From: Candidatus Nomurabacteria bacterium
GTDB taxonomy: Bacteria > Patescibacteriota > Minisyncoccia > Phycocordibacterales > UBA1006
NCBI GenBank assembly: GCA_943357975.1
Contig: CALRGS010000001.1
Coordinates: 1 to 59,136, forward strand
Direction: 5' to 3'
DNA length: 59,136 nucleotides
The position numbers and the translations under genes were made by a program. The notes beneath the pieces were generated by a model. That model searched no databases, had not been told where the DNA came from, and was given only the letters and a program-made list of their open reading frames with translations. Positions 1 through 59,136 of this stretch are shown one piece after another. Every line of letters begins with the position of its first letter. The stretch's first letter is position 1.

Positions 1-303
1 GATACTGCGATAAGTAAACTAAAGCCCGGTGACTATGTCATCGCACTTGATGAAAATGGCAAGAATTTTACTACCCTAGAATTTTCCCAAGCCATTGAAA
101 AACTCCTCCATGCTTCACATAGGCGTATCGTGTTTGTTATTGGAGAATCTCACGGACTACAGCAATCTGTACGCGATCGCGCCAATATCACCATATGCCT
201 CGGCAAGCTTACCCTCCCCCATGAACTTGCCCGCCTGGTCCTCGCGGAGCAATTGTATCGAGTTACGAACCTTATCGGAGGTGGTAAGTATCATCATCAG
301 TAA
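1..303 (+). CDS. rlmH: 23S rRNA (pseudouridine1915-N3)-methyltransferase RlmH, C-terminal part; the 5' end lies outside the window
   Basis: Frame 1 reads ..DYVIALDENGKNFTTLEFSQAIEKL..RIVFVIGESHGL..LGKLTLPHELARLVLAEQLYRV.., typical of the SPOUT RlmH C-terminus. TAA stop at 301-303. Confidence 0.8.
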   Translation, partial: DTAISKLKPGDYVIALDENGKNFTTLEFSQAIEKLLHASHRRIVFVIGESHGLQQSVRDRANITICLGKLTLPHELARLVLAEQLYRVTNLIGGGKYHHQ

Positions 304-304
304 T

Positions 305-940
305 ATGAATACGCACGAGTTATTAAAAAAAATCGAACAGGAATCCCTCTCCCTTGTCTGGTGGAAAGACGAGCAAAAAGCTCGTGGAGAAGATGTTGTG
401 AATGACCCCAAAAAAGGCGAGCGTCCTTGGATCATTCCTGAAACCACTGGGCAGTTTTTGCATGACGTGATACTGAAGAATAATTTTAGTTCTGCATTAG
501 AACTAGGAACCTCTATTGGTTATTCAACCATTTGGATCGCCGATGCCTTGTCGCAGAATAATGGGAACGTTCACACTATTGAGCACTCCTTAAATAAAAT
601 TCCTGTAGCAAAAAAATATTTCCAAGAATCAGGCTTTGAAAAAATAATTACACTCCATGAAGGAAACATCTTGGCTATCCTTGAACAATTTCCCAGTGAC
701 CTTACTTTTGATTTCGTATTCATGGACGCAGATCGTGGACACTATCACGAATACTTCCCACTCATCAAAAAACACCTTCGTGAAGGTGCAATTATCATTG
801 CCGACAATGCAGGAAATATGAACACCCGCATGCAACCGTTTTTTGATTTGTTACAACAAGAAGGTGTGGCTTTTGAGATTTTGAATATGGATAACGGACT
901 TTTAATTACTGGTGGTTACCGATCCGGTGGTACGTCATAA
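305..940 (+). CDS. class I SAM-dependent O-methyltransferase (family 3, YrrM/TrmR-like)
   Basis: ORF 95..940 trimmed to ATG 305, 1 nt after the rlmH stop. Contains ELGTSIGYSTIW (SAM motif I) and FVFMDADRGHY. Confidence 0.75.
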   Translation: MNTHELLKKIEQESLSLVWWKDEQKARGEDVVNDPKKGERPWIIPETTGQFLHDVILKNNFSSALELGTSIGYSTIWIADALSQNNGNVHTIEHSLNKIPVAKKYFQESGFEKIITLHEGNILAILEQFPSDLTFDFVFMDADRGHYHEYFPLIKKHLREGAIIIADNAGNMNTRMQPFFDLLQQEGVAFEILNMDNGLLITGGYRSGGTS

Positions 941-2631
941 TAGTTAATCAAGAATTTCGCAAAATCAACGAATGGGAGCAACAGGGTGTCCGATGAAAAC
1001 TTCGCACCATTTTTGGGATGATAGTTATAGAGAAAAACAATAAACTTTGGATTTTGTGCTGGAAAATACGCCATGAACGTATGCAGATTTCTGTCATCGT
1101 AATACCCACCGTTCTCATGATCCGCAATCTGCGCGGTTCCTGTTTTTGCAGCAATTGAATAGTGCTCCAGTTTTATTTTCCCATCATTATAATTATCAAA
1201 CACCGTGGTCAGCATTTTTGTAATCGTTACAGCCGTTTCAGGTTTAATGAGCTGTCCTGTCACCGGCCATTCCATTTTTTTATGAATACCACTTGGATAA
1301 TCAATTTCGGAAACAAGGTGTGGTGTCACCAAACGACCACCATTGGCAAGGACTGCCTGCGCACGAAGCATTTCAATCGGTGAAACAGCAACCCCTTGTC
1401 CAAATGATACGTTGGCAAATTCTACATCACGATTCGTACCAAGGTTTGAAATGAGCCCCTTGGTCTCTGCCGGCAAATCAATACCTGTTCGTTCACCAAA
1501 TCCAAAAGATTCCCACTGTTTGCGAAAAGCCTCTTTTTGCATGCGCTGCATCACATGCACCATTCCTGTGTTCAATGATTGATTTAATACGCTCTGCATA
1601 GTCACATTATTTCCACGACCTTTTTTATCGAAGTTATAAATAGTCCTGTTCCCCACTTTTACAAACCCTGCGTCGTTATAGGTTGTTGTTGGTGTCACCA
1701 TGCCCTGATCCAGAGCAATAGCCATAATCACCGGTTTCATAATAGAACCCATTTCAAAATCACTTTCGATCAGTGGGTTATTAAATTGAGATACGTTGGT
1801 CACACTTCGTGTTTGATTTAAATCAAATCCATTATCAAGCCCCATGGCAATGATCGCCCCTGTTTTCGGATCCATGACAATACCTCCGGTTCGATCAGAG
1901 TTCCACTTTTCCTTAACGGCATCAAGCATCTGTTCAAGGCTTTTTTGAACAGATGGTTCGATAGTGGTAACTACGTCACCTTCAATTTCATCAGCATCCC
2001 CTACTAATTTACTAATATCAGTAAAAATTTCAGCAAAGAAGTTTACATACAATTTTTGGTCTGTACGCGCAAGTACTTTGTTATAGGAGTGTTCAATCCC
2101 ATAGCGTCCAGAAAAATCATCCCCTTTGAACCCCATGAATCCGATTGCGTGTGCGGCTAAATCCCCGGCAGGATAAAAACGCCAGTTCATACGATAAGCA
2201 GTCACTCCGGGTAGTTTCATTGCTGTAATTTGTGAAGCTGCAGATTCGGGAACATTTACTGCAATTTCCACATACGGGTCTTTTTTCTTGGTTACTTGAG
2301 TAATGAATGTGTCATGGTCAAGTCCAAGAATTTTTCCAATTTTTGTATAGGCAGCTTCTGGGTCACCTAAGGTAATCGTGCTTACTGCGATTTTAAATCC
2401 TGACTTAACCGTTGCTGCAGAAACCTGATTACCATCCTTGCTAGTAAAATAAATACTTCCTCGATCAAAGAGGTTTGAACTATTTGTTACATACTGTCGG
2501 TCAGCTAGCATTTCATACTGTCGCCCATGAATAATTTGTAAATAAAAAAGCTTAGCGATAAAAATCACTACGGCAAAAACAACCAGCCCACTTACCAAAT
2601 ACAGTCGTTTTTGAGAAAAATTCGAATCCAT
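916..2631 (-). CDS. ftsI: penicillin-binding protein 2 / FtsI-type peptidoglycan D,D-transpeptidase
   Basis: 571 aa with an N-terminal TM helix. Has SxxK (GSIMKP), SxN (SLNTG) and KTG (KTGTA) motifs and sits in dcw-cluster context. Confidence 0.85.
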   Translation of the reverse strand: MDSNFSQKRLYLVSGLVVFAVVIFIAKLFYLQIIHGRQYEMLADRQYVTNSSNLFDRGSIYFTSKDGNQVSAATVKSGFKIAVSTITLGDPEAAYTKIGKILGLDHDTFITQVTKKKDPYVEIAVNVPESAASQITAMKLPGVTAYRMNWRFYPAGDLAAHAIGFMGFKGDDFSGRYGIEHSYNKVLARTDQKLYVNFFAEIFTDISKLVGDADEIEGDVVTTIEPSVQKSLEQMLDAVKEKWNSDRTGGIVMDPKTGAIIAMGLDNGFDLNQTRSVTNVSQFNNPLIESDFEMGSIMKPVIMAIALDQGMVTPTTTYNDAGFVKVGNRTIYNFDKKGRGNNVTMQSVLNQSLNTGMVHVMQRMQKEAFRKQWESFGFGERTGIDLPAETKGLISNLGTNRDVEFANVSFGQGVAVSPIEMLRAQAVLANGGRLVTPHLVSEIDYPSGIHKKMEWPVTGQLIKPETAVTITKMLTTVFDNYNDGKIKLEHYSIAAKTGTAQIADHENGGYYDDRNLHTFMAYFPAQNPKFIVFLYNYHPKNGAKFSSDTLLLPFVDFAKFLINYYDVPPDR

Positions 2632-2651
2632 TATGTGGGAATTATACCATA
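2587..2651. repeat. ftsI promoter plus first 15 codons; master copy of the repeat found again at 3941..4005
   Basis: About 65 nt, near-identical to 3941..4005 with about 4 mismatches on reading. Confidence 0.85.
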
Positions 2652-2673
2652 GCTTTTAAGTTATTGAGGAAAA

Positions 2674-2704
2674 CAAAAAAAGGGAGCCGCAGGGGCTCCC
2701 TTTT
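2674..2704 (-). terminator. intrinsic terminator after the 2710..3807 gene
   Basis: GGGAGCC(2682-2688)/GGCTCCC(2694-2700) hairpin followed by a T-run on the minus strand. Confidence 0.7.
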
Positions 2705-2709
2705 AAAAA

Positions 2710-3807
2710 TCACTTTTTCTTCTTAGCTAAACTCTCCCTTAAATTTAATCGGCATTTCTCATAACTCTCCATAAAATTTATGGTCTCTGTGTTGCTTACC
2801 TCTTTCGCCCTGCGGGTAAAAATTTGAGCCATAGTATGATTCTCGGTCATCATCTTTCTGATAAATCTAAGCGAGGAAAATTTCTTTCCCCCTTTAATTT
2901 CTTCAGCAAGCGAATCACGAAAATCTTTATGGCTTACCCACATAATTTTATTATGAATTGCAAGGCTTGAATGTACAAACATTACCCCTTGTGGCGCAAT
3001 AGCATAGTCCTGAATATCATAGGGACTGAAAGGAAACAGTGAGTACATTTGGTCAATGGACGCCTTCAGAGTATCCGGCAGCTTCTTGGCGGTAATCATT
3101 CGATTATTAAGAGATATGGTTCTCTTCTTCTTTGTTCCCTTAAGGTGACTATTGTAGTAACGACCATCTGGCTGGTCTTTTACCAAAGCCATATGTTTAA
3201 CGTTCTTGGTAAATTCTTCTACCAAACCTTTCACAAGAGCAGTATCAGCTGCAAATACTTGAGGAAGGGTCTCATCATACAATTCCGACTTAATAAGGTT
3301 CGAACGAAGAGTTACTTGTATTTCACGATATTGTGATTTAAAGTGCCACGCAGCTATTGCCTGATTAATCTGACGAATCAAATTAATCTCGGTTTCTGAA
3401 ACAACTGGCGAGGTTGGCACAATAGAATACCCAATGACTTTTGGAGTCATCTTGTACTGAGCAAGAAAATTCTGAATATCGTCTGCAAATTTTTGAGTAT
3501 TCCCTTCCAATCTTATTGATTTGTTCGTAGTAAACCTTGTCATCTTTATTATTTCAGGATGATTAAGAACAGGTATAAGGTTAAAAGTGGAAGAGAGATG
3601 TAAATCATAGCGATCGCTCGCATTTTTGAGCGCACTTTCCAAAATAGAAAATGTTTGCTGTACTTCCGGATCAACAACTGTTGCGGTAACCGGAGTGCCT
3701 TTATTAGCAAGCGGACAAGGCGGACAGCCCTGGTCACAGCTTTTGGATGCAGCGAATATTTCTATACTAATCTCGTCAAAAGCGGGTCTGGATTTTTTCT
3801 TTGCCAT
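2710..3807 (-). CDS. hypothetical protein with an N-terminal CX3CX2C motif (SCDQGCPPC); inserted in the dcw cluster
   Basis: 365-aa ORF with its own TTGACA-17-TAATGT promoter (3845..3873) and its own terminator. No confident family match from reading. Confidence 0.65.
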   Translation of the reverse strand: MAKKKSRPAFDEISIEIFAASKSCDQGCPPCPLANKGTPVTATVVDPEVQQTFSILESALKNASDRYDLHLSSTFNLIPVLNHPEIIKMTRFTTNKSIRLEGNTQKFADDIQNFLAQYKMTPKVIGYSIVPTSPVVSETEINLIRQINQAIAAWHFKSQYREIQVTLRSNLIKSELYDETLPQVFAADTALVKGLVEEFTKNVKHMALVKDQPDGRYYNSHLKGTKKKRTISLNNRMITAKKLPDTLKASIDQMYSLFPFSPYDIQDYAIAPQGVMFVHSSLAIHNKIMWVSHKDFRDSLAEEIKGGKKFSSLRFIRKMMTENHTMAQIFTRRAKEVSNTETINFMESYEKCRLNLRESLAKKKK

Positions 3808-3844
3808 TTTATTTTATGTTTTTGTGGTTCAATAATTTTTTTCT

Positions 3845-3873
3845 ACATTACTCTATAAAAAGACTTTTGTCAA
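3845..3873 (-). promoter_or_regulatory. predicted sigma70-type promoter of the 2710..3807 gene
   Basis: Minus strand reads TTGACA(3868-3873), a 17-nt spacer, then TAATGT(3845-3850). Confidence 0.55.
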
Positions 3874-3876
3874 GTA

Positions 3877-3905
3877 ACAAAAACCCCTCTTCCAGGGGGT
3901 TTTTG
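3877..3905 (-). terminator. copy of the ftsL-downstream terminator
   Basis: CCCCT/AGGGG hairpin flanked by A- and T-runs, near-identical to 4706..4733. Confidence 0.65.
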
Positions 3906-3919
3906 AATAGTATTTAAAT

Positions 3920-3985
3920 TTACCGCACCAACGCCACGATCCCACTTACCAAATACAGTCGTTTTTGAGAAAAGCTTGAATCCAT
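3920..3985 (-). pseudogene. chimeric 21-codon remnant ORF: ftsI codons 1-15 fused to the last 6 codons of the ftsL-like gene (MDSSFSQKRLYLVSG|IVALVR)
   Basis: Translation of the reverse complement. It keeps an intact TGtTATAAT-N9-ATG promoter copy and is followed by the terminator copy. Confidence 0.7.
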
Positions 3986-4016
3986 TATGTGGGAATTATA
4001 ACATATCTTCTCAAAC

Positions 4017-4050
4017 AAAAATCCCCCGTCTGGTGAGTTGGGGGATTTAA
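4017..4050 (-). terminator. intrinsic terminator after the 4067..4654 gene
   Basis: ATCCCCC(4021-4027)/GGGGGAT(4040-4046) hairpin followed by a T-run on the minus strand. Confidence 0.7.
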
Positions 4051-4066
4051 AATTCTTAGAACTTCG

Positions 4067-4654
4067 CTAGTTTGCACGGACAGTTTGTACCACAATCTGT
4101 TTTGGTGAAAGAGCTTGTGATAATTTTTTGAAAAGTTTCTTGACCTTACTTGTTTTCGGGGGCTTGGGTGTACAAGATAGTAAGTAAAGAAAGCAGGTTA
4201 CAAAAATCCAATGAATCATTCCAGCAACAATCGCAATATTGTCTATGAGGCTTTCACTATTAATTGGAGGCATGTTCATAATCATATAAACCAAAAACAC
4301 AATCACCGCTAAGCACATGAACAAAAAAAATATTCTTCCGGGCATCATTGAGACCTCCAAATTATTTCTGGATGTTTTGTTTTCAAAACATTGTTGCTCT
4401 ATTGCGTCAACTACTGCAGAAAAAATACGTACACACATAAAACCGATTGACGTAAAAATTATAGTAATTATTATTTTTACCATAGAACTATATATTGGTA
4501 AGAAAAAGATTAAACATACTATAAATGCACTGATCAAGGACGCAACTACGAGAGATAACCGAGCGAGCCAAAAGTTGTTTACTCCAACCAGGTCTTGAAA
4601 GAAATCAGAAAATGCTTGAAATTTCCCCAAAAGGAATCTGTCGATTGTTTTCAT
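4067..4654 (-). CDS. hypothetical polytopic membrane protein (about 5 TM); inserted in the dcw cluster
   Basis: ORF 4067..4702 trimmed to ATG 4654. The listed TTG start is itself the TTGACA -35 of a TTGACA-17-TGaTAATAT promoter (4674..4702). Confidence 0.65.
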   Translation of the reverse strand: MKTIDRFLLGKFQAFSDFFQDLVGVNNFWLARLSLVVASLISAFIVCLIFFLPIYSSMVKIIITIIFTSIGFMCVRIFSAVVDAIEQQCFENKTSRNNLEVSMMPGRIFFLFMCLAVIVFLVYMIMNMPPINSESLIDNIAIVAGMIHWIFVTCFLYLLSCTPKPPKTSKVKKLFKKLSQALSPKQIVVQTVRAN

Positions 4655-4673
4655 AAGTGTTTTGTTTAGTGCT

Positions 4674-4702
4674 ATATTATCACAGGTAATATATTCTGTC
4701 AA
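4674..4702 (-). promoter_or_regulatory. predicted promoter of the 4067..4654 gene
   Basis: Minus strand reads TTGACA(4697-4702), a 17-nt spacer, then extended -10 TGaTAATAT(4674-4682). Confidence 0.55.
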
Positions 4703-4767
4703 GAAACAAAAACCCCTCTTCCAAGGGGTTTTTGTTATAATGTGTAGTTTTACCGCACCAACGCCAC
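4697..4767. repeat. master copy of the ftsL 3' end, terminator and -35 repeat (partner 3868..3937)
   Basis: tgtcaag.aacaaaaacccctcttcca.ggggtttttg...tttaccgcaccaacgccac is shared by both copies. Confidence 0.85.
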
Positions 4768-5070
4768 CGTATCCGCATCGGGATGTGTATAGGCAAAAGT
4801 CGGAGTCTTTGATTCTACGAACCCAAGGGCTGCCGCCTTTTGAATATCAATACTTGAAGCAAGGTTAAAGTATTTAATTTCCAAATCAGAAACTTTGGCT
4901 TGTGAAGTCCTCACTTCAGAATACAGTGTCTTTCGCTGATTAATCGCCACCACCGAACGTGCAATGAAAAATGAATACAGCGCAAACATTCCTACCAATG
5001 CCATTAGTAAATACCGGTTCCATGAACCAGAGAAGATATTTTTTATTGGATTGGTAATGATGTGTTGCAT
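4750..5070 (-). CDS. FtsL-like single-pass cell-division protein, assigned by position
   Basis: 106 aa with one N-proximal TM helix followed by a coiled region, immediately downstream of rsmH. Confidence 0.6.
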   Translation of the reverse strand: MQHIITNPIKNIFSGSWNRYLLMALVGMFALYSFFIARSVVAINQRKTLYSEVRTSQAKVSDLEIKYFNLASSIDIQKAAALGFVESKTPTFAYTHPDADTVALVR

Positions 5071-5083
5071 ATATTTTTATTGA

Positions 5084-5134
5084 CCCTCTCCACGATAGTG
5101 GAGAGGGTGGTTTCCGTAAGGAAACCGGGTGAGG
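5084..5134 (-). repeat. REP-like hairpin element, family A, copy 1 (between rsmH and the ftsL-like gene)
   Basis: CCCTCTCCAC-GATA-GTGGAGAGGG, then TTTCC-GTAA-GGAAA, then CCGGGTGAGG. Matches 10785..10833 and 44353..44408 in inverted orientation. Confidence 0.8.
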
Positions 5135-5135
5135 A

Positions 5136-6029
5136 CTATTGGGAGATCTTTTCAAGAACTCGTAACTGGGCACTTCTCGCTCTTACGTTCTCCTTAACTT
5201 CCTCATCCGTCGGTTTGATTGGTTTTTTTGTAATCAAGGTCGCAAGGTCTGCATGTGCCTGATCACGGAAGAAATTTTTTACAATACGGTCTTCCCCACT
5301 ATGGAACGTAATGATTGCAAATCGTCCTCCTGGTTTTAATGCTGCAAACCCTTTCACTAACACCTCCTTCACAGCTCCATATTCATCATTCGTTGCAATG
5401 CGCAGTGCTTGAAATGTTTTCGTGGCAGGATTCGTGCGCATCCAAGCCTTCCTTGGGAGCACTGACTCAATCACTGCGACTAAATCAAAGGTGGTATTTA
5501 TTGGCTTACGTTTACGTTCAGCGACAATGGTGCGGGCAATTTTTCGAGAAGCCGTCTCGTCAGCATACGCGTACAACATGTCCGCAATAACATTTTCATC
5601 CCACGTGTTCACAATATCCCAAGCAGTAATATCCTCGTCTGTCGGATTGTCTTTCAATGTCATATGGAGAGGTCCATCGACTTGGAAAGAAAATCCTCTG
5701 TCTGGATCGGCAATCTGAAATGATGACCATCCTAAGTCGAGAAATATCCCATCAACTTGTTCGATATTGTTTTCAAGCAATACCTGATCAAGCTTTCTAA
5801 AATTTTCTCGAACTAATATTTTTTTACAAGGAAACGTTTTAAGTTTTTCCTCTGCACGAGTAATGGCATTCGAATCCAGATCGAAACCAATCAATGTCCC
5901 ATCTGGCCCCAAATGCTCCGCAATTGCTGCAGCATGACTCGCACCACCTAATGTACCGTCGATATAGACGCCATTTTTTTTGATACTCAACACGTCTATT
6001 GATTCTTTGAATAGTACTGGGATATGCAT
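5136..6029 (-). CDS. rsmH: 16S rRNA (cytosine1402-N4)-methyltransferase RsmH
   Basis: 297 aa with HIPVL..DGTLGGASH..LDLGWSS motifs; follows mraZ. Confidence 0.9.
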   Translation of the reverse strand: MHIPVLFKESIDVLSIKKNGVYIDGTLGGASHAAAIAEHLGPDGTLIGFDLDSNAITRAEEKLKTFPCKKILVRENFRKLDQVLLENNIEQVDGIFLDLGWSSFQIADPDRGFSFQVDGPLHMTLKDNPTDEDITAWDIVNTWDENVIADMLYAYADETASRKIARTIVAERKRKPINTTFDLVAVIESVLPRKAWMRTNPATKTFQALRIATNDEYGAVKEVLVKGFAALKPGGRFAIITFHSGEDRIVKNFFRDQAHADLATLITKKPIKPTDEEVKENVRARSAQLRVLEKISQ

Positions 6030-6030
6030 A

Positions 6031-6465
6031 TTAGATCATGCCAATGTCTGCTAATTTCTGAGCAAGGACATTTGCTTCTTTTTCTACGCCGTTGGTGTAC
6101 TTGTTCCAAGATTCTTCATTCCACAATTCAATGCGATTATGAATTCCTGCAACTACAACTTTTGTAGAAAGGTCTGCGTACCCTTTGAGGTGATCAGGAA
6201 CGAGCACTCGCCCACTTCCATCCACTTCAGTTTCGGTAGCACCTCCTAACATCGCACGTGAAAATCCACGCCCTTCTGCAGAACCAATCGAAAGACCTGC
6301 TAATTTTTCTGAAAACTTTTTCCATTCGGATACCGGGTACACAAAGAGACAACGATCGAGACCTCGCGTAATAATTATTTTTTTGCCCATCTCTTTGCGA
6401 AATTTCGCAGGGAGAGATAAGCGATTCTTGTCGTCCATGGTATGGCGATATTCTCCGATAAGCAT
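6031..6465 (-). CDS. mraZ: transcriptional regulator MraZ
   Basis: ORF 6031..6588 trimmed to MLIGEYRHTMDDKNRLSLPAKFR (typical MraZ N-terminus), giving 144 aa. The upstream extension is built from a repeat element and operator-like boxes. Confidence 0.85.
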   Translation of the reverse strand: MLIGEYRHTMDDKNRLSLPAKFRKEMGKKIIITRGLDRCLFVYPVSEWKKFSEKLAGLSIGSAEGRGFSRAMLGGATETEVDGSGRVLVPDHLKGYADLSTKVVVAGIHNRIELWNEESWNKYTNGVEKEANVLAQKLADIGMI

Positions 6466-6478
6466 AAGTTTTTTAGAC

Positions 6479-6530
6479 CAATCTCCCTCTTTTAGAGGGA
6501 GAGCCTCAGCGATAGCTGGGCGTGGGAGTA
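6479..6530 (+). repeat. REP-like hairpin element, family B, copy 1 (mraZ 5' leader)
   Basis: ATCTCCCTC-TTTA-GAGGGAG..CAGCGATAGCTG..GGGAGTA, alignable with 35699..35750. Confidence 0.75.
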
Positions 6531-6590
6531 ATCCCACTTCATCCCACCACAATAGTACCTCATCCCACCTTGTAACACAATCACCCAATA
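6531..6590 (-). promoter_or_regulatory. candidate MraZ operator: four phased (G)TGGGA/TGGGT boxes upstream of mraZ
   Basis: On the plus strand, CCCA cores sit at 6533, 6543, 6564 and 6584, a spacing of 10, 21 and 20 bp. E. coli MraZ is known to bind TGGGN direct repeats with a 10-bp period. Confidence 0.5.
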
Positions 6591-6622
6591 TATGCCTTTC
6601 TGTGGATAAGTATTTTTTCCAA

Positions 6623-6652
6623 CAAAAAAGCCAGGTGGTCCTGGTTTTTTTT
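6623..6652 (-). terminator. intrinsic terminator after rplU
   Basis: CCAGG-tggt-CCTGG hairpin followed by a T-run on the minus strand. Confidence 0.6.
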
Positions 6653-6654
6653 AA

Positions 6655-7032
6655 TTATGAAATTGCTGTAATCTTCACCTTAACGAAAGGCTGTCGGTGA
6701 CCATTTTTCTTGTAGTAGCGAGACTTCTGGAGGTACTTGATCACATCGATTTTCTTTGCACGTCCTGCTTCGATGAATTCTCCCATAACCTTTGCTCCTG
6801 AAATCATAGGGGCTCCAAGTTTGGTAGTAGTACCGTCGTCTACGAGAAGTACTTGATCAAAAGTAATTACATCGCCTGCATTACCTGCCATTTTCTCGAG
6901 AGTAAGCATATCACCTACTTTAACCAAGTACTGCTTACCACCGTTTGCGATTACTGCAAAAGTTCCTTCCTGTGAAGTCTTCCGAACTGCCTTTTTAGGA
7001 GCCTTTTTTACTGCTTTTTTAGCTGTTGCCAT
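6655..7032 (-). CDS. rplU: 50S ribosomal protein L21 with a Lys/Ala-rich N-terminal extension
   Basis: FAVIANGGKQYLVKVGD..KNGHRQPFVKVKI. No rpmA follows it. Confidence 0.9.
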   Translation of the reverse strand: MATAKKAVKKAPKKAVRKTSQEGTFAVIANGGKQYLVKVGDMLTLEKMAGNAGDVITFDQVLLVDDGTTTKLGAPMISGAKVMGEFIEAGRAKKIDVIKYLQKSRYYKKNGHRQPFVKVKITAIS

Positions 7033-7041
7033 AGTGGAAAT

Positions 7042-7081
7042 ACAATATCATATTGCAGGATTTTTTGCAAGGCGTTATACT
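7042..7081. promoter_or_regulatory. overlapping divergent promoters of rplU (minus) and the corA-like gene (plus)
   Basis: Minus strand: TTGCAA(7065-7070)-17-TGaTATTGT, then 9 nt to ATG 7032. Plus strand: TTGCAG(7053-7058)-17-TATACT(7076-7081), then 6 nt to ATG 7088. Confidence 0.5.
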
Positions 7082-7087
7082 GTCCCC

Positions 7088-7993
7088 ATGATTACGCTCC
7101 ATAAAAATAACCACCTCGTTTGGGTTGACCTAGAAAATCCGACTTCCGAGGATATTGCCAGTATTATCAAGGAATACGCGGTCCATCCGACTTGGGCAAG
7201 CGAACTCCTCAGTCCATCAGAACGTGCAAAAACCGATACCAACGAAACCACCTTTTATGCCGTCCTTCACTACCCCAACCACCCCTCTCGCCATAGTGAT
7301 GGTCGTGAAATAGAGGTTGACTATATTGTCTCAGAAAAGTTTTTAATCACTGCGCACTACACCCCTATTGATACCTTCATTGAATTCGAAAAAAAATTTG
7401 ACGTCGCAAGCAGTTTAGATCGAATGCAGATTAAAACTGGTGCTGAATTATTTCTCTCGTTGAATAATCAATTGTACCGAGGTCTCCGCGAAGAACTTGA
7501 GCCATTCAGAAAAGAAGCCAAGAAAATTGAATCTGAAATTTTCCAAGGACATGAGTTTCATATGGTAAAGGAGGTTTCCATGCTCGGCAGTCGCCTCCTT
7601 GATTTTAGACAATCATTACGTCCACATAAAATTATTTTGAAATCACTTGAGTTTCAAGCTCCAAAACTATTCCCACACGTACTTGCAACTGAAGATAAGA
7701 TTTTCCGAGAATATTTCCGTGTGGAATCTGCACTTGAAAATATTCGAGAACTCCTCAAGGAGCTTCGCGATACTAACGACTCACTCCTTACTGCAAAAAA
7801 CAATGAGGTAACCAAAAAACTTACCTTGATGGCATTCGTTACCTTCCCGCTTACCCTTGTGGCAACCATACTCCTTGCTCATAATGCACCTAGTATGTTC
7901 CAAGGCATTAACGGTTTTTGGACCATTGTCGGAATTCTCGTAGTATTGTTTCTCGGTATGCAAATATACTTTACCTATAAAAAGTGGATTTAG
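7088..7993 (+). CDS. CorA-family divalent cation transporter-like protein (GMN motif replaced by AHN)
   Basis: ORF trimmed to MITLHKNNHLVWVDLENPT. CorA-like cytoplasmic domain plus 2 C-terminal TM helices (FPLTLVATILLAHNAPSMF). Confidence 0.7.
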   Translation: MITLHKNNHLVWVDLENPTSEDIASIIKEYAVHPTWASELLSPSERAKTDTNETTFYAVLHYPNHPSRHSDGREIEVDYIVSEKFLITAHYTPIDTFIEFEKKFDVASSLDRMQIKTGAELFLSLNNQLYRGLREELEPFRKEAKKIESEIFQGHEFHMVKEVSMLGSRLLDFRQSLRPHKIILKSLEFQAPKLFPHVLATEDKIFREYFRVESALENIRELLKELRDTNDSLLTAKNNEVTKKLTLMAFVTFPLTLVATILLAHNAPSMFQGINGFWTIVGILVVLFLGMQIYFTYKKWI

Positions 7994-8005
7994 ATCCACT
8001 TTTTT
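7983..8005 (+). terminator. intrinsic terminator after the corA-like gene
   Basis: AGTGGAT-tta-GATCCACT hairpin followed by TTTTT; it directly abuts the cysS -10 element. Confidence 0.65.
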
Positions 8006-8020
8006 GGTATATTTACGTCT

Positions 8021-9412
8021 ATGAAGATCCAACTCACCAATACTCTTGGTCACAACAAAGAAGTCTTTACGCCCCTCAAGGAGGGTTTTGTCGGTATGTA
8101 TCACTGCGGACCGACCGTCTATTGGAATCAGCATATTGGAAATATGCGCGCCGTAGTTATTGCTGACCTGGTACGTCGTATGTTTATGTACAATGAATAT
8201 ACTGTAACCCTTGTGCGTAACTACACCGACGTAGGTCACCTTACTGGTGATAATCTTGGTGACGCTGATACAGGCGAGGATCGCATGACGAAAGCGGTAC
8301 GACGTGAAAACCTTACTCCTGATGCTATTGCTCAAAAATACATCGATATCTATAAGCACGATATTGGACTATTGAACAATCTCCCTCCTACTCACGATCC
8401 ACGAGCTACAGAATATATTTCTGGAATGATTGAGCTTGTTTCTGAACTATTAAAAAATGGAAATGCCTATACTACTGATCAAGCTGTTTATTTTGATGTA
8501 ACCACCTATCATGAATACACAAAACTTTCTGGACAAAAACTCGCAGCCCAAGAAGTAGGTGAGGGTCACGGATCTGTAAGCGATCCCAACAAGCGCAATC
8601 CTGCGGACTTTGCTATTTGGTTTTTCAAAACAGGAACCCATAGTAACGCACTACAAACATGGCCATCTCCATTTACTTCACCTCTCGTAGAACATGGTGA
8701 AGGATTTCCTGGGTGGCATATTGAATGTTCTGCTATGAGTAAAGCATTCCTCGGCGAAACGTTTGATGTACACATGGGAGGGATTGAACATATCCCTATT
8801 CACCACACTAATGAAATTGCACAATCAACCTGTGCAAATCATGCCCACTTCGTAAATTATTGGCTCCATAATGAGCACCTTATTGTTGATGGTAAAAAAA
8901 TGGCTAAGTCTGATGGAACGTCGTACGTAATGGCAGATATTATAGAAAAAGGTTTTGAACCACTCGCGCTTCGCTACTTCTTCCTTCAAGCTCACTATCG
9001 ATCTAAACAAAATTTTACTTGGGAGAGCCTCACCGCTTCACAGACTGCTTACAAAAAACTCCGTACTACCCTTTCGGGGTTTCCTGATGATGGAATTGTT
9101 TCAGAATCATACCAAGTACTCTTCCATGAAATGATCAATGATGATTTAAATACCGCAGGAGCCCTTGCTGTTGTTTGGGAACTTTTGAAAAATAAAGACG
9201 TTGCTGATGCAGACAAAAAGGCTACCATCCTCGATTTCGACAAGGTCCTTGGTTTGAAACTTGATGAAAAGGTTGTCGAGCAAGCAATTCCAGCAAACGT
9301 TCAAGCCCTCATCGACGAACGAACCCAGGCACGTGCTGAAAAAGACTGGGTCAAGTCTGACGAATTACGCGATACGATCAAGGCACTAGGATTTGAAGTA
9401 AACGATAAATAG
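8021..9412 (+). CDS. cysS: cysteine--tRNA ligase
   Basis: 463 aa with HIGN (HIGH), GWHIECS and KMAKS (KMSKS) motifs. Confidence 0.95.
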   Translation: MKIQLTNTLGHNKEVFTPLKEGFVGMYHCGPTVYWNQHIGNMRAVVIADLVRRMFMYNEYTVTLVRNYTDVGHLTGDNLGDADTGEDRMTKAVRRENLTPDAIAQKYIDIYKHDIGLLNNLPPTHDPRATEYISGMIELVSELLKNGNAYTTDQAVYFDVTTYHEYTKLSGQKLAAQEVGEGHGSVSDPNKRNPADFAIWFFKTGTHSNALQTWPSPFTSPLVEHGEGFPGWHIECSAMSKAFLGETFDVHMGGIEHIPIHHTNEIAQSTCANHAHFVNYWLHNEHLIVDGKKMAKSDGTSYVMADIIEKGFEPLALRYFFLQAHYRSKQNFTWESLTASQTAYKKLRTTLSGFPDDGIVSESYQVLFHEMINDDLNTAGALAVVWELLKNKDVADADKKATILDFDKVLGLKLDEKVVEQAIPANVQALIDERTQARAEKDWVKSDELRDTIKALGFEVNDK

Positions 9413-9457
9413 TGCTATCTTAAAATAAAATATTCCTTCACCCATAAAGCCCTTATC

Positions 9458-9655
9458 ATGAAAGAGCGTGCAAATAGTAGTATAAGTCGGTTGATGATCG
9501 CTTATGGATTTTTCTCATTTACAGTTTTTGAAGCTTCCCTCATGATTGATATCCTGAGCAATCATGGATATATATCATCTGCCTTTAGTGGTGGTGTTAT
9601 GCTCCTGGCACTCATTATCTTTCTCTGGTTAAAACCAAAAACTGGTCCGGCCTGA
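9458..9655 (+). CDS. small membrane protein (2 TM), hypothetical
   Basis: 65-aa ORF followed by a terminator. Confidence 0.5.
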   Translation: MKERANSSISRLMIAYGFFSFTVFEASLMIDILSNHGYISSAFSGGVMLLALIIFLWLKPKTGPA

Positions 9656-9688
9656 AAAAACCTTCTTTGAATTCAAAGAAGGTTTTTT
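9655..9688. terminator. bidirectional terminator between the 9458..9655 gene and dnaJ
   Basis: CCTTCTTTGAATTCAAAGAAGG palindrome flanked by A6 and T6. Confidence 0.75.
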
Positions 9689-10775
9689 ACAACTCTTTTC
9701 TCAACTCCTCAATCATTTCCTTTGCTTTCTTGGAAAGTCGCTTCGGCATAGCTACCTTAATTCCAACAATCAAATCCCCTCTTCCGCGCCCGTGCATCAC
9801 CCCCTTCCCTTTGATCTTAAACTGATCACCTGTATTTGCTCCTTCTGGAATATGGAGTTTTTCCTTGCCGTCCAATGTTTCAATTTCAATCTCTATCCCA
9901 AGGAGTGCATCAGCAAGGTCAATTTCACGAGACATTATCAAATCATTCCCCGCTCGTTTTAAAGTTGAATGCGAATCAATTGCGATATGAATATATAAAT
10001 CTCCTGACTGTCCATGAGGTACAGCTTCCCCTGCCCCATCCATACGAAGCGTGTCCCCGTTATTTAATCCAGCGGGAATTTTAATAGTAATTTCTTCTTT
10101 ATTACGAACAACACCTGCACCCTTACACAGCTCACATTTGTGTTCAGGAATTTTCCCAGTACCGTAGCACGCATCACATTCTGCCTGTGTCTGCATATTC
10201 CCAAGCATCGTCCGCTGCATTTTAACAATACGACCTTTTCCATTACAAGTTGTGCAGGTATTCATTTTTACACCCTTCTTGGCACCAGATCCTTCGCAGG
10301 TTTTACATGCTGAAACTTTATTCAACACAGCCTTTTTCTCAACACCAAAGACCATTTCCTTGAAGGTAATTTTAATCTGCGTTTCAATATCATTTCCTCG
10401 GCGTACCTTTGATCGTCCACCGCCGAATGCCCCACCAAATAAATCTCCAAGGTCAAATTCAAATCCACCTTGTCCAAAACCTCCTTGTTGAAATTGTGAA
10501 AAATCGAAACCTTCAAATGGATTTCCTCCACCTCCAAAAGGATTGCCGCCTTGGCCACCAAACTGTGGTCCACTCGATCCAAACTGATCATATTGCGCAC
10601 GTTTAGATTTATCCGAGAGTGTCTGATATGCCTCGTTTATTTCTTTGAATTTTTTATCATCGCCCTTATTTTTATCAGGGTGATACAAATGTGCCAACTT
10701 TCTAAACGCACTCTTAATATCCACTTCTGATGCGTTTTTATCAACTCCTAAAGTTTTGTAATGGTCTTTTGACAT
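9687..10775 (-). CDS. dnaJ: molecular chaperone DnaJ
   Basis: J domain with HPD, a G/F-rich region and four CxxCxGxG zinc motifs. Confidence 0.95.
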   Translation of the reverse strand: MSKDHYKTLGVDKNASEVDIKSAFRKLAHLYHPDKNKGDDKKFKEINEAYQTLSDKSKRAQYDQFGSSGPQFGGQGGNPFGGGGNPFEGFDFSQFQQGGFGQGGFEFDLGDLFGGAFGGGRSKVRRGNDIETQIKITFKEMVFGVEKKAVLNKVSACKTCEGSGAKKGVKMNTCTTCNGKGRIVKMQRTMLGNMQTQAECDACYGTGKIPEHKCELCKGAGVVRNKEEITIKIPAGLNNGDTLRMDGAGEAVPHGQSGDLYIHIAIDSHSTLKRAGNDLIMSREIDLADALLGIEIEIETLDGKEKLHIPEGANTGDQFKIKGKGVMHGRGRGDLIVGIKVAMPKRLSKKAKEMIEELRKEL

Positions 10776-10784
10776 GATTTAAAT

Positions 10785-10833
10785 CCTCACCCGGCCGCAC
10801 GTACTCCCACCCTCTCCACTATCGTGGAGAGGG
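10785..10833 (+). repeat. REP-like hairpin element, family A, copy 2 (dnaJ 5' leader)
   Basis: CCTCACCCGG..CCA-CCCTCTCCAC-TATC-GTGGAGAGGG. Confidence 0.8.
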
Positions 10834-10863
10834 TTTCAATTTGAAAGCATTTCGCCTTCTATA

Positions 10864-10899
10864 CTCAACAGATTATACGTGGAATCTGTTGAGAAACAA
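10864..10899 (-). promoter_or_regulatory. predicted dnaJ promoter embraced by a perfect 10-bp inverted repeat (candidate operator)
   Basis: Minus strand: TTGTTT(10894-10899)-16-TATAAT(10872-10877). IR is CTCAACAGAT(10864-10873)-N10-ATCTGTTGAG(10884-10893). Confidence 0.45.
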
Positions 10900-10923
10900 G
10901 GAGAAATAAGGGTTATTTATCAC

Positions 10924-10951
10924 TTGACAAATATTCATATTAGTGTATAAT
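10924..10951 (+). promoter_or_regulatory. predicted promoter of the 10985..11266 gene
   Basis: TTGACA(10924-10929)-16-TGtTATAAT(10946-10951). Confidence 0.6.
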
Positions 10952-10984
10952 GTATACATTCTTTAACTTAATAAATTATTTACT

Positions 10985-11266
10985 ATGCATTATGAATATT
11001 GGTCATTTACAACTCTGGTTGCAACCAGTCAGGTAGGAATTCCTATGCGGGCATACATATCGGGGGTAATATCATCGGAAGCGGGAGATTTCCCTTTAGA
11101 GCAAGTACCCGCTGCATTATCTAAAATCAGTGAAGCACAGGGAGTCAAATTATTAAATTCTGATAACTTCATTCTGATAAACCAGGTAGGCATCACCAAA
11201 GAAGCCTACGAGGACCACAACAATCGCACCAAAGGAAAAGGCACCTTTCTGTCAGTAGAACTGTAA
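10985..11266 (+). CDS. hypothetical protein (93 aa) between dnaJ and dnaK, on the opposite strand
   Basis: ORF with a consensus promoter and a downstream long hairpin terminator (11281..11325). Confidence 0.55.
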   Translation: MHYEYWSFTTLVATSQVGIPMRAYISGVISSEAGDFPLEQVPAALSKISEAQGVKLLNSDNFILINQVGITKEAYEDHNNRTKGKGTFLSVEL

Positions 11267-11317
11267 TACTCTACTTCGTTAAACCTCTTTATTATACTAA
11301 CGTATTATAAAGAGGTT

Positions 11318-13201
11318 TTATTTTGCCTCACTTTCTCCTTCTTCTGTCGCATCGGCTGCCGGTTCTGCTTCAGGAGCTGCTTGTGCAGCTTTTTCTTGTT
11401 CAGCCTTCTGAATCACTTCATAAATTTTCATCATTTCTGTAGAAAGTTTTTCATTCGCATCATGAATCGCTGCTGCATCCTCTTTATCCTTCACCTCCTT
11501 GAGTGCAGCAATCGCACCATCAATAGAAGCCTTGGTAGCCTCATCAAGCTTGTCACCATATTCCTTCAATGATTTCTCTGCCGCGAACAAACTTGTTTCT
11601 GCGGTATTTTTCTTGTCTACCAATTCTTTTTTCTTCTCATCTTCTTCTTTATATTTTTCAGCATCTTCATGCATTTTTTTAATATCAGCATCAGAAAGTC
11701 CTCCTCCTGATTGCACGGTAATAGAAGCCTCTTTGTTACTTGCCTTGTCCATAGCCTTCACATTCAAGATTCCGTTCGCATTAATATCAAACGTCACTTC
11801 AATTTGTGGCATGCCTCGTGGGGCTGGCGCAATATCCCCGAGCACGAATTTTCCAAGAGACTTGTTATCACTCGCCATGGGTCGTTCACCTTGAACAATA
11901 TGAATTTCTACTGATGTCTGATTATCAGCGGCTGTAGAAAATACTTGCGATTTAGAGGTTGGGATAGTTGTATTTCGTTCAATTAATTTTGTAGCCACAG
12001 ATCCCATAGTTTCAATACCAAGTGACAATGGAATAACATCAAGGAGGAGTACATCCTTCACGTCTCCCTGTAATACTCCGGCCTGCACCGCAGCACCTAA
12101 TGCTACTACTTCGTCTGGATTAATCGTTCGGTTAGGTTCTTTACCAAATAACTTTTTCACTTCCTCAAGGATCTTCGGCATACGAGTCTGTCCTCCTACC
12201 ATGATCACTTCATCGATTTCACCAATCTTAAATGGTGATGCCGCAATGGCTCGCTTAGTGATTTCAATAGACTTATCAATAAACGGCGCAGCCAATTCCT
12301 CAAGTTTCGCTCGAGTCATTTTCATTACCAAGTGTGCAGGAACTCCATCGTTCTGTGCGATAAATGGAATATTAATTTCACTTTCAACGGCCGTAGACAA
12401 TTCATGCTTTGCTTTTTCTGCAGCTTCTTTCAATCGTTGTAACGCAAGGACGTCTTTGGTTACATCAATTCCAGATTCTTTTTTAAATTCTGCAGCAATC
12501 CACGCAATAATTTCTCGATCAATGTCTTCTCCTCCCATGTGCGCATCTCCGTCGGTAGATTTTACTTCTACAAGGTCCGCACCTACTTCAAGTACTGAAA
12601 TATCAAATGTTCCTCCTCCGAAGTCATACACAGCAATCTTCTGCTCTTTTTTAGAATTAAATCCGTAAGCCAAGGCGGCAGCGGTTGGTTCGTTAATAAT
12701 TCGCATAACATTCAGTCCTGCAATTTTACCTGCATTTACGGTTGCCTGTCGCTGAGAGTCATCAAAATATGCGGGTACGGTAATCACAGCCTCGGTAATT
12801 TTCTCACCAAGCTTTGCTTCTACGTCTGCCTTGATTTTAGAAAGGATCATCGCAGAAATTTCTTCGGGACGATATTCTTTATCTCCAAGTTTTACTGATA
12901 CTCCAGCATCTCCACCACTTGAAATTTTAAAGGGTGAATGCGCCAAGTCTTTTTTTACTACCTCGTCGGTAAACTTGTGACCCATGTAACGCTTGATTCC
13001 GAAAATAGTATTTTCTGGATTGGTTACTGCTTGGCGTTTCGCCAAAGCTCCCACCATGCGGTCGCCATTTTTTGCAAGTGCAACAATACTAGGTGTCGTT
13101 CGTGCACCTTCTACGTTTTCAATGATTTTTGGCTGTCCTCCTTCGATGATTGAGACAGCGCTGTTTGTTGTTCCTAAGTCGATTCCAATGATTTTTGACA
13201 T
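11318..13201 (-). CDS. dnaK: molecular chaperone DnaK (Hsp70)
   Basis: 627 aa with [17 protein letters not shown] and other Hsp70 signatures. Confidence 0.97.
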
Positions 13202-13216
13202 GTGATTTGTTTAAAA

Positions 13217-13465
13217 TTAATTATTATTTTTTAATTCTTTCTTCCCCTCCTCTATCCCCTTCTCATACCCCTTTTTATACCCCGTCCGTTTTGCAGTTTC
13301 CCCAATGGCATAAACAAAGATCACCATCGCAGTAATTTTAATCCCAAGTAAGTTTCCCCAAATTATCAAGAGTACTATTGCAATGACCACCAGACCAAAA
13401 ATAGTCTTTGGCCCCATCTCTGTAAGGCTCCACATTTGTTTTTCGAGATTTTTCATATATTTCAA
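13217..13465 (-). CDS. small membrane protein (2 TM) heading the dnaK transcription unit
   Basis: 82-aa ORF, 15 nt upstream of dnaK and downstream of a consensus promoter. Confidence 0.55.
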   Translation of the reverse strand: MKYMKNLEKQMWSLTEMGPKTIFGLVVIAIVLLIIWGNLLGIKITAMVIFVYAIGETAKRTGYKKGYEKGIEEGKKELKNNN

Positions 13466-13533
13466 GCCTGCTTCGGTTAAGCTATGCAGGATACGACAAG
13501 CTTTCCGCGACCGCGAAATACTTGTACAAAGCT

Positions 13534-13561
13534 ATTATATTCTTTGTTTTAAAGGTGTCAA
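13534..13561 (-). promoter_or_regulatory. predicted promoter of the 13465-dnaK unit
   Basis: Minus strand: TTGACA(13556-13561)-16-TATAAT(13534-13539). Confidence 0.6.
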
Positions 13562-13573
13562 CCCCATACTAAT

Positions 13574-13601
13574 TTGACACCAAACTCGAATCTGTTATGA
13601 T
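13574..13601 (+). promoter_or_regulatory. predicted promoter of small RNA copy 1
   Basis: TTGACA(13574-13579)-16-TGtTATGAT(13596-13601). It sits back to back with the dnaK-unit -35. Confidence 0.6.
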
Positions 13602-13607
13602 GACACC

Positions 13608-13699
13608 ATGCCTGTGGGGCGAGAAATCTCTTTCCCTGGCTCGGCTAACCAAGCTGAAGACAGGCATTATTAAAAAATCATCCTTCGGGATGATTTTTT
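13608..13699 (+). ncRNA. candidate structured small RNA, copy 1 (three-way junction plus intrinsic terminator); class unknown
   Basis: P1 AUGCCUGU(13608-13615)/ACAGGCAU(13660-13667), hairpin a 13616-13636, hairpin b UCGGCU-AACCA-AGCUGA 13641-13657, terminator ATCATCC-TTCG-GGATGAT-U5 at 13677-13699. There is no plus-strand CDS downstream. Homologous to 46566..46645. Confidence 0.55.
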
Positions 13700-14070
13700 A
13701 ATGGTATCAAATCTCGTTTTCCTGTTATCCAGCCTGGAATAATTGATAAGAACGTATAGGATCCATCTCCTAATTTCATAACAACTACTTTATATTTTCT
13801 TTCTTGAACTATTGCAATAAAACAAAAGAATTCTTTTTCTGTGTTTTCATACTCTTGAAGCGTCCCTGATTTTTGAATAATTTCTGAAACAAAATCAAGG
13901 GCTTCAAATCGTTGTTTAATAATCTTCTTACTCCTCATACCTTTTTCCAATTTCCAAATAAGATGTTTAAATCCTCGAGACCTAAAAGACACTTCCTGTT
14001 CAAGGTATGGACAAAAGACTGATTCAAGTTTTTTGTACTTCTCTCGAAGAGGCTCAATAAATCCATGCAT
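13678..14070 (-). CDS. orphan protein family X, copy 1 (130 aa), convergent with small RNA copy 1
   Basis: Paralog of 46644..47012, sharing CP.L..E..F...GF.HLI.K...RF..L..V..I...KVV..KL. The stop codon lies inside the shared terminator hairpin. Confidence 0.7.
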   Translation of the reverse strand: MHGFIEPLREKYKKLESVFCPYLEQEVSFRSRGFKHLIWKLEKGMRSKKIIKQRFEALDFVSEIIQKSGTLQEYENTEKEFFCFIAIVQERKYKVVVMKLGDGSYTFLSIIPGWITGKRDLIPLKNHPEG

Positions 14071-14148
14071 CTTTATATCCTACCAAACCGGGATAAAATC
14101 CATATCAATTTTTTCTCAAGAAATTCTCAAGAAATCTCTATCTCAACC

Positions 14149-14171
14149 AAAGAAGCCCCATGGGCTTCTTT
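14149..14171 (-). terminator. intrinsic terminator after the ABC transporter gene
   Basis: AAAGAAGCCC-cat-GGGCTTCTTT hairpin. Confidence 0.6.
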
Positions 14172-14172
14172 G

Positions 14173-15915
14173 CTATACTCGCTCCCCAATCTGTTGTCTC
14201 CACATCGCCTGATACAACCCATTTTGTTCAAGGAGTTCTGCATGAGTCCCAGTCTCGACAAGTTTTCCTTTTTCCAAAACAAAGATTCTATCTGCGTGCA
14301 TAATTGTTGAGAGCCGGTGCGCGATCAATACCGTAATCCGCAAAGCGCCTTGTGACACATCTCGAATTGTTTTCGTAATTTCTTCTTCAGTAATTGAATC
14401 AAGTGCCGACGTTGCCTCATCAAAAATCAAAATACTTGGTTTTCGTAAGAGTGCGCGCGCAATCGAAAGTCGCTGTTTTTCACCACCAGAAACTTTTACC
14501 CCTCCTTCCCCAATCACCGTATCTAGTCCTTGCTCTCCACGTTCAAGCAGATTCTGACACTGCGCATTATTGAGTGCCCCTAAACATTCAGCATCCGTCG
14601 CAGCAGGATTCACGAACAACATGTTTTCTCGAATCGTACCTGCAAACAATTGTGTGTCCTGGGTTACAAATCCAATTTGATTCCTCAATTCTTCCTTGTT
14701 AATTTCATCATAACGAATACCGTTATACAAAATCGCTCCACTGGTAGGCGTATACAACCCCACTAATAATTTTACGAGTGACGTTTTTCCAGAACCAGAA
14801 GGTCCCACAAAAGCAATGGTTTGCCCCTGTTGAACGCTATACGAAATATGTGAAAGCGCCTGAGTCGTCGCTGTTCCATATCCAAACGAAACATCATCAA
14901 ATGAAAAATTCTTAAGTTCCCCCATCGCTTTCGGGTGTTCAGGGTTTGCCTCCGGAGGTGTATTCATAAGTTTCTCATAGTTTGCAAGCGAAGCCTCGGT
15001 CTCACGATACGCAGCAATAAACGGCGCAATTTGTTGTAATGGAAAGAATAACCAGAAACTATAAATATTAAGCGAGAAATATTGCCCCAGCGTAATCGTT
15101 TTCGTATAGATCAAGTAGAACAAGAAAAATACCAACCCTGCGCGAATTGCGTTTGTAATCGTACCTTGGACAAAATCAAGACTGCGCAAATAACGAAGCT
15201 TTTTAAGTTCAAGTTTCAAAATTTTATCAGTCGTATTATTCAAATGCGCAACCTCTTGTCCTGCAAGTCCGAGCGCTTTTACCAATTCAATATTGCGAAG
15301 CGATTCTGTTGTAGAGCCTGCAAGTGCTGTGGTTTCAGCAACAATCGTTTTTTGAATGGACTTGATACGTTTTGACATCAGAATACTCACGGTAGCAATC
15401 ACAGCGATCATGCCAAAAAATACAACCGGGATCAGCCAATAAATAGTTGCCGAGTACACCGCAACGAATACGAAGATAATAGATGAAAAGAAAATAGTAT
15501 TCACCATTTGCAGCATCAAGTTTTCAGTATCCTGGCGCGCTTTTTGGAGCTTGCCCAGCGTTTCACCAGAGCGCTCGTCTTCAAACACGCTGTACGGAAG
15601 CGCAAGTGAATGATTTACTCCTTCACGATACATATCTGCACCGGATCGTTTACTCACCGTGTTCAAATAATAATCCTGGAAATTTTTTGCTACGCGCGAA
15701 ACAAGTGCCGTACCAATAAACGCAAGGACCAGTAATCCTACTCCACCCAAAAATGCTGACTGGGTAAAATCAGCAAAATGCATTGCATACTTATCAATCA
15801 ACCGTTGCGTAATATACGGTTCAAGGAGTGAGAAGAACTGGTTGATAAGTGCTAATACTAATATAAGCCCACACATCATCCAATATTTTTTGATATAAAA
15901 CAGAAAGATTTTCAT
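14173..15915 (-). CDS. ABC transporter, fused permease/ATP-binding protein (MsbA/exporter type)
   Basis: 580 aa with a 6-TM domain followed by Walker A GPSGSGKT, signature VSGGEKQR and Walker B ILIFDEA. Confidence 0.9.
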   Translation of the reverse strand: MKIFLFYIKKYWMMCGLILVLALINQFFSLLEPYITQRLIDKYAMHFADFTQSAFLGGVGLLVLAFIGTALVSRVAKNFQDYYLNTVSKRSGADMYREGVNHSLALPYSVFEDERSGETLGKLQKARQDTENLMLQMVNTIFFSSIIFVFVAVYSATIYWLIPVVFFGMIAVIATVSILMSKRIKSIQKTIVAETTALAGSTTESLRNIELVKALGLAGQEVAHLNNTTDKILKLELKKLRYLRSLDFVQGTITNAIRAGLVFFLFYLIYTKTITLGQYFSLNIYSFWLFFPLQQIAPFIAAYRETEASLANYEKLMNTPPEANPEHPKAMGELKNFSFDDVSFGYGTATTQALSHISYSVQQGQTIAFVGPSGSGKTSLVKLLVGLYTPTSGAILYNGIRYDEINKEELRNQIGFVTQDTQLFAGTIRENMLFVNPAATDAECLGALNNAQCQNLLERGEQGLDTVIGEGGVKVSGGEKQRLSIARALLRKPSILIFDEATSALDSITEEEITKTIRDVSQGALRITVLIAHRLSTIMHADRIFVLEKGKLVETGTHAELLEQNGLYQAMWRQQIGERV

Positions 15916-15923
15916 AGATATTT

Positions 15924-15933
15924 ATGATAGCAT
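15924..15933. promoter_or_regulatory. shared, overlapping extended -10 elements of the divergent ABC-transporter and PaaX-like genes
   Basis: Plus strand: TGaTAGCAT (15925-15933), then 9 nt to ATG 15943. Minus strand: TGcTATCAT (15932-15924), then 8 nt to ATG 15915. The intergenic gap is only 27 nt. Confidence 0.45.
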
Positions 15934-15942
15934 ACTATTTAT

Positions 15943-16479
15943 ATGGCAAAGACTCCTGATTATTCCAAAAAAATCCTTAAAATCCTTGCTGAAAACAAGG
16001 CGGTTTCGGTACCCGAATTAGCCGCAAAAATGGCCCCAAGTGACTTAAAATTGGCCACCAAGGCTCGTTATGCGATTAATAGAACACTTCGTGGATTGGT
16101 GGAATCCGGCCTTATAGAGAGCCATTTTTCAGGTCAAAATGACTATGCCCGTTTGACCACGGCAGGACGTAAAAAGGCTACTACGTTGAAGCTAGAAAGC
16201 GATACCAGCCTCCTTCCCAACTGGGATGGTAAGTGGCGTATTGTACTCCTTGATCTACCAGAATTTCGGAAATCTGAACGCGAATCACTTCGCTACCTCC
16301 TCAAAAAGGCAGGGTTTGTGTGCCTCAAAAATTCAGCTTGGGTGTCCCCTTTCCCATTCGAGCACCTGTTTATGAATATCAAAAAAGACCTCAGCCTCAC
16401 GACCGAGATTATGATCCTTGTTACAGAAACAATTGATCAGGAAACTGAGAAGGTGTTGTTTGAGATGTTTGGGAAATAA
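15943..16479 (+). CDS. PaaX-like winged-helix transcriptional regulator
   Basis: 178 aa. N-terminal wHTH, then WRIVLLDLPE..RE.LR..LKKAGF..L..S.WVSPF, typical of the PaaX C-terminal-like module. Confidence 0.65.
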   Translation: MAKTPDYSKKILKILAENKAVSVPELAAKMAPSDLKLATKARYAINRTLRGLVESGLIESHFSGQNDYARLTTAGRKKATTLKLESDTSLLPNWDGKWRIVLLDLPEFRKSERESLRYLLKKAGFVCLKNSAWVSPFPFEHLFMNIKKDLSLTTEIMILVTETIDQETEKVLFEMFGK

Positions 16480-16514
16480 AAAAACCTCAACGAGGTTTTT
16501 TTATTTTAGTTAAA

Positions 16515-17036
16515 TTAAACAATTGTCATTATTTTCTGTGCAATTTCTTGTGGAGACAAAACACTGGAATCAAACGTCGGCTGTGTTTTATCTTTCAATG
16601 CCATATAGGCATCATAGCGCTGGATAAAACCTTGTTCATCAGTAACAGAAAGTTTTGAGCCCCGCTCTTTTGCAGTAGATACTCGCTCTGCAAAACGAGC
16701 TTTCAAAACATCTAAAGGGGCCTCAACATTCACATAAGTCACCTTGATTCCATGTCTTTCTCCTAATTCTTCTAATTGCTTATTCAAATTCCCTTGCCCA
16801 ACGGAACCACCTTCTGTAATTAGCGACATTCCATTTGATAACAGCTTATCTCCAATAGAGAGAAGGCAGTCTTGAACTAATTTTCGATCTCGGTCAGGAG
16901 TGTAGTCTGAAATAAGAAATTTAATCTTGTTCGCTGAAAGTCTAAAAATTTTCTTGTACTGCTCCATGATGATATTCACAGCCCAAGTTTTTCCGGACAC
17001 AATAGGTCCATTTATAATTAAAATAAATTGATTCAT
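16515..17036 (-). CDS. P-loop NTPase / kinase-like protein
   Basis: ORF 16515..17081 trimmed to MNQFILIINGPIVSGKTW (Walker A). The start is uncertain. Confidence 0.6.
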   Translation of the reverse strand: MNQFILIINGPIVSGKTWAVNIIMEQYKKIFRLSANKIKFLISDYTPDRDRKLVQDCLLSIGDKLLSNGMSLITEGGSVGQGNLNKQLEELGERHGIKVTYVNVEAPLDVLKARFAERVSTAKERGSKLSVTDEQGFIQRYDAYMALKDKTQPTFDSSVLSPQEIAQKIMTIV

Positions 17037-17144
17037 ATAAAATTTGTTGTTTTGATTATGGTTTTGATTAGTGAGTACCATTACTGGTACTCACTTTTAT
17101 AGTACCACAGAATCATCAACATGACAAATTTATGAGATCTGTGT

Positions 17145-17393
17145 TTATTTCTTCCATCGTGGAGCAAAACGTATCAACCAGGTAAAGAATTTTGCCTTGA
17201 GCGTATTAACTCCAATCCCCCGCATCCCGTTATAAGCAATCTTCTGGAACTCTTTTAAATCATTTCCTTCGTAACAGAACTTTCCATTTTTAAAACAGTA
17301 ACTACAATATTTCTCGCTGTCGCGAACTCCCGGGTCTTTATAAAATGGCATCAGACAGCTCTCGCATGCGGTGTAGGTGGTTTCTTTATTCAT
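17145..17393 (-). CDS. zinc-ribbon domain protein
   Basis: 82 aa with CESC..(18)..CSYC, pattern of the putative zinc-ribbon family. Confidence 0.6.
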   Translation of the reverse strand: MNKETTYTACESCLMPFYKDPGVRDSEKYCSYCFKNGKFCYEGNDLKEFQKIAYNGMRGIGVNTLKAKFFTWLIRFAPRWKK

Positions 17394-17411
17394 GCAAGTA
17401 GTATAACAAAA

Positions 17412-17966
17412 TTATAAGATATTTAAAATTTGCTCGACTGCTTGATCAAGTGAGCCATTTTCAATAATTACTAGTGGGGTTCCATATTCCTTTGATACTC
17501 TTCTTGCGACATCTAGGGACCGTTCTTGTGCTTGTGTTAAAAACCGTATTTTTTCAGCATCTGAAATATCATCAGCGGCAAACAAGTTTCTCTCTCGGTT
17601 TTCAGAGTGAATACGTTTCAAAATATCTGCAGGATTAACATTCACATGTACAAATACTTTACAATAATCGTACCAATCACCCACAGATTCTGTAACTACC
17701 CCATTCCATACTTTTACAAAATGACTTGTCGCGATAGCACGATCACTGCTTTCACTAATATTTTTAAATGATTCTACTTGGGCGTTATTCTTTTGCTCAT
17801 GAGAAAAGTTTCTGAGCAAATCATAATTAGTCTCTATACCAAGCATCTTCATCATATTATGCGAACCCTCAAAACACGGAATGTTTGTCCGTGTTTTTAA
17901 AATATTTAATATTGTAGTTTTACCAGAACCATTTATTCCACCAATAAAAACAATGTTTCGTTTCAT
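17412..17966 (-). CDS. P-loop NTPase (adenylate-kinase-like AAA family ATPase)
   Basis: 184 aa with Walker A GGINGSGKTT; lies 3 nt downstream of grpE. Confidence 0.65.
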   Translation of the reverse strand: MKRNIVFIGGINGSGKTTILNILKTRTNIPCFEGSHNMMKMLGIETNYDLLRNFSHEQKNNAQVESFKNISESSDRAIATSHFVKVWNGVVTESVGDWYDYCKVFVHVNVNPADILKRIHSENRERNLFAADDISDAEKIRFLTQAQERSLDVARRVSKEYGTPLVIIENGSLDQAVEQILNIL

Positions 17967-17969
17967 GTA

Positions 17970-18581
17970 TTATTTCAACTTCCAAACAACTACTCGAGCA
18001 GGACGGATAACTCGTTCCCCCATTTTGTATCCCTTCTGAATAATACGCTCAACCTTGTGATCTTGGTGTGCATCATCAGTATCTTTCGTTTCAATTGGTT
18101 CATGCGCATGCGCATCGAAATCAACACCCACTTGATCAATAGCGGTTATCCCATTATTTTCAAGAGCTGTTTTTAGTTGACTATAAATAAATTCAACTCC
18201 AATTCTCCAGTTCTTATCTACTGCTTCCCAGGCAGCCGTATTCCCCATCGCCATATCAAAACTATCCAAGGTTGGAAGAAAATCTGCGAGAACTTTTTCA
18301 GTAGTCTTTTTCTTGGTCGTATCACGAACTTCATCCAACTCCTTTTTCAAGTTTACATAATCAGCTCGTGCACGCTGAAGAGCGGTGAGGTGCTCACGAG
18401 ATTCTTTCTGAGATACTTTTAATTCAGCTCGAAGGTCTTTGAGTTTCTGTTTGTCTTTCTTTTCATCTCCTACCCAATCAAGTTCTTCAAATTCTACATC
18501 ATCCACAGGCTCATCTAAAATAACCTCGTCTTCAGGTTCGGGTTTGTCTAGAACTGGATCATCGTACAAATTATCGTTCAT
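17970..18581 (-). CDS. grpE: nucleotide exchange factor GrpE
   Basis: 203 aa with an acidic N-terminus, a coiled coil and the C-terminal GrpE signature ..GYKMGERVIRPARVVV. Confidence 0.9.
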   Translation of the reverse strand: MNDNLYDDPVLDKPEPEDEVILDEPVDDVEFEELDWVGDEKKDKQKLKDLRAELKVSQKESREHLTALQRARADYVNLKKELDEVRDTTKKKTTEKVLADFLPTLDSFDMAMGNTAAWEAVDKNWRIGVEFIYSQLKTALENNGITAIDQVGVDFDAHAHEPIETKDTDDAHQDHKVERIIQKGYKMGERVIRPARVVVWKLK

Positions 18582-18631
18582 ATGCTGGTATTATACATAA
18601 TTTAGGACAAGAAAAAAGGCCCTGCCAGGAC

Positions 18632-19048
18632 CTATTTTTCTATAGCAACCAAGATAACGGAAACATTTCCATTGCCTATTTTTTTTGTAAAAGTGAAGCG
18701 AGAAGTTTTATGTTCAGCACTTAATTTCTGTTCTGCAGAAAGTTTTGCAGCCGAGTGGGTTTGGCCTACTGATTCTGTAACAGTGAATGACCCATCGGGA
18801 TGGCTGTCCACGAACATCTCGAACGAACTGCCAGGCGAGGCTTCATAGCCACTCACAATCTTCTTAAGAAGTTTTACACCAACTCCACCCTTAGGGCGTT
18901 CTTGTTCTAGGTTTTCGATTCCTGCCTTATTATTCCCTCCACCATTACCAGCCCTTGATTCCATAGGGGCCAACATGGCCACCGTAGCAACCGTAGCCAT
19001 GAGGGTATTCTTGATAAGTTTCCCAGGATTTTCAAATGGATTTTTCAT
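18632..19048 (-). CDS. secreted hypothetical protein (signal peptide)
   Basis: 138-aa ORF with an N-terminal hydrophobic segment (TLMATVATVAMLAPMESRA). Confidence 0.55.
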   Translation of the reverse strand: MKNPFENPGKLIKNTLMATVATVAMLAPMESRAGNGGGNNKAGIENLEQERPKGGVGVKLLKKIVSGYEASPGSSFEMFVDSHPDGSFTVTESVGQTHSAAKLSAEQKLSAEHKTSRFTFTKKIGNGNVSVILVAIEK

Positions 19049-19111
19049 AGTTCTATTATACCAAATTTAGCCAAACAAAAAGCCCCTCTCGGGGATTTTT
19101 TGTAAAACGAA

Positions 19112-19519
19112 TTATCGCTTTGACCACTGTGAACTCTTTCGAGCCTTCTTGTGTCCGAACTTACGACGTTCCTTAGAACGCGCATCTCGTTTCAAGTATC
19201 CAAGCTTTTTAACTTCAGTCTTTACAGACTCATCAGTCAAAGCAAGGGCTCGAGCAATTCCGTGACGGATTGCCTCAGCCTGAGAATGGGTTCCTCCTCC
19301 CTTTACTACTACAGTAATAGTATAGGTCTTTGGATCCTTTAGCTTGTGTAGAGATTCCATTGCAATCTTAACAAGGTCTTTGGTTGCAAAATATGCATCC
19401 GCTGGCTTGTCATTAACCACAAGTGAATTTTTAGCAGCTTCAGTAATACGAATACGAGCCGAAGAAGTTTTTCGACGACCAGTAGCAGCTATATAATTTT
19501 GAGATTTTGCAGCTGTCAT
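19112..19519 (-). CDS. rpsI: 30S ribosomal protein S9
   Basis: ..ATGRRKTSSARIRI..GGGTHSQAEAIRHGIARAL..RKFGHKKARK. Confidence 0.95.
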   Translation of the reverse strand: MTAAKSQNYIAATGRRKTSSARIRITEAAKNSLVVNDKPADAYFATKDLVKIAMESLHKLKDPKTYTITVVVKGGGTHSQAEAIRHGIARALALTDESVKTEVKKLGYLKRDARSKERRKFGHKKARKSSQWSKR

Positions 19520-19520
19520 A

Positions 19521-19862
19521 TTAGTCGTTGATGATTAAATTCTTAAGTGTGTCAGTTCGTAACTTGTTTCGAGGAAGCATTCCGCGAACCGTTCGCATAA
19601 TAACTTCTCGTATTCCACGTCGGTCTTTTAAGTGACCTCGTGTTTCGATCTTCTGACCACCTGGATACCCAGAGTAAGTCTGAAGCTCTTCGTTTAATCG
19701 TCTTTCCGAGAGGTCGAGTTTCGATGCGTTAACAATCGTAACTTTTACATCAGAAATTTTATTGGGTGCAAAACCCGTATCCATCTTCCCTCGCAAGTAA
19801 CTTGCGGCGAGACTGGTGACACGGCCAAGCTTTTTCCCTGTTGCATCAATAGTGAATTCCAT
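19521..19862 (-). CDS. rplM: 50S ribosomal protein L13 (short, 113 aa)
   Basis: ORF trimmed to MEFTIDATGKKLGRV.. so that it does not overlap rplQ; contains ..YSGYPGG..RGMLP. Confidence 0.85.
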   Translation of the reverse strand: MEFTIDATGKKLGRVTSLAASYLRGKMDTGFAPNKISDVKVTIVNASKLDLSERRLNEELQTYSGYPGGQKIETRGHLKDRRGIREVIMRTVRGMLPRNKLRTDTLKNLIIND

Positions 19863-19887
19863 AAAAAGTTTAGCTAAAATAATAATG

Positions 19888-20244
19888 TTATACGAACTCG
19901 ATAATTGCCATTTCACTTCCGTCTGAAAGTCGATTCGGCAATTTCATAATTCGCAAATATCCTCCCTTGCGGTCTTGATACTTCGGAGCGTAATCCTTGA
20001 TCAAGGTCTGCGCAACATCCAATTGTCCACCCATTTCTGCGGTAAGCAATCGAAGGTTTGCGAGACCAGATCCAGATTTTGAACGCGTAACCATTTTTTC
20101 AACCATAGGTCGAATTTCCTTAGCACGTGGAAGCGTGGTTTCGATTCGTCCGTGAAGTACCAGACCTCGAACGAGACTTCGCAAGAATCCCTTGCGAACT
20201 TTTCGTTCTCGTCCAAATTTTCGTTTGTTATCGTGATGTCTCAT
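19888..20244 (-). CDS. rplQ: 50S ribosomal protein L17
   Basis: MRHHDNKRKFGR..LVLHGRIETTLPRAKE..GGYLRI. Confidence 0.95.
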   Translation of the reverse strand: MRHHDNKRKFGRERKVRKGFLRSLVRGLVLHGRIETTLPRAKEIRPMVEKMVTRSKSGSGLANLRLLTAEMGGQLDVAQTLIKDYAPKYQDRKGGYLRIMKLPNRLSDGSEMAIIEFV

Positions 20245-20280
20245 AATAATTTGATTAATGTCTTGGTTTATTTCTCCAAT

Positions 20281-21258
20281 TTATTTCTTAAGGGCCAAGC
20301 CGTAACTGGTAAGCACCTCTTTCACTTCATTCAATCCCTTGTCTCCGAATCCATCAAGCTCGAGAAGTCCTTCTTCAGTTTTCTGAATAAGTCCTCCAAC
20401 CGTTCGGATGCCTGCATCTGAAAGCGCGTTCAACGTTCGTGTTGAAAGCTGGAGTGAGTCGATTCGTGTTTTCAAAACCTCTGTGAGATCTTCCCTGTCC
20501 ATGGTAGCCCCTTCTTCTTTTTCTTTCCCAGGTGAAGGTATTGGCATTTCAATCTGTGTCTTTGCAATTTCTTTGAGATCAAGGATCGCTCGGAATTGTT
20601 CAAGCATGATTTTCATTGCATCCTCGAGAGCAACCTTTGGCTCGATAGAACCATCAGTCTCTACTACGAGACGCAGTCGGTTATAGTTCGTTCGGTCTCC
20701 GACACGCATGTCTTCAACGTCATAGCTACATCCAACGATTGGTGAAAATCGAGCGTCTGTCATGATAGCTCCGATATCCACTTTGTCTTTCGAAAGCATT
20801 TCTCGAGAAACAAATCCCAAACCTTTTGCAACCACCACTTCGATGTTGAGTTCTGCACCTTTGCCAGTAACTTCCCCGATGTATTGATCAGGTGAAGTAA
20901 CTACCAACTGTCCAGATGTTTCAAAATCAGAAGCTTTCGCCACTCCGTTTTTTACTACAAGAGTTGCTGTTGCTGGTTCATCGCCAGTCAATTGGAAACG
21001 AACTTTTTTCAAGTTGAGAATAGTCGTAATGATGTCTTCTCGAACACCTGCAAGCGTTGAGAATTCGTGTTCAACGCCCTTGATCTTTACTTGCGTAATC
21101 GCAGCACCAGGAATTGACGAGAGAATAATTCTTCGCAATGAGTTTCCAAGTGTGTGACCATATCCTGGGTAAAGCCCTTCGATCTCATAAACTCCTTGAG
21201 TAGAATTTTCTGAAACGATTTTTAGTTTTGAAGGCAAGACGATTGATAGTGACATCAT
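20281..21258 (-). CDS. rpoA: DNA-directed RNA polymerase subunit alpha
   Basis: 325 aa with NTD (GHTLGNSLRRILLSSIPGAA-like) and CTD (LSTRTLNALSDAGIRTVGGL). Confidence 0.95.
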   Translation of the reverse strand: MMSLSIVLPSKLKIVSENSTQGVYEIEGLYPGYGHTLGNSLRRIILSSIPGAAITQVKIKGVEHEFSTLAGVREDIITTILNLKKVRFQLTGDEPATATLVVKNGVAKASDFETSGQLVVTSPDQYIGEVTGKGAELNIEVVVAKGLGFVSREMLSKDKVDIGAIMTDARFSPIVGCSYDVEDMRVGDRTNYNRLRLVVETDGSIEPKVALEDAMKIMLEQFRAILDLKEIAKTQIEMPIPSPGKEKEEGATMDREDLTEVLKTRIDSLQLSTRTLNALSDAGIRTVGGLIQKTEEGLLELDGFGDKGLNEVKEVLTSYGLALKK

Positions 21259-21305
21259 AATGTTTGGCTTGAGATTATTAATGAGTAATTTTAATAAAGG
21301 AACTA

Positions 21306-21908
21306 TTATCTACTGTAGAACTCGATTACCACCTGGAAGTTCAAGAATGGGTCCGGATTTTTAGGTTCTCCTGAGATTTTTGCAGTAACTGCTGAATCAT
21401 CATAAGTAAACCAATCAGGCTTCTTGATCGCTTTCAATTTGGTTGCAATTTCTGTAAAGAGTTTCGTCGTCTTACTTCCCTCACGAATCGCGATCACATC
21501 ACCTAATTTAAGTGCGTATGATGGAATTGTGAGTTTTTTACCATTAACGGTAAAGTGTCCGTGCGAAACCATTTGTCGTGCCAATGCTCGTGTGTGGGCA
21601 AATCCCAAACGATATACCGCATTGTCGAGACGTTGTTCAATTTGCTTGAACAAGAGATCTGCTGGTGTCGAGTCTTTCTTGCCGTGTTCCATTGCGTAGG
21701 TTACGTAATTTGAAAATTGCTTTTCTCGTACTCCGTACATAAATCGAACTTTCTGCTTCTCGATCAGCTGATTTCCGAAGTCTGAACGTCGTCCTCCCTT
21801 TTTGCCTTTTTTGGCAACAGGTTCTGACTGAGCAAATTTAGCGGTCTGACATTTTTCATAGATACCGGCACCGAGGCGGCGGCACAATTTGTATTTTTTC
21901 TGTGTCAT
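21306..21908 (-). CDS. rpsD: 30S ribosomal protein S4
   Basis: 200 aa with an S4 domain (RLDNAVYRLGFAHTRALARQMVSHGHFTVNG). Confidence 0.95.
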   Translation of the reverse strand: MTQKKYKLCRRLGAGIYEKCQTAKFAQSEPVAKKGKKGGRRSDFGNQLIEKQKVRFMYGVREKQFSNYVTYAMEHGKKDSTPADLLFKQIEQRLDNAVYRLGFAHTRALARQMVSHGHFTVNGKKLTIPSYALKLGDVIAIREGSKTTKLFTEIATKLKAIKKPDWFTYDDSAVTAKISGEPKNPDPFLNFQVVIEFYSR

Positions 21909-21920
21909 ATAATTATTTGA

Positions 21921-22355
21921 TTATACTCGTCGAGCTTTTTTAGCTCGCGGACCATTAAATGGAACAGGCGTTCGATCCTTGATTGATACAATATCAATTC
22001 CTTTCGCTGAAAACGAACGGATCGCTGATTCTCGACCAGAACCTACACCTCGAACAACTACGTGAACTTCTTTTACTCCGATCATCTGAGCTTTTTCAGC
22101 TAAGACTTCACCAATTTTTGCAGCAGCGAAGGGGGTTCCCTTTTTAGCACCCTTGAACCCGAGGGCTCCTGATGACGATGCCATGATTGCGTTTCCGTCC
22201 ATATCAGTCAACAACGCTTTCGTGTTATTGAATGTTGATTGGATGTGCAAGATTCCCACCACCAACTTCTTCTTTGGTGTACGAGAAACAGCCCGATCGC
22301 GGAGACTTTTATCAACCTTCTGTCCTTCTGTTTTTACAATTCGTTTTTTTCCCAT
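21921..22355 (-). CDS. rpsK: 30S ribosomal protein S11
   Basis: ..GILHIQSTFNNT..GFKGAKKGTPFAA..DRTPVPFNGPRAKKARRV. Confidence 0.95.
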   Translation of the reverse strand: MGKKRIVKTEGQKVDKSLRDRAVSRTPKKKLVVGILHIQSTFNNTKALLTDMDGNAIMASSSGALGFKGAKKGTPFAAAKIGEVLAEKAQMIGVKEVHVVVRGVGSGRESAIRSFSAKGIDIVSIKDRTPVPFNGPRAKKARRV

Positions 22356-22370
22356 AGTATTAGAAGTTAA

Positions 22371-22754
22371 TTAGGTCTTAGATTCTTTCTTACGACCAGA
22401 TCCCATAGTCATACGCTTGTTACCACGTACGGTTCGAGAGTTAGTCTTTGTTCGCTGTCCTCGACTGGGAAGGTTGCGTGCGTGACGAGTACCTCGGTAA
22501 CTTCCGATGTCCTTCAATCGCTTGATGTTTTGACCGATTTCACGCGTGAGGTTTCCCTCAAGCTTCATGGTCTCAACAATCTTTCGGATTGCCGCCTCTT
22601 CATCTGTAGTAAGGTCCTTGATTTTCTTCATAGGATCGATCTTTGCCTGTTCAGCAATTGCCAATCCTTGAGGAATACCGATGCCGTAAATGGCAGCAGC
22701 AAGTCCGTACTGGAGATTTTTGTTTTCTGGTAGTGTAATTCCTAAAAGTCGCAT
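22371..22754 (-). CDS. rpsM: 30S ribosomal protein S13
   Basis: MRLLGITLPENK..YRGTRHARNLPSRGQRTKTN. Confidence 0.95.
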   Translation of the reverse strand: MRLLGITLPENKNLQYGLAAAIYGIGIPQGLAIAEQAKIDPMKKIKDLTTDEEAAIRKIVETMKLEGNLTREIGQNIKRLKDIGSYRGTRHARNLPSRGQRTKTNSRTVRGNKRMTMGSGRKKESKT

Positions 22755-22772
22755 ATGATATAAATACTAAAA

Positions 22773-22889
22773 TTAACCCTGACGTGCCTTGTGACGAGGG
22801 TTTTTCTTGTTAATGCGATACAAACGACCTTTTCGTCGAACAATGATATCGTCCGCGCTAATTTTTTTGATTGATGATCGAATTTTCAT
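22773..22889 (-). CDS. rpmJ: 50S ribosomal protein L36
   Basis: Not in the ORF track (38 aa). Reverse-strand translation gives [38 protein letters not shown]. Confidence 0.9.
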
Positions 22890-22992
22890 GATCGGTATCT
22901 TTGGTGCTAATAATTATTAATGATTGCCATTCCAACTTCTTGCAAGAGATTGGATGACCAGAATAGCTGACAAAACATAACAAGAGGGCTTT

Positions 22993-23208
22993 TTAAGCTC
23001 TCTTCACAATTCTTCCTTTTCCCCCGTAAGGTTCTAGGAGCACATGAACGGTGTCACCGATCAAAACCTTGATTCGATGGAGTTTCATTTTGCCTGAAAG
23101 GTACGCAACTTGTACGTTACCATCTTGAAATCGCACCCGAAACATTGCGTTTGGGAGCGCTTCGAGGACTTCTGCTGTTACGATGTTTTTCTCATCTGTT
23201 TGTACCAT
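22993..23208 (-). CDS. infA: translation initiation factor IF-1
   Basis: ORF trimmed to MVQTDEKNIVTAEVLEALPNAMFRVRF..; S1-like IF-1 fold signature. Confidence 0.9.
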   Translation of the reverse strand: MVQTDEKNIVTAEVLEALPNAMFRVRFQDGNVQVAYLSGKMKLHRIKVLIGDTVHVLLEPYGGKGRIVKRA

Positions 23209-23222
23209 GTGCAGTAATTGGC

Positions 23223-23251
23223 ATCTTAGCAAAGATATAAAGTCCTGTCAA
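23223..23251 (-). promoter_or_regulatory. predicted promoter of the infA-ribosomal protein-rpoA operon
   Basis: Minus strand: TTGACA(23246-23251)-17-TGcTAAGAT(23223-23231), 14 nt before ATG 23208. Confidence 0.55.
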
Positions 23252-23381
23252 CTGATTACGACTTATCCACAGTAAAAAAGCTTGGAATACAACGGTTTCT
23301 CGGGTTGGACAAGTTCCATTTTCAAGTCAAGGGGCAAAATTGTCACTTTTCCCCAATGAAATAAGGCCTCTTTTCACTAAA

Positions 23382-23412
23382 ATAGCCCGGTTTGCGTAGC
23401 AAACCGGGCTAT
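23382..23412 (-). terminator. intrinsic terminator after the 23416..23964 gene
   Basis: 14-bp stem ATAGCCCGGTTTGC / GCAAACCGGGCTAT. Confidence 0.7.
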
Positions 23413-23415
23413 CCA

Positions 23416-23964
23416 TCAAAGATGATTTGAATCTTCCATTCCATTAATTTCCCTGAGGAAACGCATCATACTACCAAATCCACCAATTCCTTTGTTGATT
23501 AAAAAATTCAACAAAGGCACACCGTTCATGATACCGGCAAACCAGTAAAATCCATAAACCCAGTAAGACTGGAGTGCAAAAATGCCGATAAACAACATCA
23601 GGATTGGGGTAAGCATGATGGGTACTACCCAAAATTTTTCCTCAGCAATTTTTTCACCGAGAAAAAAATTAATAGTTGGTCCGTTATTTTTACCAAATTC
23701 CCAAACATCCATAAAGCCGGCCAATCCTAATGCTATCACGAATGCAGGGAAGCCTGCCTCTGGGGAACCTGCTCCAAGTGGGCCGCGAAAAAATAGATAG
23801 AAAAATGGACCTGTAAGTAAACCGACCATGCAGGTGTACATGATCATGAGCGAACCTACGCCATGCTCTGCAAGCAACGACTTCTTCCATCTGTAGACTA
23901 TGAAGGTAAATACAAACAAAGTAATAACTGCAATAGTAGACGAGGCATCAATTTCTGGTGACAT
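23416..23964 (-). CDS. hypothetical polytopic membrane protein
   Basis: ORF trimmed to ATG 23964 (MSPEIDASS..); about 5 TM helices. Confidence 0.6.
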   Translation of the reverse strand: MSPEIDASSTIAVITLFVFTFIVYRWKKSLLAEHGVGSLMIMYTCMVGLLTGPFFYLFFRGPLGAGSPEAGFPAFVIALGLAGFMDVWEFGKNNGPTINFFLGEKIAEEKFWVVPIMLTPILMLFIGIFALQSYWVYGFYWFAGIMNGVPLLNFLINKGIGGFGSMMRFLREINGMEDSNHL

Positions 23965-24024
23965 GGTATGTAATTTTAAGGTTTTCGAAATATGTTTAAA
24001 AAAACAATACCACAAAAGTACTCC

Positions 24025-25281
24025 CTAGTCTACTACTTCTACATCATCTGAACTTACTGGTAATACCCTCCTCCAGAATGGCCTCATGTTAATTTTATAT
24101 GCATCTATCTCTTGCGTTTGACTCATATATTTTTTAACATCCTTCCGTGAAAGGCCCAAGACCTTCTCCTTGATTATTTTCGTATCAAGTAATCCAAACA
24201 CTATCGGGGTTCCTGTAATGCGAACCTGCATCTTCTGTGGAATTGGCTGTCCTGCAACAATATTATTTACCATCGCTGTTGCACCAGCAAAACTTTTCAA
24301 GGTGAGGCTGAGGTCTTTTTGAGTTCCCAAACTATTCCCCATGGCTCGGGCAATATCACTACGGTTTACTACCAAAATAGTAACGGTCTGACTCGCAATA
24401 ACATGAACCCCATCCTCATGCTTGGGATCTAACGTGATTGAAACAGGATTTTCAGGAAGCGTGAGTGGTAATGCGATCATAGTATCTGGAACTTGTTCAG
24501 AAAGTCGCGCGATCAATGTTTGGTTATTTGAAAATTCTTTTTTCAGACTTTCTGTCATTGCGGTAATCATTGTAGGGTCACCTACAGCATCAGCATCACT
24601 AGTCCCCCCAGCCATTTCTGTCACCGAATGCATAGTAATACCCGTTAATGTTTTTGAGGGTTTTGAAAAAGTAAAATCATCCAATCCATTATTCCCATCT
24701 GCACCAGCCTCTACCGCAGTTACAACCACATCAATTTGTCCTGGGTTTTTTGCGCCCTTGGGTGGAATGGTACTCGTTTTTAAAACGGTATATTTTTTAC
24801 CAGTACTTGAAACAATCTCTGTTTTTGCAGGAATAGTTTTTACGCTCGTATTTGTATTAAAAAATTTCACGGTACCAGATGCTTTTACTTCACTCATTGC
24901 ACGACCGATACTTGGCACCACTTTTTCGCTGGTAAATGTTTTGGTAGCGGTCCCGAAAAAGACTCCTGCGTTATGAGTTTGTGTAAGATTGATAGTAGCA
25001 TCAACTGGTCCAGTAAATTGTTTTGGTGTTACCACAACTTCTGCATGGGTAAATAGTCCTCCAACTCCAACAACGAGCGCCAGTAGACATACTATCGCAA
25101 CTCCCCATAGTAAACATCCCGAACGATTACGTACGGGTCGTTCCTGGTCATTGAACATAATCAGATCTTCTTCTAATTGGAGTACAGGTTCAGGCGCCCT
25201 CAAAACCTGCTTTTTTACGACAGTTTTTTTTACTCCAACCATATCGCTCATGACACGATTCTTCTTATCCATAATTTTCAA
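24025..25281 (-). CDS. hypothetical membrane-anchored protein with a large extracytoplasmic domain
   Basis: 418-aa ORF with one TM helix (LLWGVAIVCLLALVVGVGGLF). It overlaps the stop of the upstream actin-fold gene. The start is uncertain (25281, 25272 or 25251). Confidence 0.6.
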   Translation of the reverse strand: MKIMDKKNRVMSDMVGVKKTVVKKQVLRAPEPVLQLEEDLIMFNDQERPVRNRSGCLLWGVAIVCLLALVVGVGGLFTHAEVVVTPKQFTGPVDATINLTQTHNAGVFFGTATKTFTSEKVVPSIGRAMSEVKASGTVKFFNTNTSVKTIPAKTEIVSSTGKKYTVLKTSTIPPKGAKNPGQIDVVVTAVEAGADGNNGLDDFTFSKPSKTLTGITMHSVTEMAGGTSDADAVGDPTMITAMTESLKKEFSNNQTLIARLSEQVPDTMIALPLTLPENPVSITLDPKHEDGVHVIASQTVTILVVNRSDIARAMGNSLGTQKDLSLTLKSFAGATAMVNNIVAGQPIPQKMQVRITGTPIVFGLLDTKIIKEKVLGLSRKDVKKYMSQTQEIDAYKINMRPFWRRVLPVSSDDVEVVD

Positions 25282-26416
25282 GTGCTGCTAAAATCGCAAG
25301 TGAGAGAGGAATATTTTTAATTCGTGCCTCATGGGTGTAAACAATGTGCTCATTAAACATATCGCGATGAGGAATAACCACCGAAGACTCTGTGTCTGCT
25401 TCCAAAAATGGCCTCAGGATTGAAATCCATGCGGGACTCGCGATCAAAAATACTGGACCAGGGATATTCCCTACTTGTTTTTTAATGCGAAGAATACCCA
25501 GGCGAATTTCGCTACTCAAATTTTTATAAGCAGCTTCAATTCGTTTGTAATAAATATCTCGTTCATGTTCAAGGAGTTTTTCGTCACTTGCAAATTTCAT
25601 TACTGATGCAACATGTGCATGATTTACTCCGAACAAATACGCAATCGCGTCTTCAAATTCAGCGAGTCCATTATTTATTTTTTCTGAATGACCCAGGACT
25701 CCTTGATCAAACAATGAGAGGGTTGATGATATCCCACCTACGGTGAATACCGATGCATTACTTTGGTGTTTAACCAGGTTCGAGAGAGTTCCTTCCATGC
25801 TCATAAATGAAATATCGACACGATGAAAAACATCCGCATAAGCTCCCATAATCATTTCAATAATATATGCAGGTGCAAGCGAAGTACTCACATGAAGTTC
25901 CACAGATTTTGCAAGCATCCCCAACGGACTTGGGACAGGATATCCATTGATCGTAGCCCTTGGTTGAGTGCTGTGCATAATTCCCCATTCTTGATCCTTG
26001 GCATAGTCCCGGACCGCTTCCTGTTCAAATAATCGCGAATCACGAAGCACTGCTTCATCAATAATTTTCTGAGTAATTTTAAACGGTTTTGGTTTTTCAA
26101 TATTAAGAGCACGAGTCTTTGTCATTGACCAAGGTTCACCTACAACACAGACAATCTTGTCATAATTCCCGTGTATCATACGACACTTCTCGAGTACTTT
26201 TTTAATTTCAATTTCTACCAAGTATTCAAACCCCTCGTTCCCATTGGCACGATGATGCGGGACTTTTTCCTCACACGAAAACAATACGATGGGTTTCGCC
26301 ACCGCACCTTCACGGTGATACGTTCGCACTACTGCAGCGGTCACCGAGTAACTAGTTACCACCAGCACGCACAGTGTTTGTTCTTCCTTGAGTTTGTTCT
26401 GGAGAAAAGAAAACAT
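25265..26416 (-). CDS. actin-fold (FtsA/PilM-like) protein with degenerate phosphate-binding motifs
   Basis: TVGGISSTLSLF resembles the DIGGGTTD phosphate-2 motif, and the size is about 383 aa. The start is uncertain (26416 or 26446). Confidence 0.45.
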   Translation of the reverse strand: MFSFLQNKLKEEQTLCVLVVTSYSVTAAVVRTYHREGAVAKPIVLFSCEEKVPHHRANGNEGFEYLVEIEIKKVLEKCRMIHGNYDKIVCVVGEPWSMTKTRALNIEKPKPFKITQKIIDEAVLRDSRLFEQEAVRDYAKDQEWGIMHSTQPRATINGYPVPSPLGMLAKSVELHVSTSLAPAYIIEMIMGAYADVFHRVDISFMSMEGTLSNLVKHQSNASVFTVGGISSTLSLFDQGVLGHSEKINNGLAEFEDAIAYLFGVNHAHVASVMKFASDEKLLEHERDIYYKRIEAAYKNLSSEIRLGILRIKKQVGNIPGPVFLIASPAWISILRPFLEADTESSVVIPHRDMFNEHIVYTHEARIKNIPLSLAILAALENYG

Positions 26417-26439
26417 GTATATAGTATAAACCAGTATGC

Positions 26440-26468
26440 TTGACATGGGAAGGGTTTGGGCGTAATGT
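26440..26468 (+). promoter_or_regulatory. predicted promoter of the 26494..26910 gene
   Basis: TTGACA(26440-26445)-17-TAATGT(26463-26468). Confidence 0.5.
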
Positions 26469-26493
26469 CTGAGTAAATCAAAACAAGAATGCT

Positions 26494-26910
26494 ATGAGTA
26501 AAAAACTGACTTTATCTATGAACCCCAGTATAGAAAAACTATGGGCTACAAATTTAAAATTGATTGTTGGGCAACTACAGGTACACTTCGGGAAAGATTT
26601 CATCATAACTTATGAAAACGGTTTTTCACGATCAGCAGGAACCCTTCTTTGGATTAATGGAAAGGAATCAACCAGAAAGACCCTCGAGGACAGAGGATGT
26701 GCACGTTGGGTTAATGTGAAAATTGATCATTTCCGTAATGAAAAAACCACCCTGGAAACAGTTGTAACGCTTTGTCATCCCGTAGAAAAAAACATCTCTC
26801 GAAGACTTCAAACGAAATATCTGCTGAGCAAAAGACTCCAAAATGCAATTACGTCATTTATTACAGATGGTAGGTCCGAAAAATTACTAGGAATCATTGG
26901 ATCTGGATGA
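26494..26910 (+). CDS. hypothetical protein (138 aa)
   Basis: ORF with an upstream promoter and a downstream bidirectional terminator (about 26915..26945). Confidence 0.55.
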   Translation: MSKKLTLSMNPSIEKLWATNLKLIVGQLQVHFGKDFIITYENGFSRSAGTLLWINGKESTRKTLEDRGCARWVNVKIDHFRNEKTTLETVVTLCHPVEKNISRRLQTKYLLSKRLQNAITSFITDGRSEKLLGIIGSG

Positions 26911-26953
26911 CAACAAAAAAGCCCTGCTTTCGTGGGGCTTTTTTATTATGAAA

Positions 26954-28696
26954 TTATTCAATCACTGCCTTAATTCTTCGCACCCCCGCACTACTTGCCT
27001 CTTCTTTTTGAATCTTGAATTTTCCAATTTCAGACGTATTGGTCACATGGGGGCCTCCACAGAACTCCTTGGATACATATTCATCGTTAGTATTTTGAAT
27101 CGTATACACAGAAACAATATCTGGATACTTCGCGCCGAATTCCATTTCTGCACCAAGCTTCTCGGCTTCCTCGCGAGGCATTTCTCGGCGCACTACGGGA
27201 AGTTTTGCTTCAATCCAAGAATTTACTAATGTTTCAACTTTCTGTAATTCTTCTGGGGTAACCTTACGATCAAAACTAAAATCCATACGGAGGCGTTCTT
27301 CGGTAATATTACTTCCTCGTTGGTGAATATTTTTATCAACCACTTCTTGTAATGCAGCAAGGAGTAAGTGATGGGCGGTGTGCAATTTCACCGTTGCTTC
27401 ATTGGTATTTGCCAAACCTCCCTTAAATTTTTGTTCTGAGCCGGAACGAGAAAGGTCTTGGTGAGCTTTCATTTTTACATCAAAATCTGCACGATCAATT
27501 GCAATTCCTTTTTCCTTTGCAAGCTCTTCGGTTAATTCGATTGGGAAACCATACGTTGTCGCCAAGAGGAATGGGTCTACGCCTTTTTCGAATTCTTTAA
27601 GTCCTGCATCAAGGGTCTTAGTAAATTTGGTTACCTCTTGATTGAAAATTTCAGAAATCTTGTTTTTTTCTATGTTGTAAATCGACTCGTACTTCTCAGT
27701 AATTGCACTAATTACTTGAGTATAACTTTCTTGAGAAAGTCCGAGCTGTCCTACTCGAAAGGCAGCCCTTCGAATAATTCGACGAAGCACATATCCTCGA
27801 TCTTTGTTTGATGGGAAAACACCATCCGCAATCATAAATGTTGCCGTTCTCAAATGATCCGTAATAATTCGAGCTGAACGCTCGCCATAGTTCACAGACC
27901 CTGATTTCACCATCTCCATAACACCTGACAATATGTCCGTATCATACGCTGTATTTTTTCCTTGCATCACTGCAGTAATACGTTCAAGTCCTGCACCAGT
28001 ATCCACATTCTTCTGAGAAAGCTTACCAATGACCTTGCCATCCTTTTTCTCATACTCCATAAACACATCGTTCCAAATTTCAATAAAGGTCTCCTTTTTT
28101 ACTTGTTCAACAAAAGACTCCTTAGAAATTTCTTGTCCGAGAAAATCACCATTCATATCATAAAACATTTCAGAGCACGGACCACATGGACCATTATCCC
28201 CTGGACTCCACCAATTATCCTCCGCAGGTAATGCAAAAATACGATGCTCAGGAATTCCGAGACTCATCCAAATGTCTTTTGATTCTTGATCAAACGGAGC
28301 ATTTTCATCGCCTTCAAAGAGAGTTACTGCGAGCCGCGCAGGATCAAGCCCAAGACCTTCTTCCTTACTAGTCAAGAATTCATAACTCCAAGAAATTGCT
28401 TCTTGTTTAAAATAGTCTCCTAATGACCAGTTCCCCAACATTTCAAAAAATGAAAAGTGTCGATTATCACCAATATCTTCGAGATCCCCTGTTCGTACAC
28501 ATTTCTGACAACTAGCAAGGCGTGCCCCTAGTGGATGTTTCTGTCCCATGAGATACGGAACGAGTGGCTGCATTCCTGCAGTATTAAAAAGCACCGAAGG
28601 ATCATTTTCTGGGACAAGACTCGCGCTTGGCAAAATCGCATGCCCTCGCTTGGCAAAGAAATCAAGGAATCGCTTACGTATTTCAGAACTCGTCAT
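26954..28696 (-). CDS. alaS: alanine--tRNA ligase, short form (catalytic and editing domains, no C-Ala domain)
   Basis: 580 aa. N-terminus MTSSEIRKRFLDFFAKRGH..FNTAGMQP; editing HxxxH (HTAHHLL) and CGGPHV motifs near the C-terminus. Confidence 0.9.
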   Translation of the reverse strand: MTSSEIRKRFLDFFAKRGHAILPSASLVPENDPSVLFNTAGMQPLVPYLMGQKHPLGARLASCQKCVRTGDLEDIGDNRHFSFFEMLGNWSLGDYFKQEAISWSYEFLTSKEEGLGLDPARLAVTLFEGDENAPFDQESKDIWMSLGIPEHRIFALPAEDNWWSPGDNGPCGPCSEMFYDMNGDFLGQEISKESFVEQVKKETFIEIWNDVFMEYEKKDGKVIGKLSQKNVDTGAGLERITAVMQGKNTAYDTDILSGVMEMVKSGSVNYGERSARIITDHLRTATFMIADGVFPSNKDRGYVLRRIIRRAAFRVGQLGLSQESYTQVISAITEKYESIYNIEKNKISEIFNQEVTKFTKTLDAGLKEFEKGVDPFLLATTYGFPIELTEELAKEKGIAIDRADFDVKMKAHQDLSRSGSEQKFKGGLANTNEATVKLHTAHHLLLAALQEVVDKNIHQRGSNITEERLRMDFSFDRKVTPEELQKVETLVNSWIEAKLPVVRREMPREEAEKLGAEMEFGAKYPDIVSVYTIQNTNDEYVSKEFCGGPHVTNTSEIGKFKIQKEEASSAGVRRIKAVIE

Positions 28697-28786
28697 AATA
28701 GGTCTACTTTAGCAGATTTTGAGCAATAAAAAAAGCGCTCGCTAGACGCTTTTAAAACCAAAGAACCAGGTCAGTAAGCCACATCA

Positions 28787-29173
28787 TCAAACCCTAACAC
28801 CTTCATTAATCCAAAGAACCAAACAGTGAAGCTCTGTATCTTCTTTGAATTTCACTAAGATACTGTTCCTTGTATTTTCATACACCGAGAAACTATCCCC
28901 CTTATGGTCAATTATGCCTGTTCCAAAAGTTACCAGCTGGAAACTTTCAAGATTGTTGAAAGGTTTTGGAGAAATAATACGATACAACTTATCTTTTTTG
29001 AAAGAAAACTTCTTTTCTATTATCATTTTTGTATCAAAAACTTCTATAAGAACAACGTCTTCTTCATTACCTCTCGTTTTTTCAAATAACTGATTCTGAC
29101 TAGTGATGATTTCGGCCTCTAAAGGAATCCTGCAGTATTTTCTAACCTCCTCTTCGTTAAAAATAATATCCAT
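28787..29173 (-). CDS. hypothetical protein (128 aa)
   Basis: ORF. Its promoter block 29236..29266 is duplicated at 29773..29804. Confidence 0.55.
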   Translation of the reverse strand: MDIIFNEEEVRKYCRIPLEAEIITSQNQLFEKTRGNEEDVVLIEVFDTKMIIEKKFSFKKDKLYRIISPKPFNNLESFQLVTFGTGIIDHKGDSFSVYENTRNSILVKFKEDTELHCLVLWINEGVRV

Positions 29174-29350
29174 ATTGCGTGCTTTAAAATTTTTTAGAAA
29201 TCCCCTCTTCGCTCAGGTGTGCGTTTTGTTTTACGATACCATCTTACAACAAAAAAGCAAGGTTCCTCTGTTGTGGCAATAAAAAAGGTGCCAGTTTCCC
29301 AGCACCCCTCGACACAGACCAATTCCGAGCGATCTGTATCACCTACGTAG

Positions 29351-29761
29351 TCACTTTTTTAATTCAGTAAGTTGAAAATTTGGGAAGTTTGTTCCGTCAA
29401 ATGGGATATGGAACACAATGGTTTCTAAAGTCTTACTCTCATCAGTACTATCCTCAATATAAAATTCACAACTGATGAACCTGTCTCCTTTCTCTGTAAT
29501 AACACGGACATCTGTGCGGTGCTTCTGCTTTGGTTTTGGTAGTGGTAAAGAGCCAGAAGAAGTCCCTAATGAACGGATGCGAAATGTATACACATTATTC
29601 ATAAACTTACCTGAAAGGACGTAGCCTTCGAGGAACTGCTTTACGAATAACACCTTTGCCTTGTCTTCTAATTTTTTGAAGTCGGCTTCATCTTCTGCGG
29701 TTTTTTCCATATTTTTTTTATTAATTCCTCTTTGCAAATCGCTGGCTGAGAAGTTTGCCAT
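29351..29761 (-). CDS. hypothetical protein (136 aa)
   Basis: ORF trimmed to MANFSASD.. because TGgTATTAT lies 8 nt upstream of ATG 29761. Confidence 0.55.
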   Translation of the reverse strand: MANFSASDLQRGINKKNMEKTAEDEADFKKLEDKAKVLFVKQFLEGYVLSGKFMNNVYTFRIRSLGTSSGSLPLPKPKQKHRTDVRVITEKGDRFISCEFYIEDSTDESKTLETIVFHIPFDGTNFPNFQLTELKK

Positions 29762-29823
29762 TTTCAAAAATAATACCATATTTAATCAAAAAAGCAAGGT
29801 TTCCCTTACTTTTTTTGAAAAAT

Positions 29824-31641
29824 CTATTTCTGCTTGGTGAGCCACTTTTTATATGTCGCTGCCATATCTTCAAAACTTTTCGCATTTGTGGCAACGACCT
29901 TCTTGCCATGAACCATTTTGATACTCGCATTAAGGCTCACTGGCTTCGTATAAGGTTTTACCTTTTTCATCTTTTCCACTCGCTCTTTGGCCACAGCAAT
30001 TCGTTGCGGAACTTTCATGGTTACATTTTTAACAAATGCTGCAGATGAAAGTTTCTTCCCCGTCGCAATCTTTACACACTCAGGAAAAGTTCTCGAAGAT
30101 CCCAGTTTCCACACATTCATCATTTCTTTACCAACATTCTTGTTATCTACAATATATCCATACTTGTTGTAGAAATATTCTCGCCACTGTGCCAGTGCAA
30201 GCTCAGCAAGTCCATATCCATGGTAGGAACAAGCACTCTCGAATGAATAAATATGAGGAACCCCCAGTAAACTTACTGAGTCTTCCGAGCGATCGAAAAA
30301 CTTTTTGTAGCACTGTTTTGCAATTTTAATTATTTTCTCTACGGTAAGGTTTTTAGTTTCGTAAGCTCTTCGCTCAAACTCCATCACATAATGAATCCCC
30401 ATCATATTAAGTGGAGCTAAGATTCCAATCTTTTCTACCTTGCGCACCATCAAGTCAAAGGGGTACGACACTCCTTGATCATTCTTCGCATACCGTGTTC
30501 GCCACTCGATACTTGAAAACATGGTGTCTAAAAACATACTCTGCGTTTCAGCCCAAGCAGTTGATGCTGGTGGATATTCCGTATTGATACATGCCTCGGT
30601 CTGAATTGAATTAATACGATCAGCTGCATGACCACCCTCGTGGAATAAGGTATGGAGTCCTTGGGCTCCGGAACCAACCTGGTTATACACCACATTGCAT
30701 GTAAAATTTGATGAGCCTTTGTGTATCACCCCACGCGCCTTGTACACGAGATTTGGATAATGACAAAATCCATTATTATATTTTCCATCTCGATCCAATA
30801 AATCAAGCTGTAGGTTCCCCGCCCTGTAATCAATACCTAGCGCAGAAAACGACCTCCCCCAACGTATCAGCGCATCATCGAATGGATAGTAAGGATCTTC
30901 TTCCTTAGTAAAGTTCCCTGCAAGCATGTACCCAGCGTTCCAGGGCTTACGCAGACCCTTCCATTCTTTTGCAGACTTCTCAAGTTTCCGAATATCGGCA
31001 AATGCGTATTTTGTTTTGTCATAAATTTCATCGAATAACTTAAACAGGTCTGATTTTTTCATCCCCTCTTCTGTTTCAAGTTTATAAGCATAAAAATCTT
31101 CGAAGCCAAGCTTCTGTGCAAATTTATTACGTAACCCAACAAGTTCCACATACTCATTCACATACTCCCCTGCTAATTTTTCTGTGGCCAAAAACAAAGC
31201 CTTGCGGAGGACTTCATTCGACTCTGTCCGAACCATCGCCCCCATTTTATTTTTTGAGGCTTTTACAAACTTTTTAGAAATAGGATCGATGTACCCTTCT
31301 CCTCGAGTTGTCTGCCCCTTATGAATTTTTGACTCAAGCTCATCGATTTCTTTTTTGATATCCAATACAGATTCTGGCATTTGATATTTAGAGAAAAACA
31401 GTTTCCAATAACCAAGGCGTTTTTTGTAATCGACTGATGCGGACTTGATATACCCATTTACCTGATCGGCCAAATTCCGATCTGCCCGAAATACGTCACG
31501 CGCACTCAGTGCTTTTTTCATTTTTTCATCTACCTTATGGTCACCCATATACGAAGCCCAAAACAGGCTCTCATACTCCGTATGCAACTTGGCACATGTT
31601 TCATTTAAATAATCTAAAAACTGAGAAATTTCTTTGTTCAT
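29824..31641 (-). CDS. M3-family oligoendopeptidase (PepF-like)
   Basis: HEGGH zinc motif (LFHEGGHAADR). ORF trimmed to MNKEISQF.. because TGtTATAAT lies 7 nt upstream of ATG 31641. Confidence 0.8.
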   Translation of the reverse strand: MNKEISQFLDYLNETCAKLHTEYESLFWASYMGDHKVDEKMKKALSARDVFRADRNLADQVNGYIKSASVDYKKRLGYWKLFFSKYQMPESVLDIKKEIDELESKIHKGQTTRGEGYIDPISKKFVKASKNKMGAMVRTESNEVLRKALFLATEKLAGEYVNEYVELVGLRNKFAQKLGFEDFYAYKLETEEGMKKSDLFKLFDEIYDKTKYAFADIRKLEKSAKEWKGLRKPWNAGYMLAGNFTKEEDPYYPFDDALIRWGRSFSALGIDYRAGNLQLDLLDRDGKYNNGFCHYPNLVYKARGVIHKGSSNFTCNVVYNQVGSGAQGLHTLFHEGGHAADRINSIQTEACINTEYPPASTAWAETQSMFLDTMFSSIEWRTRYAKNDQGVSYPFDLMVRKVEKIGILAPLNMMGIHYVMEFERRAYETKNLTVEKIIKIAKQCYKKFFDRSEDSVSLLGVPHIYSFESACSYHGYGLAELALAQWREYFYNKYGYIVDNKNVGKEMMNVWKLGSSRTFPECVKIATGKKLSSAAFVKNVTMKVPQRIAVAKERVEKMKKVKPYTKPVSLNASIKMVHGKKVVATNAKSFEDMAATYKKWLTKQK

Positions 31642-31714
31642 AGGGCTGATTATAACAGTTTTAGACAAGAAAAAAAGCGTTGCCGAGTACTCGACAACGC
31701 CCCATTTTTAAGCT

Positions 31715-32272
31715 TTAATTTTTACGAAATCTTGAAATCTTACCCCAATAAGTTTTAAGATCTACCTGGTCACTTAATTGATAGATTGGAACAATCCTTC
31801 CAGCGGACTTGAGGTCTCTCTGAAAGTTTTTTAAATCCTCTGCCGAGTTTATATTTCTCACTTCAGAATTAAAAAATTGTTGCCCTAACTGACTCAGGCT
31901 TGTTCTCACCTTGGAATAATCCTTATCAACAAAACTCCAAATGTCATAGGTATCTCCACTCTGTCTTCCATACTCCACCATATACTTCAAGAGCATATCA
32001 GTTATTAAGCCTAAATCAGAAAGATTCCGAGCCGTATCGAGGGCATGAGAAGCCTCAATATAAACGATTTGTGCTTTGAGGTTATTTATGACATATTGAC
32101 GATTCACATCTCTTTCTTGCGCCTTTTTCTGCAATTCTTGCAGGGTATCCATTTTTTCCTTTTCGAATACTTCCGCGTGTTTTTGTCTGTCTGATCTTAC
32201 AAAGATTACTCCAACGATAAGACCTAACATTATTCCGAATATTGTGAAAGTAATTTTTTGTTTGTTTTTCAT
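31715..32272 (-). CDS. hypothetical membrane-anchored protein (185 aa)
   Basis: ORF trimmed to MKNKQKITFTIFGIMLG.. (ATG 32272); one N-terminal TM helix. Confidence 0.55.
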   Translation of the reverse strand: MKNKQKITFTIFGIMLGLIVGVIFVRSDRQKHAEVFEKEKMDTLQELQKKAQERDVNRQYVINNLKAQIVYIEASHALDTARNLSDLGLITDMLLKYMVEYGRQSGDTYDIWSFVDKDYSKVRTSLSQLGQQFFNSEVRNINSAEDLKNFQRDLKSAGRIVPIYQLSDQVDLKTYWGKISRFRKN

Positions 32273-32349
32273 TTTTAAAAGAATTGTTTTGCTCGTATCA
32301 GACGAAGCTCGCCGAGAAGGTTTTGCCAAAGCGGCATCAGGAAATCTTC
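32273..32349 (-). promoter_or_regulatory. conserved two-hairpin leader, copy 1 (upstream of 31715..32272)
   Basis: Alignable with 32747..32822. Hairpin 1 is 32316-32349 and hairpin 2 is 32291-32308. Confidence 0.5.
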
Positions 32350-32368
32350 AGTAACCCTTACAAAAAAA

Positions 32369-32746
32369 TTAGAAGTAACCCGTAACGATTTCACTGTAAT
32401 CCAAATGATCCAGTCGATAAATAGTTACATGGTCATCCGTACTAGTTACGATAAAGTGCGTGTAGTTCTTAATTTCATCCTCCTTAAACTTCAAACGTTG
32501 TAAAGAATCCGAATAAGAACCAGTATCATCACCTCTCGATGGGACTTTATAAAATTCCATTGAAGGACCCCAAAGAGTTGCTGCCGTTTCAGTGTTACGA
32601 AATTTATTATCGAGAGGGGCTCTTTTTCCCCGCTCAATTTCAATATTTTTTACACCCACACTATCGTAGTAAAACGCAAGAACTGCATCTCCGGCCTGAG
32701 CCAGATTTTTAACAGTCTTGATCTTCTTAAACAATATATCTTTCAT
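32369..32746 (-). CDS. hypothetical protein (125 aa)
   Basis: ORF trimmed to ATG 32746 (MKDILFKK..). Confidence 0.55.
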   Translation of the reverse strand: MKDILFKKIKTVKNLAQAGDAVLAFYYDSVGVKNIEIERGKRAPLDNKFRNTETAATLWGPSMEFYKVPSRGDDTGSYSDSLQRLKFKEDEIKNYTHFIVTSTDDHVTIYRLDHLDYSEIVTGYF

Positions 32747-32822
32747 TTTCAAAGATTTTAGCCAACCGGAGGCTTACCGAGAGAATTTTACCAAGATGGC
32801 GTAAGGGAATTCTCATTAACCA
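32747..32822 (-). promoter_or_regulatory. conserved two-hairpin leader, copy 2 (5' UTR of 32369..32746)
   Basis: Hairpin 1 GAGAAUU/AAUUCUC at 32781-32814; hairpin 2 AGCC/GGCU at 32760-32774. Lies downstream of promoter 32829..32857. Confidence 0.5.
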
Positions 32823-32828
32823 AACTAT

Positions 32829-32857
32829 ATCATAGCATATTTATAAAATTATGTCAA
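32829..32857 (-). promoter_or_regulatory. predicted promoter of the 32746 to 31715 gene pair
   Basis: Minus strand: TTGACA(32852-32857)-17-TGcTATGAT(32829-32837). Confidence 0.6.
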
Positions 32858-32870
32858 TTTATATTTCACC

Positions 32871-32901
32871 AAAAAAACCCGCCGATGAGGCGGGTTTTTT
32901 A
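32871..32901 (-). terminator. intrinsic terminator after the DUF1761-like gene
   Basis: ACCCGCC(32877-32883)/GGCGGGT(32889-32895) hairpin with flanking A/T runs. Confidence 0.75.
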
Positions 32902-33324
32902 TTATACTAACCAAGTGAACACGAGTGCCCAAATGAGGAAGTTAATTACTTGATATCCTGCTGAAATCCCAAAAAGTTTGAGGGCGTCCTTGGTTGGGCG
33001 ACCATTCCAAAGATTGGTAACTATCAGGTGTGGTAATGTAAATCCTACAAAGATCACTCCGATAATCATAATCGCACTACCAAATGTCATCGCATTGAAA
33101 TTAAAGAGGAAGAGGAAGGTTACGAATGCCATTGCATATCCCGCAACCGTATTAATTGCCATACGGATATACATCGCCTTCTTCATCGAGCTGTCCATGG
33201 TCATCTTATCATCTGGCATACCTGAGGCTACTGCCCACTTACGCCCAAACAATGGACCGTGCCATACGTACCCCAAAATCAAATTAAGAACCGCTGCAAT
33301 GAGTGCTAGAAGAAATAAAGACAT
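32902..33324 (-). CDS. DUF1761-family membrane protein
   Basis: 140 aa with 4 TM helices and the GYVWHGPLFGRKW N-terminal signature. Confidence 0.7.
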   Translation of the reverse strand: MSLFLLALIAAVLNLILGYVWHGPLFGRKWAVASGMPDDKMTMDSSMKKAMYIRMAINTVAGYAMAFVTFLFLFNFNAMTFGSAIMIIGVIFVGFTLPHLIVTNLWNGRPTKDALKLFGISAGYQVINFLIWALVFTWLV

Positions 33325-33363
33325 GAAAGTTAAAAGTTAAATTATTAATGAAAACTCACCCAA

Positions 33364-33936
33364 CTATTCTACCACAACCGACTTCTTGCTACTACGAGAC
33401 TTTCGTGGCTTAGATGTTTTCTGGACGCTTTCCATATGAGCGATAAATTCAGGATCTGGAAATATTCGTAATCTGATGGCTCGCTCAATAAATGAAAGTA
33501 CTCCGAGTACGAAGAATGTAACCACCGCAACGAATAGTGCCTCGCGGAAGAGCCCGAACCCAATCGCCATACCGATTCCCGCGCACAGCCACATTCCTGC
33601 GGCTGTAGTCAGGTTTTCAATATGCCCATCTTTGAAAATAATCAACCCTGCACCGAGGAATCCAATTCCTACCACAATATTTCCAGCAATCAACGCAGGA
33701 TTAAAACTTCCTGGAAAAGTAGCGCCGTAGATTTCACCTATTGAAATAGAGATACTTACAAAGAATGCCGCTGCCATAGTAACCAATGCGTAGGTGCGCA
33801 TACCTGCGGTTTTGTGTGCATGAATTCTTTCGAGTCCTAATAGAATTCCCAATATCATCGCAAGTAACATTTTCACGATGAAAAAAATAAATGGCGCATC
33901 GAATACTTGTGTAATAATTTGATTGAAGATGATCAT
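33364..33936 (-). CDS. MgtC/SapB-family membrane protein
   Basis: GLERIHAHKTAGMRTYALV motif. ORF trimmed to ATG 33936, which sits 6 nt after a TATAAT. Confidence 0.8.
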   Translation of the reverse strand: MIIFNQIITQVFDAPFIFFIVKMLLAMILGILLGLERIHAHKTAGMRTYALVTMAAAFFVSISISIGEIYGATFPGSFNPALIAGNIVVGIGFLGAGLIIFKDGHIENLTTAAGMWLCAGIGMAIGFGLFREALFVAVVTFFVLGVLSFIERAIRLRIFPDPEFIAHMESVQKTSKPRKSRSSKKSVVVE

Positions 33937-34006
33937 GCGTTCATTATACACCTCCTCCAAATAAAACATAGTCTTCTTGTGGAAAACTATTTTTTATTTC
34001 TTATAT

Positions 34007-35056
34007 TTAGTACGGAAATTCTTGAACAAGTTCTCCAGAATAATAAAATTCATATCCGAGCTGTCCAAAATTATATTGAGTACCATTTACTGTAATCGGT
34101 GCACCACCTGCAGCAGGTTCCGGTTTTGGAATCGATCGATTGAACCCGAGATTATATAACGTAGAGAGCACATCGGGACGATTTGAAATATCATATCCTG
34201 AAGCTTTCCATTGAGTCGTTACTTGGCGCATAAACAATCCAGGATATAAATATGAGTAGTAAGGATTTTTAGTATCGGTAATACGATCAAACCTCATGGT
34301 TGTAGGATCAGAGCCTTCTGGATACGAAATTATATTTTCCATTTCCGGTCCTAGGTAAAATATCGAACCTTTATTTTTTAAATTTTCATCGATACGCGCA
34401 ACTGTTTCTGGTTTTAATCCAGCAATACCATACGAAAACTTAGACAGCGAGGCTAATATTTTTAACGGCTCAAAGTATGACTTGAAAGAATCACGCGTGC
34501 TGGTAAAAAATCTAAATTGTTCACCGATAATCCCCCCTAGTAACAACCTCGGGGAAATTCCTGCATCTAGTGCCGCTTTACGAATCAGATCCTGATCACG
34601 AATAAATGCAGACTTAAGTACTTGCCATTCATCAGAGTCTGCCCACGCATAGGCTGTTTGTACAATGGGGGTCATATCAGGAACAGAAACACGAGCGCAA
34701 TCTGTAAGGTTTGAAAAGAGGCTACTGTCCAAGAATCGCATCTGCGCCGTAGAAAACATTCGATTTACCAATTCCATATTCTGAGTTGTTTCATAAACCG
34801 TCTGGATCCTCTTAGCGGTCTCAGGCGCATAATTCGCAAGGGCATGTACCCTACACAAGACTACCGCTTGGGTATTATTATCATTTGCCGACTCGGCGAT
34901 TTGAGTGTTTTTAAAAAACGATGAATTACGTTCGGCAATGCTCCCTCGAACATTGGTCCAGCCGAGTTTCATGCTGACAAACACCCCACTGAATACAATC
35001 CCGATAATCGCAAAACATCCAATGAGAGTTTTTCCTACTGCTCCAAAAAATTTCAT
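34007..35056 (-). CDS. hypothetical membrane-anchored protein (349 aa)
   Basis: ORF trimmed to MKFFGAVGK... Its ATG overlaps the mnmA TGA (ATGA), suggesting translational coupling. Confidence 0.6.
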   Translation of the reverse strand: MKFFGAVGKTLIGCFAIIGIVFSGVFVSMKLGWTNVRGSIAERNSSFFKNTQIAESANDNNTQAVVLCRVHALANYAPETAKRIQTVYETTQNMELVNRMFSTAQMRFLDSSLFSNLTDCARVSVPDMTPIVQTAYAWADSDEWQVLKSAFIRDQDLIRKAALDAGISPRLLLGGIIGEQFRFFTSTRDSFKSYFEPLKILASLSKFSYGIAGLKPETVARIDENLKNKGSIFYLGPEMENIISYPEGSDPTTMRFDRITDTKNPYYSYLYPGLFMRQVTTQWKASGYDISNRPDVLSTLYNLGFNRSIPKPEPAAGGAPITVNGTQYNFGQLGYEFYYSGELVQEFPY

Positions 35057-36117
35057 AGCGAAAGTATACCACCACCCACACATACTTCGCCATCATAGAT
35101 GACCACTGATTGCCCAGCTGACAGTGAAAAATCTGGGTCGTCAAATAATACCTTGTCACCTTGGACGAAGCATGGTTTGAGTTCTCCATGATAACGAATT
35201 TGAGCTGTATACTTTTTATCGAATACCTCCTCTCTCCATACACAATCAATGAGGAGTATTTGATTTGAAATTTTTTGTTCCTGAGGGCTTTGCGATACTG
35301 TAATAGTATTCGCATCGATATCTTTTGCGATAACATAATACGGCTTATCATCTGGGGTTTTTTCTGTAATAGTAAAACCGTGGCGTTCACCTAGGGTATA
35401 AAACAATGCCCCCTCATGAGTACCAATAACATCTCCCCTCTCGTTTAAAACGTCACCATGGTTCGTTTCAATATAGTGAGAAAGAAACTCTTTCATATTA
35501 ATATCTCCAATAAAACAAATTCCTTGAGAGTCCTTTTTTGTTGCTGTGGGTAACTTATACTTCTCAGCAAGTTTTCTCACTTCGCTTTTTTGTAGGTGGC
35601 CAATAGGAAACAAGACGTCTTTTAATTGATCATTCGTAAGGGTCCACAAAAAATACGATTGGTCTTTGGAATTATCAACCCCCTTCGCAAGGTGCGGATA
35701 TCTCCCTCTTTTAGAGGGAGTCGACACAGCGAAGCTGTGCGGAGGGAGTACTTGCGCATAGTGCCCCGTTGCAACTACCCCACCATTTTTTCTTGCCCAA
35801 TTTAAAAATCCTCCAAATTTTACTTCGCGATTACACATCACATCGGGATTTGGCGTTCGTCCCGATTTATATTCACGAATCATATAATCTGCTACCCCTG
35901 TTTTATATTCTTGTTCTAAATCAAGCTCAACAAAGGGAATCTCCAAATGTGCGCACACGCGCATGGCATCACGCCGCTCATCTCGCCAAGTACACTCAAT
36001 CCAATCGGGTTGCCAGGTACGAATAAAGACCCCAATCACCTCGTGACCCTGATCTTTAAGGAGTGCTGCGACTACCGAACTATCTACTCCACCTGAAACC
36101 CCAACGAATACTTTCAT
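35053..36117 (-). CDS. mnmA: tRNA 2-thiouridine(34) synthase MnmA
   Basis: PP-loop SGGVDSSV, ..ATGHYA.., ..KDQSYFL.., ..GICFIG.. Confidence 0.93.
   Translation of the reverse strand: MKVFVGVSGGVDSSVVAALLKDQGHEVIGVFIRTWQPDWIECTWRDERRDAMRVCAHLEIPFVELDLEQEYKTGVADYMIREYKSGRTPNPDVMCNREVKFGGFLNWARKNGGVVATGHYAQVLPPHSFAVSTPSKRGRYPHLAKGVDNSKDQSYFLWTLTNDQLKDVLFPIGHLQKSEVRKLAEKYKLPTATKKDSQGICFIGDINMKEFLSHYIETNHGDVLNERGDVIGTHEGALFYTLGERHGFTITEKTPDDKPYYVIAKDIDANTITVSQSPQEQKISNQILLIDCVWREEVFDKKYTAQIRYHGELKPCFVQGDKVLFDDPDFSLSAGQSVVIYDGEVCVGGGILSL
35699..35750 (+). repeat. REP-like hairpin element, family B, copy 2, embedded in frame in mnmA
   Basis: ATCTCCCTC-TTTA-GAGGGAG..CACAGCGAAGCTGTG..GGGAGTA. It encodes VLPPHSFAVSTPSKRGRY within the loop between GHYA and KGVD. 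Confidence 0.7.
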
Positions 36118-36145
36118 GGGGCTACCGTATCATATTTGAGGCAAT

Positions 36146-36188
36146 AAAAAAAGCCCACTTTCTTTAATTTTTAAAGTGGGCTTTTTAA
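36146..36188 (-). terminator. intrinsic terminator after the 36191..36937 gene
   Basis: AAGCCCACTTT / AAAGTGGGCTT stem flanked by A/T runs. Confidence 0.7.
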
Positions 36189-36190
36189 TC

Positions 36191-36937
36191 TTAAACAATA
36201 TGCATGTCTTTGGGTTCTGATCCTACCTTGAGACCAAAAGATCCCTTTCTAAACTTTTTAACAATAAGTTCATGAACACGGCTCAAGAATTTTTCAGGTT
36301 GTCGCCTTAATTCAAATTCGTTCGTAAAAATAGTAGGAATCTTTGATGCTTTATTGCGAGCTTCTTGTACTGCACTCTGATTATTTTTTAAGTCAAAGGA
36401 CACCACCATCTTCTGATTACCAAATTTACACTCAAGGAAAAAATCTTCTCCGTTTTTATCTTCCGTGCTTGTCGATTTACGTACTGCAACAATAAGGTCA
36501 CTTTTTTGATCGACAATAACCGATTTTAAATAAGTAAAAGCAAAATATTCGGCATTGAAACCACGAACCCGTCTGAGTAAGTGTTCTAAGACCTGTTTTT
36601 GAATAAACACCTCGGCAGTATGAGCATCCACTACTCCATGAATGGTAACCTTATCTCTCCGAGAATCAATCTGTTTAAAAACAAGCGCTTCTTGTTTTGG
36701 ATTACTTGAATATGAAATCTTTAGCTCATATTCTTCACCGGTTACCAGCTGAATCTTAAACATAAACCCTCCGGGAAGATTATCTCTGGTTTCGGTAAAC
36801 TGTTTAATATATCTTTTATATTCCAGCTCTTCTAGTTGCTCACGTATCAAAAATACTACATACACTAAATCTTTAGAGCATTGACACAACAGAGCCAAGT
36901 TACTCCCTAGCCACCTCTTTTTCTTGGCCATAGTCAT
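36191..36937 (-). CDS. hypothetical protein (about 246-248 aa)
   Basis: ORF. TGtTATAGT promoter-like element about 35 nt upstream. No family recognised. Confidence 0.55.
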   Translation of the reverse strand: MTMAKKKRWLGSNLALLCQCSKDLVYVVFLIREQLEELEYKRYIKQFTETRDNLPGGFMFKIQLVTGEEYELKISYSSNPKQEALVFKQIDSRRDKVTIHGVVDAHTAEVFIQKQVLEHLLRRVRGFNAEYFAFTYLKSVIVDQKSDLIVAVRKSTSTEDKNGEDFFLECKFGNQKMVVSFDLKNNQSAVQEARNKASKIPTIFTNEFELRRQPEKFLSRVHELIVKKFRKGSFGLKVGSEPKDMHIV

Positions 36938-37014
36938 ATGGTTTTACATGTGAAGAAAATACTTCAAAAGCACTATAACACATTATTTAAAAAACACAAT
37001 ACCTTGGTTTATCT

Positions 37015-37554
37015 CTACTGCCCCATCAACTTTTTGAACACCTCGAATGTAGCCCGAATATCAGCGAGCGCATTATGAGCCTTTTCGTTCTTGATATCAT
37101 ATTTAGCACAGAGCGATTTCAAACTAAAACTTGTCATCTCCGGATCCTTTCTGAAACGCAAATAAGCTAGTGAAATCGTATCAAGTTTTGCAAAGAAAAA
37201 GGGGTCTTTAAGTCCGTGACGCATGAATCCTGCAACAAGGAATGAATAATCAAACGGTGTATTTTGCGCAACCAATACACAACCTTCACATTTTTGTGCG
37301 AGCATGGTAAATGCCTCCTTCTGAGTGTGTCCAAATAACCAATCCGCGTCATTGTAACGGTTAATACGTAACGCCTCAGCATCTGCAGTTTCAATATGAT
37401 CAGGTTTTACTTTTATTTCAAAGCTATCAAGTTCTACATAACTTCCCTTCTCGTCCAACTTTGCAAACAGACATCCAATTTCAATAACTTCCTGCGTCAG
37501 TGGATTGAACCCTGTTGTTTCCAAATCAATAAATGCTAACTTTTTTTCTCTCAT
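37015..37554 (-). CDS. DnaQ-like 3'-5' exonuclease (DEDDh)
   Basis: FIDLETTGFNP (Exo I), ..VAQNTPFDYSFL (Exo II), ..HNALADIRAT (Exo III). Confidence 0.8.
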   Translation of the reverse strand: MREKKLAFIDLETTGFNPLTQEVIEIGCLFAKLDEKGSYVELDSFEIKVKPDHIETADAEALRINRYNDADWLFGHTQKEAFTMLAQKCEGCVLVAQNTPFDYSFLVAGFMRHGLKDPFFFAKLDTISLAYLRFRKDPEMTSFSLKSLCAKYDIKNEKAHNALADIRATFEVFKKLMGQ

Positions 37555-37580
37555 AAGACTTCTATAATATCACAGGTTCA

Positions 37581-38570
37581 TTATTTCAAAAACTTTTTCT
37601 TGTTGTCTAAATGCTCTGCATAGGTTTTTGCATAACGAATAGTGCCGTCTTTCCCATGAAGGTAATATAGATACGGCGAGGCCTGAGGATAAATTGCAGC
37701 CTTGATCATAGCTATCCCAGGATTTCCAATAGGACCAACTGGCAACCCTTTGCGAGTATAGGTATTGTAGGGACCATCTTTTTGAAGGTCTGTCATTTTT
37801 AACTGCTCACTCGTCTTACCCAGGATATATAAAAATGGAGCGTCTACCTGCAAGGGTAATCCTGCGCGAATCCTTGTCCACAAAACCCCTGAAACAACCT
37901 TTGCTTCATCAGCATTTTTTGCTTCTTTTTCAAGGAGTGATGCCATAATAATAATTTGAGATTCAGTTTTTCCAGATACTGCAATATCTTTACGGAGCGC
38001 TCCTATCTTTTTCTCGTATTCATTTTTCAAGAGACCAATCATGGCATCCACCGTCATTGATTTAAATACTATATAGGTTTCAGGAAAAAGGTACCCTTCA
38101 CTTGTTTTTGTTTTAGCGAGAAACTCATCAGTATTCCATCCTGGAATTGCACGGGCAATAATTTTTGCAATTTCAACATTTGATGAACCTTCGGGAATTG
38201 TAATTTTGACCTGACTTCCTCCAAAATCTCCGCGTGTTAACATGCGCGCAACCGTGAACACATTTACCTTGGTATCAAATTGAAAATCTCCAGCGATAAC
38301 CCCTCTATGGTTCATGAGGCTCGTGATGACCGCCTGAAATAAACTACTCGATCGAATAACATGAGACGATTTTAAAATATTTCCTGCTTCTTTGGTTGAG
38401 GTTCCTGCGGGGATGGTTACTAATACTCCTGATACAAAATCACTCGGTGCACGGCCGGAAAAAATAACAGCCCCAAAAATAATCACTGCGATCATACCCA
38501 ATAGCAAACCAAACCGCGCGAAACTTCGCGGCTTCTCTTCCATGATAATTTTTGGGTATTGGTATTCCAT
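37581..38570 (-). CDS. mltG: endolytic murein transglycosylase MltG (YceG-like)
   Basis: ORF trimmed to ATG 38570, 1 nt after the upstream stop. N-terminal TM helix and the SEGYLFPETY motif. Confidence 0.8.
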   Translation of the reverse strand: MEYQYPKIIMEEKPRSFARFGLLLGMIAVIIFGAVIFSGRAPSDFVSGVLVTIPAGTSTKEAGNILKSSHVIRSSSLFQAVITSLMNHRGVIAGDFQFDTKVNVFTVARMLTRGDFGGSQVKITIPEGSSNVEIAKIIARAIPGWNTDEFLAKTKTSEGYLFPETYIVFKSMTVDAMIGLLKNEYEKKIGALRKDIAVSGKTESQIIIMASLLEKEAKNADEAKVVSGVLWTRIRAGLPLQVDAPFLYILGKTSEQLKMTDLQKDGPYNTYTRKGLPVGPIGNPGIAMIKAAIYPQASPYLYYLHGKDGTIRYAKTYAEHLDNKKKFLK

Positions 38571-38571
38571 A

Positions 38572-40059
38572 CTAAATAGGCAAGTTTGCTGGTGGTTCTG
38601 CCTTTTGCGCATCGATACGACCGAGGGCTGATGTTTCAGCAACAGATCCTGGGAAATGGAATAATGTTGCAAGCTCCTCTACGGAAAGTACTGATGTTTC
38701 TGTACTTTTAATCGTCTTGTTCACGAGTGGTTTGTCTGCAAACTCCTTAATGGCAACTGTCGCTCCCATTTCTGGTGGATAAAAGAATTCTCGTTTTACA
38801 TACCGCTTGAACATTTTTTCACGATTGGTAATTTTCTTGAGGTCTTTATAATCTTGCCAAGGATAATCAAATCCATCATCAGTCCCTGTATAGGCATCGA
38901 AACTGTTCAAGTTTGGCGCGTTGAATTGTTTGAATGCGCTTTTAATTTCTCCAAGTTTGTCTTTCTTAAAATTTGCACCTTTTCCAAGGTAGATAACACG
39001 AATACCTGTATCATAGGCATACTTGGTAAGTTTTCGTTCAACTACCTCGAGTCGAGCTTTTTCTTTTTCCGGAGCATCTTTAAATCCTGTATTCCAAATA
39101 CTAATTTCTCTAGGCTTTGTTGTATCAGGTGCGCCATCTTTCCCTTTTACTACAACTCTTTCTGTGGGATGATCTTCTTTGCGCAATTCTCCTCGCCAAG
39201 GAGCAAGGATCACTTGATCAATCCAATAACGACCCGCGTCTTGCCAACCAATAAATGGCTTCTCTTTTGCTTTTACGAGATCGGGGTTGGGATAATGAGC
39301 CCATGTTCCCTGAAGTACAAACTGAATCCAGGCCTGTTCCCCTTGACCAAGTGATCCGAGTGTTTGCAGGAGTGGCACAATGGGATCAATTTTTTGATTT
39401 TCTTCAAGCTGAAATGCTTTATCAAGTCCATAGTCAATATATGTTTTGATGGGAAGCGCATTATTCTCAAATTTTTTCTTATCTGGACCTACTTCAAATG
39501 TTTCCTTGAGTTTATATTCACATCCACGCAAATCCCACCCATTTCCCATTTTAAATGGCGGTACGTATTTCGTATAATCATCTACTTCCGTAATTTCTGC
39601 TTGAGGAAATTGTGCGTATAGTAAATTCTCTACCATTTCACGATTCTTGGGCTCGATTCGCATGAAGAAGTAGATACTTCCTTCAATGGATGCAATTTCA
39701 AGTGACCACCACAGCGGCCATTTTCCTAACCACATCGCGTCATACCATTTTCCAAAGTCAGTAATGAGGGTGCTCCATTTTGTATCAATACCTTTGGTAA
39801 ACAGTGGAGGCTTTGTTTCTCCCCACAATGAATTCAACACTACTTCTATAGCCGCAGGGCTTTTGAACACTTCCCTGGGAATCTTAATTTCAATCATCGT
39901 CCACTTGGCTTCTGATATTTTCAATTTTCGCACGTATTCCAACCACCAATCCTTTGCCACCCATAGACAAAGCAGCGGTGCCCAAATAACCGCCGTACCT
40001 ACAAAGATAGGCCATACAAATTCGCGGAGTATGAAGAGGATTGAATTAATGGGATCCAT
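38572..40059 (-). CDS. hypothetical membrane protein (495 aa)
   Basis: ORF with an N-terminal TM pair. TGgTATACT lies 9 nt upstream of ATG 40059. No family recognised. Confidence 0.6.
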   Translation of the reverse strand: MDPINSILFILREFVWPIFVGTAVIWAPLLCLWVAKDWWLEYVRKLKISEAKWTMIEIKIPREVFKSPAAIEVVLNSLWGETKPPLFTKGIDTKWSTLITDFGKWYDAMWLGKWPLWWSLEIASIEGSIYFFMRIEPKNREMVENLLYAQFPQAEITEVDDYTKYVPPFKMGNGWDLRGCEYKLKETFEVGPDKKKFENNALPIKTYIDYGLDKAFQLEENQKIDPIVPLLQTLGSLGQGEQAWIQFVLQGTWAHYPNPDLVKAKEKPFIGWQDAGRYWIDQVILAPWRGELRKEDHPTERVVVKGKDGAPDTTKPREISIWNTGFKDAPEKEKARLEVVERKLTKYAYDTGIRVIYLGKGANFKKDKLGEIKSAFKQFNAPNLNSFDAYTGTDDGFDYPWQDYKDLKKITNREKMFKRYVKREFFYPPEMGATVAIKEFADKPLVNKTIKSTETSVLSVEELATLFHFPGSVAETSALGRIDAQKAEPPANLPI

Positions 40060-40109
40060 AATGAAAATAGTATACCAAAAATTCCCCGTTGGGGGAATTT
40101 TTGGTCTTT

Positions 40110-40913
40110 CTAGAGAAGTAGCGTAATACGGTTTCCATCTCTTTCAAACTTACAATCTGGGAATTTCTGCTTCAACGTCCTCTCATACATATTTATTCGC
40201 AGTTTAGCAGCATCTTTTTTATCTGTGTCTCTACCGAGAGAGAACTCCGCACCGATATGTTGCATAAGGGCCGACAGGGTCTCTTTGTCATTTAAAAGCT
40301 CACTCATTTCAAACTCATCATCAATAAACTTCTCAACAGCACAAGTGTTAGCGCTTTGCCAAGTAGTATTTTCACCACTTACTCTTTCTTTAATACCCAA
40401 TGGTCTTTTGCCTGAGGTCTCAATGGTTATTTGACCATCCTTTATTCGTAAAGACTTCTTCCAATTCCCTATTTGTTTGATGTATGAAAAATTATCAAAG
40501 AGGTGCGCACCTTTTTCTGTTTTACTCTTTAAGAAATTCTTAAACTCTTCCATCTCATTTATTCGCAACTCTTCACCTGCAGCACCAAAGAAAATCCTAT
40601 TAATCTTCTCGTGACGTCTTGCGGTATTTATCAAAATAACAATATTCTCAATAATATGTTTGTAGGTTGCCAACCCCTTATTGGTAATAAGCATCCCATG
40701 TTTTGTATTAAACCCTAACTCCCATTCCCTATCCTGTTTTCTTTTGCTCAAATGAAACTCATACTCGAGCCCATCAATCATTTCCCTTTTCGAGAAATCT
40801 GTTGAACCAAAATCATTATCAATCTTTCTGGTCACCCCATTCTCAAGAGCCAATTCCTCAGTGGAAGGTTTCGGCTTTTTATCAAATATTTTTTCAAATG
40901 CTTTAAGGTACAT
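40110..40913 (-). CDS. hypothetical protein (267 aa)
   Basis: ORF trimmed to ATG 40913, just downstream of the smc stop. Confidence 0.55.
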   Translation of the reverse strand: MYLKAFEKIFDKKPKPSTEELALENGVTRKIDNDFGSTDFSKREMIDGLEYEFHLSKRKQDREWELGFNTKHGMLITNKGLATYKHIIENIVILINTARRHEKINRIFFGAAGEELRINEMEEFKNFLKSKTEKGAHLFDNFSYIKQIGNWKKSLRIKDGQITIETSGKRPLGIKERVSGENTTWQSANTCAVEKFIDDEFEMSELLNDKETLSALMQHIGAEFSLGRDTDKKDAAKLRINMYERTLKQKFPDCKFERDGNRITLLL

Positions 40914-40917
40914 ACAT

Positions 40918-43134
40918 TTATTTCGCAACCTTTACCGCCTCTTCAAATCGAATCGACAATAGCGTAGATGCATCATCAGACCCAAGCGTCACTCCGTACA
41001 GGATATCAGCTCGGGACATCGTCTCTCGGTTATGAGTTACCACAACCAACTGTGTTTGCTTCGCAAGGTTTTCAATCATATCGCCATACTTCTGACTATT
41101 CACTTCATCCAAGGCCGCATCTGTTTCGTCGAGCACTAGGAATGGTGGTGGGTTTACTTGAGACAGGGCAAAGAGTAGTGCAATAGAAGTAAGGCTTCGC
41201 TCTCCTCCGGAAAGCATGTCCAAATCCTTTACTTTTTTTCTTGGTAGAGACACATCAATATCAATCCCTTGCTCCTTCTCTTCTTGATCATCTTCTTCAT
41301 CAGAAATAATTTCATTACCCTCTTCATCCAACTCTTTCTTCTTACGCTTTTCAATGGTTACCACATCAAGCTTCGCATCACCTCCTCCGAACATCAGTTT
41401 GAAGAATATATCAAACTCCTTGTTAATTTTTGTAATACCATTTTTAAATTCACTTCCCAATTTTTCTTTCAAATCCTTGATAGTTGATTCCAGGGTCATG
41501 AGAGCATTTGTAAGGTCAGTAATTTCTTTTTCAAGGAATTGATCACGAGTTACTGTTTCATCAAATTCTTGCATGATATCCCCTCCACCTCCTCCACCCA
41601 TATCCTCAAGGCGGATTTTTACACGCTCAATTTCATGATGCATCGTACGCAATCCTTGCTCATCAATAGCAACCTGTTCGTTCAAAAATTTATTTTTCAA
41701 ATCTACTACTGATGATCCTACGAGGTTTTCAGCATGACCATATTCATCACGAAGATTTTCCGCACGATTTTTCAATTCATTTGTTGTATTTTCAAGGATA
41801 TTTCGTCGTGACACAATATCACTTCTCTGCGCTTGAGCTTCATAAAATCCACGCTCCCGATCCAAATGCATGGCACGAGTTTCTGCCATTTTATTTTCTA
41901 CACTCACAATTTCTTGCTCCTGTTTCGCAATTTCTGCATCAAGTCCCGCAATTTGTGACTCTAGCTCTCTCTTGGTAGTTTCAAATTCACTGGTATCTAC
42001 TGAAATTTGGGTTTGTGGGCTTCCTTTTTTATCTACAATATATAATTTTAATTTCTTGATAATTTCACTTACTGAAATACTTGCATCTGATTCCAGTTCG
42101 CTGATCAATGTTTCGATTTCTGAAATCGTCACCGAAACCACTCCTTGGCGTGCAGGAATAATTCGTGTTGCAGATTCAATCATTCCCTCTACACGCCCAA
42201 TTTGTCGCCCGAGATCGTCACGTGTTCGTGATAATTCTCGAATATGATTTCGAATACTCACCAACACAGACTCCTCCTGTTTTACTTGATCCTCAGACTC
42301 GTCACTTCCCAATTGTTTCAATTTTTCTTCTACATGACTCAGTTCATTCGTAAGCTTCTGTAACGCACTGTCGGTTTCAAATTTCTTCCGCGCTAAAAGA
42401 CTTTGCTCTTGGACTAAATAATTAGTATATAAATCAGCAAGGGCGATTTCAAGTTCACGTGCTTTTTCGATCTTTTCTACCTGCTTCTTCAAGAATTTAA
42501 TATGTGGCGCAAGTTCACGACGAAGACTCTCTGCTTCACGCACATGTTCACGAGTTTTTTCAAGCTTGCGCTCAGCATCCTTGATACGATAGTGATATAA
42601 TTTTAATCCCAAAGACTCTTCCAACATTTCGCGTCGCTCTGCAGGTTTAGAATTCAACAGTCGATCGGCTTCTCCTTGAGAAATAATGTGGTGACCACTT
42701 GATCCGATGTTTACTGAAGCAATTAATTCATGGACATCTTTCAATCGCACCTCGTTTCCATTCAATGAATATTTATTTCCTCCATCCATGTGGACTTCAC
42801 GCGAAATAGTAATTTCATCGAAATCAAGCGGGAGGTTTTGGTCGTCCATTGCAGGTAAATTAAAAATACGTTTGGTGTTATCAAAAGTAATAGCAACGCT
42901 GGCTCGGTTCATTTTTCCGATTTGTTTTGATCCTTTGAAAATCAAATCTGCTCCGGTTTTAGAACGCATTGATTTAGTAGACTGTTCCCCAAGTACGAAT
43001 CGAATCGCTTCTACTACGTTTGATTTACCAGAACCATTGGGACCCACAATAGCCGTTACTGGTGCAGAAAAGTCAAAAACCACCTTCTTGGCAAATGATT
43101 TAAATCCATGCATTTCGAGACGCTTGAGGGTCAT
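40918..43134 (-). CDS. smc: SMC-family chromosome segregation ATPase, unusually short (738 aa)
   Basis: N-terminal LEMHGFKSFA..GPNGSGKSN, C-terminal LSGGERSLTSIALLFAL..FLVLDETDAALD, coiled-coil middle. Confidence 0.8.
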   Translation of the reverse strand: MTLKRLEMHGFKSFAKKVVFDFSAPVTAIVGPNGSGKSNVVEAIRFVLGEQSTKSMRSKTGADLIFKGSKQIGKMNRASVAITFDNTKRIFNLPAMDDQNLPLDFDEITISREVHMDGGNKYSLNGNEVRLKDVHELIASVNIGSSGHHIISQGEADRLLNSKPAERREMLEESLGLKLYHYRIKDAERKLEKTREHVREAESLRRELAPHIKFLKKQVEKIEKARELEIALADLYTNYLVQEQSLLARKKFETDSALQKLTNELSHVEEKLKQLGSDESEDQVKQEESVLVSIRNHIRELSRTRDDLGRQIGRVEGMIESATRIIPARQGVVSVTISEIETLISELESDASISVSEIIKKLKLYIVDKKGSPQTQISVDTSEFETTKRELESQIAGLDAEIAKQEQEIVSVENKMAETRAMHLDRERGFYEAQAQRSDIVSRRNILENTTNELKNRAENLRDEYGHAENLVGSSVVDLKNKFLNEQVAIDEQGLRTMHHEIERVKIRLEDMGGGGGGDIMQEFDETVTRDQFLEKEITDLTNALMTLESTIKDLKEKLGSEFKNGITKINKEFDIFFKLMFGGGDAKLDVVTIEKRKKKELDEEGNEIISDEEDDQEEKEQGIDIDVSLPRKKVKDLDMLSGGERSLTSIALLFALSQVNPPPFLVLDETDAALDEVNSQKYGDMIENLAKQTQLVVVTHNRETMSRADILYGVTLGSDDASTLLSIRFEEAVKVAK

Positions 43135-43188
43135 ATATGAGTTTTAGTATAACAAAAAACACCCCCTTGCGGAAGTGCTTCCTAAAAA

Positions 43189-43599
43189 TTAAGCAATCGG
43201 TTTTGAATACCCACTATCTACTCCTCTATTACGACCGAGCATGGCATTTTCATATTTAACCTCTTTCTTCTTTTTCAATTCAATTTTGAATTGTTTAGGT
43301 TCAAAATCTTTCCCTGTTTGTTTTTTATACTGAATAAGGAGTTTGCCGTAAAGAAATATTTTTGTTTCATCATCGCGACATGGATTTGTAAGGTCCTTAT
43401 CTTCAGGATCATATTTCACAACAGAAATACTCACTTTAATTTTTTGAGTTTTCTTACATCCATTGAAACGCGCGAGAAGTTTACCAAGTTCTTCAGAACA
43501 ATCCATATCACCATCCCGATCAAAAACCACTCCAAAACTTGTTCCGTTTTTAACGGTAGTCCTTTTTGCTGGATCTCGCTTATTTATTTTTTTCTTCAT
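43189..43599 (-). CDS. hypothetical basic protein (136 aa)
   Basis: ORF trimmed to MKKKINKRD.. so that it starts downstream of the rnc stop. Confidence 0.5.
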   Translation of the reverse strand: MKKKINKRDPAKRTTVKNGTSFGVVFDRDGDMDCSEELGKLLARFNGCKKTQKIKVSISVVKYDPEDKDLTNPCRDDETKIFLYGKLLIQYKKQTGKDFEPKQFKIELKKKKEVKYENAMLGRNRGVDSGYSKPIA

Positions 43600-43649
43600 G
43601 TTTTTAGTTTTTAAAACTATACACCCAAAAAACCATTTCGTCAAATGAC

Positions 43650-44342
43650 CTATTCCCACCCTTTTGCCTCCAGTGCATTTCGAGCAGCACTTGTCTCGGC
43701 TTCTTGTTTCGAAGACCCTTTACCTTCAGCGATCTTCGTATCACGAAAGTAGATTCCAACGGTGAATATTTTATCGTGATCGGGACCTGTATCATGAAGC
43801 ACTTTGTATGACGGAGTCACTCCTTCATGTTCCTGAGATTTTTCCTGAACAAATGATTTCGCATCGCGCCACAATCCATGCTTGATAATATTTTCAAGTT
43901 CCGGAAGCAGGTGTGCATGAATGAATCCTTTTGCTGCATCATACCCTTGATCCAAATAGAGTGCTCCAGTAAACGCCTCAAACGTATTAGCCAAAATATA
44001 GGCCCGCGCCTTGCCCATGTCTTTTGCCTCACCTTTTGAGAGTAGCAAGTAATTATCAAATCCAAGGTTTTTAGATGCATCAGAAATGGTATTAGTATTC
44101 ACGAGTGATGCTCGGAATGCCGTAAGTTCTCCTTCTGGCTTGTCGCCATACTTGTTATATAAATAATCAGTAACAATAAGCTCCATTACTGCATCACCCA
44201 GGAATTCCAACCGCTCGTTATGCCCCATTCCTAGCCCAGTATTTTCATTCAAATAAGATCTATGCAAAAACGCCTGTTTGAGCAGGTCCTTGTTTTTGAA
44301 TTCAATATTGAGCTTTTTTTCAATTTCTGAGAAATCTTTCAT
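43650..44342 (-). CDS. rnc: ribonuclease III
   Basis: NERLEFLGDAV signature plus a C-terminal dsRBD. Confidence 0.93.
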   Translation of the reverse strand: MKDFSEIEKKLNIEFKNKDLLKQAFLHRSYLNENTGLGMGHNERLEFLGDAVMELIVTDYLYNKYGDKPEGELTAFRASLVNTNTISDASKNLGFDNYLLLSKGEAKDMGKARAYILANTFEAFTGALYLDQGYDAAKGFIHAHLLPELENIIKHGLWRDAKSFVQEKSQEHEGVTPSYKVLHDTGPDHDKIFTVGIYFRDTKIAEGKGSSKQEAETSAARNALEAKGWE

Positions 44343-44352
44343 AAAGTTCAGT

Positions 44353-44408
44353 CCTCACCCGACTCCCTTCGGGAGCCACCCTCTCCACTATCGTGGAGAG
44401 GGGTGAGG
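44353..44408 (+). repeat. REP-like hairpin element, family A, copy 3 (complete; between nusB-Nudix and rnc)
   Basis: Outer stem CCTCACCC/GGGTGAGG enclosing CTCCC-TTCG-GGGAG and CCCTCTCCAC-TATC-GTGGAGAGG(G) hairpins; ends 10 nt upstream of the rnc ATG. Confidence 0.8.
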
Positions 44409-44411
44409 AAT

Positions 44412-45317
44412 TTACATCGCCATAATCTTTTCTACTGCCATAGCCATTAGCTGAGTTACGTCGTCATACATCGTAAGGTCTGCAATTTCTTCCATTCCAA
44501 ACCATTTCACATCATCAAGACCCCCTCTCTCTTCCTTGAGTTTCAAAGGTTGGTATTCAGCCCTAGCTAAGTAATACAATACATGTTTTCGCACCGGACC
44601 ATTTTCAGGATGATGGGCAATGTATTCATTCTCACCAATTTTTTCAAGAATGTCTACATCGATTCCAATTTCTGACTTAATTTTTGCCTGAGTTCCTTCA
44701 ATTTCTCCGAGAGCAGCATCGATACCTCCTTTTGAAAGTGTCCAATATCCAAATACATCATGTACCATAGCAAAACGAACCGTTCCCGCTTCATCTTTAG
44801 AGAACACAACGGCGCCTCCTTTAATTTCTACCGGATATTGTGATGGATCAAGTGCAACATGGGGCTTTTTCTTCTTAGAAACCTGTTCTTTCCCTGGTTC
44901 ACCAATTTCCTTGTAAATAGCACCAAGTACCCCGTTAATAAACGGACCTGATTTTTCTCCACCAAATGCTTTTCCAAGCTCAATAGCCTCGTTGATCGCA
45001 ACTTTTGGAGGCACGTGTTCACGATCCCCAAAAAGGAGCTCATATAATCCCAATCGCAAAATATTACGATCAACAACCGATATTTTTTCAATCGGCCAAT
45101 CAGGAGCAGCTTTTTCAATAATCTCATCCAATACCTTCCTCTTGTTCACTACATTTTTCGTCGTTTCCTTGATAAATGTAGGGTCATCAATACCCGCACT
45201 AAACTCACCGAGGCAATGCTCGAGAGCTGCATCTGCACGCGTCTCGTCAAACCCATTAAAATCGAGTTCGAAGAGGGCTTGCATAATAATTGAACGTGCA
45301 ACGTGTCGATGTGACAT
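44412..45317 (-). CDS. nusB: NusB-like antitermination factor fused to a C-terminal Nudix-fold domain
   Basis: N-terminal ~140 aa is NusB-like (RSIIMQALFELDF..NRILRLGLYELLF). The C-terminal ~150 aa shows the Nudix pattern (GGAVVF..W.LSKGG..E..G) with a degenerate Nudix box. Confidence 0.7.
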   Translation of the reverse strand: MSHRHVARSIIMQALFELDFNGFDETRADAALEHCLGEFSAGIDDPTFIKETTKNVVNKRKVLDEIIEKAAPDWPIEKISVVDRNILRLGLYELLFGDREHVPPKVAINEAIELGKAFGGEKSGPFINGVLGAIYKEIGEPGKEQVSKKKKPHVALDPSQYPVEIKGGAVVFSKDEAGTVRFAMVHDVFGYWTLSKGGIDAALGEIEGTQAKIKSEIGIDVDILEKIGENEYIAHHPENGPVRKHVLYYLARAEYQPLKLKEERGGLDDVKWFGMEEIADLTMYDDVTQLMAMAVEKIMAM

Positions 45318-45378
45318 AAAGGTAATGAAAGAGCTTAAATGCTAAGAAGTTATAGTGATAAAAGATTAATAAAAAGGA

Positions 45379-45597
45379 TTATTTCTTCTTACCAGCAGCT
45401 TTAGTTTGCTTTTTAGCAACTTTAGCTACAACGTCGAGAACCTTGCGGCCTCGGTACATTCCAGTTGTAGTATCAATGCGGTGACGCAAGTGAGTTCCTC
45501 CTGTCTTAACATCGTTCGTAGTCTTCGGAGCCTTAAGGGCATGATGACTGCGACGATTCGCTGTGTGTGATTTTGTGTGACGCATTCGTACTACCAT
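45379..45597 (-). CDS. rpmF: 50S ribosomal protein L32 (no zinc-binding cysteines)
   Basis: MRHTKSHTANRRSHHALKAP.. pattern of bL32. Confidence 0.8.
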   Translation of the reverse strand: MVVRMRHTKSHTANRRSHHALKAPKTTNDVKTGGTHLRHRIDTTTGMYRGRKVLDVVAKVAKKQTKAAGKKK

Positions 45598-45650
45598 ATA
45601 GATGAGATATTATCAGATTATGAATAAAAAAGCAATAATTACCCCAAAGG

Positions 45651-45731
45651 CTACTTAGTTGGCCACCCTAAAAAGACAAGGAATGCGAAGAGGACGATGT
45701 GGTGAAATGTGTTTATGAATTCTGGTGACAT
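45651..45731 (-). CDS. candidate leaderless small hydrophobic protein (26 aa: MSPEFINTFHHIVLFAFLVFLGWPTK)
   Basis: Not in the ORF track. TTGACA(45761-45766)-17-TGcTAGTGT, then 6 nt to ATG 45731. Confidence 0.35.
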   Translation of the reverse strand: MSPEFINTFHHIVLFAFLVFLGWPTK

Positions 45732-45772
45732 ATAAATACACTAGCACAGCTTGTAACTAGTGTCAAGGATCC

Positions 45773-46381
45773 TCAAACAATCCCCTTCAGGAATAACCTG
45801 CGATGAATCTGAATGATTCCATATTTGCGAATTGCTTTGTAATGCTCAGGTGTTCCGTAGCCTTTGTTGTTGAAAAATCCATATTGTGGAAACTTCAGGT
45901 CATAGTCATTCATCAAGGCGTCACGATGTACCTTGGCCAAAACTGACGCACAGGAAATAACCGGAACCTTTCCATCGCCTTTGATGATAGTATGTTGTCT
46001 AAAAAATTTCTGAGGGGCACGTAGTCCCCCGTCTAAATAAATGTCTGCGTGTTCAGGATGAATTTTAAGTTTTCTGAGTGTTGCATCAAGGGCCATTTGA
46101 ATAGCCTTGGTTAAACCTTTCTCGTCAATAACTTCTGGTGCTGTAGAAGCTATTCGATACACACACCTTCCCTCTTTTGATAGTTCTATTAATTTGTGTG
46201 CGACGAGATCCCGCTTTTGTTCAGATAATACTTTCGAATCTTTCGCCCCAACTTTTTCAAGAAGTTTCAAATCATCATGAAGGATAGCGAACGCGCATAC
46301 TGTCACCGGGCCAGCAAGAGGCCCTCGACCTACTTCGTCGATACCTATGATGTATCTGATGTTCTCGGGGATTCTGCCCAT
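45773..46381 (-). CDS. rnhB: ribonuclease HII
   Basis: GIDEVGRGPLAGPV.., ..KGDGKVPVISCASVLAKV.. motifs. Confidence 0.92.
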   Translation of the reverse strand: MGRIPENIRYIIGIDEVGRGPLAGPVTVCAFAILHDDLKLLEKVGAKDSKVLSEQKRDLVAHKLIELSKEGRCVYRIASTAPEVIDEKGLTKAIQMALDATLRKLKIHPEHADIYLDGGLRAPQKFFRQHTIIKGDGKVPVISCASVLAKVHRDALMNDYDLKFPQYGFFNNKGYGTPEHYKAIRKYGIIQIHRRLFLKGIV

Positions 46382-46531
46382 GGGGTTAGTATACCAAACC
46401 CACCCAAGAAACCATCTTGCAAAATATTGTTAACTATTCTCTATTTAGAGCATCCAAATAGAGAAATTTACTAAGGATCATGGTCGGAGCAAGCCACATG
46501 GTAAGATGTGATCTATTTCGTTTTTGGGAAC

Positions 46532-46559
46532 TTGCATCCTGTTCTGTTTTGTATATACT
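46532..46559 (+). promoter_or_regulatory. predicted promoter of small RNA copy 2
   Basis: TTGCAT(46532-46537)-16-TATACT(46554-46559), then 6 nt to the AUG-initial transcript. The spacing is the same as in copy 1. Confidence 0.45.
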
Positions 46560-46565
46560 GATCTC

Positions 46566-46645
46566 ATGCTTGCGAGGATAAAACCTCTATCGGCATTGTA
46601 GCTGATGGCAAGCATACTAATGGATCCCTCTCGGAGGGATTTTTT
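46566..46645 (+). ncRNA. candidate structured small RNA, copy 2 (three-way junction plus intrinsic terminator)
   Basis: P1 AUGCUUGC(46566-46573)/GCAAGCAU(46608-46615), hairpin a GAGG-AUAAAA-CCUC 46574-46587, hairpin b AUCGGC-AUUGUA-GCUGAU 46589-46606, terminator GGATCCCTC-TCG-GAGGGAT-T5 at 46622-46645. Confidence 0.55.
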
Positions 46646-47012
46646 AGTAACTCATTCTATCCATTACACTAAAGAAATGCTTCTCTGTATTATTTAATTT
46701 TCTTATGACTACTTTTATTATTCTATTATCTTGCAGCTTACTGAGCTCCCAAAAAACTGCCGTGTCGCCTTGGCATACAAAAATTTCAACGTTTTCATCT
46801 TTCAAAATATCTATTACCTCTCGAAGTAAATGAAATCTTCTTATTTGATCTTGTATAGGTCTTGGAATACGTCCTTTTCTTATTAGATGATTAAACCCTG
46901 CTTTAGTAAAAAATATTTTCTCATTATTTAAAACTGGACACGATATTGATCCAATGCTTGAATACAATATTTTAGTCTCTTGTTTTAATCTTTTATAGTA
47001 TTCCAATTGCAT
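46644..47012 (-). CDS. orphan protein family X, copy 2 (122 aa), convergent with small RNA copy 2
   Basis: ORF 46644..47162 trimmed to MQLEYYKRLK.. for three reasons: it aligns with the start of copy 1, the upstream terminator 47098..47134 lies inside the long ORF, and the promoter region is homologous. Confidence 0.65.
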   Translation of the reverse strand: MQLEYYKRLKQETKILYSSIGSISCPVLNNEKIFFTKAGFNHLIRKGRIPRPIQDQIRRFHLLREVIDILKDENVEIFVCQGDTAVFWELSKLQDNRIIKVVIRKLNNTEKHFFSVMDRMSY

Positions 47013-47097
47013 AATAACCAAGCCTAGCAAACCAGGATAAATTCTAGATAAATTATTTCTCAAGTTTTGATAAGGTCTCCTTTTAGATTCCTTGCAA

Positions 47098-47134
47098 CGA
47101 AAAAAGCCCTGTTCACTCTGTGAACAGGGCTTTT
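47098..47134 (-). terminator. intrinsic terminator after the 47143..47445 gene
   Basis: GCCCTGTTCAC/GTGAACAGGGC stem followed by a T-run on the minus strand. Confidence 0.75.
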
Positions 47135-47142
47135 CAAAAAAC

Positions 47143-47445
47143 TCAGAAAAAGATACCTCCAATGTTTATTGCGGACAGGACAATCCATAGGTATAGTAAA
47201 CCAATACGATACCATACAAATGAATTATAGGGACTACTATCTTTCACGAGTCGAGGAGCTTCAATGAGCATTATCACAGCAATAACACATGAGGCATAAA
47301 GAAACTGAACAAGATTTTGTGAATAGAGTACCTCTATAGGTATTCCGCTATATCCACTGTATTCGATAAACTTGTAGCACAGCGTGAAAATTATCGTACA
47401 ACTTGGTGCGATAACATAAATAAAAATCATTATGAATGTACCCAT
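47143..47445 (-). CDS. hypothetical membrane protein (100 aa, 3 TM)
   Basis: ORF, divergent from dnaE. Confidence 0.55.
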   Translation of the reverse strand: MGTFIMIFIYVIAPSCTIIFTLCYKFIEYSGYSGIPIEVLYSQNLVQFLYASCVIAVIMLIEAPRLVKDSSPYNSFVWYRIGLLYLWIVLSAINIGGIFF

Positions 47446-47538
47446 GATTGCTTGTTTAAATTGATTGAATTTAACTCATATAATCATAAATCTACCATTT
47501 CGTCAAGTAGCCAGTTATCTGCTATAATCTCCTCACTT

Positions 47539-50500
47539 ATGTGCGCATCCCATGAAAAATTTGTACACCTCCACGTGCACTCACACTATTCCCTCCTCGA
47601 TGGACTTTCGAAGGTAGAAGACTTGATTAGCAAGGCAAAAGAATACGGAATGACCGCTCTTGCACTTACCGATCACGGAGCCATGTATGGCGCCATTGAA
47701 TTTTATAAAGGCTGCAAAGATGCCGGGATTAAGCCAATTGTCGGAGTAGAAACCTACATCGCCAATAGAACCCGATTCGACAAAGAAGCATCTATCGATA
47801 ATCGCCGCTACCACCTCACCCTTCTCGCACGAAATAATGTTGGATATAAAAATTTAATGAAGGCAGTTTCAAAATCCTACATGGAAGGTTTTTATTATAA
47901 ACCTCGTATGGACAAGGATCTCCTCAGACAACATGGCGAAGGTCTTATCTGCCTCTCAGGTTGCCCTGCCTCAGAATTTATTTGGAACCTCCGCGAAGGC
48001 AAGAAAAAGGAGGCGCGCGAACTCATCAAATTTTATATTGAATGCTTCGGCAAGGAACACGTGTTCATCGAAGTCATGAACCACAAAGAAACAGATTTCT
48101 TCAACGAATGGTACAAACAACTGATTCCTGAAATGAAATTAATTTCTGAGGAACTTGATATTCCTATGGTAGGTACTTGGGACTCGCACTATTTATGCGT
48201 GGATGATGTTGAGGCACACAACACCCTCTTGAAAATCAACACCGCAGGAGGTATGGAGGAAATCAAAGGAAACTTCTCGTTCATCAATCAAAAAGAAGCT
48301 TGCGAGATTTTTGCTGACATGCCTGAAGTTATCGAAAATACTGCCAAGGTCGCAGCCCTTGTTGATTTGGAAATTGAACTCGCCCCGTGGCGATTCCCTG
48401 AATACCCCATTCCTGAAGGATCCAACTATGATGACGAACTTCGTAAGGCAGTAATGATCGGCCTTGTTGAGAAAGGATTTGTATACGAAGGCACCATTAA
48501 AGACCGTATTGAATTTGAACTTGAGGTGATCAAGGATAAGGGTTTTTCATCGTACTTCCTCGTGGAAGCAGACATGGTACGTGCCGCAACACGTATGAAA
48601 ATTTATACCAACACTCGAGGTTCCGCAGCAGGATCACTCGTGTCTTTTGCTATGGGAATCACGAACGTAGACCCAATAAAATATAAATTACCCTTCGAGC
48701 GGTTCCTTAACCCACTCCGTCCAGGTATTCCTGATATCGATTTGGATATTGCTGATGATCGTCGTGATGATCTCATTAATTATTTGAAAGAACGTTATGG
48801 ACAACATTCCGTTGCACAAATTGGAACTTTCGGAACTATGGCTGCCCGTGGTGCAGTACGTGATGTTGCACGTGCTTTAGGATATCCCTATTCAACCGGA
48901 GACCGCCTTTCAAAAATGATTCCTATGGGATCTCAAGGCTTCCCTATGACCATAGACCATGCCTTGGAAATTATTCCTGAACTGCAGCAGGACTATGACA
49001 ACGATCGCTCTACCCAAGAAATCATTAACCTAGCTAAAAAAATCGAAGGTAACGTGCGACACATTTCTGTGCATGCAGCCGGAGTTATTATTTCACCAAC
49101 CGGAGATGTTACCGACTTTGCACCTATTCAATACGACCCCAAGGGTGAAGGAAAAATTATTACTCAGTACGATATGTATTCTGGAGGACGTGACGGTGTG
49201 GCTAACTTGCCCAAGTTTGATCTCCTAGGACTACGCAACTTAAATTTTATTGCAGCTACCGTTGATCGTGTAGAAAAAATTCGCGGTATTGTTATTGATA
49301 TGGAAAAAATTCCCCTTGATGATACTAAGGTTTTCGAAATGCTTTCGCGAGGAGAAACCATGGGAGTTTTCCAAATGGCCGGAGGCGGGATGACAAAATA
49401 TATCAAAGACCTACAGCCGACAAAAATTGAAGACTTGATGGCGATGGTGGCGCTCTATCGTCCAGGGCCAATGGAGGTGATTCCAGAATATATTGCGCGT
49501 AAACGAAATCCCAAACTTGTTGAATACCCCGATCCACGACTTGTTGATGACCTCGAAGCATCATATGGACTTTTGGTGTACCAAGACGACGTGTTGATTA
49601 CTTCGATTCGCCTCGCTGGATATACCTGGCTTGATGCTGACAAATTCCGTAAAGCCATGGGTAAGAAAATTCCCGAAGAAATGGCCAAGGAAAAAGATAA
49701 ATTCTACAAAGGCTGTACTGAGTATGGAGGTCTCAAAAAAGAAAAGATTGATGAAATTTGGCAAAAAATAGAACCGTTCGCAGCGTATGGATTCAACAAG
49801 GCGCATGCAGCGAGTTATGGACAACTTGGATATAGAACCGCATACCTCAAGGCGAACTACCCTGCTGAATACATGTCAGCCTGTATGTCGGCCGAAGCCG
49901 GTGATATTGAAACCGTAAGCCTCTATATTACTGAAGCAAAAAAAATGGGCTTCAGTATCCTACCACCCGATGTAAATGAATCGTTTTCAGATTTTACCGT
50001 GGTAGTTGAAAACACTGAGGTGACTAAAAAAATTCGTTTCGGATTGAATAATATTAAAAACTTTGGTGAGGAAATTGGCAAGGCGGTTATTGCCGAACGC
50101 AAGGAACGCGGCGTCTACACCGGTATTGAAAATTTCCTTGAACGAGTCACCCATAGGAACTTGAACAAGAAATCTTTGGAAGCATTAATCATGTCCGGGG
50201 CTATGGATAGTTTTGGAGAACGAGGAAAGCTTATTGCAAATATGGACGAGATGCTTACTTTCAACAAAGAATGTGCCAAGGATGCAGGATCTCAAGGATC
50301 ACTTTTTGCAGGACTTGCTGATGCGCCAAAAGCTTACTTACTACTGAAGGATGCTCCAGCAACTGACGCCAAGCAGAATCTAGCCTGGGAGAAAGAACTC
50401 CTTGGGTTATATGTAACAGGACATCCTCTTGAAAAATTTGCTGATCGATTAGCAAATGCAAAACAAACTATTGCGCAGATAAAAATCGATGAGAAAAACT

Positions 50501-50751
50501 CGAGTGAGGTTGTTATTGCTGGAATTGTAGAGGAAGTAAAAGAAATTTATACCAAGGCGAAAAATGAGAAGATGGCATTCTTGCGTATTGCAGACCTTAC
50601 TGGGTCACTTGAATGCGTAGTCTTCCCAAAATCTTATGGTGAGCTCCAAAAATTCTGCCAAGTAGATAAGTTGGTTATCGTGAAGGGGAAAGTTTCTGAT
50701 CGTGATGGTGAACGGAGCGTGTTGATTGATAAGATGAAGGAGTTGGTCTAG
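47539..50751 (+). CDS. dnaE: DNA polymerase III subunit alpha
   Basis: ORF trimmed to MCASHEKFVHLHVHSHYSLLDG (PHP domain). TGcTATAAT (47520-47528) lies 10 nt upstream. 1070 aa. Confidence 0.93.
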   Translation: MCASHEKFVHLHVHSHYSLLDGLSKVEDLISKAKEYGMTALALTDHGAMYGAIEFYKGCKDAGIKPIVGVETYIANRTRFDKEASIDNRRYHLTLLARNNVGYKNLMKAVSKSYMEGFYYKPRMDKDLLRQHGEGLICLSGCPASEFIWNLREGKKKEARELIKFYIECFGKEHVFIEVMNHKETDFFNEWYKQLIPEMKLISEELDIPMVGTWDSHYLCVDDVEAHNTLLKINTAGGMEEIKGNFSFINQKEACEIFADMPEVIENTAKVAALVDLEIELAPWRFPEYPIPEGSNYDDELRKAVMIGLVEKGFVYEGTIKDRIEFELEVIKDKGFSSYFLVEADMVRAATRMKIYTNTRGSAAGSLVSFAMGITNVDPIKYKLPFERFLNPLRPGIPDIDLDIADDRRDDLINYLKERYGQHSVAQIGTFGTMAARGAVRDVARALGYPYSTGDRLSKMIPMGSQGFPMTIDHALEIIPELQQDYDNDRSTQEIINLAKKIEGNVRHISVHAAGVIISPTGDVTDFAPIQYDPKGEGKIITQYDMYSGGRDGVANLPKFDLLGLRNLNFIAATVDRVEKIRGIVIDMEKIPLDDTKVFEMLSRGETMGVFQMAGGGMTKYIKDLQPTKIEDLMAMVALYRPGPMEVIPEYIARKRNPKLVEYPDPRLVDDLEASYGLLVYQDDVLITSIRLAGYTWLDADKFRKAMGKKIPEEMAKEKDKFYKGCTEYGGLKKEKIDEIWQKIEPFAAYGFNKAHAASYGQLGYRTAYLKANYPAEYMSACMSAEAGDIETVSLYITEAKKMGFSILPPDVNESFSDFTVVVENTEVTKKIRFGLNNIKNFGEEIGKAVIAERKERGVYTGIENFLERVTHRNLNKKSLEALIMSGAMDSFGERGKLIANMDEMLTFNKECAKDAGSQGSLFAGLADAPKAYLLLKDAPATDAKQNLAWEKELLGLYVTGHPLEKFADRLANAKQTIAQIKIDEKNSSEVVIAGIVEEVKEIYTKAKNEKMAFLRIADLTGSLECVVFPKSYGELQKFCQVDKLVIVKGKVSDRDGERSVLIDKMKELV

Positions 50752-50757
50752 GCCACC

Positions 50758-50785
50758 TTGACTTTTGGTATCAAAGTGCTATTAT
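50758..50785 (+). promoter_or_regulatory. predicted promoter of the 50804..51265 gene
   Basis: TTGACT(50758-50763)-16-TGcTATTAT(50780-50785). Confidence 0.55.
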
Positions 50786-50803
50786 TTCAAAAAACATAAA
50801 ACT

Positions 50804-51265
50804 ATGACAAACGGATTTCACGTACCTTATTCTGGCTCTCGTGAGCATGTACTACTTTCTTTGCACGGAAACCAAACGGGTGGCAATCATCGTTTTTCTG
50901 CACAAGACGTGCTCGGAACAGCAATCCATGAATCCTTTGGACTTTTTGTACAGATGGAAAAAAATTTCCTTTCACACAATCCCGATAATTTGGGAAACGA
51001 AGCGATTCGGTATCACCAGGCCGTAGGCTTAGCGCAGCCAGGCAACGTATTACCGAAGATTGTTACTGAATTAAAAACTATTTCCAAGTTTGGAGCATTA
51101 GTAGAAGCCGCAGAGAAGTTGATGAAACTCTTCGAGATATTCCACTCTGAGCCAACTAGTAGTGGGCCTGAGTACGAACAACGCACTAAAGAAATTCTCA
51201 AGCTCATTCAGAGAATTCTTAGTTACGGTAGAGCAGCTCTACCCATCAATCAACGTTCTTTTTAA
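50804..51265 (+). CDS. hypothetical protein (153 aa)
   Basis: ORF trimmed to MTNGFHVPY..; followed by bidirectional terminator 51274..51316. Confidence 0.55.
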   Translation: MTNGFHVPYSGSREHVLLSLHGNQTGGNHRFSAQDVLGTAIHESFGLFVQMEKNFLSHNPDNLGNEAIRYHQAVGLAQPGNVLPKIVTELKTISKFGALVEAAEKLMKLFEIFHSEPTSSGPEYEQRTKEILKLIQRILSYGRAALPINQRSF

Positions 51266-51273
51266 AGAAAGTT

Positions 51274-51316
51274 AAAACCCCTTATAGCACACACGGTACT
51301 ATAAGGGGTTTTGTTT
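51274..51316. terminator. bidirectional terminator
   Basis: CCCCTTATAG(51278-51287)/CTATAAGGGG(51299-51308) stem flanked by A/T runs. Confidence 0.7.
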
Positions 51317-51329
51317 TGCACTGTAGTGC

Positions 51330-51506
51330 TTACTTTTGTTTCTTTGCTGCGAGCATTTTTTTATTGGTAACTATTTTCTTTTTACGGGGACCAGATGATT
51401 TTCCAACAGGACCTCCTCCGTTAGGATCTTGTTTTCCACTTACCCCTATTGCTGGCAGTGCACCGGTAGTTGTAACCATAATGATCATTTTTGTTGTCTT
51501 TTTCAT
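51330..51506 (-). CDS. small basic protein with a signal-peptide-like N-terminus (58 aa)
   Basis: Not in the ORF track. Sequence is MKKTTKMIIMVTTTGALPAIGVSGKQDPNGGGPVGKSSGPRKKKIVTNKKMLAAKKQK. It is preferred over the overlapping plus-strand TTG ORF 51316..51516. Confidence 0.45.
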   Translation of the reverse strand: MKKTTKMIIMVTTTGALPAIGVSGKQDPNGGGPVGKSSGPRKKKIVTNKKMLAAKKQK

Positions 51507-51532
51507 GAGTAACTGAATTTAGGGTTTAGGGT

Positions 51533-51811
51533 TTAATGAAAAACATTTCTTTTGTAGGAACTATCTCCAATAGCTTGGTAGTTTATGAAACTGATATTTC
51601 CATAGCCGTCTGAACAAGGAGCGCTTTCCTGTTTTTGCTTACCAAGAAGTATGCGCGCCATACGAAATCTAGTAGAAATTTTCAACTCGAGCCAAAAAAG
51701 CTTTTTTTCATACCGATTAGTAATCTTTCTGGCTTGTTCATACACTCCATTTAAAAAAAACTGAGCATCGTCTTTTGTCTCAAAAGATTTGAATTCTTTT
51801 TCCTTTTTCAT
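51533..51811 (-). CDS. hypothetical protein (92 aa)
   Basis: ORF preceded by TTGACA(51861-51866)-16-TGcTATTGT(51839-51847). Confidence 0.55.
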   Translation of the reverse strand: MKKEKEFKSFETKDDAQFFLNGVYEQARKITNRYEKKLFWLELKISTRFRMARILLGKQKQESAPCSDGYGNISFINYQAIGDSSYKRNVFH

Positions 51812-51904
51812 TTGTTGTTAGGTTTAGGGGTTTTCTTAACAATAGCATATTTATAATTTCTGTCAAACTGCCCTATCTTATTATCCTTATGGTATTCTAT
51901 ATTC

Positions 51905-52399
51905 ATGTCACTTGAAAAAAATCCTCGATACGCCAAAGGCAAGTCCGACAAGGTTAGCATTGAAATTGGTAATCGAGCCAACACTTTTGAGGTTAATGAT
52001 TTTCTTATAAAAAATATCACCGGGCAGATACAATCTCTCTCAAAAAATCCTGATCAGGTTAATTTGGTTAGCCTTCTTGAGCAAATTAAAAAATCCCTTG
52101 AGAACGAAAACATTCACTCAAACAGTCTCAAGCCCATGACTCAGTTCGCACTCGAAACAACGATTATTCATGATGACTCAGACTCACAAGGAGGAGGAGA
52201 CAGCATTATCACTGAAACGAAGTCTGTTATGAAACCATCCCAAGGAACCCCTAACGCGAACTTTGAAACCATGCAATCATTGTTACTCGATGCTCAACAT
52301 ACCACTAAACTGCTTCGTGAGATCTTGAATGATTATTATCCTGATGAGGAGCTATTACTACGATCGATTGAAAAGAACTATCAAAATATAAATAATTAG
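51905..52399 (+). CDS. hypothetical acidic protein (164 aa)
   Basis: ORF followed by terminator 52404..52436. Confidence 0.55.
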   Translation: MSLEKNPRYAKGKSDKVSIEIGNRANTFEVNDFLIKNITGQIQSLSKNPDQVNLVSLLEQIKKSLENENIHSNSLKPMTQFALETTIIHDDSDSQGGGDSIITETKSVMKPSQGTPNANFETMQSLLLDAQHTTKLLREILNDYYPDEELLLRSIEKNYQNINN

Positions 52400-52442
52400 T
52401 TACAAAAAATCCCACTTTGCCATGCGGGATTTTGTCTTTACT

Positions 52443-52940
52443 TCACGAAAAAGTGTTCATGAATGCCTTTAAATTCTTTAGAAATTCAGGGTTCTGCTTT
52501 AGGAAAAGATTAATCTGTCTATCAAAATTTGCACTGCCAAATCCAACAAGAAGGAATCCCGACATCAAATCAAAAGATTTTTCATCATACTGCAAAAAGG
52601 TTAATTCCGGGCACATTACAAACCATCCAGACATAACAAGTTTTTCAGCTTCTCCTTTTTCCTCTACTGTTTTTTTTGCAATTATCGCTGAATGAACATC
52701 AATAATTATTTGTAAAACCAAAGAAACTGCTACCACGTCCCAACGCATCACTGTTGCTAATTTTATCGTGTTGCCGCAACCAGGACTAAATTTTCCTGCT
52801 TCGATTGCTCTATAATATGAAGGTGAGAAGTCCATAGTCTTTGAAATGTCACTTGACGACAATCCTAAAGAACTTCTCCTCTTCTGTAAAGCTCTCCCGA
52901 AAAGGCTTTTTAGATCAGTTCGAATATTTTTCTTTTTCAT
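52443..52940 (-). CDS. XRE-family helix-turn-helix transcriptional regulator with an extra C-terminal domain
   Basis: LGLSSSDISKTMDFSPSYYRAIEAGK HTH; promoter TTGACA(52989-52994)-17-TAGTAT(52966-52971). Confidence 0.65.
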   Translation of the reverse strand: MKKKNIRTDLKSLFGRALQKRRSSLGLSSSDISKTMDFSPSYYRAIEAGKFSPGCGNTIKLATVMRWDVVAVSLVLQIIIDVHSAIIAKKTVEEKGEAEKLVMSGWFVMCPELTFLQYDEKSFDLMSGFLLVGFGSANFDRQINLFLKQNPEFLKNLKAFMNTFS

Positions 52941-53039
52941 ATTCAGTTTTTAATTGTTCAAATCGATACTAATACATTTAATTACATCTGTCAACTCCCC
53001 CTCCCGCCCCACCAAATAAAATGCTATAGTGTTCCCTAT

Positions 53040-54794
53040 ATGAATAGAGATATATTATCGAGTCTCCGTCACACCCTTGCCCATGTCCTGGCCCAAGCGG
53101 TTTTAGAAGAATATCCAAATGCACAGCTGACCCTAGGACCTGCTGTTGATAATGGGTTCTATTATGATGTTGATTTTGGAGAAACTAAAATCCCGGAAAC
53201 TGATTTGAAGAAATTCCAGACTTCGATGCGTAAAAATTTAAAGAAGTGGACTGAATTTACTCACCAAGAAGTTTCAAAAGAAGAAGCTCTTGCGGCTTTT
53301 GCTGGAAATCCTTACAAGGAAGAACTAATTAATGAGATCGCAGAACGAGGAGAAAAAATTACGCTTTACACCTGTGGTGGATTTACTGACCTTTGTCGAG
53401 GTGGGCACCTTGAAAATCCTGCAGCTGAGATTTCTACTGATAGTTTTAAGCTTGATCGTATTGCTGGTGCGTATTGGCGAGGAAGTGAAGCTAATAAAAT
53501 GCTTACACGAATTTATGGGTTGGCATTTGAATCTGGTGAAGCACTCGAGGCTTACATTGCACAACAAGAAGAGGCTGCAAAACGAGATCACCGAAAACTC
53601 GGTACCGACATGCACCTCTATGCATTCTCTGATTTTGTAGGAGCAGGACTACCGCTTTGGCTTCCCAAGGGAGGTGTGATTGTTGAGGAGCTTGAAAAAC
53701 TTGCCAAGGAAACAGAATTCCTCGCAGGATATGATCGAGTAAAAACTCCACATATTGCAAAAGAATCAATGTACCAAACATCTGGACATTTACCGTACTA
53801 CGAAGATTCTATGTACCCTCCAATGGAATACGAGGGTGGAAAATATTATTTGAAAGCAATGAACTGCCCTCATCACCATGCTGTGTTCAACGCAGAGTCT
53901 CACAGTTATAAGGACCTCCCTATTCGACTCGCTGAATATGGAACCTGTTACCGTCATGAAAAATCTGGAGAATTGTTTGGATTAATGCGTGTACGTGAAT
54001 TGAATATGAATGATGCGCATATTTATTGTACTGAGGAACAATTCGCTGATGAGTTCCGTGCGGTAAACGATATGTATATCAAATATTTCCAAATATTTGG
54101 AGTGGACAAATATGTCATGCGATTTTCTACCCATGACCCAAAACGACTTGGCGATAAGTATGTAGACGAGCCAGAACTTTGGAAGAAAACTGAAGACATG
54201 GTGCGTAAGGTATTAATTGATTCAAATATTCCTTATGTTGAGGTTCCTAACGAAGCAGCATTTTATGGACCGAAAATTGATGTGCAAGTATGGAGTGCTA
54301 TTGGACGAGAATTTACTCTTGCAACTAACCAGGTAGACTTCGCGGTTCCAAAACGATTTGGACTTACCTATACCTCAAAGGAAGGTACTGTCGAAACACC
54401 GCTCTGTATTCACCGAGCACCGCTTGGAACTCATGAGCGATTCATTGGATTCCTTATTGAACACTTCGCAGGGAACTTCCCTACCTGGCTCGCACCAGTT
54501 CAAGTATATGTATTACCCGTTCGAGAAAATCATGAAGAACTTGCACAGGAAATTACCAAGAAACTTCATAATCAATTTGTTCGTGTAGAATACCTTGATT
54601 CATCTGATAATCTCGGGAAACGTATTCGCAAAGCCAAGGATTCAAAGACTCCCTATACTATCATCATCGGTGACAAGGATATCGAGGCTGGGATGATTAC
54701 GATTGAAACCAGGGGACAAGAAACTGGAGTTCAAATGACAACCGAAGACTTTATCGAGAAGATTTCGAAGGAAATTAAAGATCGATCGTTGTAA
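53040..54794 (+). CDS. thrS: threonine--tRNA ligase, short form lacking the N-terminal TGS domain
   Basis: 584 aa. It starts in the editing/second additional domain (LRHTLAHVLAQAV..GPAVDNGFYYD) and has class II motifs and an anticodon-binding domain. Confidence 0.93.
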   Translation: MNRDILSSLRHTLAHVLAQAVLEEYPNAQLTLGPAVDNGFYYDVDFGETKIPETDLKKFQTSMRKNLKKWTEFTHQEVSKEEALAAFAGNPYKEELINEIAERGEKITLYTCGGFTDLCRGGHLENPAAEISTDSFKLDRIAGAYWRGSEANKMLTRIYGLAFESGEALEAYIAQQEEAAKRDHRKLGTDMHLYAFSDFVGAGLPLWLPKGGVIVEELEKLAKETEFLAGYDRVKTPHIAKESMYQTSGHLPYYEDSMYPPMEYEGGKYYLKAMNCPHHHAVFNAESHSYKDLPIRLAEYGTCYRHEKSGELFGLMRVRELNMNDAHIYCTEEQFADEFRAVNDMYIKYFQIFGVDKYVMRFSTHDPKRLGDKYVDEPELWKKTEDMVRKVLIDSNIPYVEVPNEAAFYGPKIDVQVWSAIGREFTLATNQVDFAVPKRFGLTYTSKEGTVETPLCIHRAPLGTHERFIGFLIEHFAGNFPTWLAPVQVYVLPVRENHEELAQEITKKLHNQFVRVEYLDSSDNLGKRIRKAKDSKTPYTIIIGDKDIEAGMITIETRGQETGVQMTTEDFIEKISKEIKDRSL

Positions 54795-54799
54795 TCTAC

Positions 54800-54836
54800 A
54801 AAAAAATCATCCACCAATTGGCGGATGATTTTTTTG
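54800..54836 (+). terminator. intrinsic terminator after thrS
   Basis: ATCATCC(54806-54812)/GGATGAT(54823-54829) stem followed by T7. Confidence 0.75.
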
Positions 54837-54853
54837 TGATATAATTACCCCAT

Positions 54854-55048
54854 ATGAAAAACAACAACCTGTACAACTTGATGACTCAATTAACCCAAGA
54901 ATCTCGATCTTTGTGGAGGATTAAAAATGAGTATAAAAAGGATTCTAAGAAATCAAAGGAGTTAACACAGTTCTGGCTAGAAGTAGCGAAAGAAAAGGAA
55001 GTTTTGATTGAGGACTTGAAGGCTGTGATTCGCGCAGAAATGGAATAA
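54854..55048 (+). CDS. hypothetical protein (64 aa)
   Basis: TGaTATAAT (54837-54845) lies 8 nt upstream of the ATG; terminator at 55050..55084. Confidence 0.5.
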   Translation: MKNNNLYNLMTQLTQESRSLWRIKNEYKKDSKKSKELTQFWLEVAKEKEVLIEDLKAVIRAEME

Positions 55049-55088
55049 TAAAAAATCCCCGATCAACAGTCGGGGACTTTTTGTTCAA

Positions 55089-55340
55089 TTAATCCTTTAT
55101 CTCGCGATAAGTTATCGGAGAGTATATACCCCAATCTCTATAATCACCTTTTTGGTGTTCCGGCAAGGTGATACTCACCGGGTCTTGATGGTATTCAATA
55201 TCGAGTATAGTTATCAAACTAGGAGCAGGTTGTTTTGGAAAACCTAAAATTTTTTGTTCTCCATGCAATATAAAACTACGATTAGTATCTAAAATTTCTT
55301 GCCTATTAGACAATATTTCAAAATCAATTTCTTGGTTCAT
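55089..55340 (-). CDS. hypothetical protein (83 aa)
   Basis: ORF trimmed to ATG 55340 because TGgTATTGT lies within the listed N-terminal extension. Confidence 0.5.
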   Translation of the reverse strand: MNQEIDFEILSNRQEILDTNRSFILHGEQKILGFPKQPAPSLITILDIEYHQDPVSITLPEHQKGDYRDWGIYSPITYREIKD

Positions 55341-55370
55341 ATTCTTTATTTTTAAAGACAATACCACATT

Positions 55371-55400
55371 AAAAAGAACTCCGCAAGGAGTTCTTTTTTG
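55371..55400 (-). terminator. intrinsic terminator after gyrB
   Basis: AGAACTCC(55375-55382)/GGAGTTCT(55387-55394) stem with flanking A/T runs. Confidence 0.75.
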
Positions 55401-55402
55401 TA

Positions 55403-57460
55403 TTAAATATCCAACTCTACCATCTTCGCATTGTTCTGAATAAACGATTTGCGGAGGGATACATCAGTACCCATAAGCATATCAAACGTCTTGTCAGCTT
55501 CGAGCGCATCATCAACAGTAACCTGTTTAAGGGTACGACGAGCAGGATCCATGGTTGTTTCCCAAAGCTCTTCCGCGTTCATCTCTCCAAGTCCTTTATA
55601 TCGCTGAACAGAGATTTTTGAAACTCGTTTTGATTTTACTTTTGTATCCTCTCCCTCCTCTTCTTCATTTTCTTCATCTCCACCATGTTCATCAGCACCT
55701 GCCATTTCACCCCCCATCTTCTTGATCATCGCATCTTTCTGATCATCCGTATACGCATACCCGATCTCCTTCCCCTTCTTGATTTTATAAAGAGGTGGTT
55801 GAGCAATAAATAAGAATCCCGAATCAATAACGGGTCGCATGTACCGATAGAACAATGTGAGCAACAGTGTTCGGATGTGCGCACCATCGACGTCGGCATC
55901 GGTTGCAATAACAATCTTCTGATAACGAATTTTTGACACATCGAATGTTTCCCCGATAGAAGTTCCCAATGCAATAATAATCGTCTTGATTTCCTCATTG
56001 GCAACCATTTTATCAAGGCGTGCACGTTCTACGTTCAACGGCTTTCCCTTCAAGGGCAAAATCGCCTGAGTCTTTTTATCACGACCCTGCTTCGCGGTTC
56101 CTCCCGCCGAGTCTCCCTCTACGATGAAGATCTCAGAATCAGCAGCATCTTTAGATTGGCAGTCTGACAATTTTCCAGGAAGCGTAAACCCTTCGAGCAT
56201 TCCCTTTCGTAAAATAGAATCCTTGGCTGCTTTAGCTGCTTTACGTGCACGAAGTGCGAGTACTGCTTTACTAATAATAGCTTTCGCTTCGTCAGGATTT
56301 TCTTCAAGGAACATGGCGAACGCTTCACCGAATACTGTTTCTACCGCACCACGCGCTTCAGGCGAACCAAGTTTTGCCTTAGTCTGACCTTCAAATTGGA
56401 TCTCTGGCATTTTAACTGTAACAATTGCAATCAATCCCTCGAGAACGTCTTGCCCATCAAACGATTCACCGTCTTTCAAAATTTTCTTTTCTTTGTTGTA
56501 TCCATTGATCAAACGCGTAAGCGCGGTCTTAAACCCAGTAAGGTGCATTCCCCCTTCCATGGTATAAATGTTGTTCGCAAAAGGAACGATCTTTGGAGCA
56601 ATATCGTCTACGTACTGGAGAGCGATTTCAACATTAATATCCCCGGCGTTTTTATCAACGTGGAAAATTTTATCCTGAACCTTCTTCTGATGCAGTGCAA
56701 GTGATCGCACCATCGAAACCAAACCTCCTTCGAAATAAAACGAGAACGAAGGAACCTCATAGTCCATATCCTTCATATAGGTTTCATTTTCAAGGTCTAT
56801 TTTCCCAGAATATTCTCGTGCGTCAATAACAACCACCTTCAGTTTTTTACACAGGTACGCCTGTTCTCGCAATCGATCCACAACTCGCTGGAAATTGAAT
56901 TTAATTTCCTTGAAAATTTCTATATCTGGTTCAAAGGTAATTACCGTTCCTTGCTCCTTAGTTTTACCAACTGCCTTTACTTTAAATTTTGGTTTTCCTT
57001 GAGAATATTCTTGTGTCCACACTTGTCCCTCCTTGTGAACCTCTGCTTTCATAAATACCGAAAGCGCGTTTACTACTGATGAACCTACTCCGTGAAGACC
57101 TCCTGAAACCTTGTATCCTGAATCTTCTCCTCCGAATTTTCCTCCGGCATGAAGCACGGTTAAAATAGTTTCAAGTGCTGAAACTTTAGTCTTCGGATGA
57201 ATATCAACTGGAATTCCTCGTCCATTGTCTACGACTCGAATTCTATTTCCGGGCAACAAAGCCACTTCGATATGGTCGGCATACCCACCCATCGCCTCAT
57301 CACGACTGTTATCAAAAATTTCCCAAATCAAGTGATGTAGCCCATCGAGACCTGTGGTTCCGATGTACATTCCAGGCCGCTTGCGTACCGGATCGAGACC
57401 CTCAAGCACCTGAATACTTGAAGCCCCATAACTATCAGATTTCTTAATATCTTTTGCCAT
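55403..57460 (-). CDS. gyrB: DNA gyrase subunit B
   Basis: 685 aa with GHKL ATPase, Toprim (EGDSAGG) and the PLKGK motif. Confidence 0.96.
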   Translation of the reverse strand: MAKDIKKSDSYGASSIQVLEGLDPVRKRPGMYIGTTGLDGLHHLIWEIFDNSRDEAMGGYADHIEVALLPGNRIRVVDNGRGIPVDIHPKTKVSALETILTVLHAGGKFGGEDSGYKVSGGLHGVGSSVVNALSVFMKAEVHKEGQVWTQEYSQGKPKFKVKAVGKTKEQGTVITFEPDIEIFKEIKFNFQRVVDRLREQAYLCKKLKVVVIDAREYSGKIDLENETYMKDMDYEVPSFSFYFEGGLVSMVRSLALHQKKVQDKIFHVDKNAGDINVEIALQYVDDIAPKIVPFANNIYTMEGGMHLTGFKTALTRLINGYNKEKKILKDGESFDGQDVLEGLIAIVTVKMPEIQFEGQTKAKLGSPEARGAVETVFGEAFAMFLEENPDEAKAIISKAVLALRARKAAKAAKDSILRKGMLEGFTLPGKLSDCQSKDAADSEIFIVEGDSAGGTAKQGRDKKTQAILPLKGKPLNVERARLDKMVANEEIKTIIIALGTSIGETFDVSKIRYQKIVIATDADVDGAHIRTLLLTLFYRYMRPVIDSGFLFIAQPPLYKIKKGKEIGYAYTDDQKDAMIKKMGGEMAGADEHGGDEENEEEEGEDTKVKSKRVSKISVQRYKGLGEMNAEELWETTMDPARRTLKQVTVDDALEADKTFDMLMGTDVSLRKSFIQNNAKMVELDI

Positions 57461-57520
57461 ATAGCCTTATTTTACCATAAAAATACCCAGCAATCACTTG
57501 ATTAAATGTGAGAGTATTGT

Positions 57521-59136
57521 CTAGTTTTCAATACGAATATGATTCTTCAAATAGTCCTTAGTATCGCCTATTTTCTTACCCGGATTGAAGATGTTTTTTG
57601 GATCAAACAGTGATTTGGTAAACTTGAAAAGTCCCATAATAAATGGTCCGTACATTTTTTCGAGATAAGGTGTACGCACAATTCCATCATTATGCTCTGC
57701 CGTAATAGACCCTTTGTATGACAAGACGAGATCATAGACCTTGTTTGAAAGATCTAAAATCATCTCCCGATTTTTTATATCATGCATATCAAGGAGTGGG
57801 ATGATATGAAAATTCCCATTTCCTACGTGACCTGCAATCGTGTACACGAAGCCCGCACCTTCAAGCATTGCTTGGAGTTTTGGCATAAACTCTGGGAGGA
57901 ATTCTGGATTTACAATAATATCGTCAATGAACGGTGCGGTGCGTTTACCGTGCACATGTTTACGCAACAAATTAAACGATTCACGACGAATGCGCCAATA
58001 CTTATCAGCCTCAGCAGATGAGCGCGCAACATGTACAGGAAAACCAAAAGGTTCCACCGCTTTTTTTATTTCAAGCAATTTATTTTTTACTTCGCCTTCA
58101 GTTGTTCCTGCAACCTCAACTAATACAATAAGTTTCGGGATACCTCCACGTAATAACAACATTCCATCAGGAATCATTGCGAATCCTAACTTGATAAATT
58201 TCCAAATCCCCATGGAGCCGAGGAAGTCGAAGAAAAATTTAAAAGCCAGCTTCAAGCTATAATCATCGAATGACTCGATACTGTCAGGCTTATAAGCAAC
58301 CAATGTTTTTGCAAGATCACCAATACGATCAACCTTGTCCATATAGATTGCTAGCACGTTCGAAACAGGTTCTACGGGAACCAGTTTCCATTTCTGCTCT
58401 ACCATAATCCCCAATGTTCCTTGGGACCCTACCAGTAATTTATTCAAATCAAAAACTCCTGTTTCCCTATCGTACACATTCCATAAATAATACCCTGCTG
58501 AATTTTTAGAAACCTTGGGTTTGGCATTTTTAATGGCATCATAATTTTTCTCGATAGTATCAAAAAGACTCTTATAGAGGTTACCTTCAAAATTTCCCTG
58601 GTTTATCTTCGCATCAAGCTCACTTTTTGTGAGCGGCTTTACCACATACTCATTTCCGTCAGTAAAAATCATTTTTGTTTCAAGAATGAAATTCTCCATC
58701 TTGCCATACTTGATTGATTTTTCACCTCCGCAATTATTTCCAAACATTCCCCCTACTGCGCAAATATTTTTTGATGCCGTATACGTTGGCATGATACGAT
58801 CATGCTTCAAGGTTTCAATCTCAAGATCACGATAAAATACACCTGGCTGCATTACGGCATACTCGTCAGTAACCTCGATCACCTTATTCATATATTTTGT
58901 AAAATCAATAATGACAGAATCGTTAATTGATCCACCCGACATACATGTTCCACCACTGCGAGCCGTCAGTGAAACACCGCCCTCTTTATTTGCCCAAGTT
59001 ACTAAATGCTGCACATCTTGTGAGTGTTTTGGAAATACGACAACCTGTGGTACCACCTCAAAAAGACTCGCGTCGTGTGAATACTTTTCAAGGGTTGCAG
59101 CACTCACGTCGATATCGCCATGGAAGACCTGCTTCA
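57521..59136 (-). CDS. FAD-binding oxidoreductase (GlcD / D-lactate dehydrogenase family); the 5' end probably lies beyond the window edge
   Basis: FAD-binding PCMH-type N-terminus (..HDASLFEVVPQVVVFPKHSQDV..ARSGGTCMSGGS). The reading frame stays open upstream of the listed GTG to the window end. Confidence 0.8.
   Translation of the reverse strand, partial: KQVFHGDIDVSAATLEKYSHDASLFEVVPQVVVFPKHSQDVQHLVTWANKEGGVSLTARSGGTCMSGGSINDSVIIDFTKYMNKVIEVTDEYAVMQPGVFYRDLEIETLKHDRIMPTYTASKNICAVGGMFGNNCGGEKSIKYGKMENFILETKMIFTDGNEYVVKPLTKSELDAKINQGNFEGNLYKSLFDTIEKNYDAIKNAKPKVSKNSAGYYLWNVYDRETGVFDLNKLLVGSQGTLGIMVEQKWKLVPVEPVSNVLAIYMDKVDRIGDLAKTLVAYKPDSIESFDDYSLKLAFKFFFDFLGSMGIWKFIKLGFAMIPDGMLLLRGGIPKLIVLVEVAGTTEGEVKNKLLEIKKAVEPFGFPVHVARSSAEADKYWRIRRESFNLLRKHVHGKRTAPFIDDIIVNPEFLPEFMPKLQAMLEGAGFVYTIAGHVGNGNFHIIPLLDMHDIKNREMILDLSNKVYDLVLSYKGSITAEHNDGIVRTPYLEKMYGPFIMGLFKFTKSLFDPKNIFNPGKKIGDTKDYLKNHIRIEN

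Follow-up and report, generated by a model that had tools for sequence, protein, structure and literature searches.

In PMC3787668, minimal mobile elements are described as short regions between two conserved genes in which whole genes vary among close strains; according to the same source they are without mobility genes, and natural transformation together with homologous recombination of the flanks is given as the means of exchange. A second relevant process is homology-facilitated illegitimate recombination, in which one homologous anchor is combined with a microhomology join of 3-10 bp (Meier and Wackernagel 2003, as treated in PMC6382021), and the latter source documents such joins in S. 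pneumoniae, A. baylyi and P. stutzeri. Cultivated Saccharibacteria are naturally transformable via ComEC, and linear DNA is integrated by homologous recombination (PMC10633639).

The locus analysed here lies in a window of 59,136 nt, the whole stretch of DNA under study. Like a minimal mobile element, the gap between its ftsL and ftsI genes is a slot with differing gene content between the same conserved genes, and the slot genes are without transposase, integrase (in the ORFs scanned) or terminal repeats (in the single-allele loci). Unlike a minimal mobile element, it lies in the dcw cluster of a Patescibacterium, between two division genes, its alleles share a slot promoter, and one genome carries two tandem alleles with a visible illegitimate junction. 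The added DNA and the chimeric junction in the window recall homology-facilitated illegitimate recombination; known cases of that process, however, were made and selected in the laboratory, whereas the event in the window is inferred from a natural genome. Moreover, what counts as "foreign" DNA here is another allele of that very locus, which leaves both flanks partly duplicated. The arrangement also resembles Campbell-type merodiploids and tandem duplications with join points, since each unit is flanked by direct repeats and recombination between repeats can resolve the structure to either single-allele form, but the repeats are only ~70 nt long and 9-15% diverged, with no vector or circular replicon evident.

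Genes and signals between ftsL and ftsI

The gene order on the minus strand is mraZ, rsmH, ftsL-like gene, X, junction, Y and ftsI. Every sequence element placed by the initial annotation was found at its position on this strand, and its description of a gap filled by two unrelated, separately punctuated genes, X and Y, was borne out. The genes and the signals around the two cargo genes are as follows.

6031..6471, minus strand: mraZ (Pfam MraZ, E 5.9e-35)
5136..6029, minus strand: rsmH (mraW; Pfam Methyltransf_5, E 2.7e-94)
4750..5070, minus strand: ftsL-like gene, 106 aa, named by position and architecture only
4674..4702, minus strand: promoter-like site before X (TTGACA, 17 nt, TAATAT, with TG upstream; 10/12 matches)
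4067..4654, minus strand: cargo X, an ORF of 195 aa with four hydrophobic segments, judged by eye to be membrane helices
4017..4048, minus strand: terminator-like hairpin after X (55 nt around it, 4008-4062: -17.2 kcal/mol, z -2.7)
3845..3873, minus strand: promoter-like site before Y (TTGACA, 17 nt, TAATGT), read from the sequence and conserved in L010 and L003
2710..3807, minus strand: cargo Y, 365 aa, soluble, of an uncharacterised family with an invariant CxxxCxxC; sole slot occupant in L010
2678..2704, minus strand: terminator after Y (11-bp stem, -18 kcal/mol)
916..2631, minus strand: ftsI, class B penicillin-binding protein (Pfam Transpeptidase, E 1.9e-67, plus PBP_dimer)

MraZ, RsmH and the class B penicillin-binding protein are recognised by family models in dcw order, and the same order is found in ~70 related loci. 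The ftsL-like gene sits between rsmH and ftsI in all relatives; neither its window protein nor that of L005 matched any Pfam family even at E up to 10, and its conserved position, size and bitopic architecture, judged by eye, suggest that the 106-aa product is FtsL. The neighbours of the slot are mraZ, rsmH, ftsL, ftsI, a methyltransferase gene, L21, CorA and CysS. No recombinase or transposase was found among the slot-flanking genes and the larger window ORFs sampled, which are housekeeping genes.

Cargo X had no family match in Pfam, NCBIfam, PADLOC or PHROGs. A full-length homologue (36% identity, E 2e-33) occupies the identical slot in L101-L103; as the nearest sampled relative of X is only this similar, a close donor of the window X allele is absent from the sample. 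For the Y family 71 representative clusters were found, and among 46 members compared C24, C28, R236 and H279 are invariant and C31 is kept in at least 90%. An AlphaFold2 model of Y (pLDDT 94) gave no convincing match in a fold search, the best being radical-SAM proteins with TM-scores of only 0.26-0.29. The CxxxCxxC cluster-binding motif of the radical SAM superfamily is present in the family; PF04055 (Radical_SAM) matched one of the 46 members, weakly (E 0.13).

The four terminator hairpins of the slot all fold at -14 to -20 kcal/mol. Of the earlier proposal that each cargo brings its own promoter and terminator, the terminator stands, as does a promoter-like site before each gene, but cargo ownership of the promoter does not: all cargo alleles can be aligned over the terminator, the TTGACA, the 17-nt spacer and the -10-like stretch, indicating that the promoter belongs to the slot. 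L003 keeps the Y-type promoter stretch though it carries a different cargo. The Y site has a perfect -35, and its -10 matches at only 3/6 positions, which explains its absence from the scan list. The suggestion that the insertion gave ftsI a promoter of its own is contradicted by relatives with an empty slot (L098, L099, L005, L012 and L013), in which ftsL is already followed by a terminator and a TGnTATAAT-like box already lies immediately before the ftsI ATG. The predicted transcriptional break between ftsL and ftsI is thus ancestral, and it probably made the gap a tolerated insertion site.

As in integron gene-cassette arrays, promoter-proximal single-ORF cassettes stand here in series at one site, each cargo being a single ORF between hairpins, and a fixed promoter reads into the slot like the integron Pc. 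It is nevertheless hardly credible that a dedicated site-specific cassette system, integron-like or similar, uses the repeats as its recombination sites, because the repeats are clearly fragments of the coding sequences of ftsL and ftsI, relatives with a single cassette are without them, and no integrase or recombinase was found in the slot-flanking genes or the larger window ORFs sampled. An integron cassette array in particular was rejected: the ORFs scanned include no IntI integrase or other recombinase, there is no attI or attC, every ORF has a terminator, and the hairpins after ftsL, X and Y are simple, ordinary terminators of unrelated sequence.

Slot states among relatives

In nearly all of ~70 Saccharibacteria loci, ftsL adjoins ftsI, and the 250-515 bp between the rsmH end and the ftsI start can accommodate ftsL and nothing more; larger distances occur in L034 (671), L004 (700), L003 (974) and the window (2508). 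Comparison of these loci shows the empty gap to be the ancestral state, and, as judged among them, the gap is used only in one narrow clade of Candidatus Saccharibacteria, to which the window belongs. Within that clade, the gap does behave as the hotspot originally proposed, with seven states among close relatives (FtsL identity 71-92%).

Empty: L005, L098, L099/L100
74 aa: L004
135 aa: L003
187 aa, X-like: L101-L103 (three samples)
365 aa, Y: L010
373 aa: L097
195 + 365 aa, X plus Y: the window

The idea of an allelic segment is likewise upheld, as L010 has the order ftsL-Y-ftsI, and L101, L102 and L103 have ftsL-(X homologue)-ftsI. No internal repeats or scars were found in these single-allele relatives, and the window is therefore read as two alleles of one slot in tandem. 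The cargo states do not follow the core tree, as they are spread across the ftsI and rsmH trees. Mosaicism is also seen in the flanks: over the initial 1 kb of ftsI the window falls together with L097 and L010, and on the left the pattern is star-like, with one local patch in which the window matches L003. Sliding-window identity and informative-site counts did not clearly set one side apart from the other as resident or foreign.

Repeats, junction and assembly

The elements of the tandem are the following.

4697..4767, minus strand: repeat A, the last six ftsL codons, stop, terminator hairpin (-19.6 kcal/mol) and TTGACA -35
3936-4009 as aligned (3938..4009 as annotated), minus strand: repeat B', a copy of B with the ftsI extended -10 (TGtTATAAT, 4003..3995), ATG (3985) and codons 1-15/16
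3934..3943, minus strand: breakpoint zone of the illegitimate ftsI'-'ftsL join, with GTGG microhomology at 3937..3934, from aligned ftsI and ftsL alleles (window, L010, L003)
3920..3985, minus strand: chimeric ORF of 21 codons, read from the sequence
3868..3937, minus strand: repeat A', the copied ftsL 3' end, terminator (hairpin -14.2 kcal/mol) and TTGACA
2582..2655, minus strand: repeat B, the predicted ftsI promoter (TGgTATAAT, 2649..2641) and first ftsI codons; motif kept in all relatives, those with an empty slot included

The junction is, as first described, a chimeric scar in which a copy of the ftsI promoter and start is joined to a copy of the ftsL 3' end. B' and B are 91% identical over 74 nt, with exact runs of 33 and 23 nt; A' and A are ~85% identical over ~70 nt, with one indel and two exact 19-nt runs. 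A/A' and B/B' are the two longest direct repeats of the window, and in motif searches each element occurred in exactly two copies in the window against 0 expected from shuffles. A' groups with the nearly identical ftsL flanks of L010 and L003, not with A of the window itself. B' is a mosaic in which the 33 nt by the junction equal B and the X-proximal part differs (TCAAGC versus TCGAAT, plus promoter differences). Both B' and A' bear private substitutions not found in B or A.

GTGG is common to ftsI codons 16-18 (CTT GTG GTT in the L010 type) and ftsL (ACG GTG GCG), and the junction reads GGG ATC GTG GCG; this microhomology falls within the 3-10 bp range of homology-facilitated illegitimate recombination. 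The scar codon 16, ATC, matches neither ftsI (CTG, CTT or TTG) nor ftsL (ACG) in any sampled relative, so the breakpoint is placed only to within ~6 nt. The chimeric ORF consists of MDSSFSQKRLYLVSG joined to IVALVR (in full, MDSSFSQKRLYLVSGIVALVR) and stops at the copied ftsL stop codon; upstream of it, TGtTATAAT is followed by nine bases and the ATG. This ORF and the duplicated promoter and terminator are probably by-products.

That the tandem arrangement is not an assembly artefact is supported by independent k=31 contigs from two sequencing runs and by a second contig-level assembly. Across the B'-A' junction, the Logan contig L002 (from run SRR8561391) agrees at 100% identity with window positions 3970..2587, L001 and L092 (two runs) span ftsL-X-B', and a separate ENA contig of 26,952 bp matches the window in gene order and spacing. 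Wrong concatenation of coexisting ftsL-X-ftsI and ftsL-Y-ftsI strains might be considered since the source is a metagenome and single-allele forms occur in other samples; in addition, Logan contigs carry the B-type base at 4001 and end at 3980 and 3990, before the 33-nt repeat, so some population heterogeneity near B' is possible. Such an artefact is nonetheless very improbable. The join shares only 4 nt, and therefore no graph path could make it and no assembler could build it from two strains; a k=31 contig crosses it without mismatch; the order recurs in both the ENA contig and the 59-kb window; and the private substitutions of B' and A' are absent from B and A. The artefact reading is thus largely refuted.

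Origin of the tandem

We consider it likely that the ftsL-ftsI gap is a variable expression slot whose alleles are swapped, and that the tandem in the window arose via homology-facilitated illegitimate recombination. In this layout, the predicted slot promoter (TTGACA, 17 nt, -10) lies between the ftsL terminator and a single exchangeable ORF; that ORF has a terminator of its own and is followed by the ancestral extended -10 of ftsI. Different strains hold different ORFs, and these would be exchanged after DNA uptake through homologous recombination in the conserved flanks. On this reading the window genome is a merodiploid for the slot, with the X-type allele followed by the Y-type allele, created by a single illegitimate join around GTGG that links codon 15/16 of one allele's ftsI to the sixth-from-last ftsL codon of the other. 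Incoming linear DNA may have undergone one-sided homologous recombination, anchored over a long stretch either of ftsI or of ftsL and the genes upstream of it, and its other end may have been joined illegitimately at the microhomology. As ftsL and ftsI are presumed essential, as they are in other bacteria, survivors would be only the products with both division genes intact, which would explain a scar of just 6 ftsL and ~16 ftsI codons. We infer transformation as the route, as well as the identity of the resident allele and the exact event; one-sided homologous plus illegitimate recombination of linear DNA is the most parsimonious single event.

The final topology is the same under this process, under Campbell integration, and under duplication with replacement. 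In the Campbell-type alternative, put forward in the initial annotation, a fragment running from the ftsL 3' end through Y to the ftsI 5' end, or the corresponding fragment with X, became a circle when its ends were joined and then entered a chromosome with the other allele by a single homologous crossover in the short shared B or A. It yields exactly the observed topology, and the perfect 33-nt B/B' block by the scar, with differences in the X-proximal part only, is the expected trace of a crossover inside B. The 1354-bp unit also closes as a loop in the de Bruijn graph, L002 beginning and ending with an identical 30-mer, but such a loop is equally expected for a chromosomal tandem. Since two rare steps are needed, circularisation at a 4-nt microhomology and a crossover in at most 74 nt of ~91% identity, while transformation DNA is single-stranded and linear and no replicon or integrase is present among the ORFs scanned, this origin appears unlikely.

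A comparably doubtful origin, also raised in the initial annotation, is tandem duplication of the whole slot by an illegitimate ftsI/ftsL join between sister chromosomes, after which homologous recombination exchanged one copy's cargo for that of a different allele. Tandem duplications mediated by microhomology are a common event, and the mosaic B', identical distally and diverged proximally, agrees with a left copy that was replaced through a crossover inside B'. However, two independent events are needed, and the crossover must fall within at most 74 nt (B') or 70 nt (A'), as long ftsL/ftsI arms would replace the whole tandem. A' is L010/L003-like over the whole intergenic length and A is not, and no X-X or Y-Y tandem was found among the relatives compared. 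Moreover, the divergence of the repeat copies (9-15%) is comparable in magnitude to that of the strains (~15%), which argues against a recent in-situ duplication. The mosaic B' hints at a crossover or gene conversion inside B, which would fit Campbell integration and duplication with replacement at least as well as homology-facilitated illegitimate recombination.

The tandem scar between ftsL and ftsI is real and instructive, yet it is the product of known recombination processes.

Structure of the ftsL-ftsI region in the window

The dcw genes of the window lie on the minus strand, and two cargo genes, X and Y, occupy the slot between the ftsL-like gene and ftsI:

6031..6471, minus strand, mraZ (Pfam)
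5136..6029, minus strand, rsmH (Pfam)
4750..5070, minus strand, ftsL-like gene, 106 aa (named by position)
4067..4654, minus strand, X, 195 aa, with four hydrophobic segments taken by eye for membrane helices
2710..3807, minus strand, Y, 365 aa
916..2631, minus strand, ftsI (Pfam)

The 106-aa protein has no family match even at E up to 10, and its gene is named ftsL only because each relative examined has a gene of similar size placed between rsmH and ftsI. The closest genomes to the window are Candidatus Saccharibacteria MAGs, and the FtsI protein of the window has no exact counterpart on record. A search of the whole window against Rfam gave zero RNA families. The dcw block stops at ftsI (916-2631), followed by a convergent O-methyltransferase gene (95-940) that overlaps the ftsI 3' end by ~25 nt; in dcw clusters murE, mraY and others usually lie 3' of ftsI, which is not so here. 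In addition, a 27-nt palindrome, CCACCCTCTCCACTATCGTGGAGAGGG, occurs three times in the window (5081-5107, 10807-10833 and 44376-44402), the first copy falling between rsmH and ftsL, and a similar hairpin is found at the equivalent place in the related locus L010. This palindrome could be a REP-like element or act as a terminator.

X and Y are separated by a junction of 138 nt with the layout described in the initial annotation, in which a copy of the ftsI start (B') is joined to a copy of the ftsL end (A'). B' (3936-4009) and B (2582-2655), the latter comprising the ftsI -10 region plus the initial codons, share 91% identity. For A' (3868-3937) and A (4697-4767) the identity is ~85%, with a single indel; A holds the final six codons of ftsL with its stop codon, its terminator and TTGACA. 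Both pairs are unique within the window, against a chance expectation of zero, and they are the longest direct repeats across the 59 kb. The join lies at 3934-3943, where GGG (ftsI codon 15) is followed by ATC and then by ftsL GTG GCG; the resulting frame, ATG..GGG ATC GTG GCG TTG GTG CGG TAA, is translated as MDSSFSQKRLYLVSGIVALVR. These identities and the fused frame bear out the proposed chimeric ftsI'-'ftsL junction. GTGG is present in both parents (ftsI CTT GTG GTT in the L010 allele; ftsL ACG GTG GCG). An exact 33-nt repeat (3941-3973 = 2587-2619) bounds the Y unit, and the four terminator-like hairpins all give stable folds. TGTTA, present on either side of the cargo, was considered as a 5-nt target duplication left by a first insertion and rejected, being too short to tell from chance.

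The tandem arrangement is real. Among Logan contigs, for which each run is assembled independently at k=31, L001 (SRR8561390) and L092 (SRR8561391) reproduce window 5110..3980, and L002 reproduces 3970..2587. L002 carries the same 30-mer at both ends, as expected from the 33-nt exact repeat, and the same four genes recur with matching spacing in a separate 26,952-bp ENA contig. Mis-joining of two strains is excluded, because the halves have only ~4 nt in common where they meet and each repeat copy bears substitutions of its own. An assembly artefact, the concern raised in the initial annotation, is thus very improbable, since L002, a k=31 contig, spans the join at 100% identity and the junction recurs in the second (ENA) contig. 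Base 4001 (cf. 2647), the 'n' of TGnTATAAT in B', is T in the window and G (coding strand) in L001 and L092, G being the base of the real ftsI promoter B; L001 and L092 end at 3980 and 3990, a few bases before the 33-nt repeat. The base difference and the contig ends could reflect B-B' gene conversion or population heterogeneity.

Slot content and the ftsI promoter in relatives

Slot states were compared among relatives at 71-92% FtsL identity, together with a more distant locus, L005 (56%).

Content of the ftsL-ftsI slot in the window and related loci
Empty: L098, L099/L100, also L005
74-aa membrane protein: L004
135-aa protein: L003
187-aa protein: L101, L102, L103 (three samples)
365-aa protein: L010
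373-aa protein: L097
195 aa + 365 aa: the window

With the gap either empty or filled by differing cargoes among close relatives, its description as a cassette hotspot holds. The slot states are scattered over the ftsI and rsmH-ftsL trees, and one subclade (the window, L010, L097 and L003) contains four different states. The 365-aa protein of L010 is Y (83% identity), in a single unit ordered ftsL, terminator, TTGACA promoter, Y, terminator, ftsI promoter, ftsI. X and the 187-aa protein are homologous over their full length (36% identity, E 2e-33), and the tails at both termini are conserved. Both the X-type and the Y-type single-allele forms are therefore natural, and no internal repeats were found in any single-allele locus. 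In the window, alleles of the X type and the Y type stand head to tail.

The left flank is alignable in all cargo-bearing alleles (terminator, TGTT(A)C, TTGACA, 17 nt, TAATnT-like -10), and the right flank, TATGnTATAAT-N9-ATG, is common to all alleles; the cargo promoter therefore belongs to the slot, and the exchangeable unit is essentially the ORF plus its terminator. Of the promoter and terminator originally assigned to each cassette, the terminators are indeed the cassettes' own, but the promoter is that of the slot.

Among the ~70 loci recovered with FtsI from Saccharibacteria and Patescibacteria, the distance from the rsmH end to the ftsI start is 250-515 bp, which leaves space for ftsL only; the exceptions are L034 (671), L004 (700), L003 (974) and the window (2508), with no convincing ORF in the extra space of L034. 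In empty-slot relatives the gap of 47-60 nt contains a terminator hairpin, and a TGnTATAAT-like box precedes the ftsI ATG by ~9-20 nt, as in L098 (TAA-aaaaaccaaaggaaccctttggtttttt-ATGTTATAAT-N9-ATG). The transcriptional break before ftsI is therefore ancestral, and the earlier view that ftsI gained its own promoter as a consequence of the insertion is wrong. The extended -10 box is conserved (window 2629-2649; L003, L004, L010, L097-L101) and stops just 9 nt short of the ftsI ATG, and no Shine-Dalgarno-like sequence is present in the ftsI 5' region of the same loci; this suggests, from sequence, that the ftsI mRNA may be leaderless or nearly so across the clade. X and Y likewise have no obvious ribosome-binding sites.

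A second variable slot lies upstream of mraZ. It is empty in the window (6472-6654, between L21 and mraZ) and in L005, and holds one to three unrelated genes in other relatives (L004 3564-4923, L098 2393-3540, L099 2549-3644, L101 911-3672, L097 85-1376), among them one for a MutS_V-domain protein in L101. The annotation places L21 beyond this interval in L004, L098 and L101; the stretches fetched for L097 and L099 do not include it. In L003, ftsI (2549-4264) is in two ORFs (2549-3298 and 3305-4264), reflecting either an assembly frameshift or stop-codon error or a pseudogene.

The cargo proteins X and Y

Searches of X, Y and the L003 and L004 cargoes with Pfam, NCBIfam, PADLOC and PHROGs gave nothing usable, and neither X nor its homologue has a family assignment. 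X had appeared to be an orphan in a word-indexed protein search, which the homologue in the same slot of L101-L103 contradicts; an 'orphan' verdict from that search cannot be trusted where small membrane proteins evolve fast.

About 71 representative clusters make up the small, uncharacterised family of Y, which has a CxxxCxxC motif; C24, C28, R236 and H279 are invariant and C31 is present in at least 90% of members. Its homologues elsewhere are stand-alone genes in unrelated neighbourhoods. An AlphaFold2 model from 46 sequences reached pLDDT 94 and pTM 0.92, compared with a useless pLDDT of 38 for an earlier prediction from 3 sequences. Foldseek searches with this model gave nothing convincing in the PDB (best E 0.012, TM <=0.27) and only weak radical-SAM matches in BFVD viral models (E 7e-4, TM 0.26); the family profile had zero matches to PDB sequences. 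Y can at most be guessed, with some reason, to be a divergent Fe-S or radical-SAM-like enzyme, and the modelled fold may be a novel Fe-S enzyme fold variant.

Origin and significance of the tandem

The two alleles probably met in one recombination event with one illegitimate join, for which a linear one-sided route is preferred. Saccharibacteria import linear DNA via ComEC and integrate it by homologous recombination (PMC10633639), and in other transformable bacteria it is established that DNA can integrate by homology on one side and illegitimately, at microhomologies of 3-10 bp, on the other (PMC6382021). One event of this kind accounts for the structure: incoming linear DNA would have recombined homologously on one side and been joined illegitimately at a microhomology on the other, the recombinant surviving only if both division genes were left intact. 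The scar resembles the product of homology-facilitated illegitimate recombination.

The divergence between copies (9-15%) is of the same order as that between strains (~15%), which favours a meeting of diverged alleles over a recent in-situ duplication. Moreover, the ftsL flank in L010 and L003 is nearly the same as A' and its downstream sequence, and the window's A beside X is the outlier, which also argues against such a duplication. B' is a mosaic, with the 33 nt beside the scar equal to B and the divergent part nearer X. This would fit a duplication with later replacement, which is nevertheless unlikely, and equally a crossover of a circularised fragment (Campbell integration), to which we give a similarly small chance. 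A site-specific system of the integron type is highly implausible, because no integrase was seen among the ORFs scanned, attC is absent and the hairpins are mutually unrelated. Sliding-identity and informative-site analyses identified no donor-derived side; the latter showed mosaic ancestry in ftsI, indicating that recombination is active at the locus. The core interpretation of the initial annotation is supported.

The slot is like the minimal mobile elements defined in Neisseria, which have variable genes, fixed conserved flanks and no mobility genes (PMC3787668). Our literature search yielded no account of a variable ftsL-ftsI slot in Patescibacteria, and the locus is a new case of known processes, unusual for its position and lineage. 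More speculatively, and with considerable doubt, the slot might be a selected 'plug-in' with a fixed promoter and a swappable ORF, through which strain-specific membrane or Fe-S proteins modulating division, envelope or host/phage interaction are traded by transformation, X+Y being a metastable heterozygote. If so, the tandem could recombine through the repeats of 33 nt or 19 nt and leave one or the other allele by itself, a form of switching at the population level.

The X and Y families are cheap follow-up targets, Y having a confidently predicted fold and no solved relative, and the slot, which has a native promoter, is a candidate for a neutral expression site in Saccharibacteria engineering. 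Patescibacteria are ultrasmall and poor in mobile elements. The locus provides a clean natural case of gene-content change in this group, with single-gene-slot alleles apparently exchanged via conserved flanks and an illegitimate join preserved as a natural recombination scar, and the mraZ-rsmH-ftsL-ftsI block can tolerate foreign genes where a terminator and promoter already insulate the gap.

Follow-up and report, generated by a model that had tools for sequence, protein, structure and literature searches.

The window analysed here, a 59,136-nt stretch of a Candidatus Nomurabacteria contig, contains a near-consensus promoter that reads towards the end of a convergent protein gene. This raises the question of what is transcribed from the promoter, and of how the transcript is related to the protein encoded opposite. 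The earlier note, made from the sequence alone, proposed a structured small RNA coupled to the gene of a paralogous protein, with the whole unit present twice in the window. We examined both copies and their relatives in other genomes and metagenomes, and considered what the RNA and the protein may do together.

Two copies of the unit in the window

The features of the two copies are as follows.

13574..13601, + strand: promoter of RNA copy 1; TTGACA at 13574-13579, a 16-nt spacer and TGtTATGAT ending at 13601
13608..13667, + strand: core of RNA copy 1; 8-bp closing stem, hairpin a at 13616-13637 and hairpin b at 13641-13657, forming a three-way junction
13672..13699, both strands: bidirectional intrinsic terminator of copy 1, AAAAAA-TCATCC-TTCG-GGATGA-TTTTTT, common to the RNA and the convergent mRNA
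13678..14070, - strand: copy 1 protein; 130 aa, basic, pI 9.3; a stand-alone LPD3-like domain with a predicted Barnase/EndoU/Colicin/RelE (BECR)-type RNase fold
14071..14135, - strand: putative promoter and 5' UTR of the copy 1 protein gene; duplicated -35 box TTGAGA (14119..14114 and 14130..14125), 18-nt spacer, weak -10 box TATCCC (14095..14090) and Shine-Dalgarno sequence AGGA (14081..14078)
46532..46559, + strand: promoter of RNA copy 2; TTGCAT from 46532, a 16-nt spacer and TATACT at 46554-46559; 8 of 12 consensus matches
46566..46615, + strand: core of RNA copy 2; three-way junction as in copy 1, with hairpin a GAGG-AUAAAA-CCUC
46624..46645, both strands: terminator of copy 2, ATCCCTC-TCG-GAGGGAT followed by a T-run; overlaps the stop codon of the convergent gene
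46644..47012, - strand: copy 2 protein; 122 aa, pI 9.6; a paralogue, matched by the family HMM at E = 2e-36
47013..47063, - strand: promoter and 5' UTR of the copy 2 protein gene, called by promoter scan; TTGAGA from 47063, 18-nt spacer, TATCCT ending at 47034

The promoter ahead of copy 1 is as close to consensus as first described, matching 11 of 12 consensus positions and carrying a TG extension, and its -10 box ends 6 nt ahead of the RNA, the first base of which is the A of an AUG at 13608. The proposed three-way junction and strong terminator were reproduced by the minimum-free-energy fold of 13608-13702, which consists of exactly these elements (-41.4 kcal/mol, z = -6.7, equalled by 0 of 200 shuffles). 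Within it, the closing stem pairs AUGCCUGU with ACAGGCAU, and hairpin b reads UCGGCU-AACCA-AGCUGA. The 130-aa ORF does have its stop codon inside the terminator hairpin, the protein ending in KNHPEG.

The second copy, 33 kb away, was borne out as a copy of the whole unit. Its RNA has the architecture of copy 1 (-36.2 kcal/mol, z = -6.3), again 6 nt separate the -10 box from the AUG, and the two differences between the closing stems are both compensatory, as had been claimed. A covariance model built from 14 sequences, when run over the whole window, gave matches at these two sites only, scoring 54.1 bits at copy 1 (12.9 on the opposite strand) and 45.7 bits at copy 2 (14.6 on the opposite strand). 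The nearest relatives of the copy 2 RNA are the RNAs of loci L109 and L087.

The conserved DNA that had been noticed upstream of the two protein genes is real, and corresponds to a weak promoter (TTGAGA-18-TATCCT/C) and the Shine-Dalgarno region; in copy 1 the tandem TCTCAAGAAAT x2 is present at 14114-14135, and in copy 2 a small hairpin, CCTGG-TTTG-CTAGG, spans the Shine-Dalgarno region of the 5' UTR. The copy 1 protein-gene promoter may well be active, and in both window copies the -10 box (TATCCT/C) suggests a promoter much weaker than that of the RNA. The database record of the copy 2 protein, 172 aa from a TTG at 47162, is probably over-extended; the position of the scanned promoter supports a start at ATG 47012. 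Both copies sit amid housekeeping genes, outside any defence island, and there is synteny with locus L001.

The RNA family and its linkage to a protein gene

The RNA core is about 55 nt long in the window and approximately 50-70 nt across the family. An alignment of 40 distinct sequences strongly supports the fold, with 92.7% of cells paired versus 24-49% in slid controls, and shows compensatory double changes in 12 of 18 pairs, a level reached by 0 of 500 shuffles. The covariation anticipated from two copies was thereby confirmed in the larger alignment. The conserved part of the junction comprises the closing stem RUGCYUG/CARGCAY and the base of hairpin b, UCGGC/GCUGA. G-U pairs occur in 27 of the 40 sequences at one position and in 22 at another; because of these pairs and a strand difference of roughly 40 bits, the transcribed strand is fixed, and the same two observations rule out a structured 3' UTR of the protein mRNA, which lies on the opposite strand. 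The 21- and 11-codon frames that start at the AUGs of the two window copies are as first described. Covariation in the 40 sequences, together with frame-shifting indels between near-identical RNAs, upholds the earlier suggestion that selection acts on RNA structure and not on a peptide.

Expression signals recur across the family. At least 9 of 12 consensus positions of a sigma-70 promoter are matched in 47 of 57 distinct loci (several match all 12), the gap from the -10 box to the RNA start is 6 nt in 49 of 57 distinct family members, and the A-run, hairpin and T-run layout of the terminator recurs across homologous loci. Locus L008 carries a pair of complete RNA genes with separate promoters, and no repeat array.

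The earlier failure to place the RNA in a known family was matched by our searches, as Rfam 15 gave no match at gathering score in the whole window. A permissive scan of 13500-14200 returned sub-threshold, terminator-driven matches only (RNAI, 23.5 versus 47; STnc370, 30.5 versus 54), and ARAGORN found no tRNA or tmRNA genes in the window. The RNA consists of three helices, without a T arm or anticodon loop. A hammerhead, twister or other small ribozyme was considered and rejected; the CUGANGA-like string of copy 1 is not kept in homologues, and there is no Rfam match. A riboswitch-controlled antisense transcript was likewise rejected, since the closing stem and terminator have no alternative pairing and the RNA is also found without an opposing gene. 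Judged by its covariation, promoters and terminators, the RNA is an independently transcribed, structured small non-coding RNA of a class new to Rfam.

The coupling of this RNA to a paralogous protein gene, as the earlier note had it, extends well beyond the window. The genome scan used a closer set of proteins, since with the divergent copy 2 protein aligned as well no stretch was conserved enough for scanning. All assessable loci with a family-clade protein as anchor (L001-L020, L111-L118, L120 and L121) have the RNA directly after the protein stop codon, and these loci represent about 20 distinct modules with protein identities from 61% down to approximately 23%. No family-clade protein without the RNA was found among the assessable loci. 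The prophage-like locus L119, which encodes an outlying relative (25% identity, with a clear LPD3 match), is without the RNA. Metagenome matches anchored on the RNA comprised 46 convergent with the protein gene, 2 divergent from it (L087 and L109, in which the two genes do not overlap) and 9 without the protein, giving 57 assessable matches; 6 more were cut by a contig end. The protein-less RNAs have varied neighbours (a MazF-like protein, a Bro-N protein, DUF302 or nothing), and no decayed protein genes were detected next to them by tblastn (best E = 0.09).

Two of the earlier claims therefore stand in part. Co-occurrence holds from the side of the protein, never found without the RNA within the family clade, but the RNA is alone in 9 of 57 cases; the dependence is one-sided, and the RNA can stand alone. 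The RNA and mRNA do share a terminator at their 3' ends in the window, but the overlap that was thought obligatory is dispensable, as the divergent loci L087 and L109 demonstrate. The description of a repeated, portable module is well supported by the two copies here and by a 670-bp unit found at 98% identity in different flanks, the RNA and protein subtypes moving together. Neighbours at some loci include type I restriction-modification S subunits, NYN nucleases, a DNA methyltransferase, an IS integrase and SLFN/AlbA_2. The unit is compact, with two genes in about 0.55-0.7 kb, and is widespread among Patescibacteria. Literature searches for this RNA-protein cassette did not find it.

The protein and its predicted fold

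The two window proteins are paralogues, as proposed, with 30% identity (E = 9e-7). They are no orphans; the family comprises at least 1,240 clusters at 50% identity, its members being basic proteins of 120-160 aa. H36 and R46 (copy 1 protein numbering) are kept family-wide, followed by Y12, P21, F29, G33, F107 and S109, and K94 is kept in the closer set of relatives.

Sequence comparison points to LPD3 (PF18798). The copy 1 protein scores 18.4 bits (E = 0.0026) against a gathering score of 27 bits, at a cut-off of E = 0.01 matches were obtained for 12 of 22 and for 18 of 56 family members, the best with E = 3.8e-8, and some relatives have a precomputed PF18798 match. The protein is most likely a remote LPD3 homologue, in what would be a sister clade. 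One family member gave a weak match to PBECR4, and 8 of 56 members weakly matched PADLOC PDC-M04B (best E = 1.4e-4, gene B models alone). A sequence-level PDB search with the protein returned noise only, and no relatives were found in IMG/VR viral contigs, GenBank phages or PLSDB plasmids. The paper that defined LPD3 assigns it no function; outside the present family, the domain is found in effectors of phages and conjugative elements (PMC5512222).

The AlphaFold pLDDT rose from 86.7 to 92.6 with a deeper alignment, the model having the topology a1-b1-b2-a2-a3-b3-b4-b5-b6-a4. For both models the top PDB neighbour was 6cp9_A/C, the CdiA-CT/CdiI complex of Kp342 (probability 0.98-0.99, TM 0.43-0.51, Foldseek E = 0.007-0.019), and the top neighbours in the viral structure library were LPD3-bearing polyvalent proteins. 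From secondary-structure content alone, the matched 6CP9 chain would be the toxin, and the modelled protein appears to resemble this tRNase toxin complex at the level of fold only. The toxin class of CdiA-CT Kp342 has a Lys-Tyr-Thr + His + Arg site (PMC9086364). The residues H36, R46, Y12, S109 and K94 kept in our family may represent the same kind of set.

Readings of the cassette and comparison with known systems

The earlier note named three possible roles and chose none of them. We tentatively favour, at somewhat under an even chance, a reading in which the RNA is an antitoxin or pseudo-substrate that restrains a predicted RNase toxin, in a type III-like manner and with a different anatomy. 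The protein would be a metal-independent, colicin-D-like RNase of the BECR type, and the abundant RNA would bind it directly through the conserved junction, serving as inhibitor or pseudo-substrate by analogy with protein-binding RNA antitoxins. Should RNA synthesis stop or the RNA decay, through cassette loss, stress or phage attack, the freed RNase would cut cellular RNA. Protein-less RNA copies would be harmless leftovers, or would confer immunity against related RNases. The RNA is sometimes found alone and the family-clade protein is not, an asymmetry that would be expected if the two were antidote and toxin. Strong RNA promoters beside a weak protein promoter also speak for this reading, and two divergent copies in 59 kb, a cassette in varied flanks and defence-type neighbours are typical of addiction or defence cassettes. 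The weak fold match, the lack of an assigned function for LPD3, the departures from type III anatomy, the housekeeping setting in the window and the RNA-less locus L119 count against the antidote reading, and tight linkage is equally expected of any dedicated RNA-protein complex.

The main competitor, possible though on the unlikely side, is such a complex without toxicity, in which the protein would serve the RNA as chaperone, processing enzyme or modifying enzyme, or the RNA would serve as a cofactor or scaffold, in a cellular function specific to Patescibacteria. The tight linkage across protein divergence, the conserved junction nucleotides (suggestive of specific protein contact), the basic protein and the housekeeping genes around both window copies agree with a partnership of this kind, as does the synteny with L001, which suggests vertical inheritance within the lineage. 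However, two divergent paralogous copies in 59 kb and a cassette in varied flanks fit a selfish or defence module better, about 16% of the RNAs lack the protein, toxins are the nearest fold relatives, and LPD3 elsewhere belongs to effectors of phages and conjugative elements (PMC5512222). The protein-less RNAs, 9 of 57 with no gene remnants and with varied neighbours, and the extra RNA gene in L008 could instead speak for an independent regulatory or housekeeping sRNA, beside which the protein gene came to lie through hitch-hiking or through preferred insertion at the RNA gene or its terminator. We consider this improbable, as an insertion hot spot would not explain the joint travel of RNA and protein subtypes across flanks, the RNA is within tens of bases at every assessable family-clade protein locus, in two arrangements, and two divergent copies 33 kb apart are unexpected for a housekeeping RNA.

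Type I-like antisense control, in which complementary 3' ends or terminator read-through would lead to degradation or silencing of the mRNA, is brought to mind by the convergence of 46 of the 48 linked cases, by a stop codon in or beside the shared terminator, and by the strong RNA promoter set against a weak protein promoter. The overlap is nevertheless confined to the terminator hairpin (about 20-35 nt), which is self-paired in both transcripts; the covarying three-way junction falls outside it and so is not explained by antisense control, and the globular, basic 130-aa protein is unlike the short hydrophobic type I toxins. Predicted pairing of the RNA with the 5' UTR of its own mRNA (-21.2 kcal/mol) has no cognate advantage over pairing with others (-20.0 +/- 6.9 kcal/mol). 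This absence of cognate 5' UTR pairing and the divergent modules without overlap (L087 and L109) argue against antisense control, to which we give little credence, and for direct binding; they favour the RNA-antidote reading over it, and do not prove it. A leaderless mRNA for a very short peptide would account for the AUG or GUG that opens 39 of the 40 distinct RNA sequences (conserved 5'-RUG). We regard its probability as close to negligible, however, given that single-base indels shift the frame between near-identical RNAs, that the predicted peptides (10 to >20 residues) are unrelated, and that the AUG is locked within the 8-bp closing helix, where its CAU or CAC partner covaries with it.

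A further idea, which we hold to be a long shot, is that the RNA would be the first case of an RNA serving as immunity factor against a tRNase of BECR fold, mimicking a tRNA acceptor stem as an uncleavable decoy in the active site. The invariant closing helix of the RNA and the bases after it, 5'-AUGCYUGUGG...CARGCAU-3', resemble the acceptor stem and U8 of tRNA-Ile(GAU), which in E. coli is AGGCUUGUAG...CAGGCCU-ACCA, and the acceptor stem of tRNA-Ile is cleaved by CdiA-CT Kp342 (PMC9086364). The resemblance was noticed after the fact and, allowing for roughly 40 tRNA species, amounts to a coincidence of about 1 in 20. The tRNA genes in 60 loci comprised 11 tRNAs and one tmRNA, with no tRNA-Ile for comparison. 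If such mimicry occurred, free-standing RNAs might give protection when phages or conjugative elements inject related LPD3 effectors.

Patescibacteria, with their tiny genomes, account for a large part of bacterial diversity, and to our knowledge almost none of their small RNAs have been characterized. The present cassette adds an RNA class new to Rfam with solid covariation, a precise transcription unit, a protein partner and several copies per genome. If the two genes form an antidote and toxin pair, RNA-based neutralization of proteins would extend past ToxN to the BECR/LPD3 superfamily, LPD3 would gain its first functional handle, and an RNA of approximately 55 nt could be used as a specific RNase inhibitor. 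If the protein is non-toxic, the cassette would still be new as a dedicated RNA-protein complex, and from a phylum that is poorly understood. A few hundred bases of synthetic DNA would suffice for a direct test of either reading.

Amongst known systems, the convergent type I pairs of Bacillus subtilis, txpA/RatA and bsrG/SR4, encode hydrophobic toxins of <60 aa, and their mRNA overlaps are about 75-120 nt. The present cassette shares with them the convergent arrangement, the 3' ends meeting at a terminator and a strong promoter belonging to the RNA. It differs in having a dispensable, terminator-only overlap (absent from L087 and L109), conserved RNA structure outside that overlap and a basic protein of 130 aa.

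The LPD3 (PF18798) polyvalent proteins are linked to our protein by probable remote sequence homology and by being its closest structural neighbours in the viral library. In Patescibacteria the domain stands alone as a chromosomal protein encoded beside an sRNA gene, whereas in polyvalent proteins it forms one module within a giant effector that is injected, and the defining paper gives no RNA partner (PMC5512222). The predicted likeness to CdiA-CT Kp342 (6CP9), a colicin-D-like BECR tRNase, lies in helices followed by a four-stranded antiparallel sheet and in the His, Arg, Lys, Tyr and Ser/Thr residues, without detectable sequence similarity and with a TM of about 0.5 or below. Colicin-D-like BECR toxins are delivered between cells and neutralized by a protein immunity factor, not by RNA.

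The type III toxin-antitoxin systems (ToxIN, CptIN and TenpIN) likewise combine a structured, abundant RNA with an adjoining small endoribonuclease, here predicted, and in both cases the RNA is thought to bind the protein rather than pair antisense, which for the present cassette we infer. Both are portable units that occur in several copies and tolerate the RNA without the toxin, though not the reverse. Type III antitoxins are tandem repeats of approximately 36 nt that precede the toxin gene on the same strand, from which a terminator separates them, and their units are cut by the toxin, which has a ToxN/Kid-like fold. In contrast, the window copies and homologous loci have a single three-way-junction unit with no repeat array, the RNA is transcribed from its own promoter, the 48 linked cases comprise 46 in which it is convergent with the protein gene and 2 in which it is divergent, and by Pfam and fold search the protein is LPD3/BECR-like, not ToxN/AbiQ.

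Architecture of the two modules

The earlier note had described, from sequence alone, a small structured RNA paired with an orphan protein in two copies, and each sequence detail it gave for copy 1 was confirmed when we read the sequence of 13400-14300 and 46400-47250 and listed the ORFs. The two modules are diverged and lie 33 kb apart, and each is closer to modules of other organisms than to the other window copy. Their features are as follows.

13574-13601, + strand: promoter of the copy 1 RNA, TTGACA-16-TGtTATGAT
13608-13667, + strand: copy 1 RNA, starting at AUG 13608
13672-13699: terminator of the copy 1 RNA
13678..14070, - strand: copy 1 protein gene, 130 aa
14114-14135: tandem TCTCAAGAAAT x2
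Upstream of the copy 1 protein gene: promoter TTGAGA-18-TATCCC with duplicated -35 box (read from sequence)
46566-46615: copy 2 RNA (sequence read)
46644..47012, - strand: copy 2 protein gene (ORF listing)
47063..47034, - strand: promoter of the copy 2 protein gene, TTGAGA-18-TATCCT (promoter scan)

The copy 1 RNA promoter matches the consensus at 11 of 12 positions and carries a TG extension, as found both by reading and by promoter scan. The closing stem (AUGCCUGU/ACAGGCAU) and hairpin b (UCGGCU-AACCA-AGCUGA) were seen as described, and the convergent ORF takes its final codons (..KNHPEG*) from the descending arm of the terminator. In copy 2, the -10 box and the AUG are likewise separated by 6 nt, and the closing stem differs from that of copy 1 at two positions, both changes being compensatory. 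The three-way junction and terminator fold far better than shuffled controls (z = -6.7 for copy 1 and -6.3 for copy 2), and the two window proteins are related (30% identical, E = 9e-7).

The conserved DNA noticed earlier ahead of the protein genes proves to be a promoter whose -35 box is good and whose -10 box is weak; a short 5' UTR containing a Shine-Dalgarno sequence comes after it. Judged from these motifs, a strong RNA promoter set against a weak protein promoter would give the balance to be expected between an antidote and its toxin.

The copy 2 protein is recorded as 172 aa from TTG 47162 (database record P0027; 46644-47162, - strand). Family alignment and the promoter at 47063..47034 suggest that the true start is probably ATG 47012, giving 122 aa, and that P0027 is over-extended. 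Back-to-back with the copy 1 RNA promoter is a perfect TTGACA-16-TATAAT promoter (13534-13561, - strand), which reads toward an 82-aa membrane ORF (13217..13465, - strand) and dnaK (11318..13201, - strand).

Conservation and structure of the RNA

The RNA is a conserved gene whose family is new to Rfam. The earlier note could not place it in a known family, and it matched no Rfam 15 family at the gathering score; a permissive scan yielded only terminator-driven noise, and ARAGORN detected no tRNA or tmRNA in the window. A covariance model trained on 14 sequences recovered all of the RNAs at the first-fetched homologue loci (Parcubacteria, Paceibacteria and Saccharibacteria), and detected the RNA beside distant proteins of 36% down to 25% identity (loci L014-L020, L111-L118 and L121). 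Within the window, just the two known sites scored, at 54.1 and 45.7 bits (12.9 and 14.6 on the opposite strand). A diverged RNA beside a 23%-identity relative (locus L120, 2965-3024, - strand), with promoter, junction and terminator visible by eye, was barely detected by the model at 8.9 bits, indicating that the present model is narrower than the RNA family.

Covariation, proposed earlier as a check, was evident in a larger alignment of 40 distinct sequences: standard pairs occupied 92.7% of pair cells, compared with 24-49% with slid partners, 12 of the 18 pairs showed double-sided changes, and none of 500 shuffles attained the observed values. The many G-U pairs establish which strand is transcribed. 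Across all homologues the closing stem hardly varies at pairs 1-3 (A-U, U-A, G-C), and pairs 4-6 and 8 covary freely. RNA promoters agree with the consensus at 9 or more of 12 positions in 47 of 57 distinct loci, several of them at 12/12, and in 49 of the 57 exactly 6 nt separate the end of the -10 box from the RNA's first base. An A-run precedes the terminator hairpin and a T-run follows it, so that the terminators should act in both directions.

A peptide gene is excluded, in line with the original argument against selection on a peptide: RNAs that are nearly the same are set apart by insertions or deletions of a single base, and the peptides they could encode bear no relation to one another. 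At locus L008, two complete RNA genes of different subtypes (2213-2273 and 2355-2413, - strand), each with its own promoter and terminator, stand in tandem after one protein gene.

Linkage and movement of the RNA and protein genes

The RNA gene and the LPD3-like protein gene are inherited and moved together. Among loci fetched around protein homologues in Parcubacteria, Paceibacteria and Saccharibacteria genomes, each one uncut by a contig end carried a similarly built RNA immediately past the stop codon; this RNA was encoded on the other strand and had a promoter and a terminator to itself. Linkage was also approached from the other side, by a metagenome scan with the RNA pattern rather than the protein as query, which returned 63 loci scoring at least 35 bits with the model. 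The family protein was convergent and 35-65 nt away in 46 of these, divergent in two (L087 and L109, both with RNAs of the copy 2 type) and absent from the whole locus in nine; the remaining six were cut by a contig end. At the nine lone-RNA loci, tblastn found no remnant of a decayed protein gene, and the neighbours were mutually unrelated (a MazF-like protein, a Bro-N protein, DUF302, or nothing).

The linkage is tight but one-sided: the family-clade protein was not found without the RNA at any assessable locus, and the RNA can stand alone. The protein depends on the presence of the RNA, and not the reverse. The 3' overlap stressed in the earlier note is confined to the shared terminator, and the divergent loci do without it. 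The sole exception to RNA presence is L119 (2501-2989, 25% identity), an outlying relative that is clearly LPD3-positive and whose prophage-like locus includes a holin, an integrase and a zeta toxin.

Two lone RNAs have toxin-like neighbours, which may be coincidence. At L077 (RNA 13101-13155, - strand) a convergent PemK/MazF-family gene lies 141 nt away (Pfam E = 1.9e-11), and at L057 (RNA 952-1001, - strand), with both genes assigned by eye, a nucleotidyltransferase-like ORF follows a small helical ORF. Judged by eye, the flanks of the L087 (1-1000) and L045 RNAs are noticeably G+C-rich, unlike the window at 40% G+C; the RNA, and in L087 the protein, may thus also occur outside Patescibacteria.

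The unit is portable. Four loci (L017, 2807-3475; L018; L019; L020) share, at 98% identity and in differing flanks, a stretch of 670 bp that begins about 90 nt before the protein gene and stops just beyond the RNA -10 box. It comprises the protein gene with its promoter, together with the RNA gene and its -10 box. Adjacent to it is a type I restriction-modification S subunit, an IS integrase or a DNA glycosylase, and its edges showed no terminal repeats. Genes of the kind common in variable or defence regions adjoin some of the modules: S subunits of type I restriction-modification systems, NYN nucleases, an IS integrase, and a DNA methyltransferase accompanied by SLFN/AlbA_2. Searches of viral contigs, phage records and plasmids turned up no relatives. 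At L111 the module sits between two NYN-domain (predicted nuclease) genes (1856-2353 and 3167-3685) that are 76% identical to each other, and an NYN gene is also near the module in L017 and L018.

The protein and the proposed working of the module

The protein is not the orphan that the earlier note took it for. A profile search of 1.84 billion cluster representatives gave 1,240 matches with E no higher than 0.001, 669 of them no higher than 1e-10, and nearly all matches are of 115-180 aa. Pfam returned only LPD3 (PF18798) for the window protein, at 18.4 bits, under the 27-bit cut-off; LPD3 was matched by 12 of 22 close and 18 of 56 diverse family members (best E = 3.8e-8). By these profiles the protein is a predicted stand-alone, remote relative of LPD3, a domain defined within polyvalent effector proteins of phages and conjugative elements, with no function assigned (PMC5512222).

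Confident AlphaFold models (pLDDT 86.7 with 21 sequences, 92.6 with 56) show helices followed by an antiparallel sheet. In both runs the first-ranked Foldseek match in the PDB was 6cp9_A/C, from the CdiA-CT/CdiI Kp342 complex (probability 0.98-0.99, E = 0.007-0.019, TM 0.43-0.51), and a viral structure library returned LPD3-bearing polyvalent proteins. The Kp342 immunity protein is almost all beta-strand, and the toxin has five helices then four strands (PMC9086364), which leads us to infer a match to the toxin chain, that of a colicin-D-like BECR tRNase. A PDB sequence search gave only noise, so the likeness is a fold-level lead and not membership. H36 and R46 are invariant among the 56 diverse members, at least 90% of which retain Y12, P21, F29, G33, F107 and S109, and K94 is invariant within the closer set; these are the kind of residues used by that tRNase class. 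Both window proteins are basic (pI 9.3 and 9.6).

These features lead us to propose that the protein would be an RNase and that the RNA would bind it through the conserved junction, keeping it inactive. A more speculative lead concerns the closing helix and next bases (AUGCYUGUGG...CARGCAU; 13608-13617 / 13661-13667 in the window, and in the homologues throughout), which look like the tRNA-Ile(GAU) acceptor stem with its U8. That very stem is cut by the toxin of the nearest fold neighbour (PMC9086364). The likeness, to the verified E. coli sequence, was noticed post hoc and amounts to about a 1-in-20 coincidence; the fetched loci held no Patescibacteria tRNA-Ile.

Antisense control of the protein mRNA could draw on the complementarity of the two transcripts, but this is confined to the terminator, the conserved RNA structure falls outside the overlap, divergent arrangements exist, and 5' UTR pairing is not cognate-specific (-21.2 versus -20.0 +/- 6.9 kcal/mol), which together make it unlikely. 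On another reading the RNA would be a small RNA in its own right, and the protein gene would simply tend to be found next to it; this is weaker because cognate RNA and protein travel together. A non-toxic RNA-protein complex is a serious rival to the inhibited RNase that we propose.

Literature searches found no description of this RNA-protein pairing. LPD3 itself is already described (PMC5512222), and the protein is a remote stand-alone relative of it; the RNA family is new to Rfam. The module does not qualify as a type I toxin-antitoxin system. Although it is without the repeat array, the same-strand layout and the ToxN-type toxin of type III toxin-antitoxin systems, it is these that its proposed working would most resemble.

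Follow-up and report, generated by a model that had tools for sequence, protein, structure and literature searches.

A predicted three-way-junction RNA gene and a facing LPD3-like protein gene form a conserved two-gene unit of Patescibacteria

Several described systems pair a small RNA with a single partner protein. In type I toxin–antitoxin systems such as par/Fst, txpA/RatA and bsrG/SR4, a convergent antisense RNA faces the gene of a membrane-peptide toxin, and the two genes have a common or overlapping terminator. Riboswitch control of antisense transcription is also known. Recognition of a folded RNA by a small protein is exemplified by ribosomal protein S15, which recognises a three-way junction and a G·U/G-C motif in both 16S rRNA and rpsO leaders. 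In type III systems (ToxIN, CptIN, TenpIN), a structured RNA of small size accompanies a small endoRNase of the ToxN, CptN or TenpN type; direct repeats of 34-36 nt, arrayed upstream in the toxin operon, make up the antitoxin (PMC3401426), and phages are known to carry RNAs that mimic it (PMC3594212). LPD3 (PF18798) is a domain of the polyvalent proteins of phages and conjugative elements (Iyer et al. 2017, PMC5512222) and is absent from the likely enzymatic domains as listed in that study (PMC5512222).

The window analysed here, a 59,136-nt stretch of a Candidatus Nomurabacteria genome, contains two copies of a compact unit of ~0.55 kb, in which a predicted three-way-junction RNA with a UCGGC/GCUGA P3 helix adjoins an LPD3-like gene. 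Both copies conform to this two-gene definition. The features of copy 2 are as follows.

46532..46559, + strand: RNA promoter TTGCAT-16-TATACT, read from the sequence, ending 6 nt before P1
46566..46615, + strand: three-way-junction RNA core, from its fold, covariance-model match and covariation
46616..46649, + strand: intrinsic terminator of the RNA, an inverted repeat with its stem at 46622-46641 and T6 at 46640-46645
46644..47012, − strand: gene for a protein of 122 aa counted from M51, which by the family profile is a divergent LPD3-like domain standing alone
47013..47066, − strand: promoter region of the protein gene, with a motif common to copy 1 (TTGAGAAA...TTTATCCYGGTTTGSTAGG)
47098..47134, − strand: terminator of the upstream gene for a 100-aa membrane protein, an inverted repeat with a 15-bp perfect stem followed by a T-run

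The copy-2 RNA core comprises an 8-bp P1 (AUGCUUGC/GCAAGCAU), the P2 hairpin GAGG-AUAAAA-CCUC and a P3 hairpin with G·U wobbles, (U)AUCGGC-AUUGUA-GCUGAU(G). Because the G·U pairs fix the strand, the RNA is assigned to the plus strand. When folded, the 91-nt stretch of RNA core and terminator gave a minimum free energy of -39.5 kcal/mol (z = -5.6), a stability equalled by none of 200 shuffles, and the covariance model matched it with 61.7 bits (E ~1e-15). The promoter scores 8/12, under the threshold of a generic promoter scan, and occupies the same position as the near-consensus promoters of homologous loci. The terminator reads GGATCCCTC-TCG-GAGGGAT and then six T. An earlier first-pass annotation of this DNA had described the RNA fold, promoter, terminator and convergent paralog, all of which are present where it placed them; the T-run, which it gave as five, is one base longer. 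It also had the terminator U-tract overlapping the TAA of the facing gene. Indeed, the stop codon of that gene lies at 46644-46646 and thus has two bases in common with the T-tract, the RNA and the coding sequence overlapping by only these 2 nt.

The copy-2 protein had been annotated as a 172-aa open reading frame, which the first-pass annotation already suspected of being too long. Homologs and the family profile (match at 46653-47000, E = 3e-44) both begin to align at M51, and the strong terminator of the membrane-protein gene (47102-47134) falls within the longer frame; the 172-aa frame is thus too long, and translation starts at M51. This terminator is the boundary of the unit and lies outside the unit itself. 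Candidate promoters for the protein gene are TTGAGA-18-TATCCT and an extended -10 element (TGnTAGGCT) that ends 8 nt before the ATG and that, if used, would produce a near-leaderless mRNA.

Copy 1 has the same architecture.

13574..13601, + strand: RNA promoter TTGACA-16-TATGAT with TG extension, an 11/12 match ending 6 nt before P1
13608..13667, + strand: three-way-junction RNA of the UCGGCU-AACCA-AGCUGA subfamily, with unpaired junction bases
13669..13702, + strand: bidirectional terminator of the RNA, within the last codons of the convergent coding sequence
13678..14070, − strand: gene for a 130-aa protein paralogous to that of copy 2 (family profile E = 9e-34)
14071..14134, − strand: promoter region of the protein gene, where the 11-nt unit TTCTCAAGAAA (+ strand) stands twice in perfect tandem

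With its terminator, an inverted repeat whose 15-nt perfect arms stand between A and T runs, the copy-1 RNA adopts the same predicted fold as copy 2 (z = -6.0); the covariance model matches it with 30 bits, and orthologs are present in L231, L234, L236 and L238-L241. The two proteins are paralogs that share 30% identity over 104 residues (E = 2e-6).

Within the window, the pattern TCGGC-N3-9-GCTGA occurs twice, in the two RNAs (0.34 matches expected), and a covariance-model scan picks out these two sites and no others. Across 58 distinct RNA sequences covariation is strong in P1 and P2. Over the whole fold, double changes occur at 15 of 20 pairs, in 178 cells altogether, and 93.9% of cells are paired, where shuffles reach 81.8% and slid controls 33-52%. 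The UCGGC/GCUGA core of P3, in which a G·U and the G-C after it are fixed, is nearly invariant in the same sequences, and the wobble pairs conserved in the family are strand-specific. The loops differ in length and sequence among members, the conserved portion being the helix; nearly all of the junction is paired, and few of its unpaired bases are conserved. The RNA is a single three-way junction of 50-65 nt. Tandem RNA copies occur, and only in L018 and L147 do two units lie head to tail, where they would be co-transcribed.

A near-consensus sigma-70 promoter, scored as at least 9/12 and ending 3-12 nt (usually 6) 5' of P1, precedes 49 of 66 RNAs, compared with 2% at control positions. Most of the 66 RNAs are followed by a terminator, and many of these terminators are bidirectional. 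The RNA gene is, as judged from these signals, independently transcribed from a strong sigma-70 promoter to an intrinsic terminator as a predicted transcript of ~75-90 nt, whose apparent start is the initial P1 base.

The RNA has no counterpart in Rfam 15: the whole window gave no match at the gathering score, 46400-47200 none at E <= 10 in a permissive search, and the RNAs of L007, L009 and L231 none at E <= 1. A tRNA/tmRNA search was likewise negative. Other identities were considered and rejected. A hammerhead or other small self-cleaving ribozyme, whose core would place CUGANGA...GAAA in junction strands, does not fit, as CUGAUG is paired within P3, there is no GAAA junction strand and no Rfam ribozyme matched. 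K-turn and C/D-box readings were discarded after inspection by eye. A small open reading frame was dismissed too: AUG starts both window copies, other members begin with GUG, GUA or UGU, and the sequences vary as base pairs do. P2 is complementary to a stretch ahead of the protein gene (12 of 13 nt for copy 1, 8 nt for copy 2); since the two copies do not conserve this match, it is attributed to chance.

The facing genes encode small, basic proteins of ~120-160 aa. The AF2 model of the copy-2 protein is a confident, globular alpha+beta structure (pLDDT 95.9), for which Foldseek reported a TM score of 0.58 with an LPD3 fragment of a phage polyvalent protein. Of 21 family members, 12 match the Pfam LPD3 model with E <= 0.01, the best of them with 5.4e-8; both window proteins stay below its cut-off, copy 1 scoring 18.4 bits (E = 0.0026, cut-off 27) and copy 2 giving no match. 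The family is best regarded as a divergent, stand-alone branch of LPD3. Foldseek against the PDB returned nothing below E = 0.03 and no known toxin or RNase fold, and a PDB sequence search found no relative. Apart from weak LPD3 matches and marginal ones (in PADLOC, 3 of 79 members, best E = 1.4e-4), searches of Pfam, NCBIfam, PHROGs and PADLOC were negative; Pfam, NCBIfam and PADLOC gave no match to the ToxN/CptN/TenpN families. Over 79 diverse members, G39, H42, R51 and S115 are invariant and Y17, F35, K46, R59, W88 and F113 nearly so.

The association of RNA and protein extends well beyond the window. In all 31 loci that were found through the protein and have readable flanks, the RNA lies within ~120 nt of the gene, and the covariance model has no other matches in these loci. 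More than 60 loci, from a wide range of Patescibacteria, repeat the pairing, the fold, the promoter geometry and, for the most part, the convergent orientation. The adjacency is beyond chance, and by these sequence comparisons the RNA gene and the facing protein gene are a conserved two-gene unit of Patescibacteria (CPR). In most loci the two genes converge and have a common or overlapping terminator; in convergent loci 15-47 nt separate the RNA core from the end of the coding sequence, and in the copy-1 subfamily the RNA terminator lies within the last ~10 codons. Convergence, which the first-pass annotation took as a kept feature, is common and not obligatory, as three loci (L019, L154, L225) carry the RNA upstream and divergent. 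The window copies belong to two distinct RNA and protein subfamilies that have co-diverged, and the RNA subfamilies, two or three in number, follow those of the protein. Together with the layout shared by so many loci, this bears out the earlier view that the unit is functional and did not arise by recent duplication.

RNA and protein differ in how they occur across the loci examined. The RNA stands alone with intact promoter and terminator in L159, L193, L211 and L215, and it occurs on one phage contig (L030/L170), the sole phage example found; among family loci with readable flanks no protein gene lacked the RNA. Base-for-base conservation is seen in orphan RNAs (L143, L159 and L193 compared with L156, L157 and L169). 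In one lineage (L153, L172, L181) the RNA is retained and an in-frame internal deletion takes out the conserved basic motif of the protein. Promoters also differ, being strong for the RNA and weak or near-leaderless for the protein. A loose RNA pattern run on IMG/VR gave a single true match in 80 loci checked with the covariance model, nearly all the rest being chance, and no relatives of the protein were found in IMG/VR, INPHARED phages or PLSDB plasmids.

Both copies keep their genomic positions in relatives. The ortholog of copy 2 (56% protein identity) lies between dnaE and rnhB-nusB-rnc-smc, and those of copy 1 (55-64% identity) between PaaX/ABC-transporter genes and dnaK, in each case as in the window. 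By this conserved synteny the module is chromosomally fixed and, we infer, vertically inherited in this lineage and not mobile.

The module is outside every known type III family. Like those systems, it has two genes, one for a structured RNA and the other for a protein, both products being small; the RNA, judging from the promoters, would be in excess, its units are at times tandem, the protein was not found without it, and the RNA-only copies, one of them on a phage contig, recall the phage ToxI mimics (PMC3594212). Type III loci are defined by a tandem-repeat RNA array that precedes the toxin gene within one operon, with a terminator in between, whereas here a single three-way junction with its own promoter is usually convergent (divergent in three loci), the protein has an LPD3-like fold in place of a ToxN/CptN/TenpN endoRNase, and synteny among housekeeping genes is fixed. 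The convergent layout and the common or overlapping terminator are shared with type I pairs; however, the protein of 120-160 aa is soluble and basic rather than a membrane peptide, the overlap is minimal or, in divergent loci, nil, and it is RNA structure that is conserved, not complementarity. With LPD3 of polyvalent proteins (PMC5512222) the family shares the profile matches and the fold similarity described above, but it is stand-alone, chromosomal, confined to Patescibacteria and paired with an RNA gene. As in the S15 site, a three-way junction lies beside a helix with an invariant G·U then G-C in the 5'-GG/CU-3' orientation, a combination that, as an analogy only, resembles a typical protein-recognition signature; the distance between junction and motif and the protein itself differ, and there is no sequence similarity. 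FinO/FinP and ProQ-sRNA pairs also comprise a small basic protein dedicated to a structured terminator-bearing small RNA, but there is no homology to them and the gene pair here is adjacent and co-inherited.

Our preferred reading, to which we give a probability of roughly 0.4, is that the module is an RNA–protein partnership resembling an RNA-antitoxin/protein-toxin pair. The protein would recognise the junction and the nearly invariant P3 helix (UCGGC/GCUGA, with G·U then G-C) of its cognate RNA and bind there, using the conserved basic and polar residues H42, K46, R51, R59 and S115. The abundant RNA would sequester, neutralise or gate the weakly expressed protein, and the freed protein would be a nucleic-acid-targeting effector, possibly a metal-independent RNase. 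With an RNA neutralising an effector protein, the pair would work in a type III-like manner; loss or dilution of the RNA would release the protein, and a phage-borne RNA copy may serve as a decoy. The occurrence of RNA without protein and never the reverse, the loss of the basic motif with the RNA kept, the dosage suggested by promoter strengths and tandem RNA copies and the co-divergence of RNA and protein subfamilies all point this way, as do the confident protein model with its invariant residues and the three divergent loci, which show that pairing is independent of antisense overlap; the phage mimics of type III antitoxins (PMC3594212) provide a precedent.

Several findings weigh against such a pair. 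The protein fold is unlike that of any known toxin or RNase, LPD3 is outside the likely enzymatic domains of Iyer et al. (PMC5512222), the PADLOC matches are marginal, and the plasmid and phage records searched contain no member, the RNA being represented by its single phage example. The base-for-base conservation of orphan RNAs suggests that the RNA itself may serve some separate function. That both copies have kept their housekeeping positions through deep divergence is unusual for toxin–antitoxin or defence modules and suits a host regulatory ribonucleoprotein at least as well. That the units constitute an unrecognised, Patescibacteria-specific class of RNA–protein toxin–antitoxin or anti-phage systems, with a three-way-junction antidote to an LPD3-fold effector, is a more specific claim that we regard as possible but rather unlikely.

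A regulatory or housekeeping ribonucleoprotein, in which the RNA would be the active part (a trans regulator or decoy), the LPD3-like protein its chaperone, stabiliser or processing factor and neither partner toxic, is a tentative alternative that we consider rather unlikely. It would account for the constant housekeeping positions of both modules in relatives at 55-65% protein identity, for orphan RNAs that keep intact promoters and every base, for a family that is chromosomal with no member in the plasmids and phages searched, and for a small, basic protein with no detectable catalytic fold. A conserved single-stranded seed is not evident, however, as the loops vary and the helix is conserved, and the reading leaves unexplained both why the protein never occurs alone and why the basic motif was lost in frame with the RNA kept.

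The prevalent convergence, with 15-47 nt between RNA core and coding sequence, and the copy-1 subfamily terminators inside the last codons raise a type I-like mechanism, in which the RNA would overlap the 3' end of the mRNA and destabilise or block it by base pairing or transcriptional interference. Since the copy-2 hairpin has no good T-run on the minus strand, transcription of the mRNA may continue into the antisense of the RNA gene. This mechanism is nevertheless improbable: because the RNA is upstream and divergent in three loci there is no overlap there, the copy-2 overlap is 2 nt, orphan and phage copies exist, covariation and strand-specific wobbles indicate a folded RNA and not a mere complement, and the protein is no small hydrophobic peptide. 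The layout is also aptamer-like, in that a compact conserved junction runs straight into a terminator and faces a gene, as if the junction sensed a ligand or signal and the terminator gated read-through into the protein gene. The chance of such a riboswitch-controlled antisense unit is small, as the nearly fully paired junction has few conserved unpaired bases, the folds of both copies show no evident anti-terminator alternative, orphan and divergent RNAs have nothing to read into and many terminators are bidirectional. Finally, the independent insertion or mobility suggested by the first-pass annotation, to which the compact size, two copies in 59 kb, neighbours that differ among distant lineages and an occasional but not systematic adjacent tRNA gene might point, is very improbable and largely refuted already, given that both copies keep orthologous positions at 55-65% protein identity, that no recombinase is present, that the target-site duplications it had suggested looking for were not found around the units any more than terminal repeats were, and that the protein family is missing from the phage and plasmid collections searched.

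Literature searches on LPD3, Patescibacteria RNA motifs and PDC-M04 turned up no account of this RNA–protein module, which is apparently undescribed so far. Patescibacteria (CPR) account for a large share of bacterial diversity, are mostly uncultured, and their small RNAs are almost unstudied; the family reported here adds a well-supported structured RNA, new to Rfam 15. Because this RNA has a dedicated partner gene, it offers a biochemical hypothesis that is testable with two small synthetic parts. For the orphan domain LPD3, which is carried by polyvalent proteins of phages and plasmids, RNA recognition is a first functional lead. If the toxin–antitoxin reading is true, protein–RNA antitoxin systems would gain a new RNA fold, a new protein fold and a new gene architecture. 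If the units do form a toxin–antitoxin or anti-phage class, LPD3 would receive its first function, RNA binding or cleavage, and a phage-encoded RNA decoy against the module would have been identified.

The module at 46532-47075 of the window (copy 2) pairs a small RNA gene with a convergent protein gene and has a paralog (copy 1) at 13574-14146.

Features of the two modules (window coordinates)
46532-46559, plus strand: copy-2 RNA promoter, TTGCAT-16-TATACT, 6 nt before the RNA
46566-46615, plus strand: copy-2 three-way-junction RNA, 50 nt
46622-46641 (stem) and 46640-46645 (run of six T), plus strand: intrinsic terminator 3' of the copy-2 RNA
46644-47012, minus strand: copy-2 protein gene, 122 aa, homolog alignment from M51
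13574-13601, plus strand: copy-1 RNA promoter, 11/12, with TG extension
13608-13667, plus strand: copy-1 RNA, fold z = -6.0
13669-13702: copy-1 bidirectional terminator
13678-14070, minus strand: copy-1 protein gene

The copy-2 RNA is composed of the helices P1 (AUGCUUGC/GCAAGCAU), P2 (GAGG-AUAAAA-CCUC) and P3 (UAUCGGC-AUUGUA-GCUGAUG), and the folding energy of the 91-nt copy-2 stretch, -39.5 kcal/mol (z = -5.6), was equaled by none of 200 shuffles. The stop codon of the convergent ORF (46644-46646, minus strand) has two bases in common with the T-tract, and the proteins of the two copies share 30% identity (E = 2e-6). Every detail of copy 2 in the first-pass annotation, namely promoter, fold, terminator, stop-codon overlap and paralogy, was borne out. 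The mechanical ORF of 172 aa had been considered probably too long, and indeed it encloses a perfect 15-bp terminator (47102-47134, minus strand) of the 100-aa membrane-protein gene located upstream. Because homologs align only from M51 onward, the shorter gene is the one assigned here. The window (1-59136) contains no tRNA genes and no Rfam families at gathering score.

A genome scan using one genome per species recovered 21 loci. Every one belongs to Patescibacteria, with Taylorbacteria, Staskawiczbacteria, Paceibacterota and records labelled "Saccharibacteria" represented. In 19 of the loci an RNA of the same fold, with CUAUCGGC-loop-GCUGAUGGC as its core, directly follows the protein gene and is encoded on the other strand; in one locus, L019, it lies upstream instead and another, L021, is cut off by a contig end. 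The RNA is present in 31/31 protein-first loci with readable flanks, which comprise 20 genome loci, L226, L228, L230, L231, L234, L235 and L236, and the more divergent L238-L241. For an RNA-first search, metagenomes were scanned with a strict P3 pattern; of the 84 stretches recovered, 47 are strong hits of a covariance model (CM). The protein gene adjoins the RNA in about 37 RNA-first loci, usually convergently and with 15-47 nt between the P1 end and the CDS end. Four loci at contig ends are uninformative, and six have room and no protein (L143 and its variant L222, L159, L167, L193, L211 and L215). Thus, RNA without protein does occur, whereas no protein without RNA was found among the 31 readable protein-first loci. 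These data show an obligate link between a structurally constrained, independently transcribed RNA and the gene of an LPD3-like protein.

The CM was built from 24 RNAs of the genome-scan loci; its matches were confined to the two known sites in the window and, in the loci, to sites adjoining the gene. In 71 CM hits, which comprise 58 distinct sequences, pairing is found in 93.9% of cells, versus 81.8% in shuffles and 33-52% with slid partners. Compensatory double changes were found in 15/20 pairs (178 cells in total over the distinct sequences), and every pair of P1 and P2 covaries. In P3 it is the sequence itself that is conserved: the U·G at the junction is fixed, as is a G·U with G-C after it. 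The opposite strand would turn these wobbles into C·A mismatches; therefore, the RNA is read on the strand opposite the protein gene. A sigma-70 promoter (at least 9/12) ends 3-12 nt, mostly exactly 6 nt, before P1 in 49 of the 66 RNAs with enough upstream sequence, compared with 2% of control positions, and a hairpin and then a T-run is also present for most. The family RNA is a stand-alone small RNA gene and, judging from its promoters, probably strongly expressed. Searches of Rfam 15 gave no match at gathering score and none at E <= 10 over the RNA, and no description of the RNA-protein module was found there or in the literature searched.

Several of the six orphan RNA loci keep 11-12/12 promoters and terminators. 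The 50-nt RNA is identical in the orphans L159 and L193 and the paired loci L156, L157 and L169, and one base off in L143, while the flanking terminators have diverged at each of these loci. In one lineage (L153, L172, L181) the GFNHLIRKGR...RRF segment of the protein is lost and the RNA kept. This deletion is internal and in-frame and takes out the conserved basic motif (profile positions ~25-82). The RNA is intact, scoring 63.8 bits, and the full-length protein is encoded in L149, a close relative. In L211 the orphan RNA (223-272) converges on an ORF (308-868) resembling a PIN-domain (VapC-like) protein rather than an LPD3-like gene. Arrangements also vary: the RNA is upstream and divergent in L019, L154 and L225, two RNA genes are found in L008/L208 and L015, and in L018 and L147 two units lie head to tail, 3-6 nt apart, and are predicted to be co-transcribed.

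The copy-2 protein has ~20 close relatives, and a full profile search returned 1294 clusters (50% identity) at E <= 1e-3 and 791 at E <= 1e-10; the best 150 of the 1294 are solo proteins of ~80-215 aa. No NCBIfam family matched and PHROGs and PADLOC matches were marginal. A single signal is consistent, Pfam LPD3 (PF18798), found in 12/21 relatives at E <= 0.01 (best 5e-8) and at 0.0026, under cut-off, in the copy-1 protein. PADLOC PDC-M04B, a candidate phage-defence system component, is weakly matched by 3 of 79 aligned members (best E = 1.4e-4); no description of this candidate system was found in the papers searched. Iyer et al. (PMC5512222) introduced LPD3 in a set of 40 "large polyvalent protein-associated domains" whose function is unknown, and it is absent from those that they considered probably enzymatic. 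The AlphaFold model is confident (pLDDT 95.9, pTM 0.87) and combines a four-stranded meander sheet with a long N-terminal helix, a beta-hairpin and two further helices. Foldseek found no solved structure under E = 0.03, and a profile search of PDB sequences gave no match; among viral models the single near-full-length match (TM 0.58) was to an LPD3 fragment from a polyvalent protein of a podovirus. Across the 79 diverse members G39, H42, R51 and S115 are invariant and Y17, F35, K46, R59, W88 and F113 nearly so; this basic and polar set fits a nucleic-acid binding or cleavage site.

The RNA that accompanies copy-1 relatives is of a subtype of its own, RUGCYUGU-P2-(U)GG-(A/C)UCGGCU-AACCA-RGCUGA-(C/A)G-ACAGGCAY, and their protein motif is GFKHLIWK versus GFNHLIRK elsewhere; thus, RNA and protein diverged together. 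A further related subtype has CUCA-type loops, and the UCGGC/GCUGA helix is common to all subtypes. The copy-2 ortholog P0002 (56% identity) lies between dnaE and rnhB-nusB/NUDIX-rnc-smc, syntenic with the window, and its RNA has P1 and P3 loop identical to copy 2. Copy-1-type P0173, P0177, P0174 and P0213 lie between PaaX/ABC-transporter genes and dnaK, again syntenic. Terminal repeats or duplications were looked for and none were found. The duplication is therefore old and both copies are vertically maintained, which lends no support to the mobility that the first-pass annotation considered. L235 and L238 share one sample, suggesting a relative with both paralogs. A 301-aa ORF (44412-45317, minus strand) of the window is a NusB-NUDIX fusion by Pfam matches on the corresponding gene call, and is also present in L235. 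L236, which comes from an organism related to that of the window, has a PemK/MazF-type toxin gene (7266-7661) between dnaK and dnaJ.

Beside copy 1, a perfect 12/12 minus-strand promoter (13561..13534) precedes the small-membrane-protein/dnaK operon. Between it and the RNA promoter lies a conserved CCGCG-NN-CGCGAAA...CTTGTACAAG with a 10-bp palindrome (13505-13561), which is probably a heat-shock operator because it recurs upstream of dnaK in L231-L234. Just upstream of the copy-1 protein gene, the 11-nt TTCTCAAGAAA is perfectly repeated in tandem (two copies, 14113-14134); other loci have phased TTTATC / TTCTT(T/G)A repeats there, and an extended -10 (TGnTAnnnT) often ends merely 6-9 nt before the ATG. 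Such patterns suggest operator sites and a near-leaderless mRNA.

A 48-bit copy of the RNA lies in a phage contig (IMGVR_UViG_3300025736_002256; L030, equal to L170; 5079-5128, minus strand, no terminator), between the portal gene and another intein-bearing gene and with no LPD3 gene near. Both of these neighbours contain inteins. The ~130 nt directly after the RNA are structured as well: UAGAGUAGU...ACUACUCUA form a long-range pairing, and there are two internal hairpins. The protein family was not found in IMG/VR, nor in cultured phages and plasmids.

We infer that P3, an invariant helix whose G·U/G-C step adjoins a fully paired junction, is recognized by the neighbouring protein; a classical analogy is the site of S15 on 16S rRNA. 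Our tentative reading, at a probability of roughly 0.4, is a type III-like logic. It is favored by the presence-absence asymmetry of RNA and protein, the decay of the protein while the RNA stays, the unequal promoter strengths, the tandem RNA units, the co-divergence of cognate pairs, and the phage-borne RNA, which parallels a known phage-carried ToxI mimic (PMC3594212). Type III families have a repeat array, an operon layout and a ToxN-type toxin (PMC3401426), whereas the module has none of the three; membership of type I was likewise rejected. At best, the module works like such systems and is a member of neither. The main rival, a non-toxic dedicated RNP or regulator, is somewhat less likely; in its favor are the orphan RNAs conserved base for base and the positions among housekeeping genes, which have stayed syntenic over deep divergence. 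Antisense control is improbable, a sensing RNA gating antisense read-through still more so, and a mobile unit, given the synteny, hardly credible. The new structured RNA family with its dedicated LPD3-like partner in Patescibacteria is real and robust, and under the type III-like logic its abundant RNA would sequester a weakly expressed protein effector.
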